DNA of 64,000 bases from Octopus sinensis (GCF_006345805.1 NC_043012.1:58652001-58716000), one strand, 5' to 3'; counted from the first letter of the stretch, positions 1 to 64,000 are shown. A program made the numbers and translations. The notes: generated by a model not told the origin, from the sequence alone.

Positions 1-81
1 GCGTCGCCTGGTCCAGGAATCGAAACCACAATCTTAGGATCTTGGTGCTGACACCCTAACCACTAAGCCACGCGCCTCCAC
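1..81 (-). mobile_element. tRNA-derived SINE head (same family as 58512-58760), truncated by window edge
   Basis: Reverse complement GTGGAGGCGCGTGGCTTAGTGGTTAGGGTGTCAGCACC...GGTTTCGATTCCTGG has A- and B-box-like motifs and is near-identical to 58512-58590. Confidence 0.85.
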
Positions 82-569
82 CACTTTAACCATAACATAT
101 CTTTATTATCGTTACGCTGCCTGCTGCGCATGCATGCTTATAATTGGAGCTATTGTGGTCAAGTGATCGAAATTTGAGCCTGATAGTGTCATTTTTTTCT
201 GGCTTTACAGTGTAAGCACAGCTGCTCCCCTAGCAATGTGCATCAACAAAAAAATAGACCAGTGATCCGAGAGAAGGTAATGGTGAACCAGTTGACCCTT
301 GCCATCTCCCGAGCTTACTGATTCTTCTTGTCTGTAGTGGAGGTGGACGGGCGTCATGCTCCTTCTTCGTGCGTCACACTTCTCCGGTCACTTTTAAACT
401 TTTCGATTCACTCATACACACTTCTACGCGCTAATACACTGTATCCCTATTGTGCTAAAAGCCTCTGATGACTATCAGCACCTGACACACCTTCCGACCA
501 GAGAAATTGGATCCCTGTTCTTTGTTCTTCTTTGGTGCATATTGCTAGTGGAGCGACCATGCTTATACT

Positions 570-773
570 GTAAAGACAGAAAGAAACATGGTATGATCAG
601 GCTCAAACTTCGATCACGTAGCCACAATAGTACCAACTATTACCCTGATGTAATCTCCAGGAATACATGCATCCAGCAACAGGACCTCCGTAATGCTATG
701 ATGGACCGTGAAGTCTGGCGTAGCATGGTAAATTCCATTGTCTCGACCACGGTCGAACAATAATGATGATGAT
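570..773 (+). mobile_element. RTE-like LINE 3' end fragment
   Basis: Translation ...YPDVISRNTCIQQQDLRNAMMDREVWRSMV resembles the RTE ORF C-terminal motif (L..AM.DR..WR..V) and is followed by a (TGA)n tail. Confidence 0.65.
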
Positions 774-1584
774 AGTACCAACTATAAGCACGCATGCGCA
801 GAAGGCAGTGTGATTATAATAAAGATACGTTATGGTGTGATTGCAGATAAATGTTGACTTCCCTCGCATATAAATGTAAATTTGGTGATTTTTTCATTGG
901 GATATTAGTTACAGGGCCATGTTCAATTCAAATCAAATCAAATCAATTCAGGCACTCACGAACATTCAAACATATTTATTCCAGATTTCATATACAATAC
1001 GAATCATATTTTAAAGTACATATAAAAGTTAGTTCCTTTATAAGGACCAATGCGTGTTGCGATTTGGTGGTGGCTTGTGTGATTCAACGACACTGAGAGC
1101 AATACCAGTATCAAACAAGTTCTTGGTAGGGCCTTTCAAGCAGGTGAGTTAAAACTACAGAGGCTATACCGACTGTTTCCAGAGGTAAAAAGGGATGTGT
1201 ATAAGGCCACAACCCTTACATAGAAAGAAATCAAAGTTACAGGAGTATCAATGGCAATAGAAGATCAATTTAAATCTTAAGCGACGAAGGCGTTCACTTA
1301 GGGTGTACTTTTCAACCCATACTTCGAGATTGGCCCTGAGGGCGCAGAATCGAAAACAGTGGAGTCATCGATGTCCTGTGGTCCATAAGAAGGGAAGGGC
1401 TTAAATGAGTAAGAGTTAATTACCATTGTATATTCGTTATTAAACATGTACAACCTTACGAATTCTTTAAATTACAAACACAGTAATAGAAAGAATTTTA
1501 TTCTAGATGCATTAAGGAAAGAATAAAGTAAATAGCTAGAAATTATGATAATTTGCTTGTAAAACAGTGGTCTGTCACTCTCTC

Positions 1585-1628
1585 CCTCTCTGTCTCTTTC
1601 AGTTTCTGTCTGTTTGTCTGTCTGCCTG

Positions 1629-1660
<32 letters not shown>

Positions 1661-1742
1661 ACACACACACGTACGCACATAGACATTTACACTCTCTTAC
1701 GCACGCACACACACACACATATGATTAGACAGACGGACAGAC

Positions 1743-1839
<97 letters not shown>

Positions 1840-1880
1840 CATACGTACATACATACATACATACATACATACATACATCG
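1585..1880. repeat. Compound microsatellite (CT)n-(CA)n-(GATA)n-(CATA)n
   Basis: Direct reading; about 100 bp of pure GATA from about 1743. Confidence 0.95.
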
Positions 1881-2053
1881 AATGATTGATCGATTACTTG
1901 ACAGATAGATCGAATGATTGATCGGTCGCTTGACAGATAGTCAAACAGGTACATAGATATGACAACCATGTGATTTGTTTCCCAACAAATTTGTAATTTG
2001 CACCACTTGACCAGAAACTCATGATGTCGTATATGCTGTTTCTCTCAAAGTTC

Positions 2054-2493
2054 TTTTCAAAAATAGAAAGTTTTGTAATTTCTAAATCCCTCTAAAGGAG
2101 AGATACAGCGGCAGTACTGAGTATTAAGATATATTACCAAACTAATGTGGCCGTCCATAGAAATAGGACGAATGCTGCTGTTGTTTAGCTCCGAGAGGCG
2201 ATCGCCTTGGCTGTTCCACATTCATAAGGAGCAACTACACCGAAATCGGTCTTTGGGTGCCAGACCAGCAAAAAGAAGTTGATGACCTCCCCTGTTCGAA
2301 GATTTATGGACGCAGGTTCATGCGTCATATAGCTAGCAAGAGGCGATCACCTCTCGGAGTTAATCAATAGCAGCATTCGTTCTATTTCTATGGACTGTCA
2401 CGTTAGTTTGGCAATGAATACTAATATTCAGTACTACTGCTCTATCTCTCCTTTAGAGAGATTTAGAAATTATACCATTTTTATTTTTGAAAA
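2054..2493. mobile_element. Foldback/MITE-like element with ~155-bp imperfect inverted arms
   Basis: 2054-2210 (TTTTCAAAAATAG...GAGAGGCGATCGCC) is the reverse complement of ~2335-2493, around a ~125-bp spacer. Confidence 0.8.
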
Positions 2494-2571
2494 TCAGTGA
2501 ATGTGTTTCACTGAATATATATATAAACAAAACCTCCGAACAAAGGTCATTAACCGACTCTACTGAAGTCA

Positions 2572-2790
2572 GCTGCTCCACATTGATAAGGGGCAACTAC
2601 TCCGAAATCGATCTGTGAATGTCAGGCCAGCAAAGGGAAGTTGATGCCCTCGCATGTTCGAACGTTTATGGACGCGGGTTCGTGCGTCATTTAGCTAGCT
2701 GGATGGGATCGCTTCTCAGAGCTAATGACCAGCAGCATTCGTCCTGTTTTTATGGACTACTACGTTAGTTTGGCAATAAATATTACTACA
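2572..2790 (+). repeat. Diverged partial second copy of the foldback element (spacer plus part of the right arm)
   Basis: CCACATTGATAAGGGGCAACTACTCCGAAATCG...GTTAGTTTGGCAAT matches 2213-2415. Confidence 0.75.
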
Positions 2791-3096
2791 AAGTACTTTT
2801 CAAATTAGCAAGAATAGTTCAATATTTTTTGAACGTCTGATCGTTGATATTGTTCTTTAGTCCACAGAACTCTAATGATCGAACTGGTCTGTCATGATTT
2901 CGTTTGTTGGCACACCTATAATGAAAGGCATTCTTGCAATGATCATTTCGGCTTTACTCCTATCAGATTATCTTTGATTACATTATCTAAAGTGTCATAT
3001 AGCTTTAAGACAACAGGATGTAATATGCGTGAAATTTGCCTGCTGTTTCGATCAAGCATGTCAGCTACATGAAGAATCTCAAACGTTAGCCTAGAC

Positions 3097-3264
3097 CAGT
3101 AGTTCCCAACTTGAAGTCTGCAATGGTAGTACTGGGGGTCCGTGAACTAAATTCAAAATTTCACACATATATATATATATATATATGGGACGGCTGATGA
3201 TGAATGTATGTTGGATTTTTGGTATTGCTGTGAAATAGTATTATAACACATCATTTTGATATAT

Positions 3265-3298
<34 letters not shown>

Positions 3299-3391
3299 CA
3301 CATACATACATACAAACACACACATAGGGATAAGCATATTAAAAGTGGTCCATAGAAAAACTCATTTAAATAAAAGAGCTGGGAACCACTG
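3097..3391. mobile_element. hAT (Charlie-like) MITE
   Basis: TIRs CAGTAGTTCCCAAC...GCTGGGAACCACTG; 8-bp flanks GCCTAGAC / GCGTAGTC (6/8, TAG-centred like Charlie targets); internal (TA)n. Confidence 0.75.
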
Positions 3392-3555
3392 GCGTAGTCT
3401 AATTGATTCTTAACCTGGTACCATTTGATACTTAGGGGTTCACAGAAGATCTCCTTAAAATGTATGTGCGATAAACAGGTTATATTTCTACAGTACACAA
3501 AATATTTTAACTGTTTTTCATACATTTACAATAACGGTTGTAAGTTATGTTACAA

Positions 3556-3676
3556 GGCCAACAATTTCGGGGAAATGGGTACATCGATTACACCGAACCC
3601 CAGTGTTCAACTGGTATTTATATTATCGACCCCAAAAGGATAAAAGGCAAAATCGAGATCTCGGCAGAATACAATT
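3556..3676 (-). mobile_element. Old fragment of the abundant 'GTCGAC/GGGGTCGATAAA' SINE (MetaSINE-like central domain)
   Basis: ATCGACCCCAAAAGGATAAAAGGCAAAATCGAG matches the reverse complement of the family core. Confidence 0.7.
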
Positions 3677-5185
3677 CCTCATAATATTTAATTATAAAAA
3701 ATATTGTAGGATTATCGAGGGCCAGTAGAGTGAAAACGAAATCGAAAGGGTTAAGGGTTCATTGGCGAAAAATGGTTCAGAGCCATAGGCTCTGATGCTT
3801 GCAAGATTGCAAGAATTGCAGAGTACCGGACAAAATAAATAAGTAAAAAGAATAAATCCTGTAATATAAGTAAATAAAAGAAAGATGTAGCGCAGTTAAA
3901 TAAGGCAGGCTATGTTATTAAAACGGAAGTAGTTTGCTACAATGATGTTTAACAAAATAAATCAATATTGTGGAATACGAGAAAGAAAGTCGATTAATCT
4001 TTCAATTAATAGAGAAAGACATGTCTTTTAAACAAACATTTTCCATTCATCATAAAACAGTTTGCATTGTAAAAACGTCATCTCGGTGCCATCAAATCCA
4101 AATAATCTCTTCATGGTTAACATTTTATAACCGAAAACATTTACGAGATTGTGTTGTACTCTAAATAGATAAATTACACACAACCGACTTTTCAGAAGAA
4201 GCTAAGTAAACATGTAATTCTTTCGACTTTTCTTACAAAACAAAACCAACCGTCTTGTACATATACTTGTCGATAAAAAGTTTTTACTCCGTTGTTGCTC
4301 TTGTTTTCGTTACAAAAGTTACATAGGAAAATGTTAGAAGAACTCACGTTAGCTGCTTATTAGTTACCGCAATTGTCGCTCGCTTTGTTGTTATAGTTTT
4401 TAGTTTTACATTTAAATCTTGTACGTGGGTTGCAATTTTGACTATTTTCCCCCTACTGATGTTTATCGTAAGTTTTCTTGTTCTTCTCACATTATGCTAT
4501 TAAAGCTATGTTTAACGGATCATTTCCATCTCAAACAGCAGATGGAGAACATCTTACAAGTAGATGATGCTATCTACTGTATTGCTCCTTATTATAAGAA
4601 AACAAGCTCAGAGACTTTTAGACCAACTGGCAAGCAATGGCATTCTGGGCGTGTGTGTGAACGCTGTGCCGTTTCTACTGATTAGCAAAGCAGATATAAT
4701 TTATTTTGACAGCTTCTTAGAAGACCAGCAGGATTTTTAGGTGAATCGCAAACATCTCAAAGCACTAACTTGATTTTGTACTAAGTAAACTCTAGTGAAT
4801 AAAACAGAAATAATAATGATAATAAAAATAATAATCACAAGGCAAGCAAACAAACGAACAATAATTGCGTGTGAATGAGAAAAAAGACGGCGATTTCTTT
4901 TACGTATCCATTGTATATTTACTTAGAGATAAATATCAAAATATCAATAGATATTCTGTAACGTAATTGTTGTAGATTTACTAAGTTGATTAGATAGTCA
5001 CTTGCATGAGTAACATATAACTCATTTCACGGTTAATTTATAATAACTGATACAGATATGCAGATATGATGCAAACAGTTTTTCTTTGTTTTAAATTTAT
5101 ACAATATATATTTGTATTTATTTAATAAACCTACTAAGCTGTGAAATTCGTTTAGAAAATGCATCCAGACATACACACACACACA

Positions 5186-5225
<40 letters not shown>

Positions 5226-6035
5226 CACACACACTCAAACACACACACACTTACATGCATACATGTATGTATGTATGTCTGGATGTTTGTATTCAGCCTT
5301 TTTAGGCTTTAGTCTGAACAATGTTTTATGCTTCACATTTGAAATATTGTGTAAATGGTCTTGGACAATGTCTTCAGCGGCAGATCCTCTGCGGGTGTTT
5401 TTTTTTTCGGTAAAATAAGCAGAACACATTGTCTTTCTTCCAAGTTGGTTAGATTCAAAAATATGTGGCTGGGGGGAAATTAGAAGGGTTTTCCTTTGAC
5501 TATTTTTGTAGAGCTTTTCATCCAATTAACTGCTGTAAGGCCAACACCATAGCCAAGAGGAAATGTATTTCTCATCTACTGAACTCTCTGTAAACTGTAG
5601 CTATGTATACAAACTGTAGAAATACCTATCACTTGTGAAAATCAGCCACGATGGGTCTGAACGACATTTTTGTCGCAATAGGTGAGGCTTCACAAACATA
5701 ACTCTGTTGAAAGATGTTCCATTCATGCGTATCCTCTATGGCTTTTATTTCGCTAGGTGGTCAATGTGTGACTTGAAGTTTTGACTGACATTTTCTAGCA
5801 GTTTGATTGTCTACGTAGTACTCCCTCGTTAGTCATAACCAAGTGCTATGGCTACCATTTTCATTTTTTTTTACTGCACTACCCGCACCCCAGAACTCAG
5901 CGTGGTGTCTTTTAACTAGTTCACTATTCTCAAAAGCACATTCAAATGTCAGAGTACAAAACACTAATGTAATATTAATGCTATAATGTTATTGATTTCC
6001 TAAATCAACATTTTCTTAATACTAATTGCTTAATA

Positions 6036-6660
6036 ATAACATATCCATCCAGTCTAAATAGGCTCTGGCAGATTCTAAAGTGAATTTGTGGTCGTTGCTG
6101 TTTTGCGTCGTCGGAGAACACCACCTCTCATTAAAAAAATGCGTGTACATAACACTCAGTTCACCGGCATAAGTTGCACATACCTGTATGCTATGAATAC
6201 ACATCGTCTTAAGGAAAGAAGTGCTGCTCAATGACGAAGCACAAATGTACAGTTTCGAATCTGTCAGAAAGTATTAAGAATGAATTGATAGGTTATTGGT
6301 TGAACTCTCGCCTGTTCTGTGTGTACACCATGAGTTATCATCGGTTAGGAAGACGTCAGCATGCAACAGCTAGGAATTTGTTTAATGATTTATGTAAACA
6401 AGTGTTCAGAGTTTCGTTGGATTCATCACTTCGGTGAAGTAGATTTAACTGAGGGGATACAAAATGAGGTCGAAACACTGCAATGGCTCAACCTGTTCTT
6501 ACACCAGCAAATCGCGTATGCTATGAACAAACATCATATAAAAGGATGAGGTGTTCTCCGACGACGAAAACAGATGTGATTAGATTTATTTTCGAGTCTA
6601 CCCAAACGGATTAAGAATGAAGAGATACGTTATCATTTTGGATTCTTACAGTTGTGCGTG
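6036..6660. repeat. Three diverged ~100-170-bp related units, one inverted and two direct
   Basis: GTATGCTATGAA..CATC...GACGA...TTCGA.TCT...TTAAGAATGA at ~6185-6300 and ~6503-6630; GCGTCGTCGGAGAACACC at ~6103 is the reverse complement of GGTGTTCTCCGACGACG at ~6550. Confidence 0.6.
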
Positions 6661-6684
6661 CACTTCAAGAATTATTTTTTACCC

Positions 6685-7023
6685 TTTATCTTTTACTAGT
6701 TTCAGTCATTAGACTGCGGCCATGCTGGAGTACCGCCTTGTAGAATTGTAGTCGAAGGAATCGACTTTATTTTTCTAAAAGCCTATTATTTATTCTATCC
6801 ACGTCTTTTACCGAACCTTTAAGCTACGGGGACGTAAACACAACATCACCAATTGTCAAGCGATGGTGGAGGAGAAACAAAGGCACATACATTCATTATA
6901 TATACGACAAGCTATTTTCGGTCTCCCTCTACGAAATCCACTCACTAGGCTTTGTTTAGTCCGTGCCTATAGAAGAAAACATTTACCCAAGGTGCCATAC
7001 AGTGGGACTGAACCCGCAGTCAT
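6685..7023 (-). mobile_element. CORE-like tRNA SINE, diverged
   Basis: Matches the reverse complement of the 9584-9984 copy (CCCAAGGTGCC..CAGTGGGACTGAACCC; GCGGCCATGCTGGAG). Confidence 0.8.
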
Positions 7024-7394
7024 GCCTGCTCCTATCTGCTTAATATTTAAAGAAATGTGAAAGGAGAAATGGAAATAACAACGTTTACATCATTTGGGGT
7101 GAGTACAATACCAGGCATCGAAATCGAGTCACGTTTAAAGTATTAATGTATTCATATCTTAATGTATTAATATTTATGCATTTTGTCTCAGGACACAATC
7201 GGTAATTGGAGGAAGATATGTGGTTGATGGAAACAATCTGATTTAAGTGACTGATATTTGTTTTACAGATCGACAGTAAAGGGCATAGTAGTAAATACAA
7301 ATCAGTGAGACAGACAGAGAAAAGGACATGAGAGATACAAGTGGTAATAGACGGATAGGTAGACGGCAAGATAGATAGATAGATAGATAGATAG

Positions 7395-7433
<39 letters not shown>

Positions 7434-7879
7434 CTAGATAGATAGATAGATAGACAGACAGATAAACAGACAGAATATATATATATATTGCGATCACCCA
7501 GGTGGCGCGCATAGCAGAATTTTGGAGGAGAATTTACGTTCCAGTCATTACTTAGTTTTAACATCTGCACACCTCCCCCCACTATCTGATGTCGCCTGGT
7601 CAGAGGTGAGGGCTTGTGGCATTTGGTAAATCTATCGAATATGGTGTTGACGAAGGAAATCAAGCTATTTTCGAGCATGTGATCTAGAAACATGTTCATC
7701 ATTAACGGTAAGAGATTGTTTTCGTTTATTTGCTACTCCGATTTTGCGTATGTAAATCGCGGGGTTCGTCGTATATGGAATCTCCACTTGTAGAAATGGA
7801 AAAAACATTCTTTGACTGCCATTTCTAATTCCTTCGGTATGCGGCGAAGCAGCCTGTTGCCCGCCCTTTTAATTATTTT

Positions 7880-7914
<35 letters not shown>

Positions 7915-8339
7915 GAGAGAGAGAGAGAGAGAGAGATAATAGACAAGCAGATATATACATACATACATACACACATACATACATACATACATACATACAT
8001 ACATGCATACATACATACATAATTTCATACATACATACATAGAAAGATAGATAGGAGAAAGAGGGAAATAGAGAGGTCGGGAGGGAATTATTGTAAAACT
8101 CTTCGATCAACGTGACTGCAGGTTCTGCGCATTGCCGTTTCTTTATATCCCAAGAAATATTTATTTCCAGCTTTGAGACAAGACCTTCCATTTGTAAAGC
8201 AGCACTCTTACTTCATAGAATCGGTAATAGTACGTGGCAGCATTTCGTTTTATCGATCCCAGCGGGATGGGATGCAAAATTTATTTCTCATGAGATTTGA
8301 ACTCAGAACATAACTAAATATCGAAAAGCATTTTAATTT

Positions 8340-8341
8340 GA

Positions 8342-8379
<38 letters not shown>

Positions 8380-8915
8380 TACTACTACTACTACTACTAC
8401 TAGCACCACCACTACTACTACTACTACTACTACCACCGCCACCACTACTACTACTACTAATAATAATAATAATACCGCTACTGCTGCTGCTATTACTACT
8501 TCTGCCAATACTACTGCAGTTGTTGCTGCTATTACTACTGCTGCTGCCACTACAACTGCTGCTGTTGCTACCACCACTACTACTACTAGCTCTGCTGCTC
8601 CTGCTATGACTACTACTTCTACTACTACTACTACTACTACTAGTAGTACTACTACTACCACTACTACTTCTACTAGTAGTAGTACTACTACTACCACTAC
8701 TACTTCTACTACTAATACTACTACTACTTCTACTAGTAGTAGTACTACTACTACCACTACTACTTCTACTACTAATACTACTACTACTTCTACTAGTAGT
8801 AGTACTACTACTACCACTACTACTTCTACTACTAATACTAAGATTTTGCTGCGACCACCACCACCGCTGCTACTACTACTTCTGCTGCTGCTGCTGCTGC
8901 TGTACTACTACCAAT
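8340..8915. repeat. (ACT/GCT)n-derived low-complexity tract with a 60-bp higher-order repeat (x3)
   Basis: Lines 8701-8760 and 8761-8820 are identical. Confidence 0.9.
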
Positions 8916-9446
8916 GAATAGCTATTTCCATCGATATCTGTATCAAATTCCTGATACTGACAATGATAATTTTATTAGTTTTATTTAGAATTGTAAAAAG
9001 GATTTCTAAGTTAGAAGCAATGTAAAATATTTTGTACCGATGTGCATTTAGTAATTTCACTCCCAGCACTTACGATTCTACCATGTGTTTTTCATCAACC
9101 CTTTAAGGAGCAAATTCAAAACTGACTTCAGTGGGGTTTGAACTCAGAAAGTAATGACCCGGTAAATAAAGTAGTTCAACTAAATATACTCTGTTCAGTG
9201 CTCCACAAAGTTTGTTAATCACAATTTACTATATCCCCTACCGCAACCCAAAGAATCAGGACTTGTGCCTATTGTAAATAGGATAATTACGTTCTCAGTT
9301 CAAACCCCGCTGAAGTTTACGTTAAATTGCATCAAGAAATCTATAAAATAATTAACAATAAAATAATTTTGCTGCGACCGAAACGAACAAATGATCAAAA
9401 TATTCATTCTTTTTGTATCTTTTTCCTTTTTTTGGCAAGGTGGATA

Positions 9447-10055
9447 CAATAATCCCTCGCCATATCGCGGTTCACCTATCGCGGTTTATTATCGTGGTGT
9501 TGTTTTGCATTTATATTACAATAAATATATAGAAATTATAAAAATAATTAAAAAAATATAGAGTAATTTTTAAAAATGTACATAGGCGTAGAAGTAGCTG
9601 TGTGGTAAGTAGCGTGCTTACCAACCACATGGTTCCGGGTTCAGTTCCACTGCGTGGTACCTAGGACAAGTGTCTTCTACTATAGCCTCGGGCCGACCAA
9701 AGCCTTGTGAGTAGATTTGGTTGACGGAAACTGAAAGAAGCCCATCGTATATATATATACGTGTGTGTATATGTTTGTGTGTCTGTGTTTGTACCCCCAA
9801 CATCGCTTGACAACCTATGCTGGTGTGTTTACGACCACGTAAAATAGCGGTTCGGCAAAAGAGACTGATAGAATAAGTACTAGGCTTACAAAGAATAAGT
9901 CCTGGGTTCGATTTGCTCGACTAGAGACGGTGCTCCAGCATAGTCACAAATGACTGAAACAAAAAAAAAGAGTAAAGAGAGAGTACAGTACTGTTTCTAC
10001 TTCGCGGATTTTCTGTATTTTTTTACCGTAACACGCGATAGACGAGGGATTACTG
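9447..10055. mobile_element. Tigger/pogo-like MITE interrupted by a SINE
   Basis: TA|CAATAATCCCTCG...CGAGGGATTACTG|TA terminal inverted repeats with TA flanks. Confidence 0.75.
9584..9984 (+). mobile_element. Full-length CORE-like tRNA SINE with an internal (TA/TG) microsatellite
   Basis: GGCGTAG..GCTGTGTGGTAAG head, GGTTCCGGGTTCAG B box, ACCT.GG.CAAGTGTCTTCT (MIR/CORE-like), tail GGTGCTCCAGCAT...GACTGAAAC. At least 10 copies in the window. Confidence 0.9.
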
Positions 10056-10751
10056 TATCTTCATAGATTGTTATTCTTTACCGATTTTTCTAATCGCAGT
10101 GATTTTAGATATGTTCCACATTCATTAGTCTACCTGAGTATATTTGCCGCAGGTAGTAAATGAATAAGTTACTCTCGATCATCTCTTAAAGGTTCCTCGA
10201 TCATTTAATCTGAGCAGCCGCAAGATTATCAGAGCCTATGCAAGCCTTGTGGACGAATGTGGGATAATATTATGTTTAATTGTTTATTTCAACAGTCTGA
10301 CTATAGCAGCCGTTTTAGTACCTTTCAGAAGTATCTGTTGTCTATTGGGCTTCTAATTAATCTCCGTGTATTGTACTGTTAAGAGATTCGTAGATAAACT
10401 TCTCTTAGCGCAGAACATCATTTTATTGAAAATAATCTCTATTATAAGGAGAAATGTACTGCGAGATGACAATTAAGCAGCCGTATTTAGTGCGAGATAA
10501 ATAATTAACACGTCATCAATTGCACAATGATAAACAATGAGTTATTTGAAAGTTTGAGGTAAGTTCTATACTATCCCTCATCCTGCTAGAAATCAAAGTT
10601 AAATCTCTCTCAGGTTACACCATGCTGTCTAAAACAAAAGAATGTGACATTTGGATAATGTAGTCCTTGATGTAGTGTCACTGAAAATTAAAAGGTCTGT
10701 TGGTCATGCCTGCTATAATTATTAATAGATATTTGCTCGATCAGAGATACA

Positions 10752-10917
10752 TATATACGACTTCTTTCAATTTCCGTCTACCAAATGCACTCACAAGGCT
10801 TTGGTCGGCCCGAGGCCATAGCAGAAGACACTTGCCCAAGGTGCCACGCAGTGGCACTGAACCTGGAACCATGTGGTTGCTAAGCAAGTTACTTACCACA
10901 CAGCCACTCCTGCGCCT
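10752..10917 (-). mobile_element. CORE-like SINE, 5' half
   Basis: Reverse complement of 9584-9750. Confidence 0.9.
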
Positions 10918-10919
10918 TC

Positions 10920-11019
<100 letters not shown>

Positions 11020-11020
11020 A

Positions 11021-11053
<33 letters not shown>

Positions 11054-11229
11054 CACATATCACAGTTTGACTGGGAACATACGGGTTAGTATCGTCATAT
11101 AAGTAGAGCCGATAATCATACCACTGCCTGTCTGGTACCGTATCGATAATGAATGACATATATGAAGATTCAACCAGACAGCACTGGATGATTAATATCA
11201 TAGTCATAATAATTGCTACATAGAATCAC

Positions 11230-11520
11230 TGAGGCATGTAACATTTTGTTTGATTGGTAACAAACACATCCATAAGGACTGGCATATACGAAGAGTCGAT
11301 CAGACTGCACTGTGTGACCAGCATTGCAAGATGGGACCAGAGAACCACACGACCGTTTAGTTGGTTGTGAATCATACGTCATAATTTGGCTCGTACGTCC
11401 ACAACGGTTATTGTGGATGTACTACCAGTATCCAGAATTTTACTTTAATGTGTTAAACATTGATTGGTCTGCTGGAAGGAAAACCGATGCATTCGTATAT
11501 GCAGCTGCCTGCACGACTTC
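11230..11520 (+). pseudogene. Possible highly decayed RLE-type (R4/Dong-like) non-LTR fragment
   Basis: Mixed-frame CDQHCKMGPENH / DRLVGCE / YVHN resembles the C..C....E...H...GC...Y..RHN motif; many stops and frameshifts. Confidence 0.3.
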
Positions 11521-11555
11521 GAGATCACCAAATAACATATATATACAATATATAC

Positions 11556-11588
<33 letters not shown>

Positions 11589-13546
11589 TATATATGTATG
11601 TATGTATATGTATACTTACATGTATGTATATACATACTCATATATATATGTATATATATATATATATATATATTCACATATATATATATACATATCCATA
11701 TAATATTCACATATAGAGAGATATACATGCATATACATATACACACTAACACACGCTCATATATGTGTATATATATATATATATATACAACTATGTATGC
11801 ATATGTATATGTACATATATATACATGTATACATACTTACAAATACTCATATCTTGAATGAGTGTATGAGTGTGTGTGTACGTTCTTGACATTATTACAG
11901 AAGTGAAATATTATCTATTCTATAATTAATTTCATAAGACTTTGTAGTATTCTTATTGATTTATATCTGAAGACCATGCAGTAATTAATTATAGATTACA
12001 ATAGATTCTATTCTAGCAACTGAAGAAAGAAAAGGCAAAATTTCGAGAAAGATTGATCTCGTACATTCGGGTGAAGGTTCAACAAGGCTATTACATACTT
12101 TAATAAACATTCTCAAAGATGTAAACATTTTGTTTTTAAATCATAAAATGCCTAGCATTGCTTGAACATATAATAACAGCGATACATCTCATATATATAT
12201 ATATATATCTCAAATAAGTATTATCTTCTACTTCGGTTACAAAAGGACTGTTTGGCAAATATTCATTCACCAACAGACATTAACCTCTCGCTATATCTTC
12301 TCTCCTTTGCTCTTTCTAATGATACGGCAATGGATTCTACAATTGTAAAGGGGTTAGTTATATATCAGCATCACTTGAGATTAGTAGACTGTCCCTAACC
12401 CCTCATCCCTTCTGGTTCTTACTTTCTGCTTCTGCACTACACATTCTCCCCAATCCTTCAGGCAAAAACCTGGAAATATCTTTAATTTCTTTCCCAACCC
12501 ATAGTGTATATATATAACAAATGAAAGACAGATGGAATATACGAGAATATATTATTAATGACAGCAATTGTTTCGACACATCTAGCGTTGACTCCTCTTG
12601 TGAGACACACAAAAACTGGTTCAGGAGTATCCGGTGGTGCAGACGTATCTCGTCGGATGATAAATACATAAATAAAAATCTCGTTAAATTGACTGTTCCA
12701 TAATGCAACTTTTCGTTTTGTAGAGAGAAAACTCAGCCAGACGGACGAAAATTCTTCGTATATATAGAGGATCCAAACATAAAATTGCAGAAGACAAAAA
12801 GGGAAAGGAACACTTAATCCAGCGAGAAAAATTATTGAAAAAAACCGTTAACCGATATGGATGCATAAACGCCCTCGTGCAAGCAGCATAGCACGAGTTC
12901 TCACGTTAGCATAAATGTGAGCACACACACACACACACCACACACACACACACACACATACACACACACACGAGGTTAGGCGCATTCATAATTACAAAGC
13001 GATTTAGATATTTAGTGGGTCTTTATACTATATTATTATTAGTAATCAGTTATTGAGTAATGATTTAAAAACTTTAAGGAATGGATGGTTTAAATTTACT
13101 TTAAACCTCCCCGTTCTACTTCGGATACAAAAAGGACTGTTTGGCAAATATTCATTTTGCAAATATTCATCTGTCTGGCGAAAGCTAACGCGAATCTCCA
13201 AGTAGGAGTTCTTTTGCGATGATATTGCAGCTTTAATGAAAAGATATATATATTTATAAAACGTGCAGTATATGGATTCGAGGAAACGCCCCCCAAAAGA
13301 GTCCCTCATATAACCACGATGTTCTGATGATCTGAAGAACTAGCCTTCTCTATGTGCATTTGTTTGTAAATTTACAATTGTACTTTGTAATGTATAGCAT
13401 GCATATTAGAGCAGATATGTAAAATGATACACTTTGCATTAAAAATATCTTTATTACATGATGAAGGCTGCGAAACATCCGTCATCCGACTGGTACCTCA
13501 ACTGGTGAATTAAATATATTCATCTCTCATACCTCCTGACCTTTTG

Positions 13547-13577
<31 letters not shown>

Positions 13578-13650
13578 CATACGTACATATATATATATAT
13601 ATGCTTGCATACACACATGCGCGCACACACACACACACAAACACACAATC

Positions 13651-13681
<31 letters not shown>

Positions 13682-13806
13682 TATAAGTGATTTCACCAGA
13701 AGCTGTACTTAAATAATGTCTGAAAGGGCCAAATTTGAAAATATTAAATAATTTTTCTTCTTCTTTTCCTCTTCTCCCTCCTCCCGCTCCTCCTCCTCCT
13801 CCTTAA

Positions 13807-13849
<43 letters not shown>

Positions 13850-14323
13850 ATTACTACAATTTTCTGAAAGTAAATTATCCTTGAAATCCAAGTAACAATA
13901 ATTTTCTTTCTTTTGATTAAAGTATAACAGCCTGTGTATTCTCCCAAGAGCCTGGCAGCGGAAACAGAAATAAAATTACAACAAACGGGAAGATTAAGTT
14001 TATAGATGGTAACGACTTGAAGTGCTGTAAAGCGGCTCCGGTGATTGGCTCTTTTACATCGTTCGTTCCACATTCCTTTAGTAATAAACAAAGAATATTA
14101 ACGTTTAATTCCTTCCAAATATTCTATAGAGTCATTAGTCTTTTAGAGTAAAAACAGACTGATACCTACTTTCAAATGTCATAAAATAGAAAGACGTTGC
14201 GAGAGAGAGAGAGAGCCCAAATGATTCAATTAAACCAAAAATGTCATATAGGTTTAGGTAAGCTGTATATTCGATATAACTAACACAGAGTACCTCCGTA
14301 AATCCATTTGCATTTTATCAGTT

Positions 14324-14718
14324 ACTAGCAGTATCGCCCGGCGTTGCTCGGGTTTGTAAGGGAAATAACTATATAAACATTTTTAGAGATGAAAAGTATA
14401 ATAGCCATCTCAATATGGCTGACCACAAAGGGGGGGGTTGTTACTGTAGCTTTTTACGTTCTGATATTTAATAACTTTTTAGAGAGTTACTTCCCTTATA
14501 TATGCCAAAAATGCATTAAAAATGGGAAAAATTGATGGTAAATTATGTTTAAAATCGAAGACTCATCGTAGACGCGCGCTAATACCCAGAAGGGCTCGAT
14601 ATGAATCACGACTATAAGATACCCGGTTTTGGTTAAACTGCATCGCAAAATGTGGGAGTAGTTAGGAATCTAAATCGTAGGAGACAGACAGCACACAACC
14701 TCACTTTTATATATAAAG
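14324..14718 (+). mobile_element. Non-autonomous Helitron/Helentron-like element, copy 1
   Basis: Starts ACTAGCAGTATCGCCCGGCGTTGCTCGGG (terminal stem-loop); ends CAGACAGCACACAACCTCACTTTTATATATAAAG. Confidence 0.6.
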
Positions 14719-15105
14719 ACTAGCAGTATCGCCCGGCGTTGCTCGGGTTTTTTGCGCCCCTTTAGAATTAGAAATTTTGAAAAGTAAAACTTTTGCATTA
14801 TGTAGCTTGTTATTCTCTTTAAGTGAACATTTTTCTGGTCCAAATACACCGAAAAATGGCGACACAGCAGTCAAAAAATCGTAAAAAATAGGGCTTTTCA
14901 TAGAAAAAACCCCACTTTTTAAATAAGTTTTGGTCTTAACATGGTTCGATTTGAATTTTATCTCCTTCAGAATGAAGAGCAAGCCTTCTTCTATCATACT
15001 CTCAATTTTGGTCAACTTGCACCGCAGGGTCTCGGAGTAGATAGTGTTAGCTGAAGGCTACCAATCCTGCCACACACAGACAACTTCAGCTTTAGATATA
15101 TAGAT
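14719..15105 (+). mobile_element. Non-autonomous Helitron/Helentron-like element, copy 2, directly abutting copy 1
   Basis: Identical 29-bp start, different interior; ends CAGACAACTTCAGCTTTAGATATATAGAT. Confidence 0.6.
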
Positions 15106-15806
15106 TGAGTAATGGAGACAGAAGGTACTTCGACGTGATAGAAGAATGAAAACTAAGAACTAACAGATGGTGAGATTCTTGCTCTGTTTATTCCTGTAAT
15201 TCTTTAGCTAAAATAAAATAACATAAGTACTTTCACCATTTGCATTTATTGTCCAAACTTGTTACCATAACCCTAACTAAAGATAAAACTTATTTTCCAC
15301 TGGATTCCATCTTTAATAAATTTTAATTAAAAGAATTTCGCAGTTGTCTCCCCCTATTTTTTGAACAGAATCAGTAATTTGAAAACTAAATACATCTGTT
15401 CATAAATTTAAGATGAAATTGTAATAAATTAAAATTGCTTGATTTACGATACCAAGATTGTTGACGCCTACTTTACCGTTACGTTTTCTTGCAGCAGACG
15501 CCTCTAGGTAATATTGATTCCCAGTCATTATATTAATTGATAACTTCACACGATGTTCGTTAACAACAATCTTATCCATTCTGCATGAAATGTTAAGCTA
15601 TGCTTTGCTGAGGAGATCGAGTAAAGCTGAAATGTTTGTCTGAGTCGTCACCGTATTGCTCAAGTCCAAAGTGAATCCTTAAATTTGTGAATTAAAGCTT
15701 TATCTTCACAATTCAGAATTAGAAAATGCTTGTTCTTATTCTAATTGTGCAATTTTAATTTAATGCTGCACACATAAAGCAAATATTCTAGCGTTCATTT
15801 TATTCA

Positions 15807-16317
15807 ATCTATTTCTCTAATCTATAAAATGAAGAAGGCGAACGTTGATGCAAATTGGATTTTTATATAAAAAGGGGTCTAAATGTGGCTGGAAGGGGAT
15901 TAAAATTTACAGGAGGGATAACTTAAGGTGAGAAATTGATTCAGAAGCGTTTTGGGGGCACTACAGTGGTTGCCTTGGTGTGAAAACGGGGATTTTATTG
16001 ATTTGGGGGGACACTTGTGGGTCTAGATTGGACACTTTTTGCCCGATTTCAATAAAATTTTCAACATGGTAAAGTGGAAGTGGATTTATAATTTAAGCGC
16101 GGAAATCTAATTTATTATAAATGGGAGAGACATAGATAGAGAAAGATAGAGAGTAAGAGAAAGCGAGGGAGAGTCGGAGAGAAAGGAAAAGTGGGAAAGT
16201 GAGAGAGAAACGAGAGAGAAACAAAGATGGAGAGTGTGGCGATAAGAAACAGAGGAAGCAACAGAAAGTAACAACCACACCCTCACCCGCGCGTAGAGCG
16301 GGTCACCTTAAGCTAGT
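15807..16317 (-). mobile_element. Third Helitron-like element, inverted
   Basis: Minus strand starts ACTAGCTTAAGGTGACCCGCTCTACGCGCGGGT (hairpin) and ends TTTTATAGATTAGAGAAATAGAT. Confidence 0.5.
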
Positions 16318-16928
16318 TAGTAATCTAATATAGAGATGGCGATAACAGAAAAGCAGACACAAACATTTGCCTGTCTTGTATTTCACATATGATACACAGG
16401 ACATATTTCTCTGGCCATCATGCATTATATACGATAATCATTCCCCATTGTTTTTGCAACCACCAATGTAACTTGGGACTTATGAAAGGAAAGCATTATG
16501 TTAGTCAGATCGTATGAAATAGGGGCTAACTAAAAGTCTGAATACAAACGTAGACGTTAGGACAAGCTTATGAAAATGCGATGGATAGCTGAGTGATTGT
16601 ATCAGTGCATAAGTAACCCGAAACATTGTTATTTGCCATCAGTATAGCTAGTGGTAAAATTTGAAAAGAAACGAGAAAACTTTTTGAAGATGATTTTTAG
16701 AGCAAAAGCATAGGTGTGAAGTTTAAAAATGAGATTTTTGGAATTCGTTCGTGTTACTTTCCACAATTGTGATGTACGAACACTATTGTTCGCATCGAAT
16801 TGATCATATAAGACAAATTTGTGTGGAAATCCCTCTTCACATACACCCCACATACTCACACACACTCATTTGCGTACGTACAAACACAAGCACGCACATG
16901 TATATATGCGTGTAATCCAGTGTAAATA

Positions 16929-17152
16929 TTGGTTTCAAATTTTGGCACAAAGCCATCAAGTTGTGGTGGGGGAGTGAGGAGCAGAATTGATTACGTCGAC
17001 CTCCGTTTTCAACTGGGACCTATCTTATCAACCCGGAAAGGATAAAAGGCAAAGTCGACCTGCACTGAATTTGAACTCAGAACATAAATATGGGCGAAAA
17101 GCTGCTGAGCATTTTGCCCGGTGTGCTAGGGATTTTGCCAGCTTGCTGTCTT
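16929..17152 (-). mobile_element. MetaSINE-like SINE, older subfamily (tail ...TTGTGCCAAAATTTGAAACC)
   Basis: AAAGGCAAAGTCGACC...ATTTGAACTCAGAAC core. Confidence 0.8.
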
Positions 17153-17334
17153 ATCCAGTACAAATATTAAGTATTATTTATATCAGTAAGCATTCTCTGA
17201 TGATACCATAATGCAACTGATATGTACTTTTTTGTTATATTAACGTGCGTAAGATGATGCATCTAAATATTATAAGAAAATGCATTGCTCTCATTTTGTT
17301 ATGCTTTCTGTTTTTAAATTACATATGTGTATTA

Positions 17335-17552
17335 AGGCGATGAGCTGGCAGAAACGTTAGCACGCTAACGGAATTTCTTCTGTCCATACGTTCTGAGTTC
17401 AAATTCCGCCGAGGTCGATTTTGCCTTTCATCCTTTCGCGGTCGATTAAATAAGTACCAGTTACGTACTAGGGTCGATGTAATCGACTTAATCCCTTTGT
17501 CTGTCCTTGTTTGCCCCCTCTATGTTTAGCTGCCTGTGGGCAATAAAGAAAT
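17335..17552 (+). mobile_element. MetaSINE-like SINE monomer with the Tx1-type tail (tail1)
   Basis: AAGGCGATGAGCTGGCAGAAACGTTAGCACG head; tail CCCTTTGTCTGTCCTTGTTTGCCCCCTCTATGTTTAG..GTGGGCAATAAAGAAATA. Confidence 0.9.
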
Positions 17553-17603
17553 ACATTACATATCTGTTTATGCATGTGTATATTGATACACACACACACA
17601 CAC

Positions 17604-17646
<43 letters not shown>

Positions 17647-18844
17647 CTCACATGTATAAGCTGTATGTGTTTATGCATATTTATGTGTACCTTTGTAGAT
17701 GCTGTCAGTTAATAACGTCCCTGGAAGTCACAAATCAAAAGCACCATGTGGGTGAATGCAGCCCTTCGATAAACAGGAAACGAACGGCGTGTGAGGCTAC
17801 AATAATTTGCTGAATATCATTGGCTGAAACATTCAAAGCTGATACTCCTGCTTGGCTACAAGCAAATAGCTGAAACCTGTAAAATAATATCATAGAATAT
17901 AGGGAGTATTTGGATGGCTTCATTCTGTAAAATAGTGAGCTCCTTGAATTGTCTATAATAAATCAAGAAAGGCGGATGTATTGACTAAATAAAATAAATG
18001 TATGGTATTTAGAATATATTTCACTTTTCTCTTAGTAAACTAGACGATTATGTGTTCCAGATGTGAGAATTTCCGTCAGATTTTCGAGCAGAAAATTTGT
18101 TTATGTTGTTACATAAATTTACAAAGTATTTTAGCTATAACTTTAAAATTAACGCCATTGTATATTGATTTTCTTAAAACTATTTTATTTTCCTGTATTC
18201 TTCATTGAGTTACTTATCATGAAACGGGAGAACATTTAACTATAAATAAACCTGTTTTTGCTGTCCTTATTTGAACTTACGTTGATTTATCTCAGAAGAT
18301 TTTAGAAATTTTGTTATATTTATTTAATAGTGTGGCATGGCGATAAAACTAAATGGGTGCAGGAACACTCGCAAGGAAATATTTAGTTAAATAAGTTAAT
18401 GGGTTCATAGAATACATTAAATGTCTTTCAAAATTCCTTTCGATATTTTTTTCCCAGTTCATTCGAGTCTGATTTCAAATCCAACTGTGATAAACCTTAC
18501 CTTTCATTCTTCCGGAGTCAATAACATACTAGCTACGCACGGTGTCGATTTAATTGAATTAACCCACCACACTAATGCTTTGTTGCTGAGCCCGTGTAAG
18601 AAAACATTACCTACTTTTGTTTCTTGTATATTTTGAGTTCCAATTCTGCGGATAGCAACCAAGTATTGGATTTGGTTCGAATTCGGAGCTTTTAGTTCAA
18701 ATGCTGCTGGAGTCATTTATAAAACTCGACAATATAATATTAAAGAAATATATACTGATGTCAATTAAATATATATATCGAGATACCACTTAAAAAATAA
18801 AGAAAAAGACAAAGAAAGAAATACTATATCATCAACACATTAAT

Positions 18845-19005
18845 TGGTTTCCTATTTTGGCAAAGGGCCGGCAAGTTCTGCAAAGTGGGTAAGTCTATCA
18901 GATCGATCTCGGTTTGCAAATGGTGGTAGTTATTCTAACGACCCCGAAAGGCAAAGTCGACTTCGGCGGAATTCGAACTCAGAAAGTAAAGACGGAAGGA
19001 ATACC
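18845..19005 (-). mobile_element. Distal body of the host SINE (tail2 type) into which the Tx1 element inserted
   Basis: Minus strand GGTATTCCTTCCGTCTTTACTTTCTGAGTTCGAATTCCGCCGAAGTCGACTTTGCC...GGCCCTTTGCCAAAATAGGAAACC. Confidence 0.8.
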
Positions 19006-20966
19006 GATTTCGTTATTGCCCACAGGGGGCCAAACACAGGACTGGACAAAACAACTGATTGGGATCAGTAATACGTTATGATTTTACATAAAATGTGAAT
19101 ATAAAAATTATATAAAATATAAAGAAATCGAATGAAATTATCAATACAGAGACAACACAATAGTAGCGATGATCAGGCCACGCTCCAACCCCACAAGCCC
19201 CGATCTATCGCTGGTAACTTTTTTTGTTCTTTTATAGCCTATTCACACGGCACCTTGTATGCACGACACCCGTGCAACATGCTTCCATCTCTTTTTGAAC
19301 ATACTCCCCGACAGATACCTCTTCTCCAACCACACCTCCCTTTTCAAATGAAAAGTAAAAAATGATCGTAAATCGTGGCCGGATGTAAAGTTGCCAGCCT
19401 TAATCCCTTTCATCCTAGTCTTCCATACTGCCTCTTTCGCTATTACTACAGCGGTGAGAAAACAATTCTTACCTTCTTTTGTTAAAACTTCCGGCGGGTT
19501 AATTTTTATAATTGACTCAGTCGACAGCCGTACACTTCCTTCGCCGGTAAACAGGTGTTCAGCATAAACCCACATTTCAGATAACTCCGGACACTAGACA
19601 ATAGCGTGAGGGACGGTTTCCCTGTCTCCCCCGCATCTTGGACAGGTCGGAGACTGACGCTTACTATGTCTTGCGAGCTTATCCCAAACGGGCAAGGCAC
19701 CTCTGTAATTGCCAGGTCAAGGTCCTTTGGAAGTTCTCCAACGTTCTTAACCCGAATGTACGATGGAACAGGCTGTCTAGTTGAATATACCAGAAACCTA
19801 CAGTCACCCCCAGGTCATCGTCACATTCAGACTTTACCAACCCACTATATAAAATTCGTGTAGAATCCCCACCGCTGGCGCTGCCCGAGTGCCGGAATAG
19901 CTGGAGGGCCTTACGGTACTCATTATGCCATTCACTCGACCTCTATCTACGAAAACACCAGGCTTCTTGTTCGCAAATACTTTTCAACTCGGAGAACAGT
20001 TGTCTGGCCAGCAGAGACCATTTCCATTCACTATCCACGTCTTCTGCTTCCTTCCTTACAATTTTTGGCTTGTCTCTTTTCGCATTTGTTTTCGGTCTTA
20101 GTTCGACCTGTTTTTGTTGATTTGAGCTTTCCATTTTCTCTTGTTATTAGTTGCTTTCTTTCTTCTGTTTCTCTCTCTCTCTCTCCTCCACTTCACCATC
20201 GGATTGTCCCTCGCCGTCTTTACAGTGTTTTTTACATGACCCAGCTGGCCACACTTGAAGCAACGGGGCTTACGCCCCTCGACAAATACGTTGAGGAATT
20301 CCTGCCCAATTTCTATTTTCTCCGGTATATGTTCTAAAATTGACTGTTCTGCTTGTATTAGGAGGTGAACCGTTTGACAGTCCAATTAGACTTTTCTGTG
20401 TTGTGATGGTAGCCTGAAGGAGTGTTATATTATCTTCCTTTTTTGCCAGGACATACGGTCGACTTGAGGTGGGACGCTTGGTATACGCATCTTTGACGTC
20501 CTCATTCCCATATATACTAGAATTAAGACAGCGTCCTCCGTTTCTAAAGATTTAACTGAGTGCATTTGTGCAGTTTCGATATCTTTTAGTCGTACTTCGA
20601 TAGTACTAAATTTCTTCCCTCTGGCTAGATTTGTTATATATTGCTTGATGGGTTTCAAGCACTTCTCAACTTTCACTTCGCTCACTCGATCATTTTTTCC
20701 CCTTTTAGACAGTAAGATTTTAAAATAATTATATTTCTTTTTTTCTAACATTAATAGTTCTTCCGGGGGTTGAACTTTCATAACACAGTCTTCAATTGTT
20801 ATCATATCTTTGTACTTTATCAGGTCATTTTTGTTTGTCGACATCTGGCGGGTTCCACCTACAGCCGCCGACGCAAAACTTCTTTTTTGTATATTTTCTT
20901 CTGTTTGAAGGATTTTCCCGTCAATATTCCTCTTTTGCAACAGTACACATTGATGGTTGGGGAAAT
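19006..20966 (-). mobile_element. Tx1-like (L1 clade) LINE, internally deleted: decayed ORF1 joined to the ORF2 C-terminus, 3'UTR and tail
   Basis: ORF1 segments RSFASAA...LETEDAVLILVYMGMRTSKMRIPSVPPQVD and CFKCGQLGH zinc knuckle (~20222-20263). The ORF2 C-terminus (~19243-19945) is homologous to 22550-23255. No EN or RT domain lies between them. Confidence 0.8.
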
Positions 20967-20984
20967 TCACTTATAGAAGAATCC

Positions 20985-23496
20985 CACGATTCGATCTTTG
21001 ACGAACCAACAAGGTGAGTTGATAAACGAACCCGAGGAGATGTGTGAGGCCTTTCAGGAGCACTTCGCTCAGCTTTTCGGTGAGTGCGGCGGGCTGGATA
21101 GGAGGAGGGCCTTTACGGACCTACTCGACGGTCTGCCGCGCTTATCGGGGCGAGATGCGGAGGGCTGTGAAGGGCCAATCACGCCTGGGGAGGTGGTTGA
21201 GGCAATGGCGGACTGCGGCGCGGGCAAGGCGCCGGGTTTGGATGGTCTACCCTATGAGTTATATAAGAGTATGCCAGACTTGTTCGGGCACCTACTGGCG
21301 GAGGTCTACGCGAACTGGCAGCAGAACGGGCTTATACCCAGATCTGTGCGCCGGGGAGTAGTGACTCTCGTCAGAAAGGACCCGAGCAAGGGGGAGTGCA
21401 TTGATAATTTCAGGCCCATCACTCTGCTAAACACAGAGTTGAAGATTTTGGCCAAAGTGTTATCGAAAAGATTGGCGCGTGTCGCGGATGGTCTGATCGG
21501 AGGGGCACAGACATGTGCCGTTCCGGGCAGATCCATTCAGGATAATCTCCATCTAATGCGGTACACTATAGAGGGGTTTAATAGTGATTCTGGCAAGGGT
21601 GGGGCTCTGGTCCATTTAGACCAATCTAAAGCTTTTGATAGGGTCGACCATCGTTACCTGGTATCTGCCCTGGCACAGTTCGGGCTGAGCCTTGGCTTCC
21701 TCAGGTGGATTATCCAAATTTACGATAACATCGACTCGGTAGTTCGGGTGAACGGCTTCTTGTCGAAGCCGTTCAAAATCAAACGCTCGGTTCGTCAAGG
21801 GTGTCCGCTCTCCCCGCTTTTGTACGTAAATGGCTCCTGAGCCATTACTGCGAAAACTGAGCGGCATCCCGAGACAGCCAGGTAACGGAAAATCAGTGTC
21901 AGCGTACGCGGATGACATCACCATCATCGTAACCGAAATGGACCACCTATGTAAAGTAGGCAAGGCCATAGAGGTTTACGAGACGGTGACAGGAGCAAAA
22001 GTTAATCGCGAAAAGTCAGTCGGCTTGCAACTCGGCACCTGGAGAGGCAAGTCGATGCCTCCTGACAGCGTCGTGGGACGTTGGACGGAGGGTCCGATTA
22101 AACTGCTAGGGGTCTGGTTCGGTCCAGACCTCCAAATAGAGAAGAATTGGGGCGAGGTAACGAGCAAGGTGGCTGCAGTAGCCAAGACCTGGTCTTGGCG
22201 GTGGCTATCCCTGAAAGGGAGGGCGGAGGTGGCTAATGTGTTCATCGCATCGGTTATCACCTACCGCCTTTCCGTCGGTCCTTGCCCTGATTCGTGGTTG
22301 ATCAAGTTGGAAAGACAGCTCTTCTACTTCTTGTGGAAGGGCGGGAAACCACTTGTGAAACGCTCTACTTGCTGTCAACAACCGTTAAAGGGTGGGCTAG
22401 GGATGCCTTGGCTGATGATGCGCAGACATGCGCTGAGGTTAAGACATCTGTGGCTCTACCTGGATGGTGAACGGGTGTGGTCTTCGCTAGCAAAACTGAT
22501 GTTTCCCAAGTTCACTAGTTTCGGTGGATGGGAAACCTGGCTGAATCGTAGATCGAAACTTGGTACTTGGTACACGGAGTGTCGCAAGGCTCTCCTGCTA
22601 TTCCGTCGCTCGGGCAACGCCTGCGGTGGGGGTTCCACCACACTCTTCTATAGAGGGTTGGTAGAGGCGGAATGTGAAGATACCTTGGGGGAAACCCTAG
22701 GTCTCGACGATAATCAGCTGGCCAGTCTGTTCCGACGTATGTTCGAGCCGAGGACACTGGACAACTTCCAGAAGTCTTTGGCATGGCAATGCTACAGAGG
22801 AGCTCTACCTGTTCGGGATAAACTCGCAAGGCACGGTGGCCAAGACAGTCCGATATGTCCAAGATGCGGACGGGATAGGGAACCGTCCCGCACGCTATTG
22901 TTCATTGTCCGGACGTGTCTGAGGTGTGGGTTTATGCCGAACAGCTGTTGTCAGGTACACGAAGAGTACAGCTGTCGACTGAGTCGATTACAAAAATTGA
23001 CCCACCGGATTTCCTCGTGAATGAAGGTAAGTTTCGTTTTCTCGTTGTAGTAGCAATTGCGAAGAAGTGATATGGAAGACGAGAATGAAAGGTTTACAGT
23101 CAGGCAAGTTCATCTCCGGCCCTGGTTTGATGAATTACTTCATCTTTCACCTGAAAAGGAAGATAGGGCTGGAGAGAATACGCCTGACTAGGAGAGTGTA
23201 TGAAGAACGATGGAAGGATGTAGCACGAAAGTTGCGAATGAAAGTCACAACATAAATGTAATACCAAGTGCAACCAAAAGTATCAGTGGGGAGGCGGGGC
23301 TCGTGGGGTCCGAGCTGAACCGCACCCACTCCATCTGTAATGTCTTCCGGTCTATTCCATCATCCGATTTTGTGTGTATTTTTGTAATTTCATGATATTT
23401 TTAAAACCGTTTTTGTGTAAAAACCATTCGTATGTCTGACCCCAAATCAGATTGTTTTGTCCCCTCTATGTTCGCCCCTTGTGGGTAATAATAAAA
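20985..23496 (+). mobile_element. 5'-truncated Tx1-like LINE with RT domain and 18-bp TSD
   Basis: PGLDGLPYE, FRPITLLNTELKILAKVL, LDQSKAFDRVDH, VRQGCPLSP, YADD and C-terminal CPRC motifs. TSD TCACTTATAGAAGAATCC at 20967-20984 and 23497-23514. Confidence 0.92.
20998..23255 (+). pseudogene. Frameshifted LINE ORF2 (reverse transcriptase), ORF-track pieces 20998-21840, 21830-23020 and 23067-23255
   Basis: A frameshift near 21830 splits LSPLLYV from ...PLLRKL...YADD; further disruptions occur near 22880-23060. Confidence 0.9.
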
Positions 23497-23514
23497 TCAC
23501 TTATAGAAGAATCC

Positions 23515-23776
23515 GAAATATCGCCAAATATGAAACTTTCAATCTTTTTTGCCTCCCTGTCGGTTGACGACTTTTCGCCAGACGAAGTTACACTTTTCAG
23601 CATCTTGCCAGCAATTAATGTGTCCCCCACAGGGGAAAACACAACACGATAGTTTTGGAACTAAGACTATCACACAAATAATTATAACAGGAAATAACAC
23701 AAAAACAGTCAATACAAACTTGCACTTACTATACAGACTCACACCAATAATAATTACCAATAAATCCAAACTCATA
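23515..23776 (-). mobile_element. 5' end (UTR and ORF1 start) of the minus-strand Tx1 element, displaced by the plus-strand insertion
   Basis: Removing the insertion and one TSD gives a stop-free frame from ATG 23603: MLKSVTSSGEKSSTDREAKKIESFIFGDISDSSISE|FPQPSMCTVAKEEY. Confidence 0.7.
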
Positions 23777-23789
23777 CAGAAGAAATACC

Positions 23790-24192
23790 TATTTCTTTAC
23801 TACCCACAAGGGTTTAAACACAGAGAGGACAGACAAACGGATTAAGTCGATTATAACGACTCCGGTGCGTAACTGGTACTTATTTCATCGACCCCTAAAG
23901 GATGAAAGGCAAAGTCGACCTCGGCGGAATTTGAACTCAGAACGTAAAAGCAGACGAAATACCTATTTCTTTACTACCCACACGGGGCTAAACACAGAGA
24001 GGACAAACAAGGACAGGCAAACGGATTAAGCCGATTATATCGACCCTAGTGCGTAACTGGTACTTAATTTATCGACCATGAAAGGATGAAAGGCAAAGTC
24101 GACCTCGGCGGAATTTGAACTCAGTACGCAGCAGCAGACGAAATACCGATAAGCCTTTTGCCCAGCGTGCTGTCAGTCCTGCCAGCTTTCGC
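23790..24192 (-). mobile_element. Tandem SINE: head-body-tail1 | body-tail1
   Basis: GAAATA|GGTATTTC junctions at 23964|23963 and 23790|23789. Confidence 0.9.
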
Positions 24193-26102
24193 TTTAGCTG
24201 GCAATGCATCAATTAATAATTATAATTTTAACATTAGTGGAGTGATAAAATTTATGATGCAGGTATATAATCGTTCAATTATCTCAGAATATTTGACTGG
24301 GATCTATAATATTGATCAGAAAAAGGGAAATTCAAATTCGACCAGTATTTGAAAGTAGAAAACAAACTTATAATGAAATACCTCAAGGCTTTTTTGTTCA
24401 GTATTGTACCTTATTCTATCATATATGCCTTAATTAGTTAATTGATTAATTAACTATACGGTGCTAAATTAAATAATTAATTATCGACCAATGGATTTGC
24501 AGTCTTCTTGCAGTCAATAGGAACGCATGCGTTTTATAGGACATTACTGGAATAGGAAAGAGGACCTCATTAGTGATACAAGCCTGTGGCAAATCAAACA
24601 TGGATATACACGGGTTGGCCTTATAGCTAGAAAACCCTTCATCGATCTGCTTTCTACGTACACATGCTGTTTCCCTTGTTGACCTTATTAATGCGAATAC
24701 GAACGAGACTAATGGATGTGTTGATCAAAGCCGGTAATCTTAGCCATTTTGACCATATGCTGGATTGACAAAGTTGTTTGTGCGTTGAATAATACGCCAT
24801 CCGGTAATTTTTCTGGCTCTTTGCTTTCTGAGTTCAAATCCAACTAAGATCAACTATGCTTTATATCATTCTAGGTTCGATAAGACAAAAAATCAGTAAG
24901 AAATTAGTGTTGGTTCAATCGACTTACATCTTTGCTCTTACTATGTGCCAAGATCCAACATTGCTTCTCATCCCTCCATGCTCAATACAAGAAGAACCAG
25001 TTAACAACTGATGTCGACTCATTCGACAAACTCCGCTCTTTATAAATATGTGATCTTATGACTATGTGAAAAATGATGAATTAATTAAATATCAGTAAAC
25101 GTAATTCTCGAAAACAAAATATTTCTAACAAAGATAGAAGGTCACACATCTTGCGGCAGAGAAAAGCGGATTTCATCAACCCTAGCATTTGACTGTCAGT
25201 GTATTTTATCAACACTCAGATTGAGGAAAATAAATAATGTCAACTTTAGCGAGATTAGAACATAAAAAAAGCCGTGAGCAAATAATTGTATTTTGACTAA
25301 CGATTTACAGATCCAACCAGCCACTTTTAATAATTAAAGTATTATGAGCGCGAGCTAACAGTAGAAGAGTCTCTAAGTCGGTTGTTTGCAAATAGTGCGC
25401 CGGAAGGGGTATTTAGGTAAGTCGTGGATTTGCGAAAAAAATTAAAACATTAAACTTAAGAAAATCCTCACTAATAATTGAACATCTTGAAAAAACATGT
25501 TATTCATAATTTTGTGAGACGCAAGTATGATTAATCAGACACAGTATGCAAGAGTTTTCTAAATTCTATCTTTCAAATATAGTTTTATTAATTCTTCTTT
25601 TTTTTACGCGAACTTCACTAATATTTTTTTCTTTATGTTATTTAATCACTAAAGAATGAGGCAAACAGGCAAAATCTTTAGAACGTCGGAATAAAGGCTT
25701 TGAGGTATTTCATACGAATTTTTATATTCTGAGTTCAAAATCCACCGAGATCCCCTCTGCCTTTCATCTCTCTGGAGCCGATAAAAGAAAGTGCTAGCCA
25801 CGAAACGTGTTCGATCGTATCCATCATTCCCTTCCTTCAAATTTTCCGCCCGTTTCTCTAAAATCAGAAATTTTTATTGTTCAATGCCCAGTGTACCGCG
25901 AAATCAATTGAGAAATCTCAACGGGTTTACTTGCTCTGCTAATAAAAGAGACCAAGTTTCTCACACAATTCTCAGTTAAGAAAGTATTCAAACACAGGAC
26001 AAGACGAGTGAAATGTTACTGTGGATAAAGTAATTTGAACATCGATCACTATGATTTGGATCAATTTTGAGATGGGGTTATTCAACAACGACCAGCGACC
26101 GT

Positions 26103-26232
26103 GGTGGGGCAATGGCCAGTGGTTAGGGCAGCGGACTCGCGGTCGTAAGAGCGAGGTTTGGGTTCCCAGACCGGGCATTCTGAGTGTTTATTGAGCAAAA
26201 TCACCTAAGCTCCACGAGGCTCCGGTCTGGGG
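26103..26232 (+). mobile_element. tRNA-derived SINE head, 3' truncated (family of 44365-44750)
   Basis: GCAATGGCCAGTGGTTAGGGCAGCGGACTCGCGGTC...CCCAGACCGGG...AGCTCCACGAGGCTCCGG. Confidence 0.8.
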
Positions 26233-26505
26233 TGAACAAATTCTCGTTAATAGTAAAAGGTGCAAATATTCAATTATCAGCTAAGTGGCGCCCTCCATTG
26301 GCCGCCCCTAGATGCATTCCAGGTACTTTATGCTGCGCTCAGCGGGAGATACCAGAGAGACGTAACACTGAACTGACAAAAATATGTAATTTCGTAATGA
26401 ATCGGTCAATACTAATGACTGATTTGCGCTCGTAGACATATTTGAAATAATCTAAAGATTTTTATTCTTCGTCACTGTTTCATGCAACTATTTGATATAC
26501 TATTA

Positions 26506-26760
26506 TGGCTTAGTGGTTAGGGTGTTGCTCTCACGATCGTTAGACCGTGATTTCAATTCCTAGACCAGGTTGTGCTTTGTGTTTTTGAACAAAGCATTTC
26601 ATCTTACATTGATCTGCGTTCACTTCGGCATCTGACGCATGGTACACCGTTTACCTATTCAGACAATGTCGATTTGACTAGAGAGTTAGCTAATGTGCAG
26701 TGCGAACATTTGACCACTTTAAACAAACTATTTGTGGAGGTTGTTCGGCAAAAGCTGAAC
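26506..26760 (+). mobile_element. Old tRNA-headed SINE
   Basis: TGGCTTAGTGGTTAGGGTGTT...GATTTCAATTCCTAGACC head similar to 58512. Confidence 0.6.
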
Positions 26761-26811
26761 AATGATACGTCGTCTTCGATAGGAGAGTCCATCATTATTA
26801 CCAAATTTATT

Positions 26812-26871
<60 letters not shown>

Positions 26872-26875
<4 letters not shown>

Positions 26876-27164
26876 AAGCCAGGCTCATGGGCCCGATTTC
26901 CCGGTTTCTATGGCGTATGTGTTTCCTCCAGCTGGAAGGCACGCCAGTCCATCGCAGCGTTACTCAAGAAATAGGAAAAAAGAGTGAGAGAAAGTTAGGG
27001 CGAAAGAGTGCAACAGAGGTCGCCACCCATCCCACTGCCGGAGCCTCGAGGAGCTTTAGGTGCTTTCTCTCAATAAACACACACAACACCCGGTCTGGGA
27101 TTCGAAACCGCGGTCCTACTACCAGGTGTCCACTGCCCTAACCACTGGGCCATTGCGCTTCCAC
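26872..27164 (-). mobile_element. tRNA-derived SINE with a V-domain-like 3' module
   Basis: Head as at 44750; distal GAGTAACGCTGCGATGGACTGGCG...GAAACCGGGAAA module shared with 58655-58745. Confidence 0.8.
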
Positions 27165-27169
27165 TTAAA

Positions 27170-27355
27170 CACATACATACAAACAAACAAACAAACAAAC
27201 AAACAAACAAACAAACAAACAAACATACATACATACAACATACATACATACATACATACATACATACATACATACATACATACATACATACATACATACA
27301 AACAAACAAACAAACAAACAAACAAACAAACAAACAAACAACAAACAAACAAATA
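27170..27355. repeat. (CAAA)n-(CATA)n-(CAAA)n compound microsatellite
   Basis: Direct reading. Confidence 0.95.
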
Positions 27356-27863
27356 AATGTCTTTTTATTTATTTGTATTCGTTTTAGAATAAGTGACCAA
27401 GTTTCAAACGAAGATAGAAAAGCTCTTCCGTTTGAGTTTGAATAACAACAATGTTACTTGTTATATATCGAGCCTCCAGAAAGTCCCACATATATTTCCG
27501 GCTTCACTTACAGATTGTATCTATAAAGTTCGTGTGAACGGTATTTTTATTTGCCTCAACATCCTAAAGTCACCAGATTGTGTTTACCCACTTACTAACA
27601 TTACTGAGTGCAGCAATAATTTATGGTATAAATGCAAATTTATAATCCGAATCGAAAAGCTGCAAACTTTGAAGCAGCTGTCCATAGATAATCCTCATCG
27701 CTGACTTTGGAAGAGTTATCCACGCGTGTAGTTCATCTTATCTCTATGGCTGTACTTGACTTTTCTTTTCATTCCCAAATAACTGTATCACTTGGTTGAA
27801 AACTCGATGGGAATCTTTCAATGTTTTATAAATGTTGTTTGCATTGGTATGTACGTACGTATG

Positions 27864-28294
27864 AACTTCTTTATTCACCTATAAAAAGGATTACATAGAG
27901 GGAACGTTACAAAGACAGACAAGGGACATGTAGGAGACAGACACACATTATTATATACAAGGTGAAAAGACAGATGGATTTACATATATTATACATATGG
28001 GAGTTAAAAATATAAGTGATGTTTTGATGGAAATTGGGTTCCGAGTTAATGAATTAACCCGCCGGTTGATTATCCCTTTTGGTAATCTTTTCCTTTCATT
28101 TATGCTCCGACCGACCGTGCAAGCACAGCCTCGTGCATTCTCATCTTTCTTACCGCTGTCATTCATCTTTTTCTAAACGCTCTTTGCGGCAGGTCCCTCC
28201 TCTCCAGACGGATGTTGCTGGACAGATGGGCGGCGCCGTAATTCACCAGCCCACGCCCGGAGATGACTTGGCCTGTCGCAATCCCTTTCGCTCG
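27864..28294 (-). mobile_element. Short 5'-truncated Tx1-like LINE 3' end with a perfect 19-bp TSD
   Basis: Translation RAKGIATGQVISGRGLVNYGAAHLSSNIRLERRDL aligns to RMKGLQSGKFISGPGLMNYFIFHLKRKIGLER at 23067. TSD TGGTATGTACGTACGTATG at 27845-27863 and 28295-28313. Confidence 0.85.
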
Positions 28295-28339
28295 TGGTAT
28301 GTACGTACGTATGTATTCCATAGCAAGTGTGCTGCATAT

Positions 28340-28575
28340 TGTTTTAGCAACACATCAACTGCCAGAGGTAGTACCACGACGACATTTTTGGACAGCTACT
28401 CAGTACATGTTTTGTGTTTTCCACAGAAGAGTGACATAATTGACATTTCCTGTCGCATTTTGGGATTTTGTTGGTTGCACTGTTCTCTCTTGTTTTGTGG
28501 ATATTTTGTAACCATCTGCTGTACTTGGATTGCAAAACCACCACCTTCAAGGCTTGACTTATTGTAGCGTCGAAA
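28340..28575 (-). pseudogene. RLE-type (R4/Dong/CRE-like) non-LTR retrotransposon fragment, CCHC region
   Basis: CDRKCQLCHSSVENTKHVLSSCPKMSSWYY fits the C-x2-C-x7-H-x4-C motif typical of RLE LINEs. Confidence 0.65.
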
Positions 28576-30039
28576 AGTGGGGTGGAAGCAGTCACAATAG
28601 TTTTATTTAGGCGGGTAGCTGTTAAAATCGCTACATTTTACAGTGTATACCAGACTTGATAATAAATGATAAGGACGGCCACTTCAGGAATCGAACTCGA
28701 AATGATCACATATAAAACTAAATATTTTTAAGTCATAAGGTATTTCTATCACTCCACTTCATTTAAAATATGTTACAGTGAATTAAATATATTCAGAATG
28801 GAAATGTTTGCTGGGCTAGCTTCGACATACATTCTCCGAACATAAGTTCTATTGAAAAAGATAAGTAGATTTCTATTTTATCGCCTTAAGAAATATATTC
28901 ATTCTTAAGAATTCTCTTTTGGAAAACCTGACAACATTACAACCACCATTGGTAAAATAGCAATATCCTGAAGCATGAAGATTGAAGATGCTGTCCTACC
29001 TCTAATAATAACGCCAGTGGTATTCAATTTTTGTTGCATAACGTACATGACCTAAAGCAAATTAATAGCTGTTCCTGTAAGTTCATGATTTAGTACCAGT
29101 TGTGCTGATGTTTACATATACGTATTTGTATTCCTTTCTATTCCAGAATGTAATAAAACTGCACACCAAGAATATTTATGACATTATAAGGTTTTAACAT
29201 TATTGTATGTTGATCAAGCTATTCAAACTCTCATCACATTTTCACAAAAGGAAGCATAGAAAATTTTAAAGATACTTCAGGCTACTTTAGACCACTTCAG
29301 GTATATAACAATGTTATCGTGTAATATCTTTTAAAAAGCCGAAGATAGGCATTTCAGATATAAATGTATCTAAGTTGTTATTAAATAAAGCACGATTGAA
29401 TACTTATGTAACAAATAATGTCTTAACATTCACAAATGTAAAATAGAAAAGTGATTTTTCTAAAACTCATTTTACGCCGTCAGATTTTAAACGTAAATTC
29501 AAGAACAACGCCGCAGGCAACATCACAAAGTAGACAGTGGCAGTCGTAAATCTCAGAACAATCCCTTTACGTGGACAAAACGGCGAATATTTTGAATGTT
29601 ATCTCGCCAATGTAAGATTCCTCGACAACGAAGATTACAGAGGAAATATTTGATAAAGAAAAACAAATATTAGAGAAAAATATGTAATAATTGCCCTTGA
29701 CATATTGAATAAGAGCATGGAAATTCTGCGAGCAATACGGTATTAGTGAGTTCAATCCAGGCCTGTGGATATGTATATGTAAATGTCATTCAATGACGTA
29801 CAGAGAATTACGTATTTGAAACGTTGTGGTTTACTTAAGAAATGTCAAACAACAAAAAATATTAAAAGCATAATCAGCAACGAAAAAAGAAACACAAGAT
29901 TATGTTAAAAAAAAAAACGAATTTTTTTTCCACTAGCACGCTTACTAATTATTCATTTGCCTGGGGGAATCACTATAATTTGTCAGATATTTTGAAGGCT
30001 ACAATATTATCTAATCCAGAATATGTAAATTTTATACAG

Positions 30040-30347
30040 CAGAGTAAAAGAAATTCTAACGTTGGAGCTTGTTTCCTAACAAAGTTTTTTCACGCAAACA
30101 TCTCAACCCACATGTTCAGACGGAATATTAAAAATATCAATACCACATTTGTTATATACATACACACACTTCAATAACAATTTCCAGACTACACTTGCCA
30201 TTCCAACTGCTTTGCCAATTTCGTTCTTCCCTCACACTCACACCAACTCTGAACACCTCACTTACATGCCTTCACACAACGCACCAGAAGAATACCCACG
30301 CCAACCAACAATTCTCATAAATCAATTTTACAACATTTCTCACTTTG

Positions 30348-30421
<74 letters not shown>

Positions 30422-30660
30422 CAGCACCCTAAAACGCAAGTTCACTTTCCAATATTGGCTGTAAACCCCCAAAGATGGATATGGTCTTATATTTCGGAAA
30501 TATATTTCTTTTGCAACTAACCCATACAACATAATTCTCGTCTCCTTTCCAACGCTATGCCCACGTTTTTTATACACGGATGAGGGCTCTTTTTAACACA
30601 ATCTGTGATTCTCTCTGTCTTTCATCTGATGAAGAACTAATGTCCGAAACGGTTACAATT
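30040..30660 (+). mobile_element. Possible decayed Penelope-like element
   Basis: SNVGACFL...MFRRN resembles the PLE 'TNVGK.FL...IFNRN' linker; CTGATGAAG..CCGAAACG at ~30626 is a typical PLE terminal motif. Confidence 0.3.
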
Positions 30661-31679
30661 ATGCTAGAAATGCATTCGTCAAACAATGTTCCTTTTCTGT
30701 TATAATTATTGTTCGTTGTATTTATACAATATATATTTATATATATAAGTTATGTGTGTGTGCGTGCGTGTTGGTGATATTTTCCCTTTTCCAGACTTTT
30801 CGGTTTTTCTTTCTGTCAAAGAATTATGCTCGAAACGTAAGAAAACCCTCTCTTTTTTCCACGTTTACCGAGCGTGAAACTAATACGCTCCATGTGTACG
30901 TCATATTGTTGCTTTGTTATTGATAGTTTTAATTTCGATTATTCAATGTAACTATTTATAAATGTAAGAAGATAGGGTAATATCCCAACTGCTTTGTCTT
31001 GAAGCACATCTGCTTACAGCATTATTACAATCCAGCTTGTAGTTGAAGTATAGAGGCAAAACCCATATTAAAGTTGAAAATATTGTTTGCAGAGTTATTT
31101 TAAAATAACAGAACAAGTTGCAAAATGTGTTGATATTATTCATTTTCCATTACAGATGTTTCATTTGTTAATAGGAATTATGGAGTTTTACACGTTAGAA
31201 ATTCTTCAGAGAAATTAAATAATTATTAGTAACTAATAATTAAATAGTCATTATTAATTAATAACGAAATAATAATTACTGTTTAATTTCTATCTCTTTC
31301 TCTCTCTCTCTCTCTCTCTCTCGGGAATATCTAACAGGAAATGTCTAACATGTAATAGTCTGTGACCCATATTAGCAAATGACACATTTGTAATGTTGAA
31401 TAAATATCAATGCCATTACAGTTTCCATTTCCCTGTTTTGTTATATATACACACATATATACACACATGTGTGCATATGCATTGAAATTACAAATCAGAC
31501 ATACGTACACAAGCATATTCACTAATTCTATCTCAGTCTCTCTCACACATACAAACGGCTGTTTCTTTATGGCAAGAAGCTTGCTTCTGCTATAGAGTTT
31601 TTCAGCTGGATTGTTGGTTTTGCGAGTAACACACGCGTTTTTTGCTGTCTTAGCGGTGCGACGGTTTCCCTCTTGTTTA

Positions 31680-33240
31680 ATGGAAGAGCGTCGGGTGAGG
31701 AGTTGTGAAGGCTTGAATTTTTCAGACTTTGTGAACTATCCGTCATCAAACTTTGTGTAGTCCCAGGAAGAAATAGTAGAGAGTTTGAAGAAGATAGACG
31801 AAGCAATAGAGACGAAAGGAAAATATGGTAGAATGTTTGAAGAAGACAGACGAAGCAGAAGTGACGAAAGAAAAAAAGCGAAGACATGTGTCTGGAGGAA
31901 GTGAGTAAATTTAAAGAAATACTTAAAAGGGAGGGGAACGAAGTGAAAATATATTCCCTCCCAAAGAAGTATTAATGGGAAAACATGAAAAAACTATTAT
32001 TTACAGGACGTACTCAGTATCAGCCAGGAAAATAAAAGTTATGTCGATAGCTCATCTTGAAAATGCACTGAAACCAATCTGGCAAGGTATTTCCTACCTT
32101 GCCGGAGGAAAAAGTTTGGGACAGTGGAAGTGCAGTTCCAGGAGGTAGCTACCGCCAGGCTCAGTAACACCGTTAAAAACAGACGAAGTGGTGCTTCTAC
32201 CTGTATACCTTGGGAGACATGCTTCCAGGGTTAGGTTAGAAGACATACCCCCAGAAGTGGATGTAGCCTGGCTGGTAGCTGCCATACTACTAGGTATGGA
32301 GGTGTAGGTGGTGGTAGCTCCAGGCCACTAGAACACCCCACATGAACTGGCAATGCCAAAGCCTCGATATGGTGGTAAAAGCTGCAGAGGAAAATATTGA
32401 AAATATGGTATAGACAATCATAGTCGGAGAGTTAACACTCAGAGTTAGAGGGAGGAAGTATCACGCGGTCCTATAGATGTAGCCTAAAAGGCTACATTAG
32501 GGCGGACTAATGTAGAGCGACTTGACCACCGATGGAAACTAGTATCAGCATTGAGGAGGAAGAAGTGAACGAGGAATCGAACGGGTGGGAAGCGGTGGAA
32601 AGAAAAGAAGAAAGAGAAGAAAAGAGTACACGTTGGAAAGGATGACCCCATACCACCCTTACCCGACTCCCACCCACACCCACTATACCCCAACCACTCT
32701 CTGCAGACACCAACCCTCTCCATGCCCTACCTGACACAAAGACAAGCACAAGCTCACATGAGCCCCATATTACCGAACGCTCACCCTGGGATTAAAAAAT
32801 ATACTGTACTGTACAACGGATAAAACGAAGAACTCCATAATGAGATTGACGCGTGGGATGCAACGATAAAAGTGGATATAACAGGAGTAAGGGGGGTGCC
32901 GGAGTACATTCGTTGTGCGGTGGTGGAGCCGGCGTATCTTGCGAGATTAAAAGATTGTGAGGAAGACTCTGAGTGGTATGTCAAGAAAGTATACACCAGT
33001 ACCATGCCAGAAGAGGTAAGCTATTTTGAGATCTTAAAGAAATACAATTTAGACATTTTGTGTAAAAGTGGAAATTAGCTGTTCGAAATGGTGATAAAAT
33101 TGGTATTGTAAACTAGTGTCTTAAAAAAGATGTATTAAATTAGCTGTTGCAAATTGTGATACAAATGAAGTCGCTCGGAGGTGCGGCCGAACGGCTTCAT
33201 TCCATTTTCCATTCGTTTTGTTTTTTGTCCCCTCTATGTA
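31680..33240 (+). mobile_element. ORF1-only (HAL1-like) derivative of the Tx1 family, decayed
   Basis: LENALKPIWQGISYLAGGK / FGTVEVQFQEVATA / LKTDEVVLLPVYLGRHASRVRLEDIPPEVD aligns with ORF1 at 20425-20970. Degenerate knuckle SYRCSLKGYIRAD*C at ~32468; ends in CCATTCG..TTGTTTTTTGTCCCCTCTATG with no ORF2. Confidence 0.7.
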
Positions 33241-33267
33241 CGGTATTCCTGACCAATTTCATGAACT

Positions 33268-33610
33268 AAATTCCTAACCCCATGGTTCTGGGTTCAGTGT
33301 CACTGCATGGCACCTTCGGCATCTGTCTTCTACTATAACCTTGGGCCGACCAAATCCTTGTGAGTGAATTTGGTGGACGGAAACTGATAAATATATATAT
33401 CTGTGTGTGTGTGTATGTGTGTGTGTGAGAGGGAGAGATAGAGAGAGAGTGTGTGTGTGTGTGTGAGTGACCCATCACCGTTTGACAACGGCAGCTCGGC
33501 AAACGAGTCCGATAGAATAAACACCAGGCTTAGCAAAATAATTTAAGTACTGGGGTGGATTCATTCGACTAAAAATTCGTAAAGTGCCCCCAGCATGGCC
33601 GCAGTCTCAC
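33268..33610 (+). mobile_element. CORE-like SINE, diverged
   Basis: Similar to 9620-9950. Confidence 0.8.
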
Positions 33611-34159
33611 GACTGACGTGTACGGATGTTGTCTATGCATATACTCATAAACATATAAACATGCACGTATATGGTGAATGCGATTCGATTATATCTTTCA
33701 CATCGCATTAAATAGGGATTTTGTTATACATTGACATATAAGGCATATCTTGCTTTAATAAACATTCAATATGATTCATGCTAGCACAGCTTTTATCAGG
33801 AAAATACGAAGCAGCAATAGTATTACTCTGTGTTATTTGCTGTAAACTTAATCAAAACAGGCACTGAAATACAAACTCAGATAAACAGATTAGGTGAATT
33901 GCAAATGTTGTAAAATAGAGATTGTTGGAACGTAATAATTTCTCCGGAGAGGACAAAGTAAATGAGAATTCCATATCTAACGAAAGGTAGAAATAGAAAA
34001 CATCTGTTAACTGGTTTCCATGATCATTAACACCGAATTTAAAAAAGTGTGCACCGCCAGACTGGCACATTGGGCAAGTGTGTTCTGCTATAGCCTTGGG
34101 TGGACCAAGACTTTGTGAGTAGATTTGGTACACGGAAACTAAAAGAAGACTGTTACTCT

Positions 34160-34526
34160 TTTAATCTTTTACTTGTTTCAGTCATTTGACTGCAGCCATA
34201 CTGGAGCAGCGCCTTTAGTCGAGGAAATCGATCCCAGGAATTATTCTTTGTAAGCCTAGTACTTATACTACCGGTCGCTTTTGCCATTGATTTTTTTTTG
34301 GGGGGGGGGCAAACACATACACACAAATACACTCACATAAATATACATATATATATATATACCATGGGCTTCTCTCAGTTTCCGTCTACCAAATCCACTC
34401 ACAAGGCTTTGCTCGGCCCGAGGCTATAGTGGAAGACACCTGCCCAAGTTGCCACGCAGTGGGTCTGAACCCGAAATCATATGGTTGGTAAGCAAGCTAC
34501 TTACCACACAGCCACTCTTGCCCCTA
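34160..34526 (-). mobile_element. CORE-like SINE, preceded by an opposite-strand fragment at ~34060-34150
   Basis: Reverse-complement match to the family. Confidence 0.85.
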
Positions 34527-35103
34527 TATATATGTGTGTGTGTGTGTACATATATATATATAACAAAAAAAGATGTGTTATAATACAATTCCACAGCCAT
34601 ACCAACAATCCAACATACATTCATCACCAGCTGCCCCACGGATATCATTATGGTTTCGACACCTGGGCAGTACCATTCAATCCGGTGGTGTCGACATCGG
34701 GAAGATAAATGTTTGGGAACAAACAAACCAAAGAAACCACAATATGTGTGAATGCGTTGTGTGTGTGTGTGTTTGTGTTTGTGTGTGTGTGTGTGTGTGT
34801 GTGCATAACATCTCTTAACGAGAAATAAACAGTAAAAGTACGGAATCGTAAAATATATTTGCCAACTAAAGGTGGCAGTCCTATAGACCACAATAGTATC
34901 TCCAGCCTCTATAGGACCGCCACATTTAATTGGCAAATATAATTTATATATACATATGTATATAGATTTAAAGCAATCGGAAAATGAAGAAGTACTGATT
35001 AACAACAATTAACTTACATCAATTAGTATTTATTAATTCAATTAAAATAGATTGCATCCCATTTTTGATTATATAATGTATATATATATATATATATATA
35101 TAT

Positions 35104-35375
35104 AAGAACCTAAGAACCTCCCGAAGAACCTAAGAGACCTGCATGGGGTGGATGCAGATGTCTTTAAAATGAAACTGGATCTCTCTTGTCAGGTATCTCA
35201 GATGAACCAACTTCACGGCAGGAGGTGCAGATGAGGGCAGCTGCATCGAACTCTCTCATGCACCAAATGGCAATTGGTAAAAAGCATTTGTGAAGTAAAA
35301 TTATGTAGCAACACCAAATGGCGGTGCCCCAGCATAACCACAGCTAGTGACCTGAAACTAGATAAATAAAAAAAA
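35104..35375 (+). mobile_element. CR1/L2-group LINE 3' end (copy 1, 1-bp deletion)
   Basis: NLPKNLRDLHGVDADVFKMKLD...DEPT...MRAAASNSL; A-rich tail. Confidence 0.7.
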
Positions 35376-35650
35376 TATATATATATATATATGTGTGTTG
35401 TGTGTGTGTGTGTGTGTGTGTGGTGTGTACATATAATATATAACAAAAAAAGATGTGTTATAATACAATTCCACAGCCATACCAACAATCCAACATACAT
35501 TCATCACCAGCTGCCCCACGGATATCATTATGGTTTCGACACCTGGGCAGTACCATTCAATCCGGTGGTGTCGACATCGGGAAGATAAATGTTTGGGAAC
35601 AAACAAACCAAAGAAACCACAATATGTGTGAATGCGTTGTGTGTGTGTGT

Positions 35651-35685
<35 letters not shown>

Positions 35686-35982
35686 ATAACATCTCTTAAC
35701 GAGAAATAAACAGTAAAAGTACGGAATCGTAAAATATATTTGCCAACTAAAGGTGGCAGTCCTATAGACCACAATAGTATCTCCAGCCTCTATAGACCGC
35801 CACATTTAATTGGCAAATATAATTTATATATACATATGTATATAGATTTAAAGCAATCGGAAAATGAAGAAGTACTGATTAACAACAATTAACTTACATC
35901 AATTAGTATTTATTAATTCAATTAAAATAGATTGCATCCCATTTTTGATTATATAATGTGTGTATATATATATATATATATA

Positions 35983-36256
35983 TAAGAACCTAAGAACCTC
36001 CCGAAGAACCTAAGAGACCTGCATGGGGTGGATGCAGATGTCTTTAAAATGAAACTGGATCTCTTCTTGTCAGGTATCTCAGATGAACCAACTTCACGGC
36101 AGGAGGTGCAGATGAGGGCAGCTGCATCGAACTCTCTCATGCACCAAATGGCAATTGGTAAAAAGCATTTGTGAAGTAAAATTATGTAGCAACACCAAAT
36201 GGCGGTGCCCCAGCATAACCACAGCTAGTGACCTGAAACTAGATAAATAAAAAAAA
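35983..36256 (+). mobile_element. CR1/L2-group LINE 3' end (copy 2, frame intact)
   Basis: NLPKNLRDLHGVDADVFKMKLDLFLSGISDEPTSRQEVQMRAAASNSLMHQ. Confidence 0.7.
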
Positions 36257-36302
<46 letters not shown>

Positions 36303-36503
36303 TGTGTGTGTGTGTATAGGGAGAGTTTACGAAAAAAATAAAAGACGAAGACAGGTGGTGTACAAAACAAACAGATGTATTAGTATAACGCTCAGGAATA
36401 GAAAAATTCTTTTATGTTTCGGGCCTACGCTATTCTACAGAAAGGGACACGGAAAAAACAAGGAGAGAAAAGAATGTGGGTAGAGGCTAACGATCTATCA
36501 TGG

Positions 36504-36539
<36 letters not shown>

Positions 36540-36875
36540 TTGCATACGTGCGTCTCTGAGTGTCTTTGTGACATTATTTATCATCTCATCACTACCTGAC
36601 AACCGGTGATGGATGAGTTTACGTCCCCGTAACGTATTGGTACGATTAAAGATAGCGATAGAATAAATAGCAGGCTGTACAAAAAATAAGACCTAAAGAT
36701 GATTTCAACTAAAATTATTCAAGGTGGTGCCCCACCATGGCCGCAGTCAAAAGGCTGAAACAAGTAAACGAATTAAAGAACATATAAATACATATATATG
36801 TGTATATATACATGTATATATATATGTGTATATATACATATATATATATATATCAATATATATGTATATATACAT

Positions 36876-36917
<42 letters not shown>

Positions 36918-36938
36918 CAATATGTATATATATGTGTA

Positions 36939-36981
<43 letters not shown>

Positions 36982-37017
36982 AAACACATATATATATATG
37001 TATGTATATACAATATA

Positions 37018-37424
37018 TTCTTTTATTCTTTTACTGTTTCAGTCATTTGATTGCGGCCATGCTGGAGCACCGCCTTTAATCTAGCAACTCGACCCAGGGG
37101 CTTGTTCTTTTGTAAGCTCAGTACTTATTCTATCGGTCTCTTTTGCCGAACCGCTAAGTAACGGGGATATAAACACACCAGCATCGGTTGTCAAGCAATG
37201 CTAGGAGGACAAACACAGACACAAACACATACACGCATATATATATATATATACATATATACAACGGGCTTCTTTCAGTTTCCGTCTACCAAATCCACTC
37301 ACAAGGCTTTGGTCGGCCCGAGGGTATAGTAGAAGACACTTGCCCAAGATGACACACAGTGGGACTGAACCCGGAACCATGTGGTTGGTAAATAAGCTAC
37401 CTACCACATAGCCACTCCTGCGCC
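37018..37424 (-). mobile_element. Full-length CORE-like SINE
   Basis: Reverse complement of 9584-9984. Confidence 0.9.
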
Positions 37425-37429
37425 TATAT

Positions 37430-37458
37430 ATAGATTATATATATATATAATATATATC

Positions 37459-37503
<45 letters not shown>

Positions 37504-37835
37504 ATATATATAATATATAATATATATAATATATATATACAACATATATATATAAAACATTACGTTATATAATTAGGGTTCATAAAATAATTTACTTTAC
37601 CACACACCGAACTTTTATTTTACTGAACCCTATTATATAACGTAATGTTTTAATATACCGTAAATGGTCTTCTTACATACTGAACACTACAAGGTAAAAT
37701 TAATTAATAATTAATTAATTTTACCCTTTTATTACTTACAATATATATATACAATAATATATTATCTATATATATGCATTATATACAATATATAATATAT
37801 ATATACGATATATGCATTATATATATATATATACA

Positions 37836-37866
<31 letters not shown>

Positions 37867-37946
37867 TAACTACAATATATAATATAGATATAGATATATA
37901 TCTAATAATATATAATATCTCCTAATATATATTAATATATATATAT

Positions 37947-37978
<32 letters not shown>

Positions 37979-38380
37979 CAATATAATATATATATATTAT
38001 AGTATAATATTATATACAATATATAATATATATATATATATATATCTATACAATATATAATATATATATAATATATATATATCTAATATCTATATATATC
38101 TATATATATATATAATATCTATATAATACTATATATATATATTATACAATATCTAATATATATATATCTATTATACAATATATAATGTATATTATATATA
38201 TATATATACACTCTATAATATATATATATCTATATTACCATATATCATGTATATCTATATATATATTCTACAATATATAATATATATATATCATGGATCT
38301 ATATATATACATATATAATATAATCTATATCTATATATATATATAACAATATATAATATATATATATATATATATAAACC
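37430..38380. repeat. About 950-bp interrupted (TA)n tract
   Basis: Direct reading. Confidence 0.9.
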
Positions 38381-38382
38381 AT

Positions 38383-38536
38383 ATTGGTGAATTGAAGAAA
38401 TGGAGCTGAACGCATTGAACAGAAATCGTTTTAGTTCATTCTACACGTGTTTCGAAGGGCATGTAGAAACATGTGTAGATGAAATAAAACGATTTCTGTT
38501 CAATCTGCGTTCAGCTCCATTTTTCAATTCACCAAT
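38383..38536. repeat. Long hairpin, ~70-bp arms with a ~12-nt loop
   Basis: ATTGGTGAATTGAAGAAATGGAGCTGAACGC...CACGTGTTTC / GAAACATGTG...GCGTTCAGCTCCATTTTTCAATTCACCAAT. Confidence 0.9.
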
Positions 38537-38725
38537 AATGTTTTAATTTCAATTATCCGCACCAACGCACGGTTGCAACGCCAGATTGTTGTACCTCCAA
38601 CCGTGCTGTTCACTGCTGTGATTGTTGCTACTAAGGTATCGGTTAAACTTTTGATTATCTACTACAAGATTATTCATCTTTCTATTTCACTAATAATATA
38701 ATATATATATATATATATATATACA

Positions 38726-38763
<38 letters not shown>

Positions 38764-39020
38764 TATATACGCACATAGATGCGTGTGTGAGAGTGTATGT
38801 CGATCAAGTTTATAAAAAATCCAGAGACGAAGACAGATGAACGAAAATAAGTAGGGGTAATAGTTAAACGCTTGAGAAAATTGGAAATGTCTTAGACGTT
38901 TCGAGACTACGTTCTTCGAGAGGGAGCGCAGAGAGAAACGAAATGTGTAGGGTTTAAGAGTTTAATGATATGAGATGGTCAAACGGCCCATATATATATA
39001 TATATAATATATAGTACATA

Positions 39021-39053
<33 letters not shown>

Positions 39054-39398
39054 ATATATATATATATTATATAAATCCTTAAATCCTTAAATCCTTAAAA
39101 ATGTTTTATATATATTATATATAAATCCTTAAATCCTTAAAAATGTTTTAACCCGAAGGTCGTGTATATATATATAATATATTATATATATATAATATAT
39201 TATATATATATATATATCTATATATATATATATGTATATATATATACATACATATATATATATATAAACCTATTTTATATTTCAAACATTTACATATATA
39301 GGAGGGTGTCTGTGTAAGCATATATGTCTGTGTGAACATCAATGTAGGGACTATGGTACATGATTAGATATATGTAAACAACATGCAGATACGTGTGT

Positions 39399-39453
<55 letters not shown>

Positions 39454-39994
39454 GAATATGTCTGTATATGTATGATTGTGTTTGTGTATATGCATCCATA
39501 TATGTATGTATATATATATATATATTATATATACATACATACATGTTTATCTTTGCAAAATTGTGCGTGTTTCCGTGTGTATGTTTGTGTGTGTTTGTTT
39601 GTTAGTGTGTTTCTGAGCAGACACAGCCCAATTGTTAAGGAGAATATTGCAATTTTTGGTATTTATGATTTAGAATGTTATTAAATTTATAGACATGAAG
39701 ACTATTAATTAATAATTATGTTGTTATGTTATTAATTACAATGAATATTTTGGCCTTAAACAATTATTAATTAAAGTATATGCAATTAATTTAAATCAAT
39801 TGTTGAGATGGCTGAAAGCACAATGGTCGATAATAATGAAATTACGATTAAAATTCCTTCAACACCTTAAAAGCATAAAAATCCTACATTTTAGCGCCCC
39901 CACAACTCTCTATCTACGATGTAAATTAATTAGTTGCACTTACACGCACACACATATGTGTTTATGCCTATATATATATATGTGTGTGTGTGCG

Positions 39995-40067
<73 letters not shown>

Positions 40068-41313
40068 TGTATGTACGTACATGTTTAGAAACAATTTCCA
40101 GTATAATCGCACAGAATTCAACATATTCGCATGTGAAATATATATAGGTGTATCGCCTTTTTCTCTCTCGTTTTGACCTTCAACGTGGTTGAACAACCAA
40201 CCTTAACCATTGGAGATTCACAATTCGGGTTTTGTGAAACAACTTTCCGATAGCTGAATACAAAACGTGGCACGAAAAACTTACCTTCGGGTGATTTGCC
40301 TGAATCACTATCCAAACCATGTACGCCTGCACGTCGAAAGTTTACCTTTACAGAGCTGAGTGAACTGGAGCAATGTCGGATCTTTTCTGCTTGGCTGCCA
40401 CTATTTAATTTTTCTAGTTTTGTCCCAAATGAATTCAAAACTGGTGTATTGATGTAGCTTTGTATGATCAATATTGACACGAAATTCATTTTCGGCATAA
40501 ATCAATAGACAAACAGTTAATAGTTTCTAAATTTGCAAATTTTCCGTTATTTTAGCCAACTGTAACCCATAGACATACATCTTCGTGAGCTTACAAAAAA
40601 CAACGTGTCTTTACAAACTCATATTTTACGCTGTTTTCCTACTTGTACCCTACAAAATGTTTTGTTATATCTTCCTTGTTTTTCGCATTTAAATGCTCAT
40701 TGAATACTTAAAACTACAAAATATGGGTTGTTTCCTCCCCCGTTTATTTTTGGTCATTGTCGCTTATTAAACGCTTATTAAATGTGCTATCGTCGTAATG
40801 TTGACATTATTGTTTTGTCGTCTTAAGATTGCAGTCATCCACAAATTCCCAGCTTCCAAATCCTGTTTTATGACCAAGTAAATACGAACAAGCTTTAAAC
40901 TTCCTGTAAAATGTTTTCTGGAACAAGTGAACTAGGACTAGAAATCGCCTAGCAAATTATTTTATTTGTTAAAAAAATCAGAAACCATGGTCCAGGGGAT
41001 AGATGGTATATGTTTTTATCCCTAGTAGTGGTTTGGACTTTAGCTGTTCCTTCTAGCGTGAGAGGAATCCTATGTCGGATACCTCTTATGTGTTTAAATT
41101 CACACTGTATTTTATATGAATAATATATAGTCTATTGACTAATTTTTCTACATGCTAGGCCAGAGGAAGTAAAAATTTCTAAGATCTTTATTACCCTGAT
41201 ATTTTGAATTATATATATATATATATGTATATATGTTTAAAGAGAACGAGGAATAAATAAATAGATGGTGGGTAAATATAAATACATGTATGCGTGTGTG
41301 TATGCATATAAAC

Positions 41314-41378
<65 letters not shown>

Positions 41379-43269
41379 GAAATAAGCCAGTGAAATCTGA
41401 AGTTACCTGGATCCGAATCGAACTATTATAAATAATAAACACACACACACGTGTATGTATATATTATATATATGTTTGTGTGTGTGTATATACATATGCG
41501 TGTATATCTGTGTGTGTGTACATTCAAAGACAGAAACATACACACGCATGCACGCCTACTCACGCACGTATCTACAATATAGTTGACTACACACATACAA
41601 TTGCAATGCACACGTATATGTTATTTGTAGCATTCTTCTTCAAGTCCATACCCTCAGCTGCACAGCTCTAACTCTACAACAACAAAGTTGACTCCTGGCT
41701 TCATAAACAACATATTTAAGGTAATACTTAGTAAATCCATTATCTCACTTTTATCTCAATTTTCTCTGCCAAAACCAGAGAACATCAGAGACGCTCACGA
41801 TAAACCAGTGGAAAAGAACGCGAATGGATATTGTGGTCCTTGATTTCCTGCTGCACTCAAGAAAAAGGCGAATGGCTTCCGTTGGAATGCTTTTGATCCT
41901 AAGTTTGTTGACCACAGAGTAAAGAACAAGAACACACACGCACATATTTTCTCTTTTTCTCTTTCTGACACACACGGACAGGCAGATGATAATGCCAGAT
42001 CGAATAACATAGCCTGACTCTGCAACATAAACAACACACGAAACAAAAGAAGAACGACTATGTGGCACCTAGGACTGCTAGATATAGCAGTTACCTACTT
42101 TTAAAACCACAGACCGTCGAGCTTTGAAATCCATGAATAACAAAGTGTCAATGGATAATACAAAGGGGAGTCACGGTAGGAATGCTGTTTTTCATGAGGC
42201 AATCTTATTTGAGATATACAACAACAACAACATGAACAAGAACAGCAGCAACAACGAAGACAGCCAACAACGACTCACATCAAAAACATGTTAAACCAGG
42301 TAAAATAGCATTTAGAGCACATACAAATAAATTCGCCAACGGGACACAAAACCAGCCTAAAATCTCTTATATTTGTCAAAATACATTATATTTAGCATGT
42401 TATATCAAGACTTAGCAGGGTCGTGGATAACTTTACACCAAACCATGAAGAAACAAGTTATTACAGGCTGCAACATAAGCTGTATTCACAGATCACCGAC
42501 ATAATGAATGACAAAAGCTCAAAAGGAGAAAATCTATCTGGACATTTAAATGGGAACAAATTGTAGGTACTACCAGCTCTCACACTCTTTTTCCCTTGAT
42601 GTGTAATTAGTCCAGAAACACGTGAGATGGTGGAGTCGTTAGTGTGTAGAATAAAATGCTATATATCGTATTTTTAGCTGTCTTTTAGCTGATTTCAAAT
42701 TAGGCTGATGTTAAATTTACCTTTTGTTTATTCGGGGCACTGGAGATTAAATAACGTGAGTCCAGAATTGTGGGTTGCGAGAATTGATAGCGTGTTGATT
42801 TTGCGGTATTTATTTCCTGCTCATTGCTTTATAAGCTTAAACGTTTGTCCTGTTTAACATCCCCAGCCACCTGGTCTTCAATGGATTTTTACTCTACCGC
42901 AAACATAAGGACTTGGTCTCTGTTTTATGGATAATTCGTTTCTAGTAGTCTTACGGGCTCTAAATATATTTTCAAATACATCTCAAGAGTCATTATATTT
43001 CACCTGGTAAACAAAATTCCATAAATTTCTACATGTTTAAAGAAAATCCCTATTATAATGCGATCCTAAATCACAATCTCTACCAGTCAATGCGGGCAAA
43101 TTTTTAAAAAAATAAAGATATGCTAAAAGAAATGCAATTATAACCTTTAAGTCCCAAACTTGTCAAATACCAAGTACATATCTATGTTACAGCCAAGTCA
43201 GGTTTTTTTCTGGTTTCCCTGGTTTTACTGACTACCATGTAATCCAGTACTACTTACCACATGAGGACA

Positions 43270-43590
43270 GATGGGGGTCATCAGTCTTGGGAGGCAATCC
43301 ATCTAGGAGAAGGAATTCTCTGACTCCAAATATCTGCTGTTTTGCAGTGATACCCAGTCATGAGAATGCTACGGGAGTAAACCTCGATGGAAAATCCGGG
43401 GTTGGAGCCCCTAAAGCAGTTCGTCATTGATTAAAACAAATTTCATTCTGGCAGCTCCTGAGATAGCGCTACCACCAAAATTATAACAGTCCTGCTGTTC
43501 CCTCGGACCCAGCAGTATTGTGGCGAGAGGGGACATGCTGCATCGGTAACATCCGGTCTCCCATCACACATCGCCCAGACTTCTATCTGA
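43270..43590 (+). mobile_element. RTE-like LINE 5'UTR fragment
   Basis: CCATCTAGGAGAAGGAATTCTCTGACTCCAAA...CGGGAGTAAACC resembles the typical RTE 5' region. Confidence 0.5.
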
Positions 43591-44364
43591 CTACCACTAC
43601 GCATGTCCCAAACACAAATGTTCAGAAACAGCGGCAGTTGAACTCTGACCTACTTCATATTTCAGTCGCCATCTTGTGAAAAAGGCAACAGTGTTGCAAA
43701 TCAGCATAAAATATAACAATCTAGGTTCCATGTGCACAAAACACTATGATAAAGTTGCGATGTTGTGCTTCGATTTAAGGCCGGATTCTTTAAGTCACAT
43801 TCTACAGTTTATTATATAATCCCGAGTATGACAGAGAAACTCTGCAATTTCATGCTGAACAACTTCCATAGATGATTTGATTATAGGGATTAAATGGTTG
43901 GGAATCATATCAACCCACCCATCTCCATCGAAACTACATTGCCCGTACAGATGCGCAATGTATCACACACAATATATAAACGTGATTGGAGAGAAGCGTG
44001 AATTAATCATTTGTTTCAGAAGAGTGCAACACACCACCGGGTGTCAGAATTAAAATTACGATCTCACATTCGTAAATGCAGCACTAGGCTACGGGCTCTC
44101 ACTCATTCTATTGTATGAAAATGAAGGCTGGTATTAAAACAAACAAAGTCTGGCACTTTGTCGGTAGCGACGACAAGTGTTCCAGTTTATCCGATCAACG
44201 GAACAACCTGCTCCTAGAATTAACGTGCAAGAGTCAGAATGCTCTACAGACACACGTATCCTTAACGTAGTTCTCATGGAGATTTAACATAATACATAGA
44301 ATGGGACAAGGTCGGACCTTTGAATTACAGGTGCTACTCGTTTTTGTTAGCTCAGTAAGACTTT

Positions 44365-44750
44365 TTGGAAGCACTCCGTCAGTTACGACGATGAGGGTTC
44401 CGGTTGATCCAAATCAACGGAACAGCCTGCTCGTGAAATTAACGTGTAAGTGGCTGAGCACTCCACAGACACGTGTACCCTTAACGTAGTTCTCGGGGAT
44501 ATTCAGCGTGACACAGAGAGTGACAAGGCCGGCCCTTTGAAATACAGGTACAAGAGAAACAGCAAGTAAGAGTGAGAGAAAGTTGTGGTGAAAGAGTACA
44601 GCAGGGATCACTACCATCCCCTGCCAGAGCCTCGTGGAGCTTTAGGTGTTTTCGCTCAATAAACACTCACAACGCCCGGTCTGGGAATCGAAACCGCGAT
44701 CTTATGACCGCGAGTCCGCTGCCCTAACCACTGGGCCATTGCGCCTCCAC
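44365..44750 (-). mobile_element. Full-length tRNA-derived SINE with TSD-like flanks
   Basis: Head GTGGAGGCGCAATGGCCCAGTGGTTAGGGCAGCGGACTCGCGG; flanks CTCAGTAAGACT (44351) and TTGAGTAAGACT (44751). An older copy of its tail lies at ~44160-44290. Confidence 0.85.
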
Positions 44751-45520
44751 TTGAGTAAGACTATAGGGACGTGAAACGAAGTGTCTTGCTCAAGAATACA
44801 ACGCGCCGCTGGGAATCGAACTCCTGATCATGAGTCGAATGCCCAGAACATTAAGACAGGCGCCTTCACAATTACATAGTCTGCACAGTTCAGGACTTAC
44901 GCATTATACGAAAATACAACGCTATTAGCCTTCGTTCCTTTCATTTTCGATTTTTTCAATCAAAGCTGTTCTGCGCAAGACACCAAAACAACAACCATAA
45001 CTGCAACCCGCCATGTTCGATATGTAATATTTTCACTAAACCCGAGCTTAAAATTAAAAGTGCCGGTGATACATGGCATTAGGCTACGAAGCTTCACCCC
45101 GTTCATTTTTATTCCGAATAAGAACAATAAAGGCATTATTTTCTCACATATATTAATATATTTATATGGAATGAATTATGGAAAAGGAATATATTGGTTA
45201 ATATCAGATTGCCGTCTCTTACGAATTGAGCCAGCCTGTGCGTATTAATAGGTTTTTCATAGTCAATTGAGACCCACCAAATCGAGATTTGAATTGGAAC
45301 ATCTACAAGAAGTCAACTGCACATATGCTCACACGGGGACGTGTGTGTGTGTGTGTGTGTGATAGAGTGAGAGAGAGGGAGAGAGAGAGAGAGACTGAGT
45401 CGTGTATACACACATGTTTGTATGAAAAGAGTCAACAATCAAAATATATTAAAGATATACTCATACAAATATATTTATTGGCAGATATATAAGTAGGTAG
45501 GTAGATAGATAGATAGATAA

Positions 45521-45564
<44 letters not shown>

Positions 45565-45682
45565 GCAGACAGACAGACAGATGCATAGATAGACAAATAG
45601 ATAGATAGAGAGAGAGAGATGTACATAGATAGATAGATAAACAGATAGATAGATAGATAGATAGATAGGTACATAGTTATAC

Positions 45683-45728
<46 letters not shown>

Positions 45729-46511
45729 ACAGATGGATAAATAGATAGATAAACCGACTACATACATACATAATTCTAAAAGAAATTAATAAATAAATGA
45801 ATGAATAAAAAGCTGCAAGTCTTTCTAAGAATTAAACGATGAAGAACGAAACAGGATGCCTTCATTCACAGCATTGCTAGGAAGCAGGTGGCCGGTCGAA
45901 ATAAGCTTTAAATTAAAAAGAGAAAGAGAATATGCGCAGACTCTACACTAATTTACAGAATATGTCTGTCAATTTTTATCCAACACTGTATTCTTTTATT
46001 CTTTTACTTGTTTCAGTTCATTTCTCTGCGACCATGTTGTAGCACCGCTTTCAGTCGAACAAATCGAACCTAGGACTTACTCTTTGTAAGCCTAGTGTCT
46101 ATTCTATCCATCTCCTTTGCCGAACCACTAAGTTACGGAGATGTAAACACGCCAACATCTGTATGACCTTCTCCGGTGTTAAGAAAAGAGAAGGTGAAAG
46201 TAGGTACATGAGTATAGTTGTCATATATTGCAATATAATATGCGCTAATACTAATGCTATAGATACGTAGTATGTAAATTGATACTAGTAAACTGGTAAG
46301 TAAATAAAATAGAAATTAAGAATTAAAATATATATATATATATATAAATAAATATCTATAAAATAATATGTTACATTACTCAATAGTCAAGATAAAACTC
46401 TGAGTTTCAGATGCCGAAGTGGAAATCCACAACACCATCTCTTCGGTTATCTGACTATATATATATATATATATATATATATGCGACAAGCTTTTTTAAT
46501 TAAGAATTAAC

Positions 46512-46545
<34 letters not shown>

Positions 46546-46722
46546 CGACAGGCTTCTTTCAGCTTCCGTCTACTAAATCCACTCACAATGCTTTGGTCGA
46601 CCGAGGTTATAGTATAAGACGTGCCAAAATCTTGCGAATGAATTTGGTAGGCGGAAAATGTAGGAAGACCATAAGATACACACACGCACGCACGCACATA
46701 CACACACGTATACATATGCCCC

Positions 46723-46839
46723 TAAATATGACTCGGGTGTTAGGACACCTACATCGCTGTCAGTAGATATGCATACAGTTTGAGCTTTTTAGCTTTTATT
46801 TCTAGCAGTGTAGGTGTCCTAACACCCTAATCATATTTA
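46723..46839. mobile_element. Small MITE-like inverted repeat (~30-bp arms)
   Basis: TAAATATGACTCGGGTGTTAGGACACCTACA ... TGTAGGTGTCCTAACACCCTAATCATATTTA. Confidence 0.65.
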
Positions 46840-46894
46840 CTGACAATTAGAGTTTTCCTTTATGGTAATGCATTGCATCACGGTTGTCTACTTT

Positions 46895-47121
46895 GATTCT
46901 TTTACCTGTTTCAGTCTTTTGACTGCGGTCATGCTTTTGTCGAACAAATCGCCCCCGTAGGTCTAGTACTTATTTTATCAGTCTCTTTTGCTGCACCGAC
47001 TGCTAGGTTACGGAGATGTAAACACACCAGCATCGGTTCTCAAGCGATGGTGGGGAAACAAATACAGACATTAACAAACACATGCATATATATATACACA
47101 CACACACATATATATATATAT

Positions 47122-47164
<43 letters not shown>

Positions 47165-47325
47165 CGTACATACATACATACATACATAAATAAATATATA
47201 CGACGGGCTTCTTTCAGTTTCCATCTACCAAATCCACTCACAAGGCTTTGGTCGGCCCGAGGCTATAGTAGAAGACACTTGCCCAAAGTGCCAGGCAGTG
47301 GGACTGAACCCGGAACCATGTGTTT
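46895..47325 (-). mobile_element. CORE-like SINE with an internal (GATA)n expansion
   Basis: Family match on both sides of the microsatellite. Confidence 0.85.
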
Positions 47326-47459
47326 GCTTAGAATCTAGAGATACGGTGTTTAGTATAACATTGTATTGACACAAAACACTATTAACGCGCCAGTGATTTC
47401 ATTATACTTATATCATATAATGTTACACACAAACACATATATATATATATACATATATG

Positions 47460-47493
<34 letters not shown>

Positions 47494-47532
47494 TGTATGT
47501 ATGCATGCATTTGTGTATGTATGGATAGATAG

Positions 47533-47619
<87 letters not shown>

Positions 47620-48124
47620 GAGGTCGGTAAATACACGTAAATGCGTAAGTATAGCATATCTCCCCATGAGGTTACTTACTACAAGAGAGTTGAATTTTAT
47701 CTTACAGATTTACTAATTACTCCCTGTTGTAGTCATACTCCGTCTCAGAGCCTATCGCATTCCCATACCGACCCACTTACCATCGTAGACCACTTTTATT
47801 ATATTGTTTGGTATTATTGGTATGTGTTTAATCTGTCTCGTTAGCGTGGTTTCTCTGTCATTGGTAGATGTATATTGCTTCTTTTGATCTCCACAGCTGA
47901 AATACTTTAAATATAATATGTGGTCTTAGAAATTGTTCATCATATCTTATCTAGAAGCAGCAGCCTACCATTGTTATGGTGTTATTTTTCGTGGCATGAT
48001 CCAAGAAGGGAAATCTGTTTTATAAGTGGTTGTTTGTATTGTTAGATACAGCAGTCAAATATTGCTCAGATCACACCTGAATTGACTAAATTGAACAAAG
48101 AACTAACATATGTAATAAACTTGC

Positions 48125-48281
48125 CCTAGGAGTGGCTGTGTGGTAAGGAGCTTGCTTACGAACCACATGGTTCCGGGTTCAGTCCCACTGCGTGGCACCT
48201 TGGGCAAGTGTCTTCTACTATAGCCTCGGGTCGACCAAAGCCTTGGTAGAAGGAAACTGAAAGAGGCTCGTCGTATATATG

Positions 48282-48321
<40 letters not shown>

Positions 48322-48515
48322 TGTCTGTGTTTGTCCCCCCTCCACCAACATCGTTTGACAACCGATGCTTGTGTGTTTACGTCCCCGTAACTTAGCAAAA
48401 GAGACCGATAGAATAACTACTAGGCTTACAAAGAATACGTCTTGGGGTCGATTTGCTCGACTAAAGGTGGTGCTCCAGCATGGCCGCAGTCAAAGGACTA
48501 AAACAAGTAAAAGAG
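48125..48515 (+). mobile_element. Full-length CORE-like SINE
   Basis: GGAGTGGCTGTGTGGTAAG...GGTGCTCCAGCATGGCCGCAGTC. Confidence 0.9.
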
Positions 48516-48944
48516 TACATGACTCTCGATCTGTTCAGCTGTATTTTTGGTGACCTCTTCCAAATAAGGACTTCCTTTTCAAAGTGGTCGCTTGAATTGC
48601 TAGAAGGAGCAGTCAGATATGGCTTAGATCAGTCCCGACGGTTTTAAGTGTACAGGGAACGGATAGCTGTGATAATATTGAGCTGCATAGTTCAAGATAG
48701 ATTGGGTTGTATCTTTCGTGGCGTGTTCCAAGACGGGAATTTCTATCGTAAATGATGACTTGAGTTGCTAGACATAGCAGTTAGGTATCTCGCTCAAAAA
48801 AACACCAGGTGGTGTTTAAATATGGAACTGACAGATGTTGATAGTGTTTGTGCTACGTACATATGTTTGGGTAGGAAAGGGTGAGTGGCTTGCATGTGGA
48901 ATGTGTTTCTTTGATCATAAGTCTACTCAATCAAGTTTGAATAG

Positions 48945-49310
48945 GAGCTAAAGAAGAAGAGAAGAAGAAGAAGAAAGAAGAAGAAGAAGAAGGAAGTGGA
49001 TGATGATGATCAAAACGGAGGGAAGCAGAAGTAGTTGTAGCAGCAACGGCAGCAATAGTAGTAGTAGTAGTAGTAGTAGTAGTAGAAGAAGAAGAAGAAG
49101 ACAAAGGATGAGGAGATGGCGGACGAGGAGGAGAAGAGAGAGTCGAAAAGGAGAAAAACGGATCTAGAAGAGAGAAGAAAAGAAAACTAGGTAGAGAAGA
49201 ACAAGGAAAGGAAAAAAGAAGAAGCGAAAGATAAGAAGCAACTGCAACAGTAACTCGTCCTGCCTCCAAGCGCTGCTGCTACTGCTACTACTGCTACTAT
49301 CACTACCATC
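48945..49310. repeat. Purine-rich (GAA/AGT/GGA) low-complexity tract
   Basis: Direct reading. Confidence 0.85.
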
Positions 49311-50366
49311 GAAGCCCCCCACCTCTGCTCTGTTTCTTGATATCGTTTTATCTTGGAGTACTGAAGTGTGTAAATTTGAAGACATGTCATTTGACAGAAT
49401 GTTATTTTGACAAATATTCCAGTGATTTACCCCACCACCACCACCAAATAAATTAACTGATAATTAGCCAACGAGGATGGCCATATGAGTTTACTCGACC
49501 TGCAAGAATGAGCAGTCAAATCAGCCACAAATTGCACTTCACCGTTTTTAAAATGAAGCACGTTCTATATTGTTGTCTATGGTGCACTATGACTACTTAA
49601 TAATGTAAGCGGGGGTCATGACTGGAATACCTTTGATCTCAGGTTTGTTCTCTGCCGGTGCAGACTTTGTTTGAGATAAATAACAACAACAAAAACAACT
49701 GCACCAACAACAACAAAAACACAGCATCAACAGCAATAACTGATAACCTAAATGTATCGCCAATTCAAAGGCCTTAAGACAACATAGTATGCTTCACGAC
49801 TGATGCTTTTGTTGTTGCTGCTACTGTTGTTGTTGTTGTTAAGCAACAAGACGGGTAAGGTTATTAGGTGATGGTCTAGGGCTTAGGGACGGGAGACCCC
49901 AGACCTTAGAAAAAGAAACTTTGGTCGTCTTGTTCTAGTCGAGGGCTCTTCGTTGGCGACCGGCACCACTGGGAGGTGGCCCTTGAAGTCGCTGGAAATG
50001 GAGACCTCCAGGTCCAAATTCTTGAACGGCTGCTACTGCTGTTGAAGGTGGTAAGAACAGACAGAATATGGTGGTAGTGGTGGTGGTAAAGGTGGTGGTT
50101 GGAGGGTCGGTGCCTCGAATCATCCCTAATGTAGCAGATCTGTGCTTAAACATGTTCCATTCGTCACCATCCTGCCTTTTAAAACATCATTAACGGCTTC
50201 GTAGAACGTGTCCCCATTCATAAATGCCGTAAAGATGGGGTCTGAGGGACATCTGGGTGCTCTGCGTAGGAGAGTGGACAAAAATAAAAACATTACCTCA
50301 CTGCTTATTTATTTATCCCTCAACTGTCTCAAGAATTATCAACAAGCTAATGAATTTTGTCTTATT

Positions 50367-50795
50367 TAAGGCGGCGAGCTGGCAGAATTGTCAGCACGCC
50401 GGGTGAACTGCTTAGCGGTATTTCGTCTACCGCTACGTTCTGAGTTCAAATTCCGCCGGAGTCGGCTTTGCCTTTCATCCTTACGGGATCGATAAATCAA
50501 GTACCAGTTACGCACTGGGGTCGATGTAATCGACTTAATCCATTTGTCTGTCCTTGTTTGTCCCCTCTATGTTTAGTCCCTTGTGGGAAATAAAGAAATA
50601 AGGAACGTTAGCACGCCTGGCGAAATGCTTAGCAGTATTTCGTCTGCCTTTAAGTTCAAATTCCACCGAGGTTGATTTACCTGTCATCATTTCGGGATTG
50701 ATAAATTAAGTACCAGTTGCGTACTGAGGTCGATTTAATCAACTGGCCATTTCTCTAAGAATTTCGGGCCTTGAGCCTAGAGCAGAAAAGTATTT
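50367..50795 (+). mobile_element. SINE dimer: head-body-tail1 followed by a partial head-body-tail2
   Basis: Junction AATAAAGAAATAAG|GAACGTTAGCACG at ~50600; ends GGGCCTTGAGCCTAGAGCAGAAAAG. Confidence 0.85.
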
Positions 50796-51589
50796 TGTCT
50801 TATTTTGGGCACCGTTTCAAAAGATTAAACATTATTTGTTAAAGCACCGTGGGTTCAATATCTAAGCCAGTCGGTACGTTACGTTCTACTGGAAAGATAC
50901 ACTATTTCACGTTGCTCCATTGAAAATGTGTACCAATCTTCTTGCAGCCCTCTCTCTCACTCTCTCGCTCTCTCTCTTTCCCACTCTGTCTGTCTGTCTG
51001 TCTCTCTCTCACACACAAAAATTCGAAGTTAGTTATTGCAAGTATGAGATAGATGAGGCAGTCTCTATAGTGGTGTCTTTTAGGCAAAATTTATCTTGGA
51101 TTTAACTATTCAATGACATACTCTTATGATTTTTTCTTTCTTCTTCTGGATTTGTGAGTGTAATTTGGGGTAGATTTAGGTTCTATCTCTTTCAGATTAA
51201 ACAACCCAGCAGACTTTTGCTTAACCCGGGTATCATCCCTGATCCACCAGATTATAAATATTAACAACGTAGTGGTATTCAGCAACAGCCCCTAGGAACC
51301 TGGTTGTGGTATTAAATTGAACGATCGATTATTACGTCTAAAATACATGTCTGCGCACGTATTTATTATATTAGCGTTGAATGAATAACCAGTCTTTCCT
51401 AAGAAGGCTGTAAACGATACAAGAGTCTGGTTCCATGGTAATTTACTTATGATGTTCTTTATACTTCAGACAAAAGGAATAATTGATTGGTTCTCTAGAT
51501 CTTTGTAGTCCGTGAAAAAATGATTTTCATGGATTTTTTTTTTAAAGCGTTGGAAATAATATTGCTATTATTATAACATACAGGAAATC

Positions 51590-53779
51590 GGCAAGCTAGC
51601 AGAATCGTTAGCACGCCGAGCGGAATGCTTAGCAGTATTTCGGCTGCCGTTACGTTACGTTCTGAGTTCAAATTCCGCCGAGGTCGACTTTACCTTTCAT
51701 CATTTCGGGGTCGATAAATTAAGTACCGGTTACGCACTGGGGTCGATGTAATCGACTTAATACCTTTGCCTCTCCTTGTTTGTCCCCTCTATGTTTAGCT
51801 CCTTGTGGGCAATAAAGAAATACAAATCGTTAGCAGTATTTCGTCTCTCGTTACGTTCTGAGTTCAAATTCCGCCGAGGTCGACTGCCTTTCAAACTTTC
51901 GAGGCCGATTAAATAAGTACCAGTTACGCACTGGGGTCAATATAATTGACTCAATTCGTTTGTGTGTCCTTGTTTGTGCCCTCTGTGTTTAGCCGCTTGT
52001 GGGTAGTAAAGAAATAGGTATTTCGTCTGTCTTTACGTACCGAGTTCAAATTCCGCCGAGGTTGACTTTGCCTTTTATACTTTCGGATCGATTAAATAAG
52101 TACCTATTTCTTTATTACCCACTAGGGGCTAAACACAGAGGGAACAAACAAGGACAGACATAGGTATTAAGTCGATTACATCGACCCAAGTTCGTAACTG
52201 GTACTTAATTTATCGACCCCGAAAGGATGAAAGGCAAAGTCGACCTCGGCGGAATTTGAACTCACAACGTAACGCAGACGAAATACCGCTAAGCATTTCG
52301 CCCGGCGTGCTAACTCGATTAAATAAGTACCATTTACGCACTGGGGTCGATATAATCGACTTAATCCGCCGTTTGTCTGTCTTTGTTTGTCCTCTCTGTG
52401 TTTAGCCCCGTGTGTGTAGTAACGAAATAGGTATTTCGTCTATCTTTACGTACCGAGTTCAAATTCCGCCGAGGTCGACTTTCGGGGTCGATAAATTAAG
52501 TACCAGTTGCGTATTGGCGTCGATCTAATCGACTGGCCCCTTCCCCAAAATTCCGGGCCTTGTGCCTAGAGTAGAAAATAATCGGTAGCATGCTCCGCAG
52601 CATGTCTTTCGTCTTTACCATCTGAGGTTTTGGGGGTTTTTTTTATCGACTCCGAATGGGTAAAGAAAACATCGACCTCGGCGGTATTTGAATCAAGCAA
52701 TATCGCCAAGAATTTTGCCTGGGGAGGTAACGATTCTGCCGGATCACCGCCTTGCTGATAATAATAATCCTTTCTACAGTAGGCACAAAGCCTGAAATTT
52801 GGGGGAGTGGGGAAAGACGATTACTTCTACCCCAGTACTCAACTAGTACTCATTTTATCGACTCCGAAAGGATGAAAAGTAAAGTCGACCTAGGTGGACC
52901 TTGACCTCAGAATGCGCAGACAGACGAAATACTTATTTCATTAATACCCACAAGGGCTAAACAAGGACAGACAAACAGATTAAGTCGTTTACATCGACTC
53001 CAGTGCGTAACTGGTATTTAATTTATCGACCCCGAAAAGATGAAAGGCAAAGTCGACCTCGGCGGAATATGAACTCAGAACGTAACAGCAGACGAAATAC
53101 TGCTAAGCATTTTGCCCGGCATGCTAACGTTTCTGCCAGCTTGCCACCTACGCCTTGATAGTAGTAATCATTTTTTTCTGGGTACAAGGCTCGAAATTTG
53201 TAGGGAAGGTTAAAGTCGATTAGAACGATCCCAGTGCGCAACTGGTGCTTAATTTATCGACTCCGAATGGATGAAAGGCAAAGTCGACCTCGGCGGAATT
53301 TGAACTCGGTACATAAAAACAAACGAAATACCTATTTCTTTACTGCCCACAAGGAGACAAACAAGGACAACACACGGATTAAGTCGATTACATCGACCCC
53401 AGTGCGTGACTAGTACTTAATTTATCGACTCCGGAAAGATGAAAGGCAAAGTCGACCTCGGCGGAATTTGAACTCAAAACGTAACGGCAGACGAAATACG
53501 GCTACGCATTTCGCCCGGCGTGCTAACGATTGTGCCAGCTCGCCGCCTTCAAACAGATTTTTAATTCTTTTCTACTCTAGGCACAAGGCCTGAAACTTTT
53601 AGGAAGGGGGCCAGTCGATTATATCGACCCCAATGCGCAACTGGTACTTAATTTATCGACTCCGAAATGATGAAAGGCAAAGTCAGCCTCGGCGTAATTT
53701 GAACTCAGAACATAAAGATAGACGAAATACAGCTAAGCATTTCGTCTGGCGTGCTTCCGTTTCTGCCAGCTCGTCTCCT
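51590..53779. mobile_element. Array of about 11 MetaSINE-like SINE units in both orientations
   Basis: The GAGTTCAAATTCCGCCGAGGTCGAC core and its reverse complement recur; tail1|GGTATTTC junctions at 52016|7, 52429|30, ~52932 and ~53293. Confidence 0.92.
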
Positions 53780-54299
53780 ACATCTTGATAATAATATCGA
53801 TAGTAAAATTTTTTTGAATTTGATCATAATTCTACTCGACCAGGGATACCCTGAGTTTAACTCACAACTACGACAACAGGCATCATGTCTGAAATATGCA
53901 CTTTTATATGTTATGTTTGAGTTGAAACGAATTCGCAAATATTTAACTGAGTGACCCTCAAATATTACGAGAGGAAAATAAAACGAAGTTACAAATATTT
54001 GTCTTTTTCAACGCATTCATTCTATTTTACTTTATTTTCACTTTATTTTTCTGTTCAACAGATCAACTAAGTACGAATCAATGACAACCTCCCTTACAAA
54101 AAAATAAAGACATAAATGATTATTTGGTTAACCACAAAATATATAAAATAAAATTTGAATAAAAAAACTTGTATACTGTGATCCTTTTTTGCCTTTTTTT
54201 TTCTCGAGAATGAATTCGATTGATTAATTCTTGTATTGATCGTTCTTTGATGAATCCCCATTTCAATAAGCTGAGTTGATAACCAAAATAACTACTCTC

Positions 54300-54794
54300 A
54301 TCTTTCGCTCTTATCATCTGTCTTTTCCTCTCTCTCTCCCTCTATCTTCTTTCTGTCAACACTATTTCTCCTTTCCCGCTTTATTTCTTCTATATCAATC
54401 TTCTTACCACTCTATCATTCTTTGCTTTTATCCCCACCTATCTTTCTCTACATCTGTTCCGCTACTTATTCCTCTCTCTCTGTGTTATCTATTCACATTC
54501 CATCTCTCGCGCTGTTCCTCTCTCACTCTTTCTTTCTCTCTGTCATCTTTATCTCACCTTCCCCTCCTCTTTCTCTGCTTCTGATCCACCTTTCTCTCTC
54601 TCTCCTTCTCTCTCTCCCTCTCTGTCTCTCTGCCTCTGTTCCTCATTCTGTCTGTCTGTCACTCTCTGCCTTCTACTCCTACTCTTTTTCCCACTGTTCC
54701 TCTCTCACTCTTTCTTTCTCTCTGTCATCTTTTTGTAACTCCACTTTGTCATCTTTATCTCACTTTACCCCCTCCCTTTTTCTGCTTCTGATCC

Positions 54795-54837
<43 letters not shown>

Positions 54838-55050
54838 CTCTGTTCCTCATTCTGTCTGTCTGTCTCTCTCTCAGCCATCTACTCCTACTTTTTCTCCCAC
54901 TTTTCCTCTCTCTCTCTTTCTTTCTCTCTATCATCTTTTTTCCAATCCCTCTGTTACCTTTATCTTACCTTTCTTCTTTATATCTTCTCTGCCTTCCTGC
55001 TTGATACCATCTTATCCCTCCCCCATCTCTCTCTCTCCCTCGTTTTCTTT
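54300..55050. repeat. Polypyrimidine (CT-rich) tract with an internal ~207-bp tandem duplication
   Basis: CTGCTTCTGATCCACCTT at ~54575 and ~54782, with CCTCTGTTCCTCATTCTGTCTGTCTGTC repeated. Confidence 0.85.
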
Positions 55051-56669
55051 CTCTGCTTTACACACACAACAGCAACAACAGGATTTAAGAATAAAGAATT
55101 TAAAGACACCAAAGGCTTCTTTTCTTTTTCTTTTCTGCTCAGCCATTTTCAACCCCGAGTCACCCTTGATTGCGCAGACCTATAACCAAATGTATTCCTG
55201 CCGTAACCATCCCATCTTTTAAGAGAAACCTGTAAGATTACATTATCTAATATGACTATTTCTTACTTAAAGATTGAAGCATCAAATCTGAGAGGTATAT
55301 AGCTACTGTTTCTAAAACTAATGAGTACAACAAATTCACAAGGACTTCCTTCTTCGCAGTTTGGATTGGTTGTTCGAGAGAATAAAAACGAATCGATATT
55401 TTAAATATCTGAAATTTTATACGAAATTTTGTCGGCAGTATTACTTAACGTTTGAACAAATAATGCATATATCAATACGGAATTGGTAAATATTGACTAT
55501 CTCTGAAGTGAGATTCTCTGGCAAATGTCCAAAGAACAAACCGACTATTTACCTCTCACACGCCAAAATGTAGTTTGTATTCTTCCTATTTTCTTCTTCA
55601 TTTTCCATTACATTGTCTTCACGTTTTTCCCACCATTTTTTCTGCTTTTACTTATTATTTCTTCCCCCTCTCTCTCTCTCTCACCCTCCCTTTTTCTCAT
55701 CCCCTTCTTTATCTCTCTTTTTTTTTTACTTTGGTTTTTCTTTCGATGTGGTACTTTTTCTTTCTTTTTGATTTCTGTTTTTCATTGCGTTCTGTTGTTT
55801 TTTCACTTTCATTCATAACAGATGCAAAGCTGATATGGTGTGCTTTCTACGTCACCAAATAAAGCAAACAATAGACTAGGATAGATAATATTATTATAAT
55901 ATTGTACTAAATGCTTAGCATTTTCCCTCTTAATAACCTATATATATTTATATATATATTAGGTACATACATATATCGTTAATACATGAATACATATGCA
56001 TGGAAATATCCATACATTCATCCAATTCATACATACATACTTCCATATGTATGTATATATATGTAGGAAGTAAAACATTGGGATGGAAAAATAAGCAGCG
56101 TATGAAGGGCTTACTAAATATAAGACGCACTTAACTTCACTCATTCAAGAGCTTAACCAAACTTCAATCACATGGTTTATGACGTATTAAGAGATTACTG
56201 TGCGAAAGTATTGCTCAGAAGAAGCAGCACATTCTTTTTGTATTTGAACATTAATAGAAGATTAGAAGCAAAGCGAAGCTTTATAAAATCCAATTAGAAT
56301 ACTTGAAGGTTATAAGCGAGCACGAAATAGGAACAATAACGATTTATTTAGCCAACAATGCGAGTTAATTTATATAAACCATCTGAACATATTGTGTTAC
56401 ATTTATAATTAATAGTTATCCAGAGCTTACTTCAAAGCTGGTTGTCGAATAAAAGACGCAGGAGAACGGTTACTTCTTTTTGCATAAGTGTATTGCGTAT
56501 TTCTACGACACGTAGCGTAGTGGTTCGGGGTGTGAGCCTGACGTTCATAACGTCGTGGGTTCGATTTATTAACCTTTTTAGCATTCAGTTTATTTATTCA
56601 CATTGTTTTGAATTCATCATGTATTGTCCTATAGCTTTCAGGTTTTGATGAGATAACTCCTTTTGTTTT

Positions 56670-56846
56670 TTTACTTTTTTCAGTCATTTGACTGTGGCCA
56701 TGCTGGAGCACCGCTTTAGTCGAGCAAATCACCCCAGGACTTATTCTTTGAATGCCTAGTACTTATTCTGTCGTTCTCTGTTGCCGAACCGCATCGGTTG
56801 TCAAGCGATGTTGGGGGGACAAACACAGACACATAAACTTATACAT

Positions 56847-56897
<51 letters not shown>

Positions 56898-57065
56898 TAC
56901 GACGAGCTTCCTTCAGTTTCCGTCTACCAAATCCACTCACAAGGCTTTGGTCGGCCCGAGGCTATAGTAGAAGAGACTTACCCAAGTTGCCACGCAGTGG
57001 GACTGAACCCGGAATCATGTGGTTCGTAAGCAAGCTACTTACCACAATCCCACTCCTACGCCTAT
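56670..57065 (-). mobile_element. CORE-like SINE
   Basis: Family match. Confidence 0.88.
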
Positions 57066-57276
57066 ACTAACAGTTAATTTTAGAACGATATTGTAGGGTT
57101 GGTGTGAGAGGCTAGATCTCACTGGTAGAATAATTTGGCCTGATATGGTCACGCTGTTCCAGTTTACTTAACGGCAAATGCGTAACTGACTTATGGTACA
57201 ACCTTCTCTTCGTCTCCATTTGTCACCTCCGAGATATTCTGCTCGATCAACGGTTGAAGGGCAGTGAACAGATTCT

Positions 57277-57603
57277 TTGCTCACGATTACACATGCATCT
57301 ATAACAAAGAGCGAAACCGTGGAAGAAATCATCACCATGTCATTCTCACTTATTAGTAACAACTATGTTGCCGTATTAGGGAAAGACTTAGAATATAACC
57401 GGGTGCTGTCTGGAAATCTGTATGAAGAAGTGCAGAAGAATTTAAACGCAACCACTACTTTCCCGGCCAAAATGAAGTTTTCTAATATTGCCCGACGACT
57501 AACAGTAGCAGAAAATGTTCACAGTGTTCGCACCTTACCGTTTCCAAAAGCGAAAGCTACTCTGAATGGTGCAATTCCAGATGCGCGTAATATTAGAAAA
57601 TAA
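57277..57603 (+). CDS. Candidate unassigned coding segment (possible terminal exon), unverified
   Basis: 108 codons of non-repetitive, protein-like sequence outside recognised repeats; no recognised domain; weak splice signals. Confidence 0.2.
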   Translation: MLTITHASITKSETVEEIITMSFSLISNNYVAVLGKDLEYNRVLSGNLYEEVQKNLNATTTFPAKMKFSNIARRLTVAENVHSVRTLPFPKAKATLNGAIPDARNIRK

Positions 57604-58511
57604 TGGCTTTTGATTAAGGCAAAATGTAAAAAAAAATTGTGAGGTGTGGATTCGATATCATCCATTCTAGTGCATTACTAGTGCTTTGTTTTCTCAATCC
57701 CTGAAGGATGTCTATCAAAGTTGACCGCCCGGAGATTTGAACTCAGATTGTAAACAATCTGAACTTTTAACGTTTCTCCCAGCTCCCGCTATACTCTGCT
57801 TGTAAATATTAAGACGTATTAATCATGATTGGGAAGTTTTTGATAAGGTTACGCTAATCCTCCTCCACCTATCCTCTTACTACTACTACCACTACTACTA
57901 CTACCACCACCTCTGAATGAAATTTTTACAGAATTGACTGTCTTTCAGACCAATGCTTTAAACACTTTATTCCGGGCGACTTATGTATGTGAATCGTGTT
58001 TATGTTTGTCTTATTTATTCTATAAAGAACTTGGTGTTAACACCATTCTTCGTTATACGTTTCGAGCAAGCCAATTCATTATTGGTGAACTGAATTTCTG
58101 GTGGTGACAGACAAGGAATATTATCTGCAACTCGGGAGCGGAACACATGCCAGGCAGAATAATTTTGTTTATTATAATCTTATTATAAGACCTTCGGATT
58201 TTTTGTTGTCAGTTTTCTTGCCAATGCCTAGGTCTTTCGCCAATATCAGCAAAACACAAACGCATACACATGCGACTAGTCACTCTCTATTAAAAGTACT
58301 CAGATTACTTAGATTAGATCGTAAATGTATTCTGCAAATTTTTATCAGTCCTAAAGCGGCTAGAAACAATCTCTGAAATTTGATGTCCTTATGACGGTTA
58401 TTGAACCAGAAATACATATCCGCAGCTGTGCTCGTATCTCCAGACAATAATCCTGTCTTCTTTTTCATTATGGCATGTTGTTGGATTTAATTGTAATTAA
58501 GTGATTATAAT

Positions 58512-58760
58512 GTGAAGGCGCGTGGCTTAGTGGTTAGGGTGTCAGCACCATGATCGTAAGATTGTGGTTTCGATTCCTGGAACGGGCGACGCGTTGTGTT
58601 TTGGAGCAAAACACTTCATTTCACGTTGCTCCAGTCCACTCAGCTGGCAAAAATGAGTAACGCTGTGATGGACTGCCGTCCCGTCCCGCTGGGGAACTCA
58701 TACGCTATTGAAACCGGGAAACCGAGTCCATGAGCTTGGCTAGGCTTTAAAAAGGGCGCA
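58512..58760 (+). mobile_element. Full-length tRNA-derived SINE with a V-domain-like 3' module
   Basis: GTGAAGGCGCGTGGCTTAGTGGTTAGGG...GGTTTCGATTCC...GCTGTGATGGACTG...GAAACCGGGAAACC. Confidence 0.85.
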
Positions 58761-59139
58761 TTTGTTTTTTATTTAAGTGATTATAATACAACCTCTCGAG
58801 GCGGAAATAATTTTAATAAATCAAGGTTTCCTGTCTTAATTGATATACCTGGAATTGTCTATGTTCAAATACATCTGCTGAACACTGAGTTATTTCTTTC
58901 AGTACATCACTGTTGAAATTATATATAAATATAGAGTTTGGATAGGATTTCTGACGCTCTTGATCAAGCTTTTATTTTCTGACAAACAGAGCAATCTAAT
59001 TTTTATTAGTACATGTATGACTGTCATACATGAAATCCAGCTTATTATCGTTTCAAAACCATTCCTAGTAGTAGTAGTAGTAGTAACGCCAGCTGCAGTA
59101 AAATTAGTAGTAGTAGTAGCAGCATTAACTTCAGTAATA

Positions 59140-59390
59140 TTAGTTTCAAATTTTGGCACAAGGCCCGCAATTTTAGAGAAGAGGCTGAATCAATTACATT
59201 GACCCCAATACCTGACTGGTACTTTATTTTATTAACTCTTGCCACCACCACCAAAAAAAAAAAAAATGTTTGAAGGCAAAGTGGACCCTAGCGACATTTG
59301 AAATCAGAACGTGAAGTCGAAAGACATACCACTTAGCATTGTGTCTTTTTTCCCCCCACTCGGAGCAGTAACGATTCTGCCAGCTTGCTG
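59140..59390 (-). mobile_element. Old MetaSINE-like SINE
   Basis: GTTTCAAATTTTGGCACAAGGCC tail (reverse complement) and GATTCTGCCAGCTTGCTGC head. Confidence 0.75.
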
Positions 59391-60481
59391 CTTGAAAACT
59401 AAATTAATATTGCTGAAGACAATGTGTTTGGATTGTACTTATTTCACATTACTGTCAATAATTTTTGTTGTTTTTCGTCACAAAGGTCTCCCTTTAAACA
59501 ACAGTTAAGCATTGCACCACAGACCTGAAGTTCGTGTCTGCCGAAATGTAAAGAGAATATTAAGAGCACTAAGTGTCAACTTTTACGACTCAATGTCTGA
59601 AGCAATCTAAGCGACAGTATATGAAAGAAGTTATGTCACAGCTGTAATGTTATTAATATGTAATACAGAATTCTGTGGTAAATCAGCTCTTACACCATTC
59701 ACTTTCATATAAAAAAATAATAAAACCTAAATTGTCAAATAAATCAATTTAACTTTTGTACTTTATAATGATTAAACTCTTAAAAAATGTTTTGGCGTCA
59801 AAAGAGAATGCAATGGTTAAATTAAAAGCGCCTGAATTTTGTTACTGAATCTTCTTGAAATAAGCTAAATTTTCTTTCAGTTTAACATACCTTTTGAACA
59901 GGGAAAATTATCACCGATGCAGTCCTAGATACTTGTAAACGTGATAAACGAGATTTATGCTTCGTCATCGATCACAGGTTTGCTCGGTTAATGTTATCTA
60001 GAGTTAAACAATACCAATATATTTCTTGGCTGTAGACATTATATCGATGTGAATAGAAATAGCAGCTCTCTCAAATTATCTTAAAATTGCACACCGCTAT
60101 CAGTTATGAAAAACAACAAACGACAAACGGGACAGCAGTGTCTTAGGGTGAATCCTTTACCTCATGTGACCACCACCACTGGGTCCTTGGGTTCTTTCAG
60201 TCGATGAGACTCTGTTGCAAGAATTTGGATTGGATCTCAGGTCTGAATATCCTTTTCACCCACTAGTCCCTGGTGGTGGTCATGCATCTGCCATTTGTTC
60301 TGTATCCAAGAGACGAAAGAATAAAAAGGAAAATATATAGTCCGGGATTAAAAAAAAAGTAAAAGATAGGATGGCCAAAGCTGGAATAGTTTGATCGTAA
60401 GTCTGCCCGATACGGACTGAGCCGAAGTTTTATAACATTAACAAGATCAATAACTATTTCAGTAAGGATTCTTACAACATG

Positions 60482-60655
60482 GGTAAGTCGATCACATCGA
60501 CCCCAGTGCTCAACTGGGAATTACTTTATTCACCCCGAAAGGATGAAGCGCAAAGTCAACCTCGGTGGAATTTGAACTCAGAACGTAAAGGGCGGACGAA
60601 ATGCTGCTAAGAATTTTGCCCGGCGTGTTAAAGATTCTGCCAGTTCGCCGCCTTA
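60482..60655 (-). mobile_element. MetaSINE-like SINE
   Basis: Core GAAAGGATGAAGCGCAAAGTCAACCTCGGTGGAATTTGAACTCAGAACG. Confidence 0.85.
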
Positions 60656-61159
60656 TCACAAAATTTTAGATGACACATATGACAGGGACTCGAATGTGAC
60701 ACATTCAGGGTTGAACATTTGTGAGCTGGTGGTTTTGCTCTAATCAGTCTCCTAATGCAGGATTAGATGCCGCATTAGGTGGAGAAGCAATTCTGCAGTT
60801 GTTTTGGCCCCTTGCACTGCGACACCAGAGCTGCCCGGGACCACTCACTGATGCTGGCGATAAAACTCACACTCAACAGCATGAGGTTCGTTGAGTCAAA
60901 TGTTGCAACTCCAAACCACAGTAAGTGATACTAACATAAAAGCGGTGGCCTTGGTGTGATGTTTAATACAAACTAAAGAACAGAACGTATCAATAAGCCT
61001 CAACCCCATTGCATCCATTTTAGTGTGGAGTTGCTCTATAACTGAGCTGTTAAAAGACGAAGAAGCTCCGTCGGTTATGCTGACCAAGTAAATACTGATA
61101 AGCGTTTTGTCCATTATGTTAGCGATACTGCCACCAAGCTAACTTAACATAATCCTTTC

Positions 61160-61370
61160 TGATATAGGCACAAGACCAGAAATTTTGTTGGAAGGGGATA
61201 ATCGATTTCATTGAATCCAGTGCTCAACTGGGACATATGTTATCGAACTTGTATAAATGAAAGGCAAAGTCGACATCGGCGAATTTGAACTCACAATGTA
61301 AAGCCGGATCAAATGCTGCTGAGTCTTTTGACCGGCGAGCAAACGATTTTACTAGTCTTGCCGCCTTTGA
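61160..61370 (-). mobile_element. Old MetaSINE-like SINE
   Basis: AAAGGCAAAGTCGACATCGGCGAATTTGAACTC core. Confidence 0.75.
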
Positions 61371-62064
61371 TATTTATAATCAAAATGAAAGCTTTGAGTT
61401 GAAATTGTTTTGAATTGAAATTTAGTTCAGTTATCCCTATATTTCGGAACTTCCATCAAATGCCTTCCAACCATGGCCATCACCACATTTTCTATAATAG
61501 TAAATACATTTTTTAAAGTGTCCTTCCATTTCTAAGATATTTGTGTGTGATATGAAGAGTATATGTCTACTGTGTCTTGCAATTTTTGTGACTGCAAATA
61601 CACAACTCTGTGGGTTTTTAGTTGAGTATTTTATCCATTGGATTTAATTTTGTGTGTACGAGGAATGATTCGAGACAGATATAGCTGTTATTTCTACCAG
61701 GTCACACGAAAAAGAGAAACTTTTTACCGGTGGATACTGTACTAGCAAAGATAAACAAAGGATCGTCTTGAGTCGACACTCGACTTCTTATAAATGGCAG
61801 CCAAATCTACATCCTACCATCTTTAAAAAATGAAGAAATATAAAATGATGGTGAGAGTTGCAGTGTATTTTTCCTTAGAATAGTCTCCTACATCAAGGCT
61901 GATTTGGGTACTAAATGCTAACATTATCGATTTGGTCATTGACATAGCAGAGTGGCGTTGTGCACGATGAGATTCGAGCTGTCGACCATATTACTTGTAA
62001 AGCGCCAACTCAGTTAAGCTAAACAGTTTGACTAACTTTTAAGATAATATTGATTTGAAATTTT

Positions 62065-62230
62065 AGCACAAAGCCAGCAAGTTTGGGTCAAGGTGTAAGT
62101 CGATTAGAGCGTCCTCAGCGCTAGACTGGTACTTATTTTATCGTTCAGAAATAACGAAAGGCAAAATCAATCATGACGGAATTTGAATTCGAAACTTAAA
62201 GACGGACGAAATGCCTTTAAGCATCTTATA
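62065..62230 (-). mobile_element. Old MetaSINE-like SINE
   Basis: TTAGCACAAAGCCAGCAAG tail and ACTGGTACTTATTTTATCG core. Confidence 0.65.
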
Positions 62231-62627
62231 TGGCGAGCTCACTGCCCAAACCTTTAAAATAACATTCGTAGCTATGATTATAATTCTATCCAACATAAAC
62301 ACCGTCAACGCTAGTTAAATGAGGAGTAGAGTCTTAATGCGTCGCTGAAATAGGTAGGAAGAGTAACGAAACATCTCTCATCGGCGTAGGTTATTGTTAT
62401 GGCAAGAGAAAAAAAAAACGTAAGAATGGTCATGGATGTTATGTCCTAGATGAAATGTGCGCTTTGCTACATCATTCACAACACGCTCGCCATTATCGTC
62501 ATCATGAACATCATCACATTTCAAATACATCGGGTACTACGTAGTGCAAGCATTTTATACCGACACGTAGGTATAAATAAGGGCAGATGTAATATTGATA
62601 TTTTTGTATGGGTTCGGTAGAATGAAA

Positions 62628-62629
62628 TA

Positions 62630-62664
<35 letters not shown>

Positions 62665-62703
62665 CGTTTCTACTATAGGCACAAGGCCTGAATAATAATG
62701 ATG

Positions 62704-62743
<40 letters not shown>

Positions 62744-62880
62744 TATAATAATGATAATAATAATAATAATAATAATATTAATGATAATAATAATGATAAT
62801 AATAATGATAATAATAATAATAATAATAGTAATAATAATATTAATGATAATGATAACAACAAGAATAATTATAATAAAGT
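62628..62880. repeat. (AAT)n tract containing a ~30-bp SINE tail2 remnant
   Basis: TTTCTACTATAGGCACAAGGCCTGAA at ~62666-62691 embedded in AAT repeats. Confidence 0.85.
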
Positions 62881-64000
62881 GTGAAGTAAAATCAAATAAT
62901 CAAATATAATTGAAGAATTGAAGAAGCAGTAAAGAAGTTAAAGATAGGAAAGCGCAAAATAGAATGCATATTTAATGAAATTACAAAAAGGTTTGGAAAA
63001 ATAGGTTTGTTTAAATTCAATGAATGCTAATGTAGTTATTATGTTAATTTTAGTATAAAATTAGATTTGACAGTGTTATGATAAAATGAATTCATACAAC
63101 TGTTCCTTAAAATATGAAGACAATTCTGCTGAGATGAAGTAATGGAATGATTACAAATATTGATGGGTGGATTTTTTGTATGTTTTTGCTTTGTATATAT
63201 TTCCTATTTTCTGTTTTAATTATGTTTTGCTTTATTCTGTTGTTTGTTTAATAATTCTTGCAATAATCTCAAGAGTATTTAAAGAACATTGTCGCAAACA
63301 AAGGAATTATGTTTTAATATTAAAATTGTGTGTTCACGGTAAAAATGGCCGAGTCATTGGAAGCCTGGACCGGATTATATATTTTATCGTATATGGTTTT
63401 GTTCGGCTTCGTTGTACTGATTTCAAATCTCACGGGATTCTCGCCATCTTACATTATTTCGGGGAAGGAAAACAAAATAAGCTATAGTAATGCAATGAAC
63501 TAATGAGTATTCCCATCCTCATAGCTGAGCTTCAAGGTCCTCAGATGCAACCACAATTCCGCGCTATTCTCAGCATTCCCGTGGTGCAGCTACAAACTTC
63601 ACCAAAAGTCTCCCCTTCCAGACCTTGATGCAATCGCTTCATATTTAACATTAACATCTATGATCCCGCTTCCTGTTCTCGCAGCCCCCGAAAGTAGATT
63701 AAATTTCTACACCCTTCTTTCCCTTCACTCGTCCCATATGGACCTGCATTTAAAGAAACCATGTAAAAAATATACAACGAAGCTCTCTTGCTATGCAGCG
63801 CTGGGAATAATTTATACAAATGATTTGCTTCTTGAACGATGTTGTATGAACACAATTAATGACAACTTATCAACGAACTTGGTCAATCCTTTCAAATATA
63901 GATGAAACTTTGTCGGACAATTTTTTTATTATAAAGAAAATATTTAAACTTAATTCATAAAATTTACAATGAAACATATAATAACTCTCTGAAATTACTG

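What the first reader, a model, noticed from the sequence alone, without database searches (positions are those of the whole stretch)
18845..24192. Tx1-like LINE inserted at a specific site inside a SINE that shares its tail: candidate self-targeting LINE-SINE system
Seen: on the minus strand the locus reads SINE head - body - tail1 | GGTATTTC body - tail1 | GGTATTTCTTCTG [Tx1 element] tail | GGTATTCCTTCCG rest of SINE body - tail2. The 13-mers at 23777-23789 and 18993-19005 match 11/13 and share a CTTC variant absent from the SINE consensus (CGTC), as expected for a TSD. The LINE's 3' junction is the same tail|GGTATT junction seen for SINE-in-SINE units at 23963, 23789, 52016, 52429, ~52932 and ~53293. 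Known: Tx1-clade endonucleases are often sequence-specific (Tx1L in the Tx1D transposon, Keno in U2 snRNA genes, Dewa in tRNA arrays, Kibi/Koshi in microsatellites). Inference: a Tx1 lineage here targets a high-copy SINE and also mobilises a subfamily of that same SINE, so the SINE is both cargo and landing pad and seeds its own tandem arrays. I do not know of a described case, but cannot search.
Basis: partly seen in the sequence, partly recalled or inferred. Interest (0 to 1): 0.88.

Follow-up and report, generated by a model that had tools for sequence, protein, structure and literature searches.

The report
Octopus LINE that targets its partner SINE
A dead copy of an L1/Tx1-type jumping gene sits at one exact 13-base site inside an octopus SINE that carries the same 3' tail, and independent copies at that same site in two other octopus genomes suggest a LINE family that uses its own partner SINE as its landing pad.

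Summary
On the minus strand the locus reads SINE head-body-tail1, a headless body-tail1 unit, the 13-mer GGTATTTCTTCTG, a LINE-like element ending in a tail1-like 3' end, the 13-mer GGTATTCCTTCCG, then the rest of a SINE with a different tail.

The "LINE" is not intact. It is about 2.26 kb of 5'UTR, ORF1 and the last ~265 codons of ORF2. Endonuclease and RT are deleted. A second, 5'-truncated sister LINE is nested in it on the plus strand, with its own 16-17 bp duplication at an unrelated site.

The key new evidence came from searching with ORF1. Non-orthologous copies of the same LINE family lie at the same SINE site:
- O. vulgaris: 5' junction directly after GGTATTTCGTCTG.
- O. bimaculoides: tail followed by GGTATTTCGTCTG plus SINE body.

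Tail1 SINEs show the same junction in 10 of 13 cases, plus one clean insertion at GGTACTT in an antisense SINE. Sister LINE families with similar tails sit elsewhere.

My best reading is a site-specific L1/Tx1-type LINE whose target lies inside its partner SINE. Arrays would form by repeated insertion. The closest precedent is Tx1-Mar/SINEU in crocodilians. Tx1 membership, genome-wide specificity and mobilisation are untested.

The parts
23964..24195 (-). SINE unit U1: tRNA-like head, body and tail1 (...GTGGGTAGTAAAGAAATA)
23790..23963 (-). SINE unit U2: headless. It starts at GGTATTTCGTCTG (consensus position 50) directly after the tail of U1 and ends in tail1. Its 5' part is tail2-family-like and its 3' part tail1-family-like.
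23777..23789 (-). Left copy of the 13-bp target-site duplication, GGTATTTCTTCTG
23514..23776 (-). LINE 5' end: 5'UTR (23776-23604) and the first ~30 codons of ORF1 (ATG at 23603). Homologous to the 5' end of the O. vulgaris copy L128 9837-10090.
20984..23497 (+). Nested 5'-truncated LINE of a sister family. It has RT (PF00078) and zf-RVT (PF13966), a frameshift near 21830, and its own tail GCCCCTTGTGGGTAATAATAAAAT(C). It is not inserted at a GGTATT site.
20967..20983 (+). Left TSD of the nested LINE, (T)CACTTATAGAAGAATC
23497..23513 (+). Right TSD of the nested LINE, (T)CACTTATAGAAGAATC
20086..20983 (-). Rest of the decayed ORF1 of the minus-strand LINE. CCHC zinc knuckle at 20262-20227. 51% identical to O. 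vulgaris P0145.
19981..20085 (-). Interval that holds the internal deletion junction. ORF1 is joined to the last ~265 codons of ORF2; EN and RT are missing.
19243..20038 (-). ORF2 C-terminal region with a Cys/His zinc-binding motif. It has frameshifts and stops. 45-48% identical to cephalopod LINE C-termini.
19006..19242 (-). LINE 3'UTR and tail (...TTGTTTTGTCCAGTCCTGTGTTTGGCCCCCTGTGGGCAATAACGAAATC). 84% identical to the O. bimaculoides copy L129 14213-14398.
18993..19005 (-). Right copy of the 13-bp TSD, GGTATTCCTTCCG
18845..18992 (-). Remainder of the target SINE (body from consensus position 63 on), with a decayed tail2-type 3' end
52105..52314 (-). Tail1 SINE inserted in the antisense strand of another SINE at GGTACTT. 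It has a clean 17-bp TSD GGTACTTATTTAATCGA at 52088-52104 and 52315-52331.
51587..52585 (+). Second array: head-body-tail1, near-full unit with tail1, headless tail1 unit (interrupted by the antisense SINE), headless unit with tail2
52755..53150 (-). Composite F: head-body-tail1 | AGTATTTCGTCTG-body-tail2. Both 13-mers carry the same A variant, which indicates a 13-bp TSD of a SINE insertion.
53155..53550 (-). Composite G: head-body-tail1 | GGTATTTCGTTTG-body-tail2
17334..17553 (+). Stand-alone tail1 SINE at a non-GGTATT target. TSD ATTACATAT(G/C)TG at 17318-17329 and 17555-17566.

Best explanation
The window comes from an octopod genome. The locus began as one resident SINE with a tRNA-like head, a shared body and a 'tail2' 3' end. 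That SINE was hit repeatedly at one phosphodiester, between positions 49 and 50 of a 233-nt consensus built here (...GCTTAGC|GGTATTTCGTCTG...).

One hit was an L1/Tx1-type LINE with ORF1 (CCHC) and ORF2 (APE endonuclease, RT, zinc-binding C-terminus) and no poly(A). It left a 13-bp duplication. The copy here lacks EN and RT, has decayed, and later received a nested sister LINE.

Other hits were units of a SINE subfamily that carries the same ~50-nt 3' tail.

Proposed mechanism:
1. The family's endonuclease nicks the bottom strand at |GGTATTTC.
2. Reverse transcription is primed on RNAs that bear the tail.
3. The top strand is cut 13 nt downstream.
4. For a SINE cDNA, the 13 nt or more of identity with the upstream target end sets the 5' junction in register. 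The insert therefore looks like a 'headless' unit, and the resident head ends up on the incoming copy.
5. The duplicated 13-mer restores the target on both sides, so arrays can grow by further hits and also by unequal recombination.

Shown: the junctions, the TSDs, the shared tail, and independent LINE copies at the same site in three genomes.

Inferred: endonuclease specificity, which LINE mobilises the SINE, homology-guided 5' joining, and how arrays grow.
For: The window LINE:
- 13-bp TSD, 11/13 identical, with a shared CTTC variant.

Independent LINE copies, found through ORF1 alone:
- O. vulgaris L128: the LINE 5'UTR begins at 9837, directly after a SINE head fragment plus GGTATTTCGTCTG (9824-9836). 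That is within about 2 nt of the homologous 5' end in the window.
- O. bimaculoides L129: ORF1, then the EN N-terminus, an assembly gap, then the 3'UTR and tail, followed by GGTATTTCGTCTG (14399-14411), SINE body and tail2.
- The flanks beyond the SINEs do not match the window. The upstream contexts differ (tail1 unit versus head fragment).
- The LINE 3'UTR is 84% identical between window and L129, but the SINE remainder only 75%. These are therefore separate events.

SINE junctions:
- Window: 6 of 9 SINE tails abut (A/G)GTATTTC, and 1 abuts GGTACTT with a 17-bp TSD.
- L128: 4 of 4 abut GGTATTTC.
- Composite F has identical AGTATTTCGTCTG on both sides.
- L128 9484-9538 and 9668-9722 share private variants, which indicates duplication in place.

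Other support:
- Tail shared over about 50 nt.
- Family architecture: PF03372, PF00078 and PF13966 in relatives; best solved-structure match is human L1 ORF2p, E = 1e-72.
- Only 13 of the 40 GGTAYTT sites in the window read GGTATTTC. Under a bare 7-mer preference, three of three LINE copies at that form has a probability of about 0.03.
Against: - Only three LINE loci exist, and only the window copy shows both junctions. L128 lacks its 3' part (rearranged at ~11302). L129 has no identifiable 5' junction and holds a 2.9-kb gap.
- Sister LINEs with very similar tails are at other sites: the nested copy, O. sinensis L124, Logan L125/L131, and L003/L127 next to microsatellites. The SINE tail is slightly closer to these sisters.
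- One tail1 SINE is at an unrelated site. Two tail1 tails abut SINE positions ~11-12 instead of 50.
- Headless units in two arrays share the variant GTACCGAG. This suits amplified composites or a subfamily.
- Chimeric middle units suit unequal crossing-over.
- No empty orthologous site was available.
- No enzyme was tested.
Confidence: 0.65

Rival explanations
1. The endonuclease has only a weak short-motif preference (about GGTAYTT). SINEs are hit because they hold most copies of that motif. Most tail1|GGTATTTC junctions were inherited from a few dimeric or composite SINE masters and enlarged by unequal crossing-over.
For: - 25 of the 40 GGTAYTT sites in the window lie in SINEs.
- One insertion uses the antisense GGTACTT site.
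- Headless units of arrays D and G share GTACCGAG, and middle units are tail2/tail1 chimeras.
- O. vulgaris is reported as 11.6% SINE (PMC13282606).
- SINE multimers and dimeric SINEs are known elsewhere (PMC10702118).
Against: - Three of three LINE copies are at the sense GGTATTTCGTCTG site with the same 13-bp register, none at the 14 antisense sites or the ~15 non-SINE sites. That gives p of about 0.03 under a bare 7-mer preference.
- Headless units differ between arrays (GTCTTTACG, GCCACTACG, GCCGCTACG, GTCTTCACG).
- Private variants shared by neighbouring units indicate events in place.
Confidence: 0.17
2. One ancestral LINE-in-SINE insertion was copied together with its SINE flanks. This could happen by read-through and mobilisation through tail2, or by segmental duplication. 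The shared junctions would then be inherited, not re-created.
For: In both the window and L129 the LINE tail is followed by SINE body and tail2, and similarity stops at the end of tail2.
Against: - The window's two 13-mers share CTTC, while L128 and L129 have CGTC.
- The upstream contexts differ: a tail1 unit in the window, a head fragment from position 19 after a tail2 SINE in L128.
- The SINE remainder is less similar than the LINE 3'UTR (75% versus 84%) and carries no shared derived changes.
- A transcript starting from the LINE's own 5' end would not carry the upstream 13-mer.
Confidence: 0.08
3. The junctions arise by template switching. Reverse transcriptase copying a SINE RNA stops at position 50, in the hairpin loop of the head, and jumps to the 3' end of a tail1 RNA, as in U6-L1 chimeras.
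For: - The C1-C2 dimer (50368-50791) is flanked as a whole by ATTTTGTCTTATTT.
- Two junctions lie at SINE positions ~11-12.
- Position 50 is the border between the loop and the 3' arm of a predicted 13-bp hairpin.
Against: - It cannot explain the 13-mer at the LINE's 5' end in the window and in L128.
- It cannot explain the clean TSD of the antisense insertion.
- Every one of the headless units is preceded by tail1, never tail2. Composites ending in tail2 would also need a switch between the reverse transcriptases of two different LINE partners.
Confidence: 0.04
4. The site is chosen by tethering to the Pol III transcription complex on the tRNA-like SINE head, as in Dictyostelium TRE elements, and not by DNA sequence recognition by the endonuclease.
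For: By eye, the site lies between the A-box-like and B-box-like parts of the head.
Against: - The nick position and the 13-bp stagger are exact to the nucleotide.
- One insertion lies at GGTACTT in the antisense body, far from the head.
- Headless units, which have no A box, are hit again.
Confidence: 0.03

Closest known systems
Tx1-Mar LINEs and SINEU SINEs targeting the DNA transposon Mariner-N4_AMi in crocodilians (Kojima 2015, PMC4494074)
   Same: - An L1/Tx1-type LINE group and SINEs are found at the same position of one interspersed repeat family.
- There is a fixed TSD.
- Tandem SINE insertions 'sandwiching a TSD' are explained there by sequential insertion.
   Different: - There the target is an unrelated DNA transposon, and no LINE sharing the SINEU-1 tail was found.
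- Here the target lies inside the SINE superfamily itself, and the SINE shares ~50 nt of tail with the LINE.
- Insert and target are therefore homologous, and inserts appear as in-register headless units.
Tx1L in Tx1D (Xenopus), and Keno, Kibi and Koshi (Tx1-clade sequence-specific LINEs; cited in PMC4494074)
   Same: An APE-type endonuclease LINE of the L1 superclade inserts at a defined sequence in a repeated target.
   Different: - Those targets are a piggyBac-type transposon, U2 snRNA genes and microsatellites, not a partner SINE.
- Clade membership of the octopus element was not tested.
Stringent LINE-SINE pairs that share 3' tails (UnaL2/UnaSINE1, Kajikawa and Okada 2002; reviewed in PMC3747384)
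   Same: The SINE 3' end is homologous to the LINE 3' end over about 50 nt, without poly(A).
   Different: Those pairs insert without strong site specificity, and the SINE is not the target.
U6-L1 chimeric retrocopies and SINE multimers or dimeric SINEs (Buzdin 2002 as cited in PMC4494074; Dip/B1 multimers and Alu in PMC10702118)
   Same: Head-to-tail SINE or RNA composites are flanked by one TSD. The C1-C2 dimer in this window fits this pattern.
   Different: - Junction positions in those chimeras vary or lie in A-rich tails.
- Here the junction is one fixed internal nucleotide, and a LINE uses it too.

Membership tests
Tx1 group of L1-superclade non-LTR retrotransposons | ORF2 with an N-terminal APE-type endonuclease, RT and a C-terminal zinc-binding domain | tested here: met
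   - Relatives P0005-P0046 carry PF03372, PF00078 and PF13966.
- The nested copy has RVT_1 and zf-RVT.
- L129 has the EN N-terminus after ORF1.
- The best solved-structure match is human L1 ORF2p, E = 1e-72.
- The window's minus-strand copy itself lacks EN and RT.
Tx1 group of L1-superclade non-LTR retrotransposons | RT-domain phylogeny places the element inside the Tx1 clade (RTclass1/Repbase references) | not testable with these tools
   - No Tx1 reference sequences were available, and no hit carried a Tx1 name.
- Circumstantial only: among recently active LINEs in O. vulgaris, L1-Tx1 is the only L1-type class listed (PMC13282606).
Tx1 group of L1-superclade non-LTR retrotransposons | ORF1 with a CCHC zinc knuckle | tested here: met
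   - zf-CCHC match at window 20262-20227.
- Intact ORF1 of 371 aa with CFQCGHLSHIKKYC in O. vulgaris.
- This feature is not exclusive to Tx1.
Sequence-specific LINE with a co-targeted SINE (Tx1-Mar/SINEU type) | Independent LINE copies flanked by the same repeat family at the same position with a constant TSD | tested here: met
   - Window: both junctions, 13 bp.
- L128: 5' junction.
- L129: 3' junction.
- Flanks are not orthologous.
- Only three loci were seen. Kojima's criterion of more than 20% of copies genome-wide could not be computed.
Sequence-specific LINE with a co-targeted SINE (Tx1-Mar/SINEU type) | SINE copies preferentially at the same target position, with tandem insertions | tested here: met
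   - 10 of 13 tail1 SINE 3' ends (window plus L128) abut (A/G)GTATTTC.
- Arrays of 2-4 units occur.
- The events are not all independent.
Stringent LINE-SINE partnership through a shared 3' tail | SINE 3' end homologous to the LINE 3' end | tested here: met
   About 50 nt are shared. Identity to single decayed LINE copies of two Octopus families is 67-79%.
Stringent LINE-SINE partnership through a shared 3' tail | The LINE protein mobilises the SINE RNA | not testable with these tools
   This needs a retrotransposition assay.
tRNA-derived SINE (SINE2) | Head recognisable as tRNA-derived, with A and B boxes | tested here: inconclusive
   - A-box-like (TTAGCACGCCGGG) and B-box-like (GAGTTCAAATTCC) motifs are visible by eye.
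- ARAGORN finds no tRNA.
- Rfam finds no tRNA match at E <= 10.

The most novel reading that the evidence does not exclude
An L1/Tx1-type LINE family in Octopus is truly sequence-specific for a 13-bp site in the hairpin of the head of the octopus SINE superfamily. It also drives a SINE subfamily that carries its tail into that same site.

Each hit would re-create the target on both sides. Each hit would also hand the resident Pol III head to the incoming, even 5'-truncated, copy. The SINE would then be cargo, safe harbour and promoter donor at once, and would build its own arrays.
Probability: 0.5. Interest if true: 0.75.

Novelty: new variant of a known kind. Interest (0 to 1): 0.65.

Why it matters
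Site-specific LINEs are known for rRNA and snRNA genes, microsatellites, telomeres and a few DNA transposons. I found no description of a LINE whose target lies inside its own partner SINE in six full-text searches of the paper library.

If the reading holds, it would:
- give a mechanism for part of the very large SINE load and the SINE arrays of octopus genomes;
- show a way for a SINE to escape the cost of 5' truncation, because the landing pad supplies the promoter;
- show a LINE that limits harm to its host by landing in junk of its own making;
- add a compact, defined DNA target for study of how APE-type endonucleases and target-primed reverse transcription achieve precision.

Tried and rejected
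Searches that gave nothing useful:
- Exact-protein look-up of the window's 396-aa RT ORF: not on record. The window's own genome appears to be absent from the collection.
- Metagenome scan with the tail pattern TGTGGNNARTAAAGAAAT: 120 stretches, essentially all chance matches in unrelated contigs.
- SINE core pattern in genome contigs and viral contigs: 0 hits.
- P0146 (O. bimaculoides CCHC protein): not on record.
- ARAGORN and Rfam found no tRNA or other RNA family in the SINE.

Explanations considered and set aside:
- Orthology of the window with L129 or L128: no collinear flank similarity.
- Priming by pairing between the nicked bottom strand and the RNA 3' end: the tail end is the same sense as the bottom strand, not its complement.
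- Recent local tandem duplication of U1/U2: they are no more alike (84.5%) than random copies (85-88%).

Partial or negative side results:
- A target logo from the four clean-TSD insertions in the window was too small to be meaningful.
- Logan contigs L125, L126, L127, L130 and L131 belong to other LINE families or species. They gave only non-SINE junctions.

Full report
**What is in the window**

Read on the minus strand, the locus is as follows.
- A SINE with a tRNA-like head, body and 'tail1' (24195-23964).
- A second unit that lacks the head. It starts with GGTATTTCGTCTG directly after the first tail and also ends in tail1 (23963-23790).
- The 13-mer GGTATTTCTTCTG (23789-23777).
- An element running from 23776 to 19006 that ends in ...GGCCCCCTGTGGGCAATAACGAAATC.
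- The 13-mer GGTATTCCTTCCG (19005-18993), which continues in register into a SINE body.
- A different, decayed 'tail2' 3' end, down to about 18845.

The two 13-mers match at 11 of 13 positions. The tail motif occurs 11 times in the window against none expected. GGTATTTCGTCTGC-like sites occur 19 times against 3.7 expected. One is the variant AGTATTTC (52932/3), and one lies at 53332/3, not ~53293. No RNA family or tRNA is detected.

**The 'LINE' is a wreck**

Inside it, on the plus strand, lies a 5'-truncated LINE (20984-23497). It has RT and zf-RVT domains, a frameshift near 21830 and its own tail. It is flanked by a 16-17 bp duplication, (T)CACTTATAGAAGAATC. Its target has nothing to do with GGTATT.

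With that insert removed, the minus-strand element is about 2.26 kb.
- A 173-nt 5'UTR.
- A decayed ORF1 with a CCHC knuckle (20262-20227).
- Directly after ORF1, the last ~265 codons of ORF2. The junction lies between 20085 and 19981.
- A 3'UTR and the tail.

Endonuclease and RT are missing. The two LINEs are about 72% identical over their 3' 650 bp, so they are sister families.

**Whose genome, and what kind of LINE**

The best protein matches are cephalopod: Argonauta hians, Octopus sinensis, O. vulgaris and O. bimaculoides. The window's own genome seems absent from the collection.

Full-length relatives carry an APE-type endonuclease, RT and zf-RVT. A relative matches human L1 ORF2p far better than R2 (E = 1e-72). 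The O. bimaculoides copy shows ORF1 followed by an endonuclease N-terminus. The O. vulgaris copy has an intact 371-aa ORF1 with CCHC.

This is an L1-superclade architecture without poly(A). Placement in the Tx1 clade could not be tested, because no references were available. L1-Tx1 is the only L1-type class listed among recently active LINEs in O. vulgaris (PMC13282606).

**Shared tail**

About 50 nt (TTGTTTGTCCCCTCTATGTTTAGCCCCTTGTGGGCAATAAAGAAAT) are shared between tail1 SINEs and both Octopus LINE families. Identity to single decayed copies is 67-79%. Weaker versions occur in Argonauta and other cephalopod LINEs.

**The decisive evidence: independent LINE copies at the same site**

I searched with the decayed ORF1 alone, which does not select for flanks. 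It returned one O. vulgaris and two O. bimaculoides proteins. Two of them could be located.

In O. vulgaris (L128):
- The LINE 5'UTR begins at 9837, immediately after CGTTAGCACGCCGGGAGAAATGCTTAGC + GGTATTTCGTCTG. This is a 5'-truncated SINE head plus the same 13-mer.
- The homologous 5'UTR landmark ATTTATTG lies 9 nt from the junction, against 11 nt in the window. Both copies therefore start at the same element position.
- The 3' part of this copy is lost to a rearrangement at ~11302.

In O. bimaculoides (L129):
- ORF1 and the endonuclease start are followed by an assembly gap.
- Then comes a 3'UTR 84% identical to the window's.
- The tail ...GGGCAATAAAGAAATT is followed by GGTATTTCGTCTG, SINE body and tail2.
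- Its 5' junction cannot be identified.

These are separate events for four reasons.
- There is no collinear similarity beyond the SINEs.
- The upstream contexts differ.
- The window's two 13-mers share CTTC, while the other two loci have CGTC.
- The SINE remainders are less alike (75%) than the LINE 3'UTRs (84%) and have no shared derived changes.

A random insertion would land on this nucleotide of a SINE with a probability of order 1 in 2000. This estimate assumes about 1.5 million SINEs in 2.8 Gb, from the 11.6% SINE content reported in PMC13282606. Three of three is not chance.

**SINE junctions**

In the window, 6 of 9 SINE tail1 ends abut (A/G)GTATTTC. One full TPRT-style insertion (52105-52314) sits at GGTACTTATTTAATCGA in the antisense strand of another SINE, with a 17-bp TSD. 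In L128, 4 of 4 SINE tails abut GGTATTTC.

Signs of events in place:
- Composite F has AGTATTTCGTCTG, with the same A variant, at both ends of the inserted unit.
- In L128, two neighbouring units share about 55 nt of private variants.

Every array ends in a headless unit. In the arrays in this window that last unit carries tail2; one L128 array ends in a different non-tail1 tail and one is truncated. The head-attached first units combine a tail2-like 'AG' at the site with a tail1-like body. This is what insertion of a tail1 cDNA into a resident SINE predicts, if the 5' junction is set by homology.

The same logic was used for SINEU-3: tandem copies sandwiching a TSD, through sequential insertion (PMC4494074).

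**Limits on specificity**

- Sister LINEs with near-identical tails are elsewhere:
  - the nested copy;
  - O. sinensis L124 (tail followed by TGGATGTTC);
  - Logan contigs L125 and L131;
  - L003 and L127, next to (ATT)n and (ATC)n;
  - Argonauta, where 5 of 5 tails are followed by TAT, one with the TSD TATTTCAAGGAA.
- One tail1 SINE in the window is at ATTACATAT.
- Two tails abut SINE positions ~11-12. One such dimer is flanked as a whole by a TSD, which fits template switching or a second minor site.
- GGTAYTT occurs 40 times in the window, 25 of them in SINEs. The 14 antisense SINE sites are used once and the non-SINE sites never. Recognition must therefore extend beyond the 7-mer, or inherited composites inflate the count.
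- Headless units of two arrays share GTACCGAG, and middle units are tail2/tail1 chimeras. Unequal crossing-over and amplification of composites probably contribute.

**Mechanism proposed**

Shown: junction positions, the 13-bp stagger, the tail shared by LINE and SINE, and recurrence in three genomes.

Inferred:
- An APE-type endonuclease recognises GGTATTTCG(TCTG). It nicks the bottom strand between positions 49 and 50, and the top strand 13 nt downstream.
- TPRT acts on tail-bearing RNAs.
- SINE cDNAs are resolved 5' in register through 13 nt or more of identity. The resident head and its promoter then become attached to the incoming copy.
- The target is regenerated on both sides, which lets arrays grow.

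The 13-mer is the 3' arm of a predicted 13-bp hairpin in the SINE head. Whether this matters is unknown.

**Comparison and novelty**

The closest described case is Tx1-Mar plus SINEU in Mariner-N4_AMi (PMC4494074). Others are Tx1L in Tx1D, and Keno, Kibi and Koshi. Those targets are unrelated repeats. Here the target lies inside the SINE superfamily that shares the LINE's tail.

Six full-text searches found no report of a LINE that targets its partner SINE. SINE multimers and dimeric SINEs are known but have other junction types (PMC10702118). I rate this a new variant of a known kind.

**Verdict**

- Confidence in site-specific insertion of this LINE family is 0.65.
- Interest is 0.65.
- A genome-wide flank census would settle the question.

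Noticed in passing
window 20984-23497 (+), TSDs 20967-20983 and 23497-23513: A sister-family LINE fragment (RT plus zf-RVT) is nested in codons ~31-36 of the other LINE's ORF1, in the opposite orientation. It carries the same kind of tail but sits at an unrelated target, (T)CACTTATAGAAGAATC.
   Followed up: yes
SINE consensus positions 33-66, e.g. window 24165-24131 (-): The 13-nt target GGTATTTCGTCTG is exactly the 3' arm of a predicted 13-bp hairpin in the SINE head RNA (5' arm CGGGCGAAAUGCU, loop UAGC). The last 6 nt of the tail (GAAAUA) are the complement of TATTTC inside the target.
   Followed up: partly
window 52590-53785 (-): Tail2-type SINEs and composites lie head to tail. Each head abuts the (ATT)n-like end of the previous tail2. 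This suggests that the tail2 partner LINE also lands next to its own tails.
   Followed up: no
window 50368-50791 (+), flanks 50354-50367 and 50792-50805: A tail1 SINE joined to a near-full tail2 SINE (junction at SINE position ~12) is flanked as one unit by ATTTTGTCTTATTT. This fits a dimeric retrocopy or template switching. A similar junction is at 51822/3.
   Followed up: partly
L128 9484-9538 and 9668-9722 (O. vulgaris): Two adjacent SINE units share about 55 nt of private variants (CTAATTTCAAATGCCCTCGGGG). The duplication made in place there is longer than 13 bp.
   Followed up: partly
L003 1996-2105; L127 2470-2510: Related cephalopod LINEs end in GAAATC directly followed by long (ATT)n or (ATC)n runs. 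This could be a microsatellite target or tail slippage in those families.
   Followed up: no
L001 8620-11310 (Argonauta hians): Five of five LINE and SINE tails (…GAAATC) are followed by TAT. One SINE has the TSD TATTTCAAGGAA (9609-9620 / 9859-9870). Two SINEs abut head to tail. The Argonauta lineage seems to have its own short target preference.
   Followed up: partly
protein P0122: A protein named 'MAG: zinc-binding domain-containing protein [Herbaspirillum sp.]' is 72% identical to the cephalopod LINE C-terminus. It is probably host DNA binned into a bacterial genome.
   Followed up: no
L129 11320-14212 (O. bimaculoides CM046601.1): An assembly gap of 2.9 kb replaces most of ORF2 of the only copy of this LINE family seen here that may still be full-length.
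   Followed up: no
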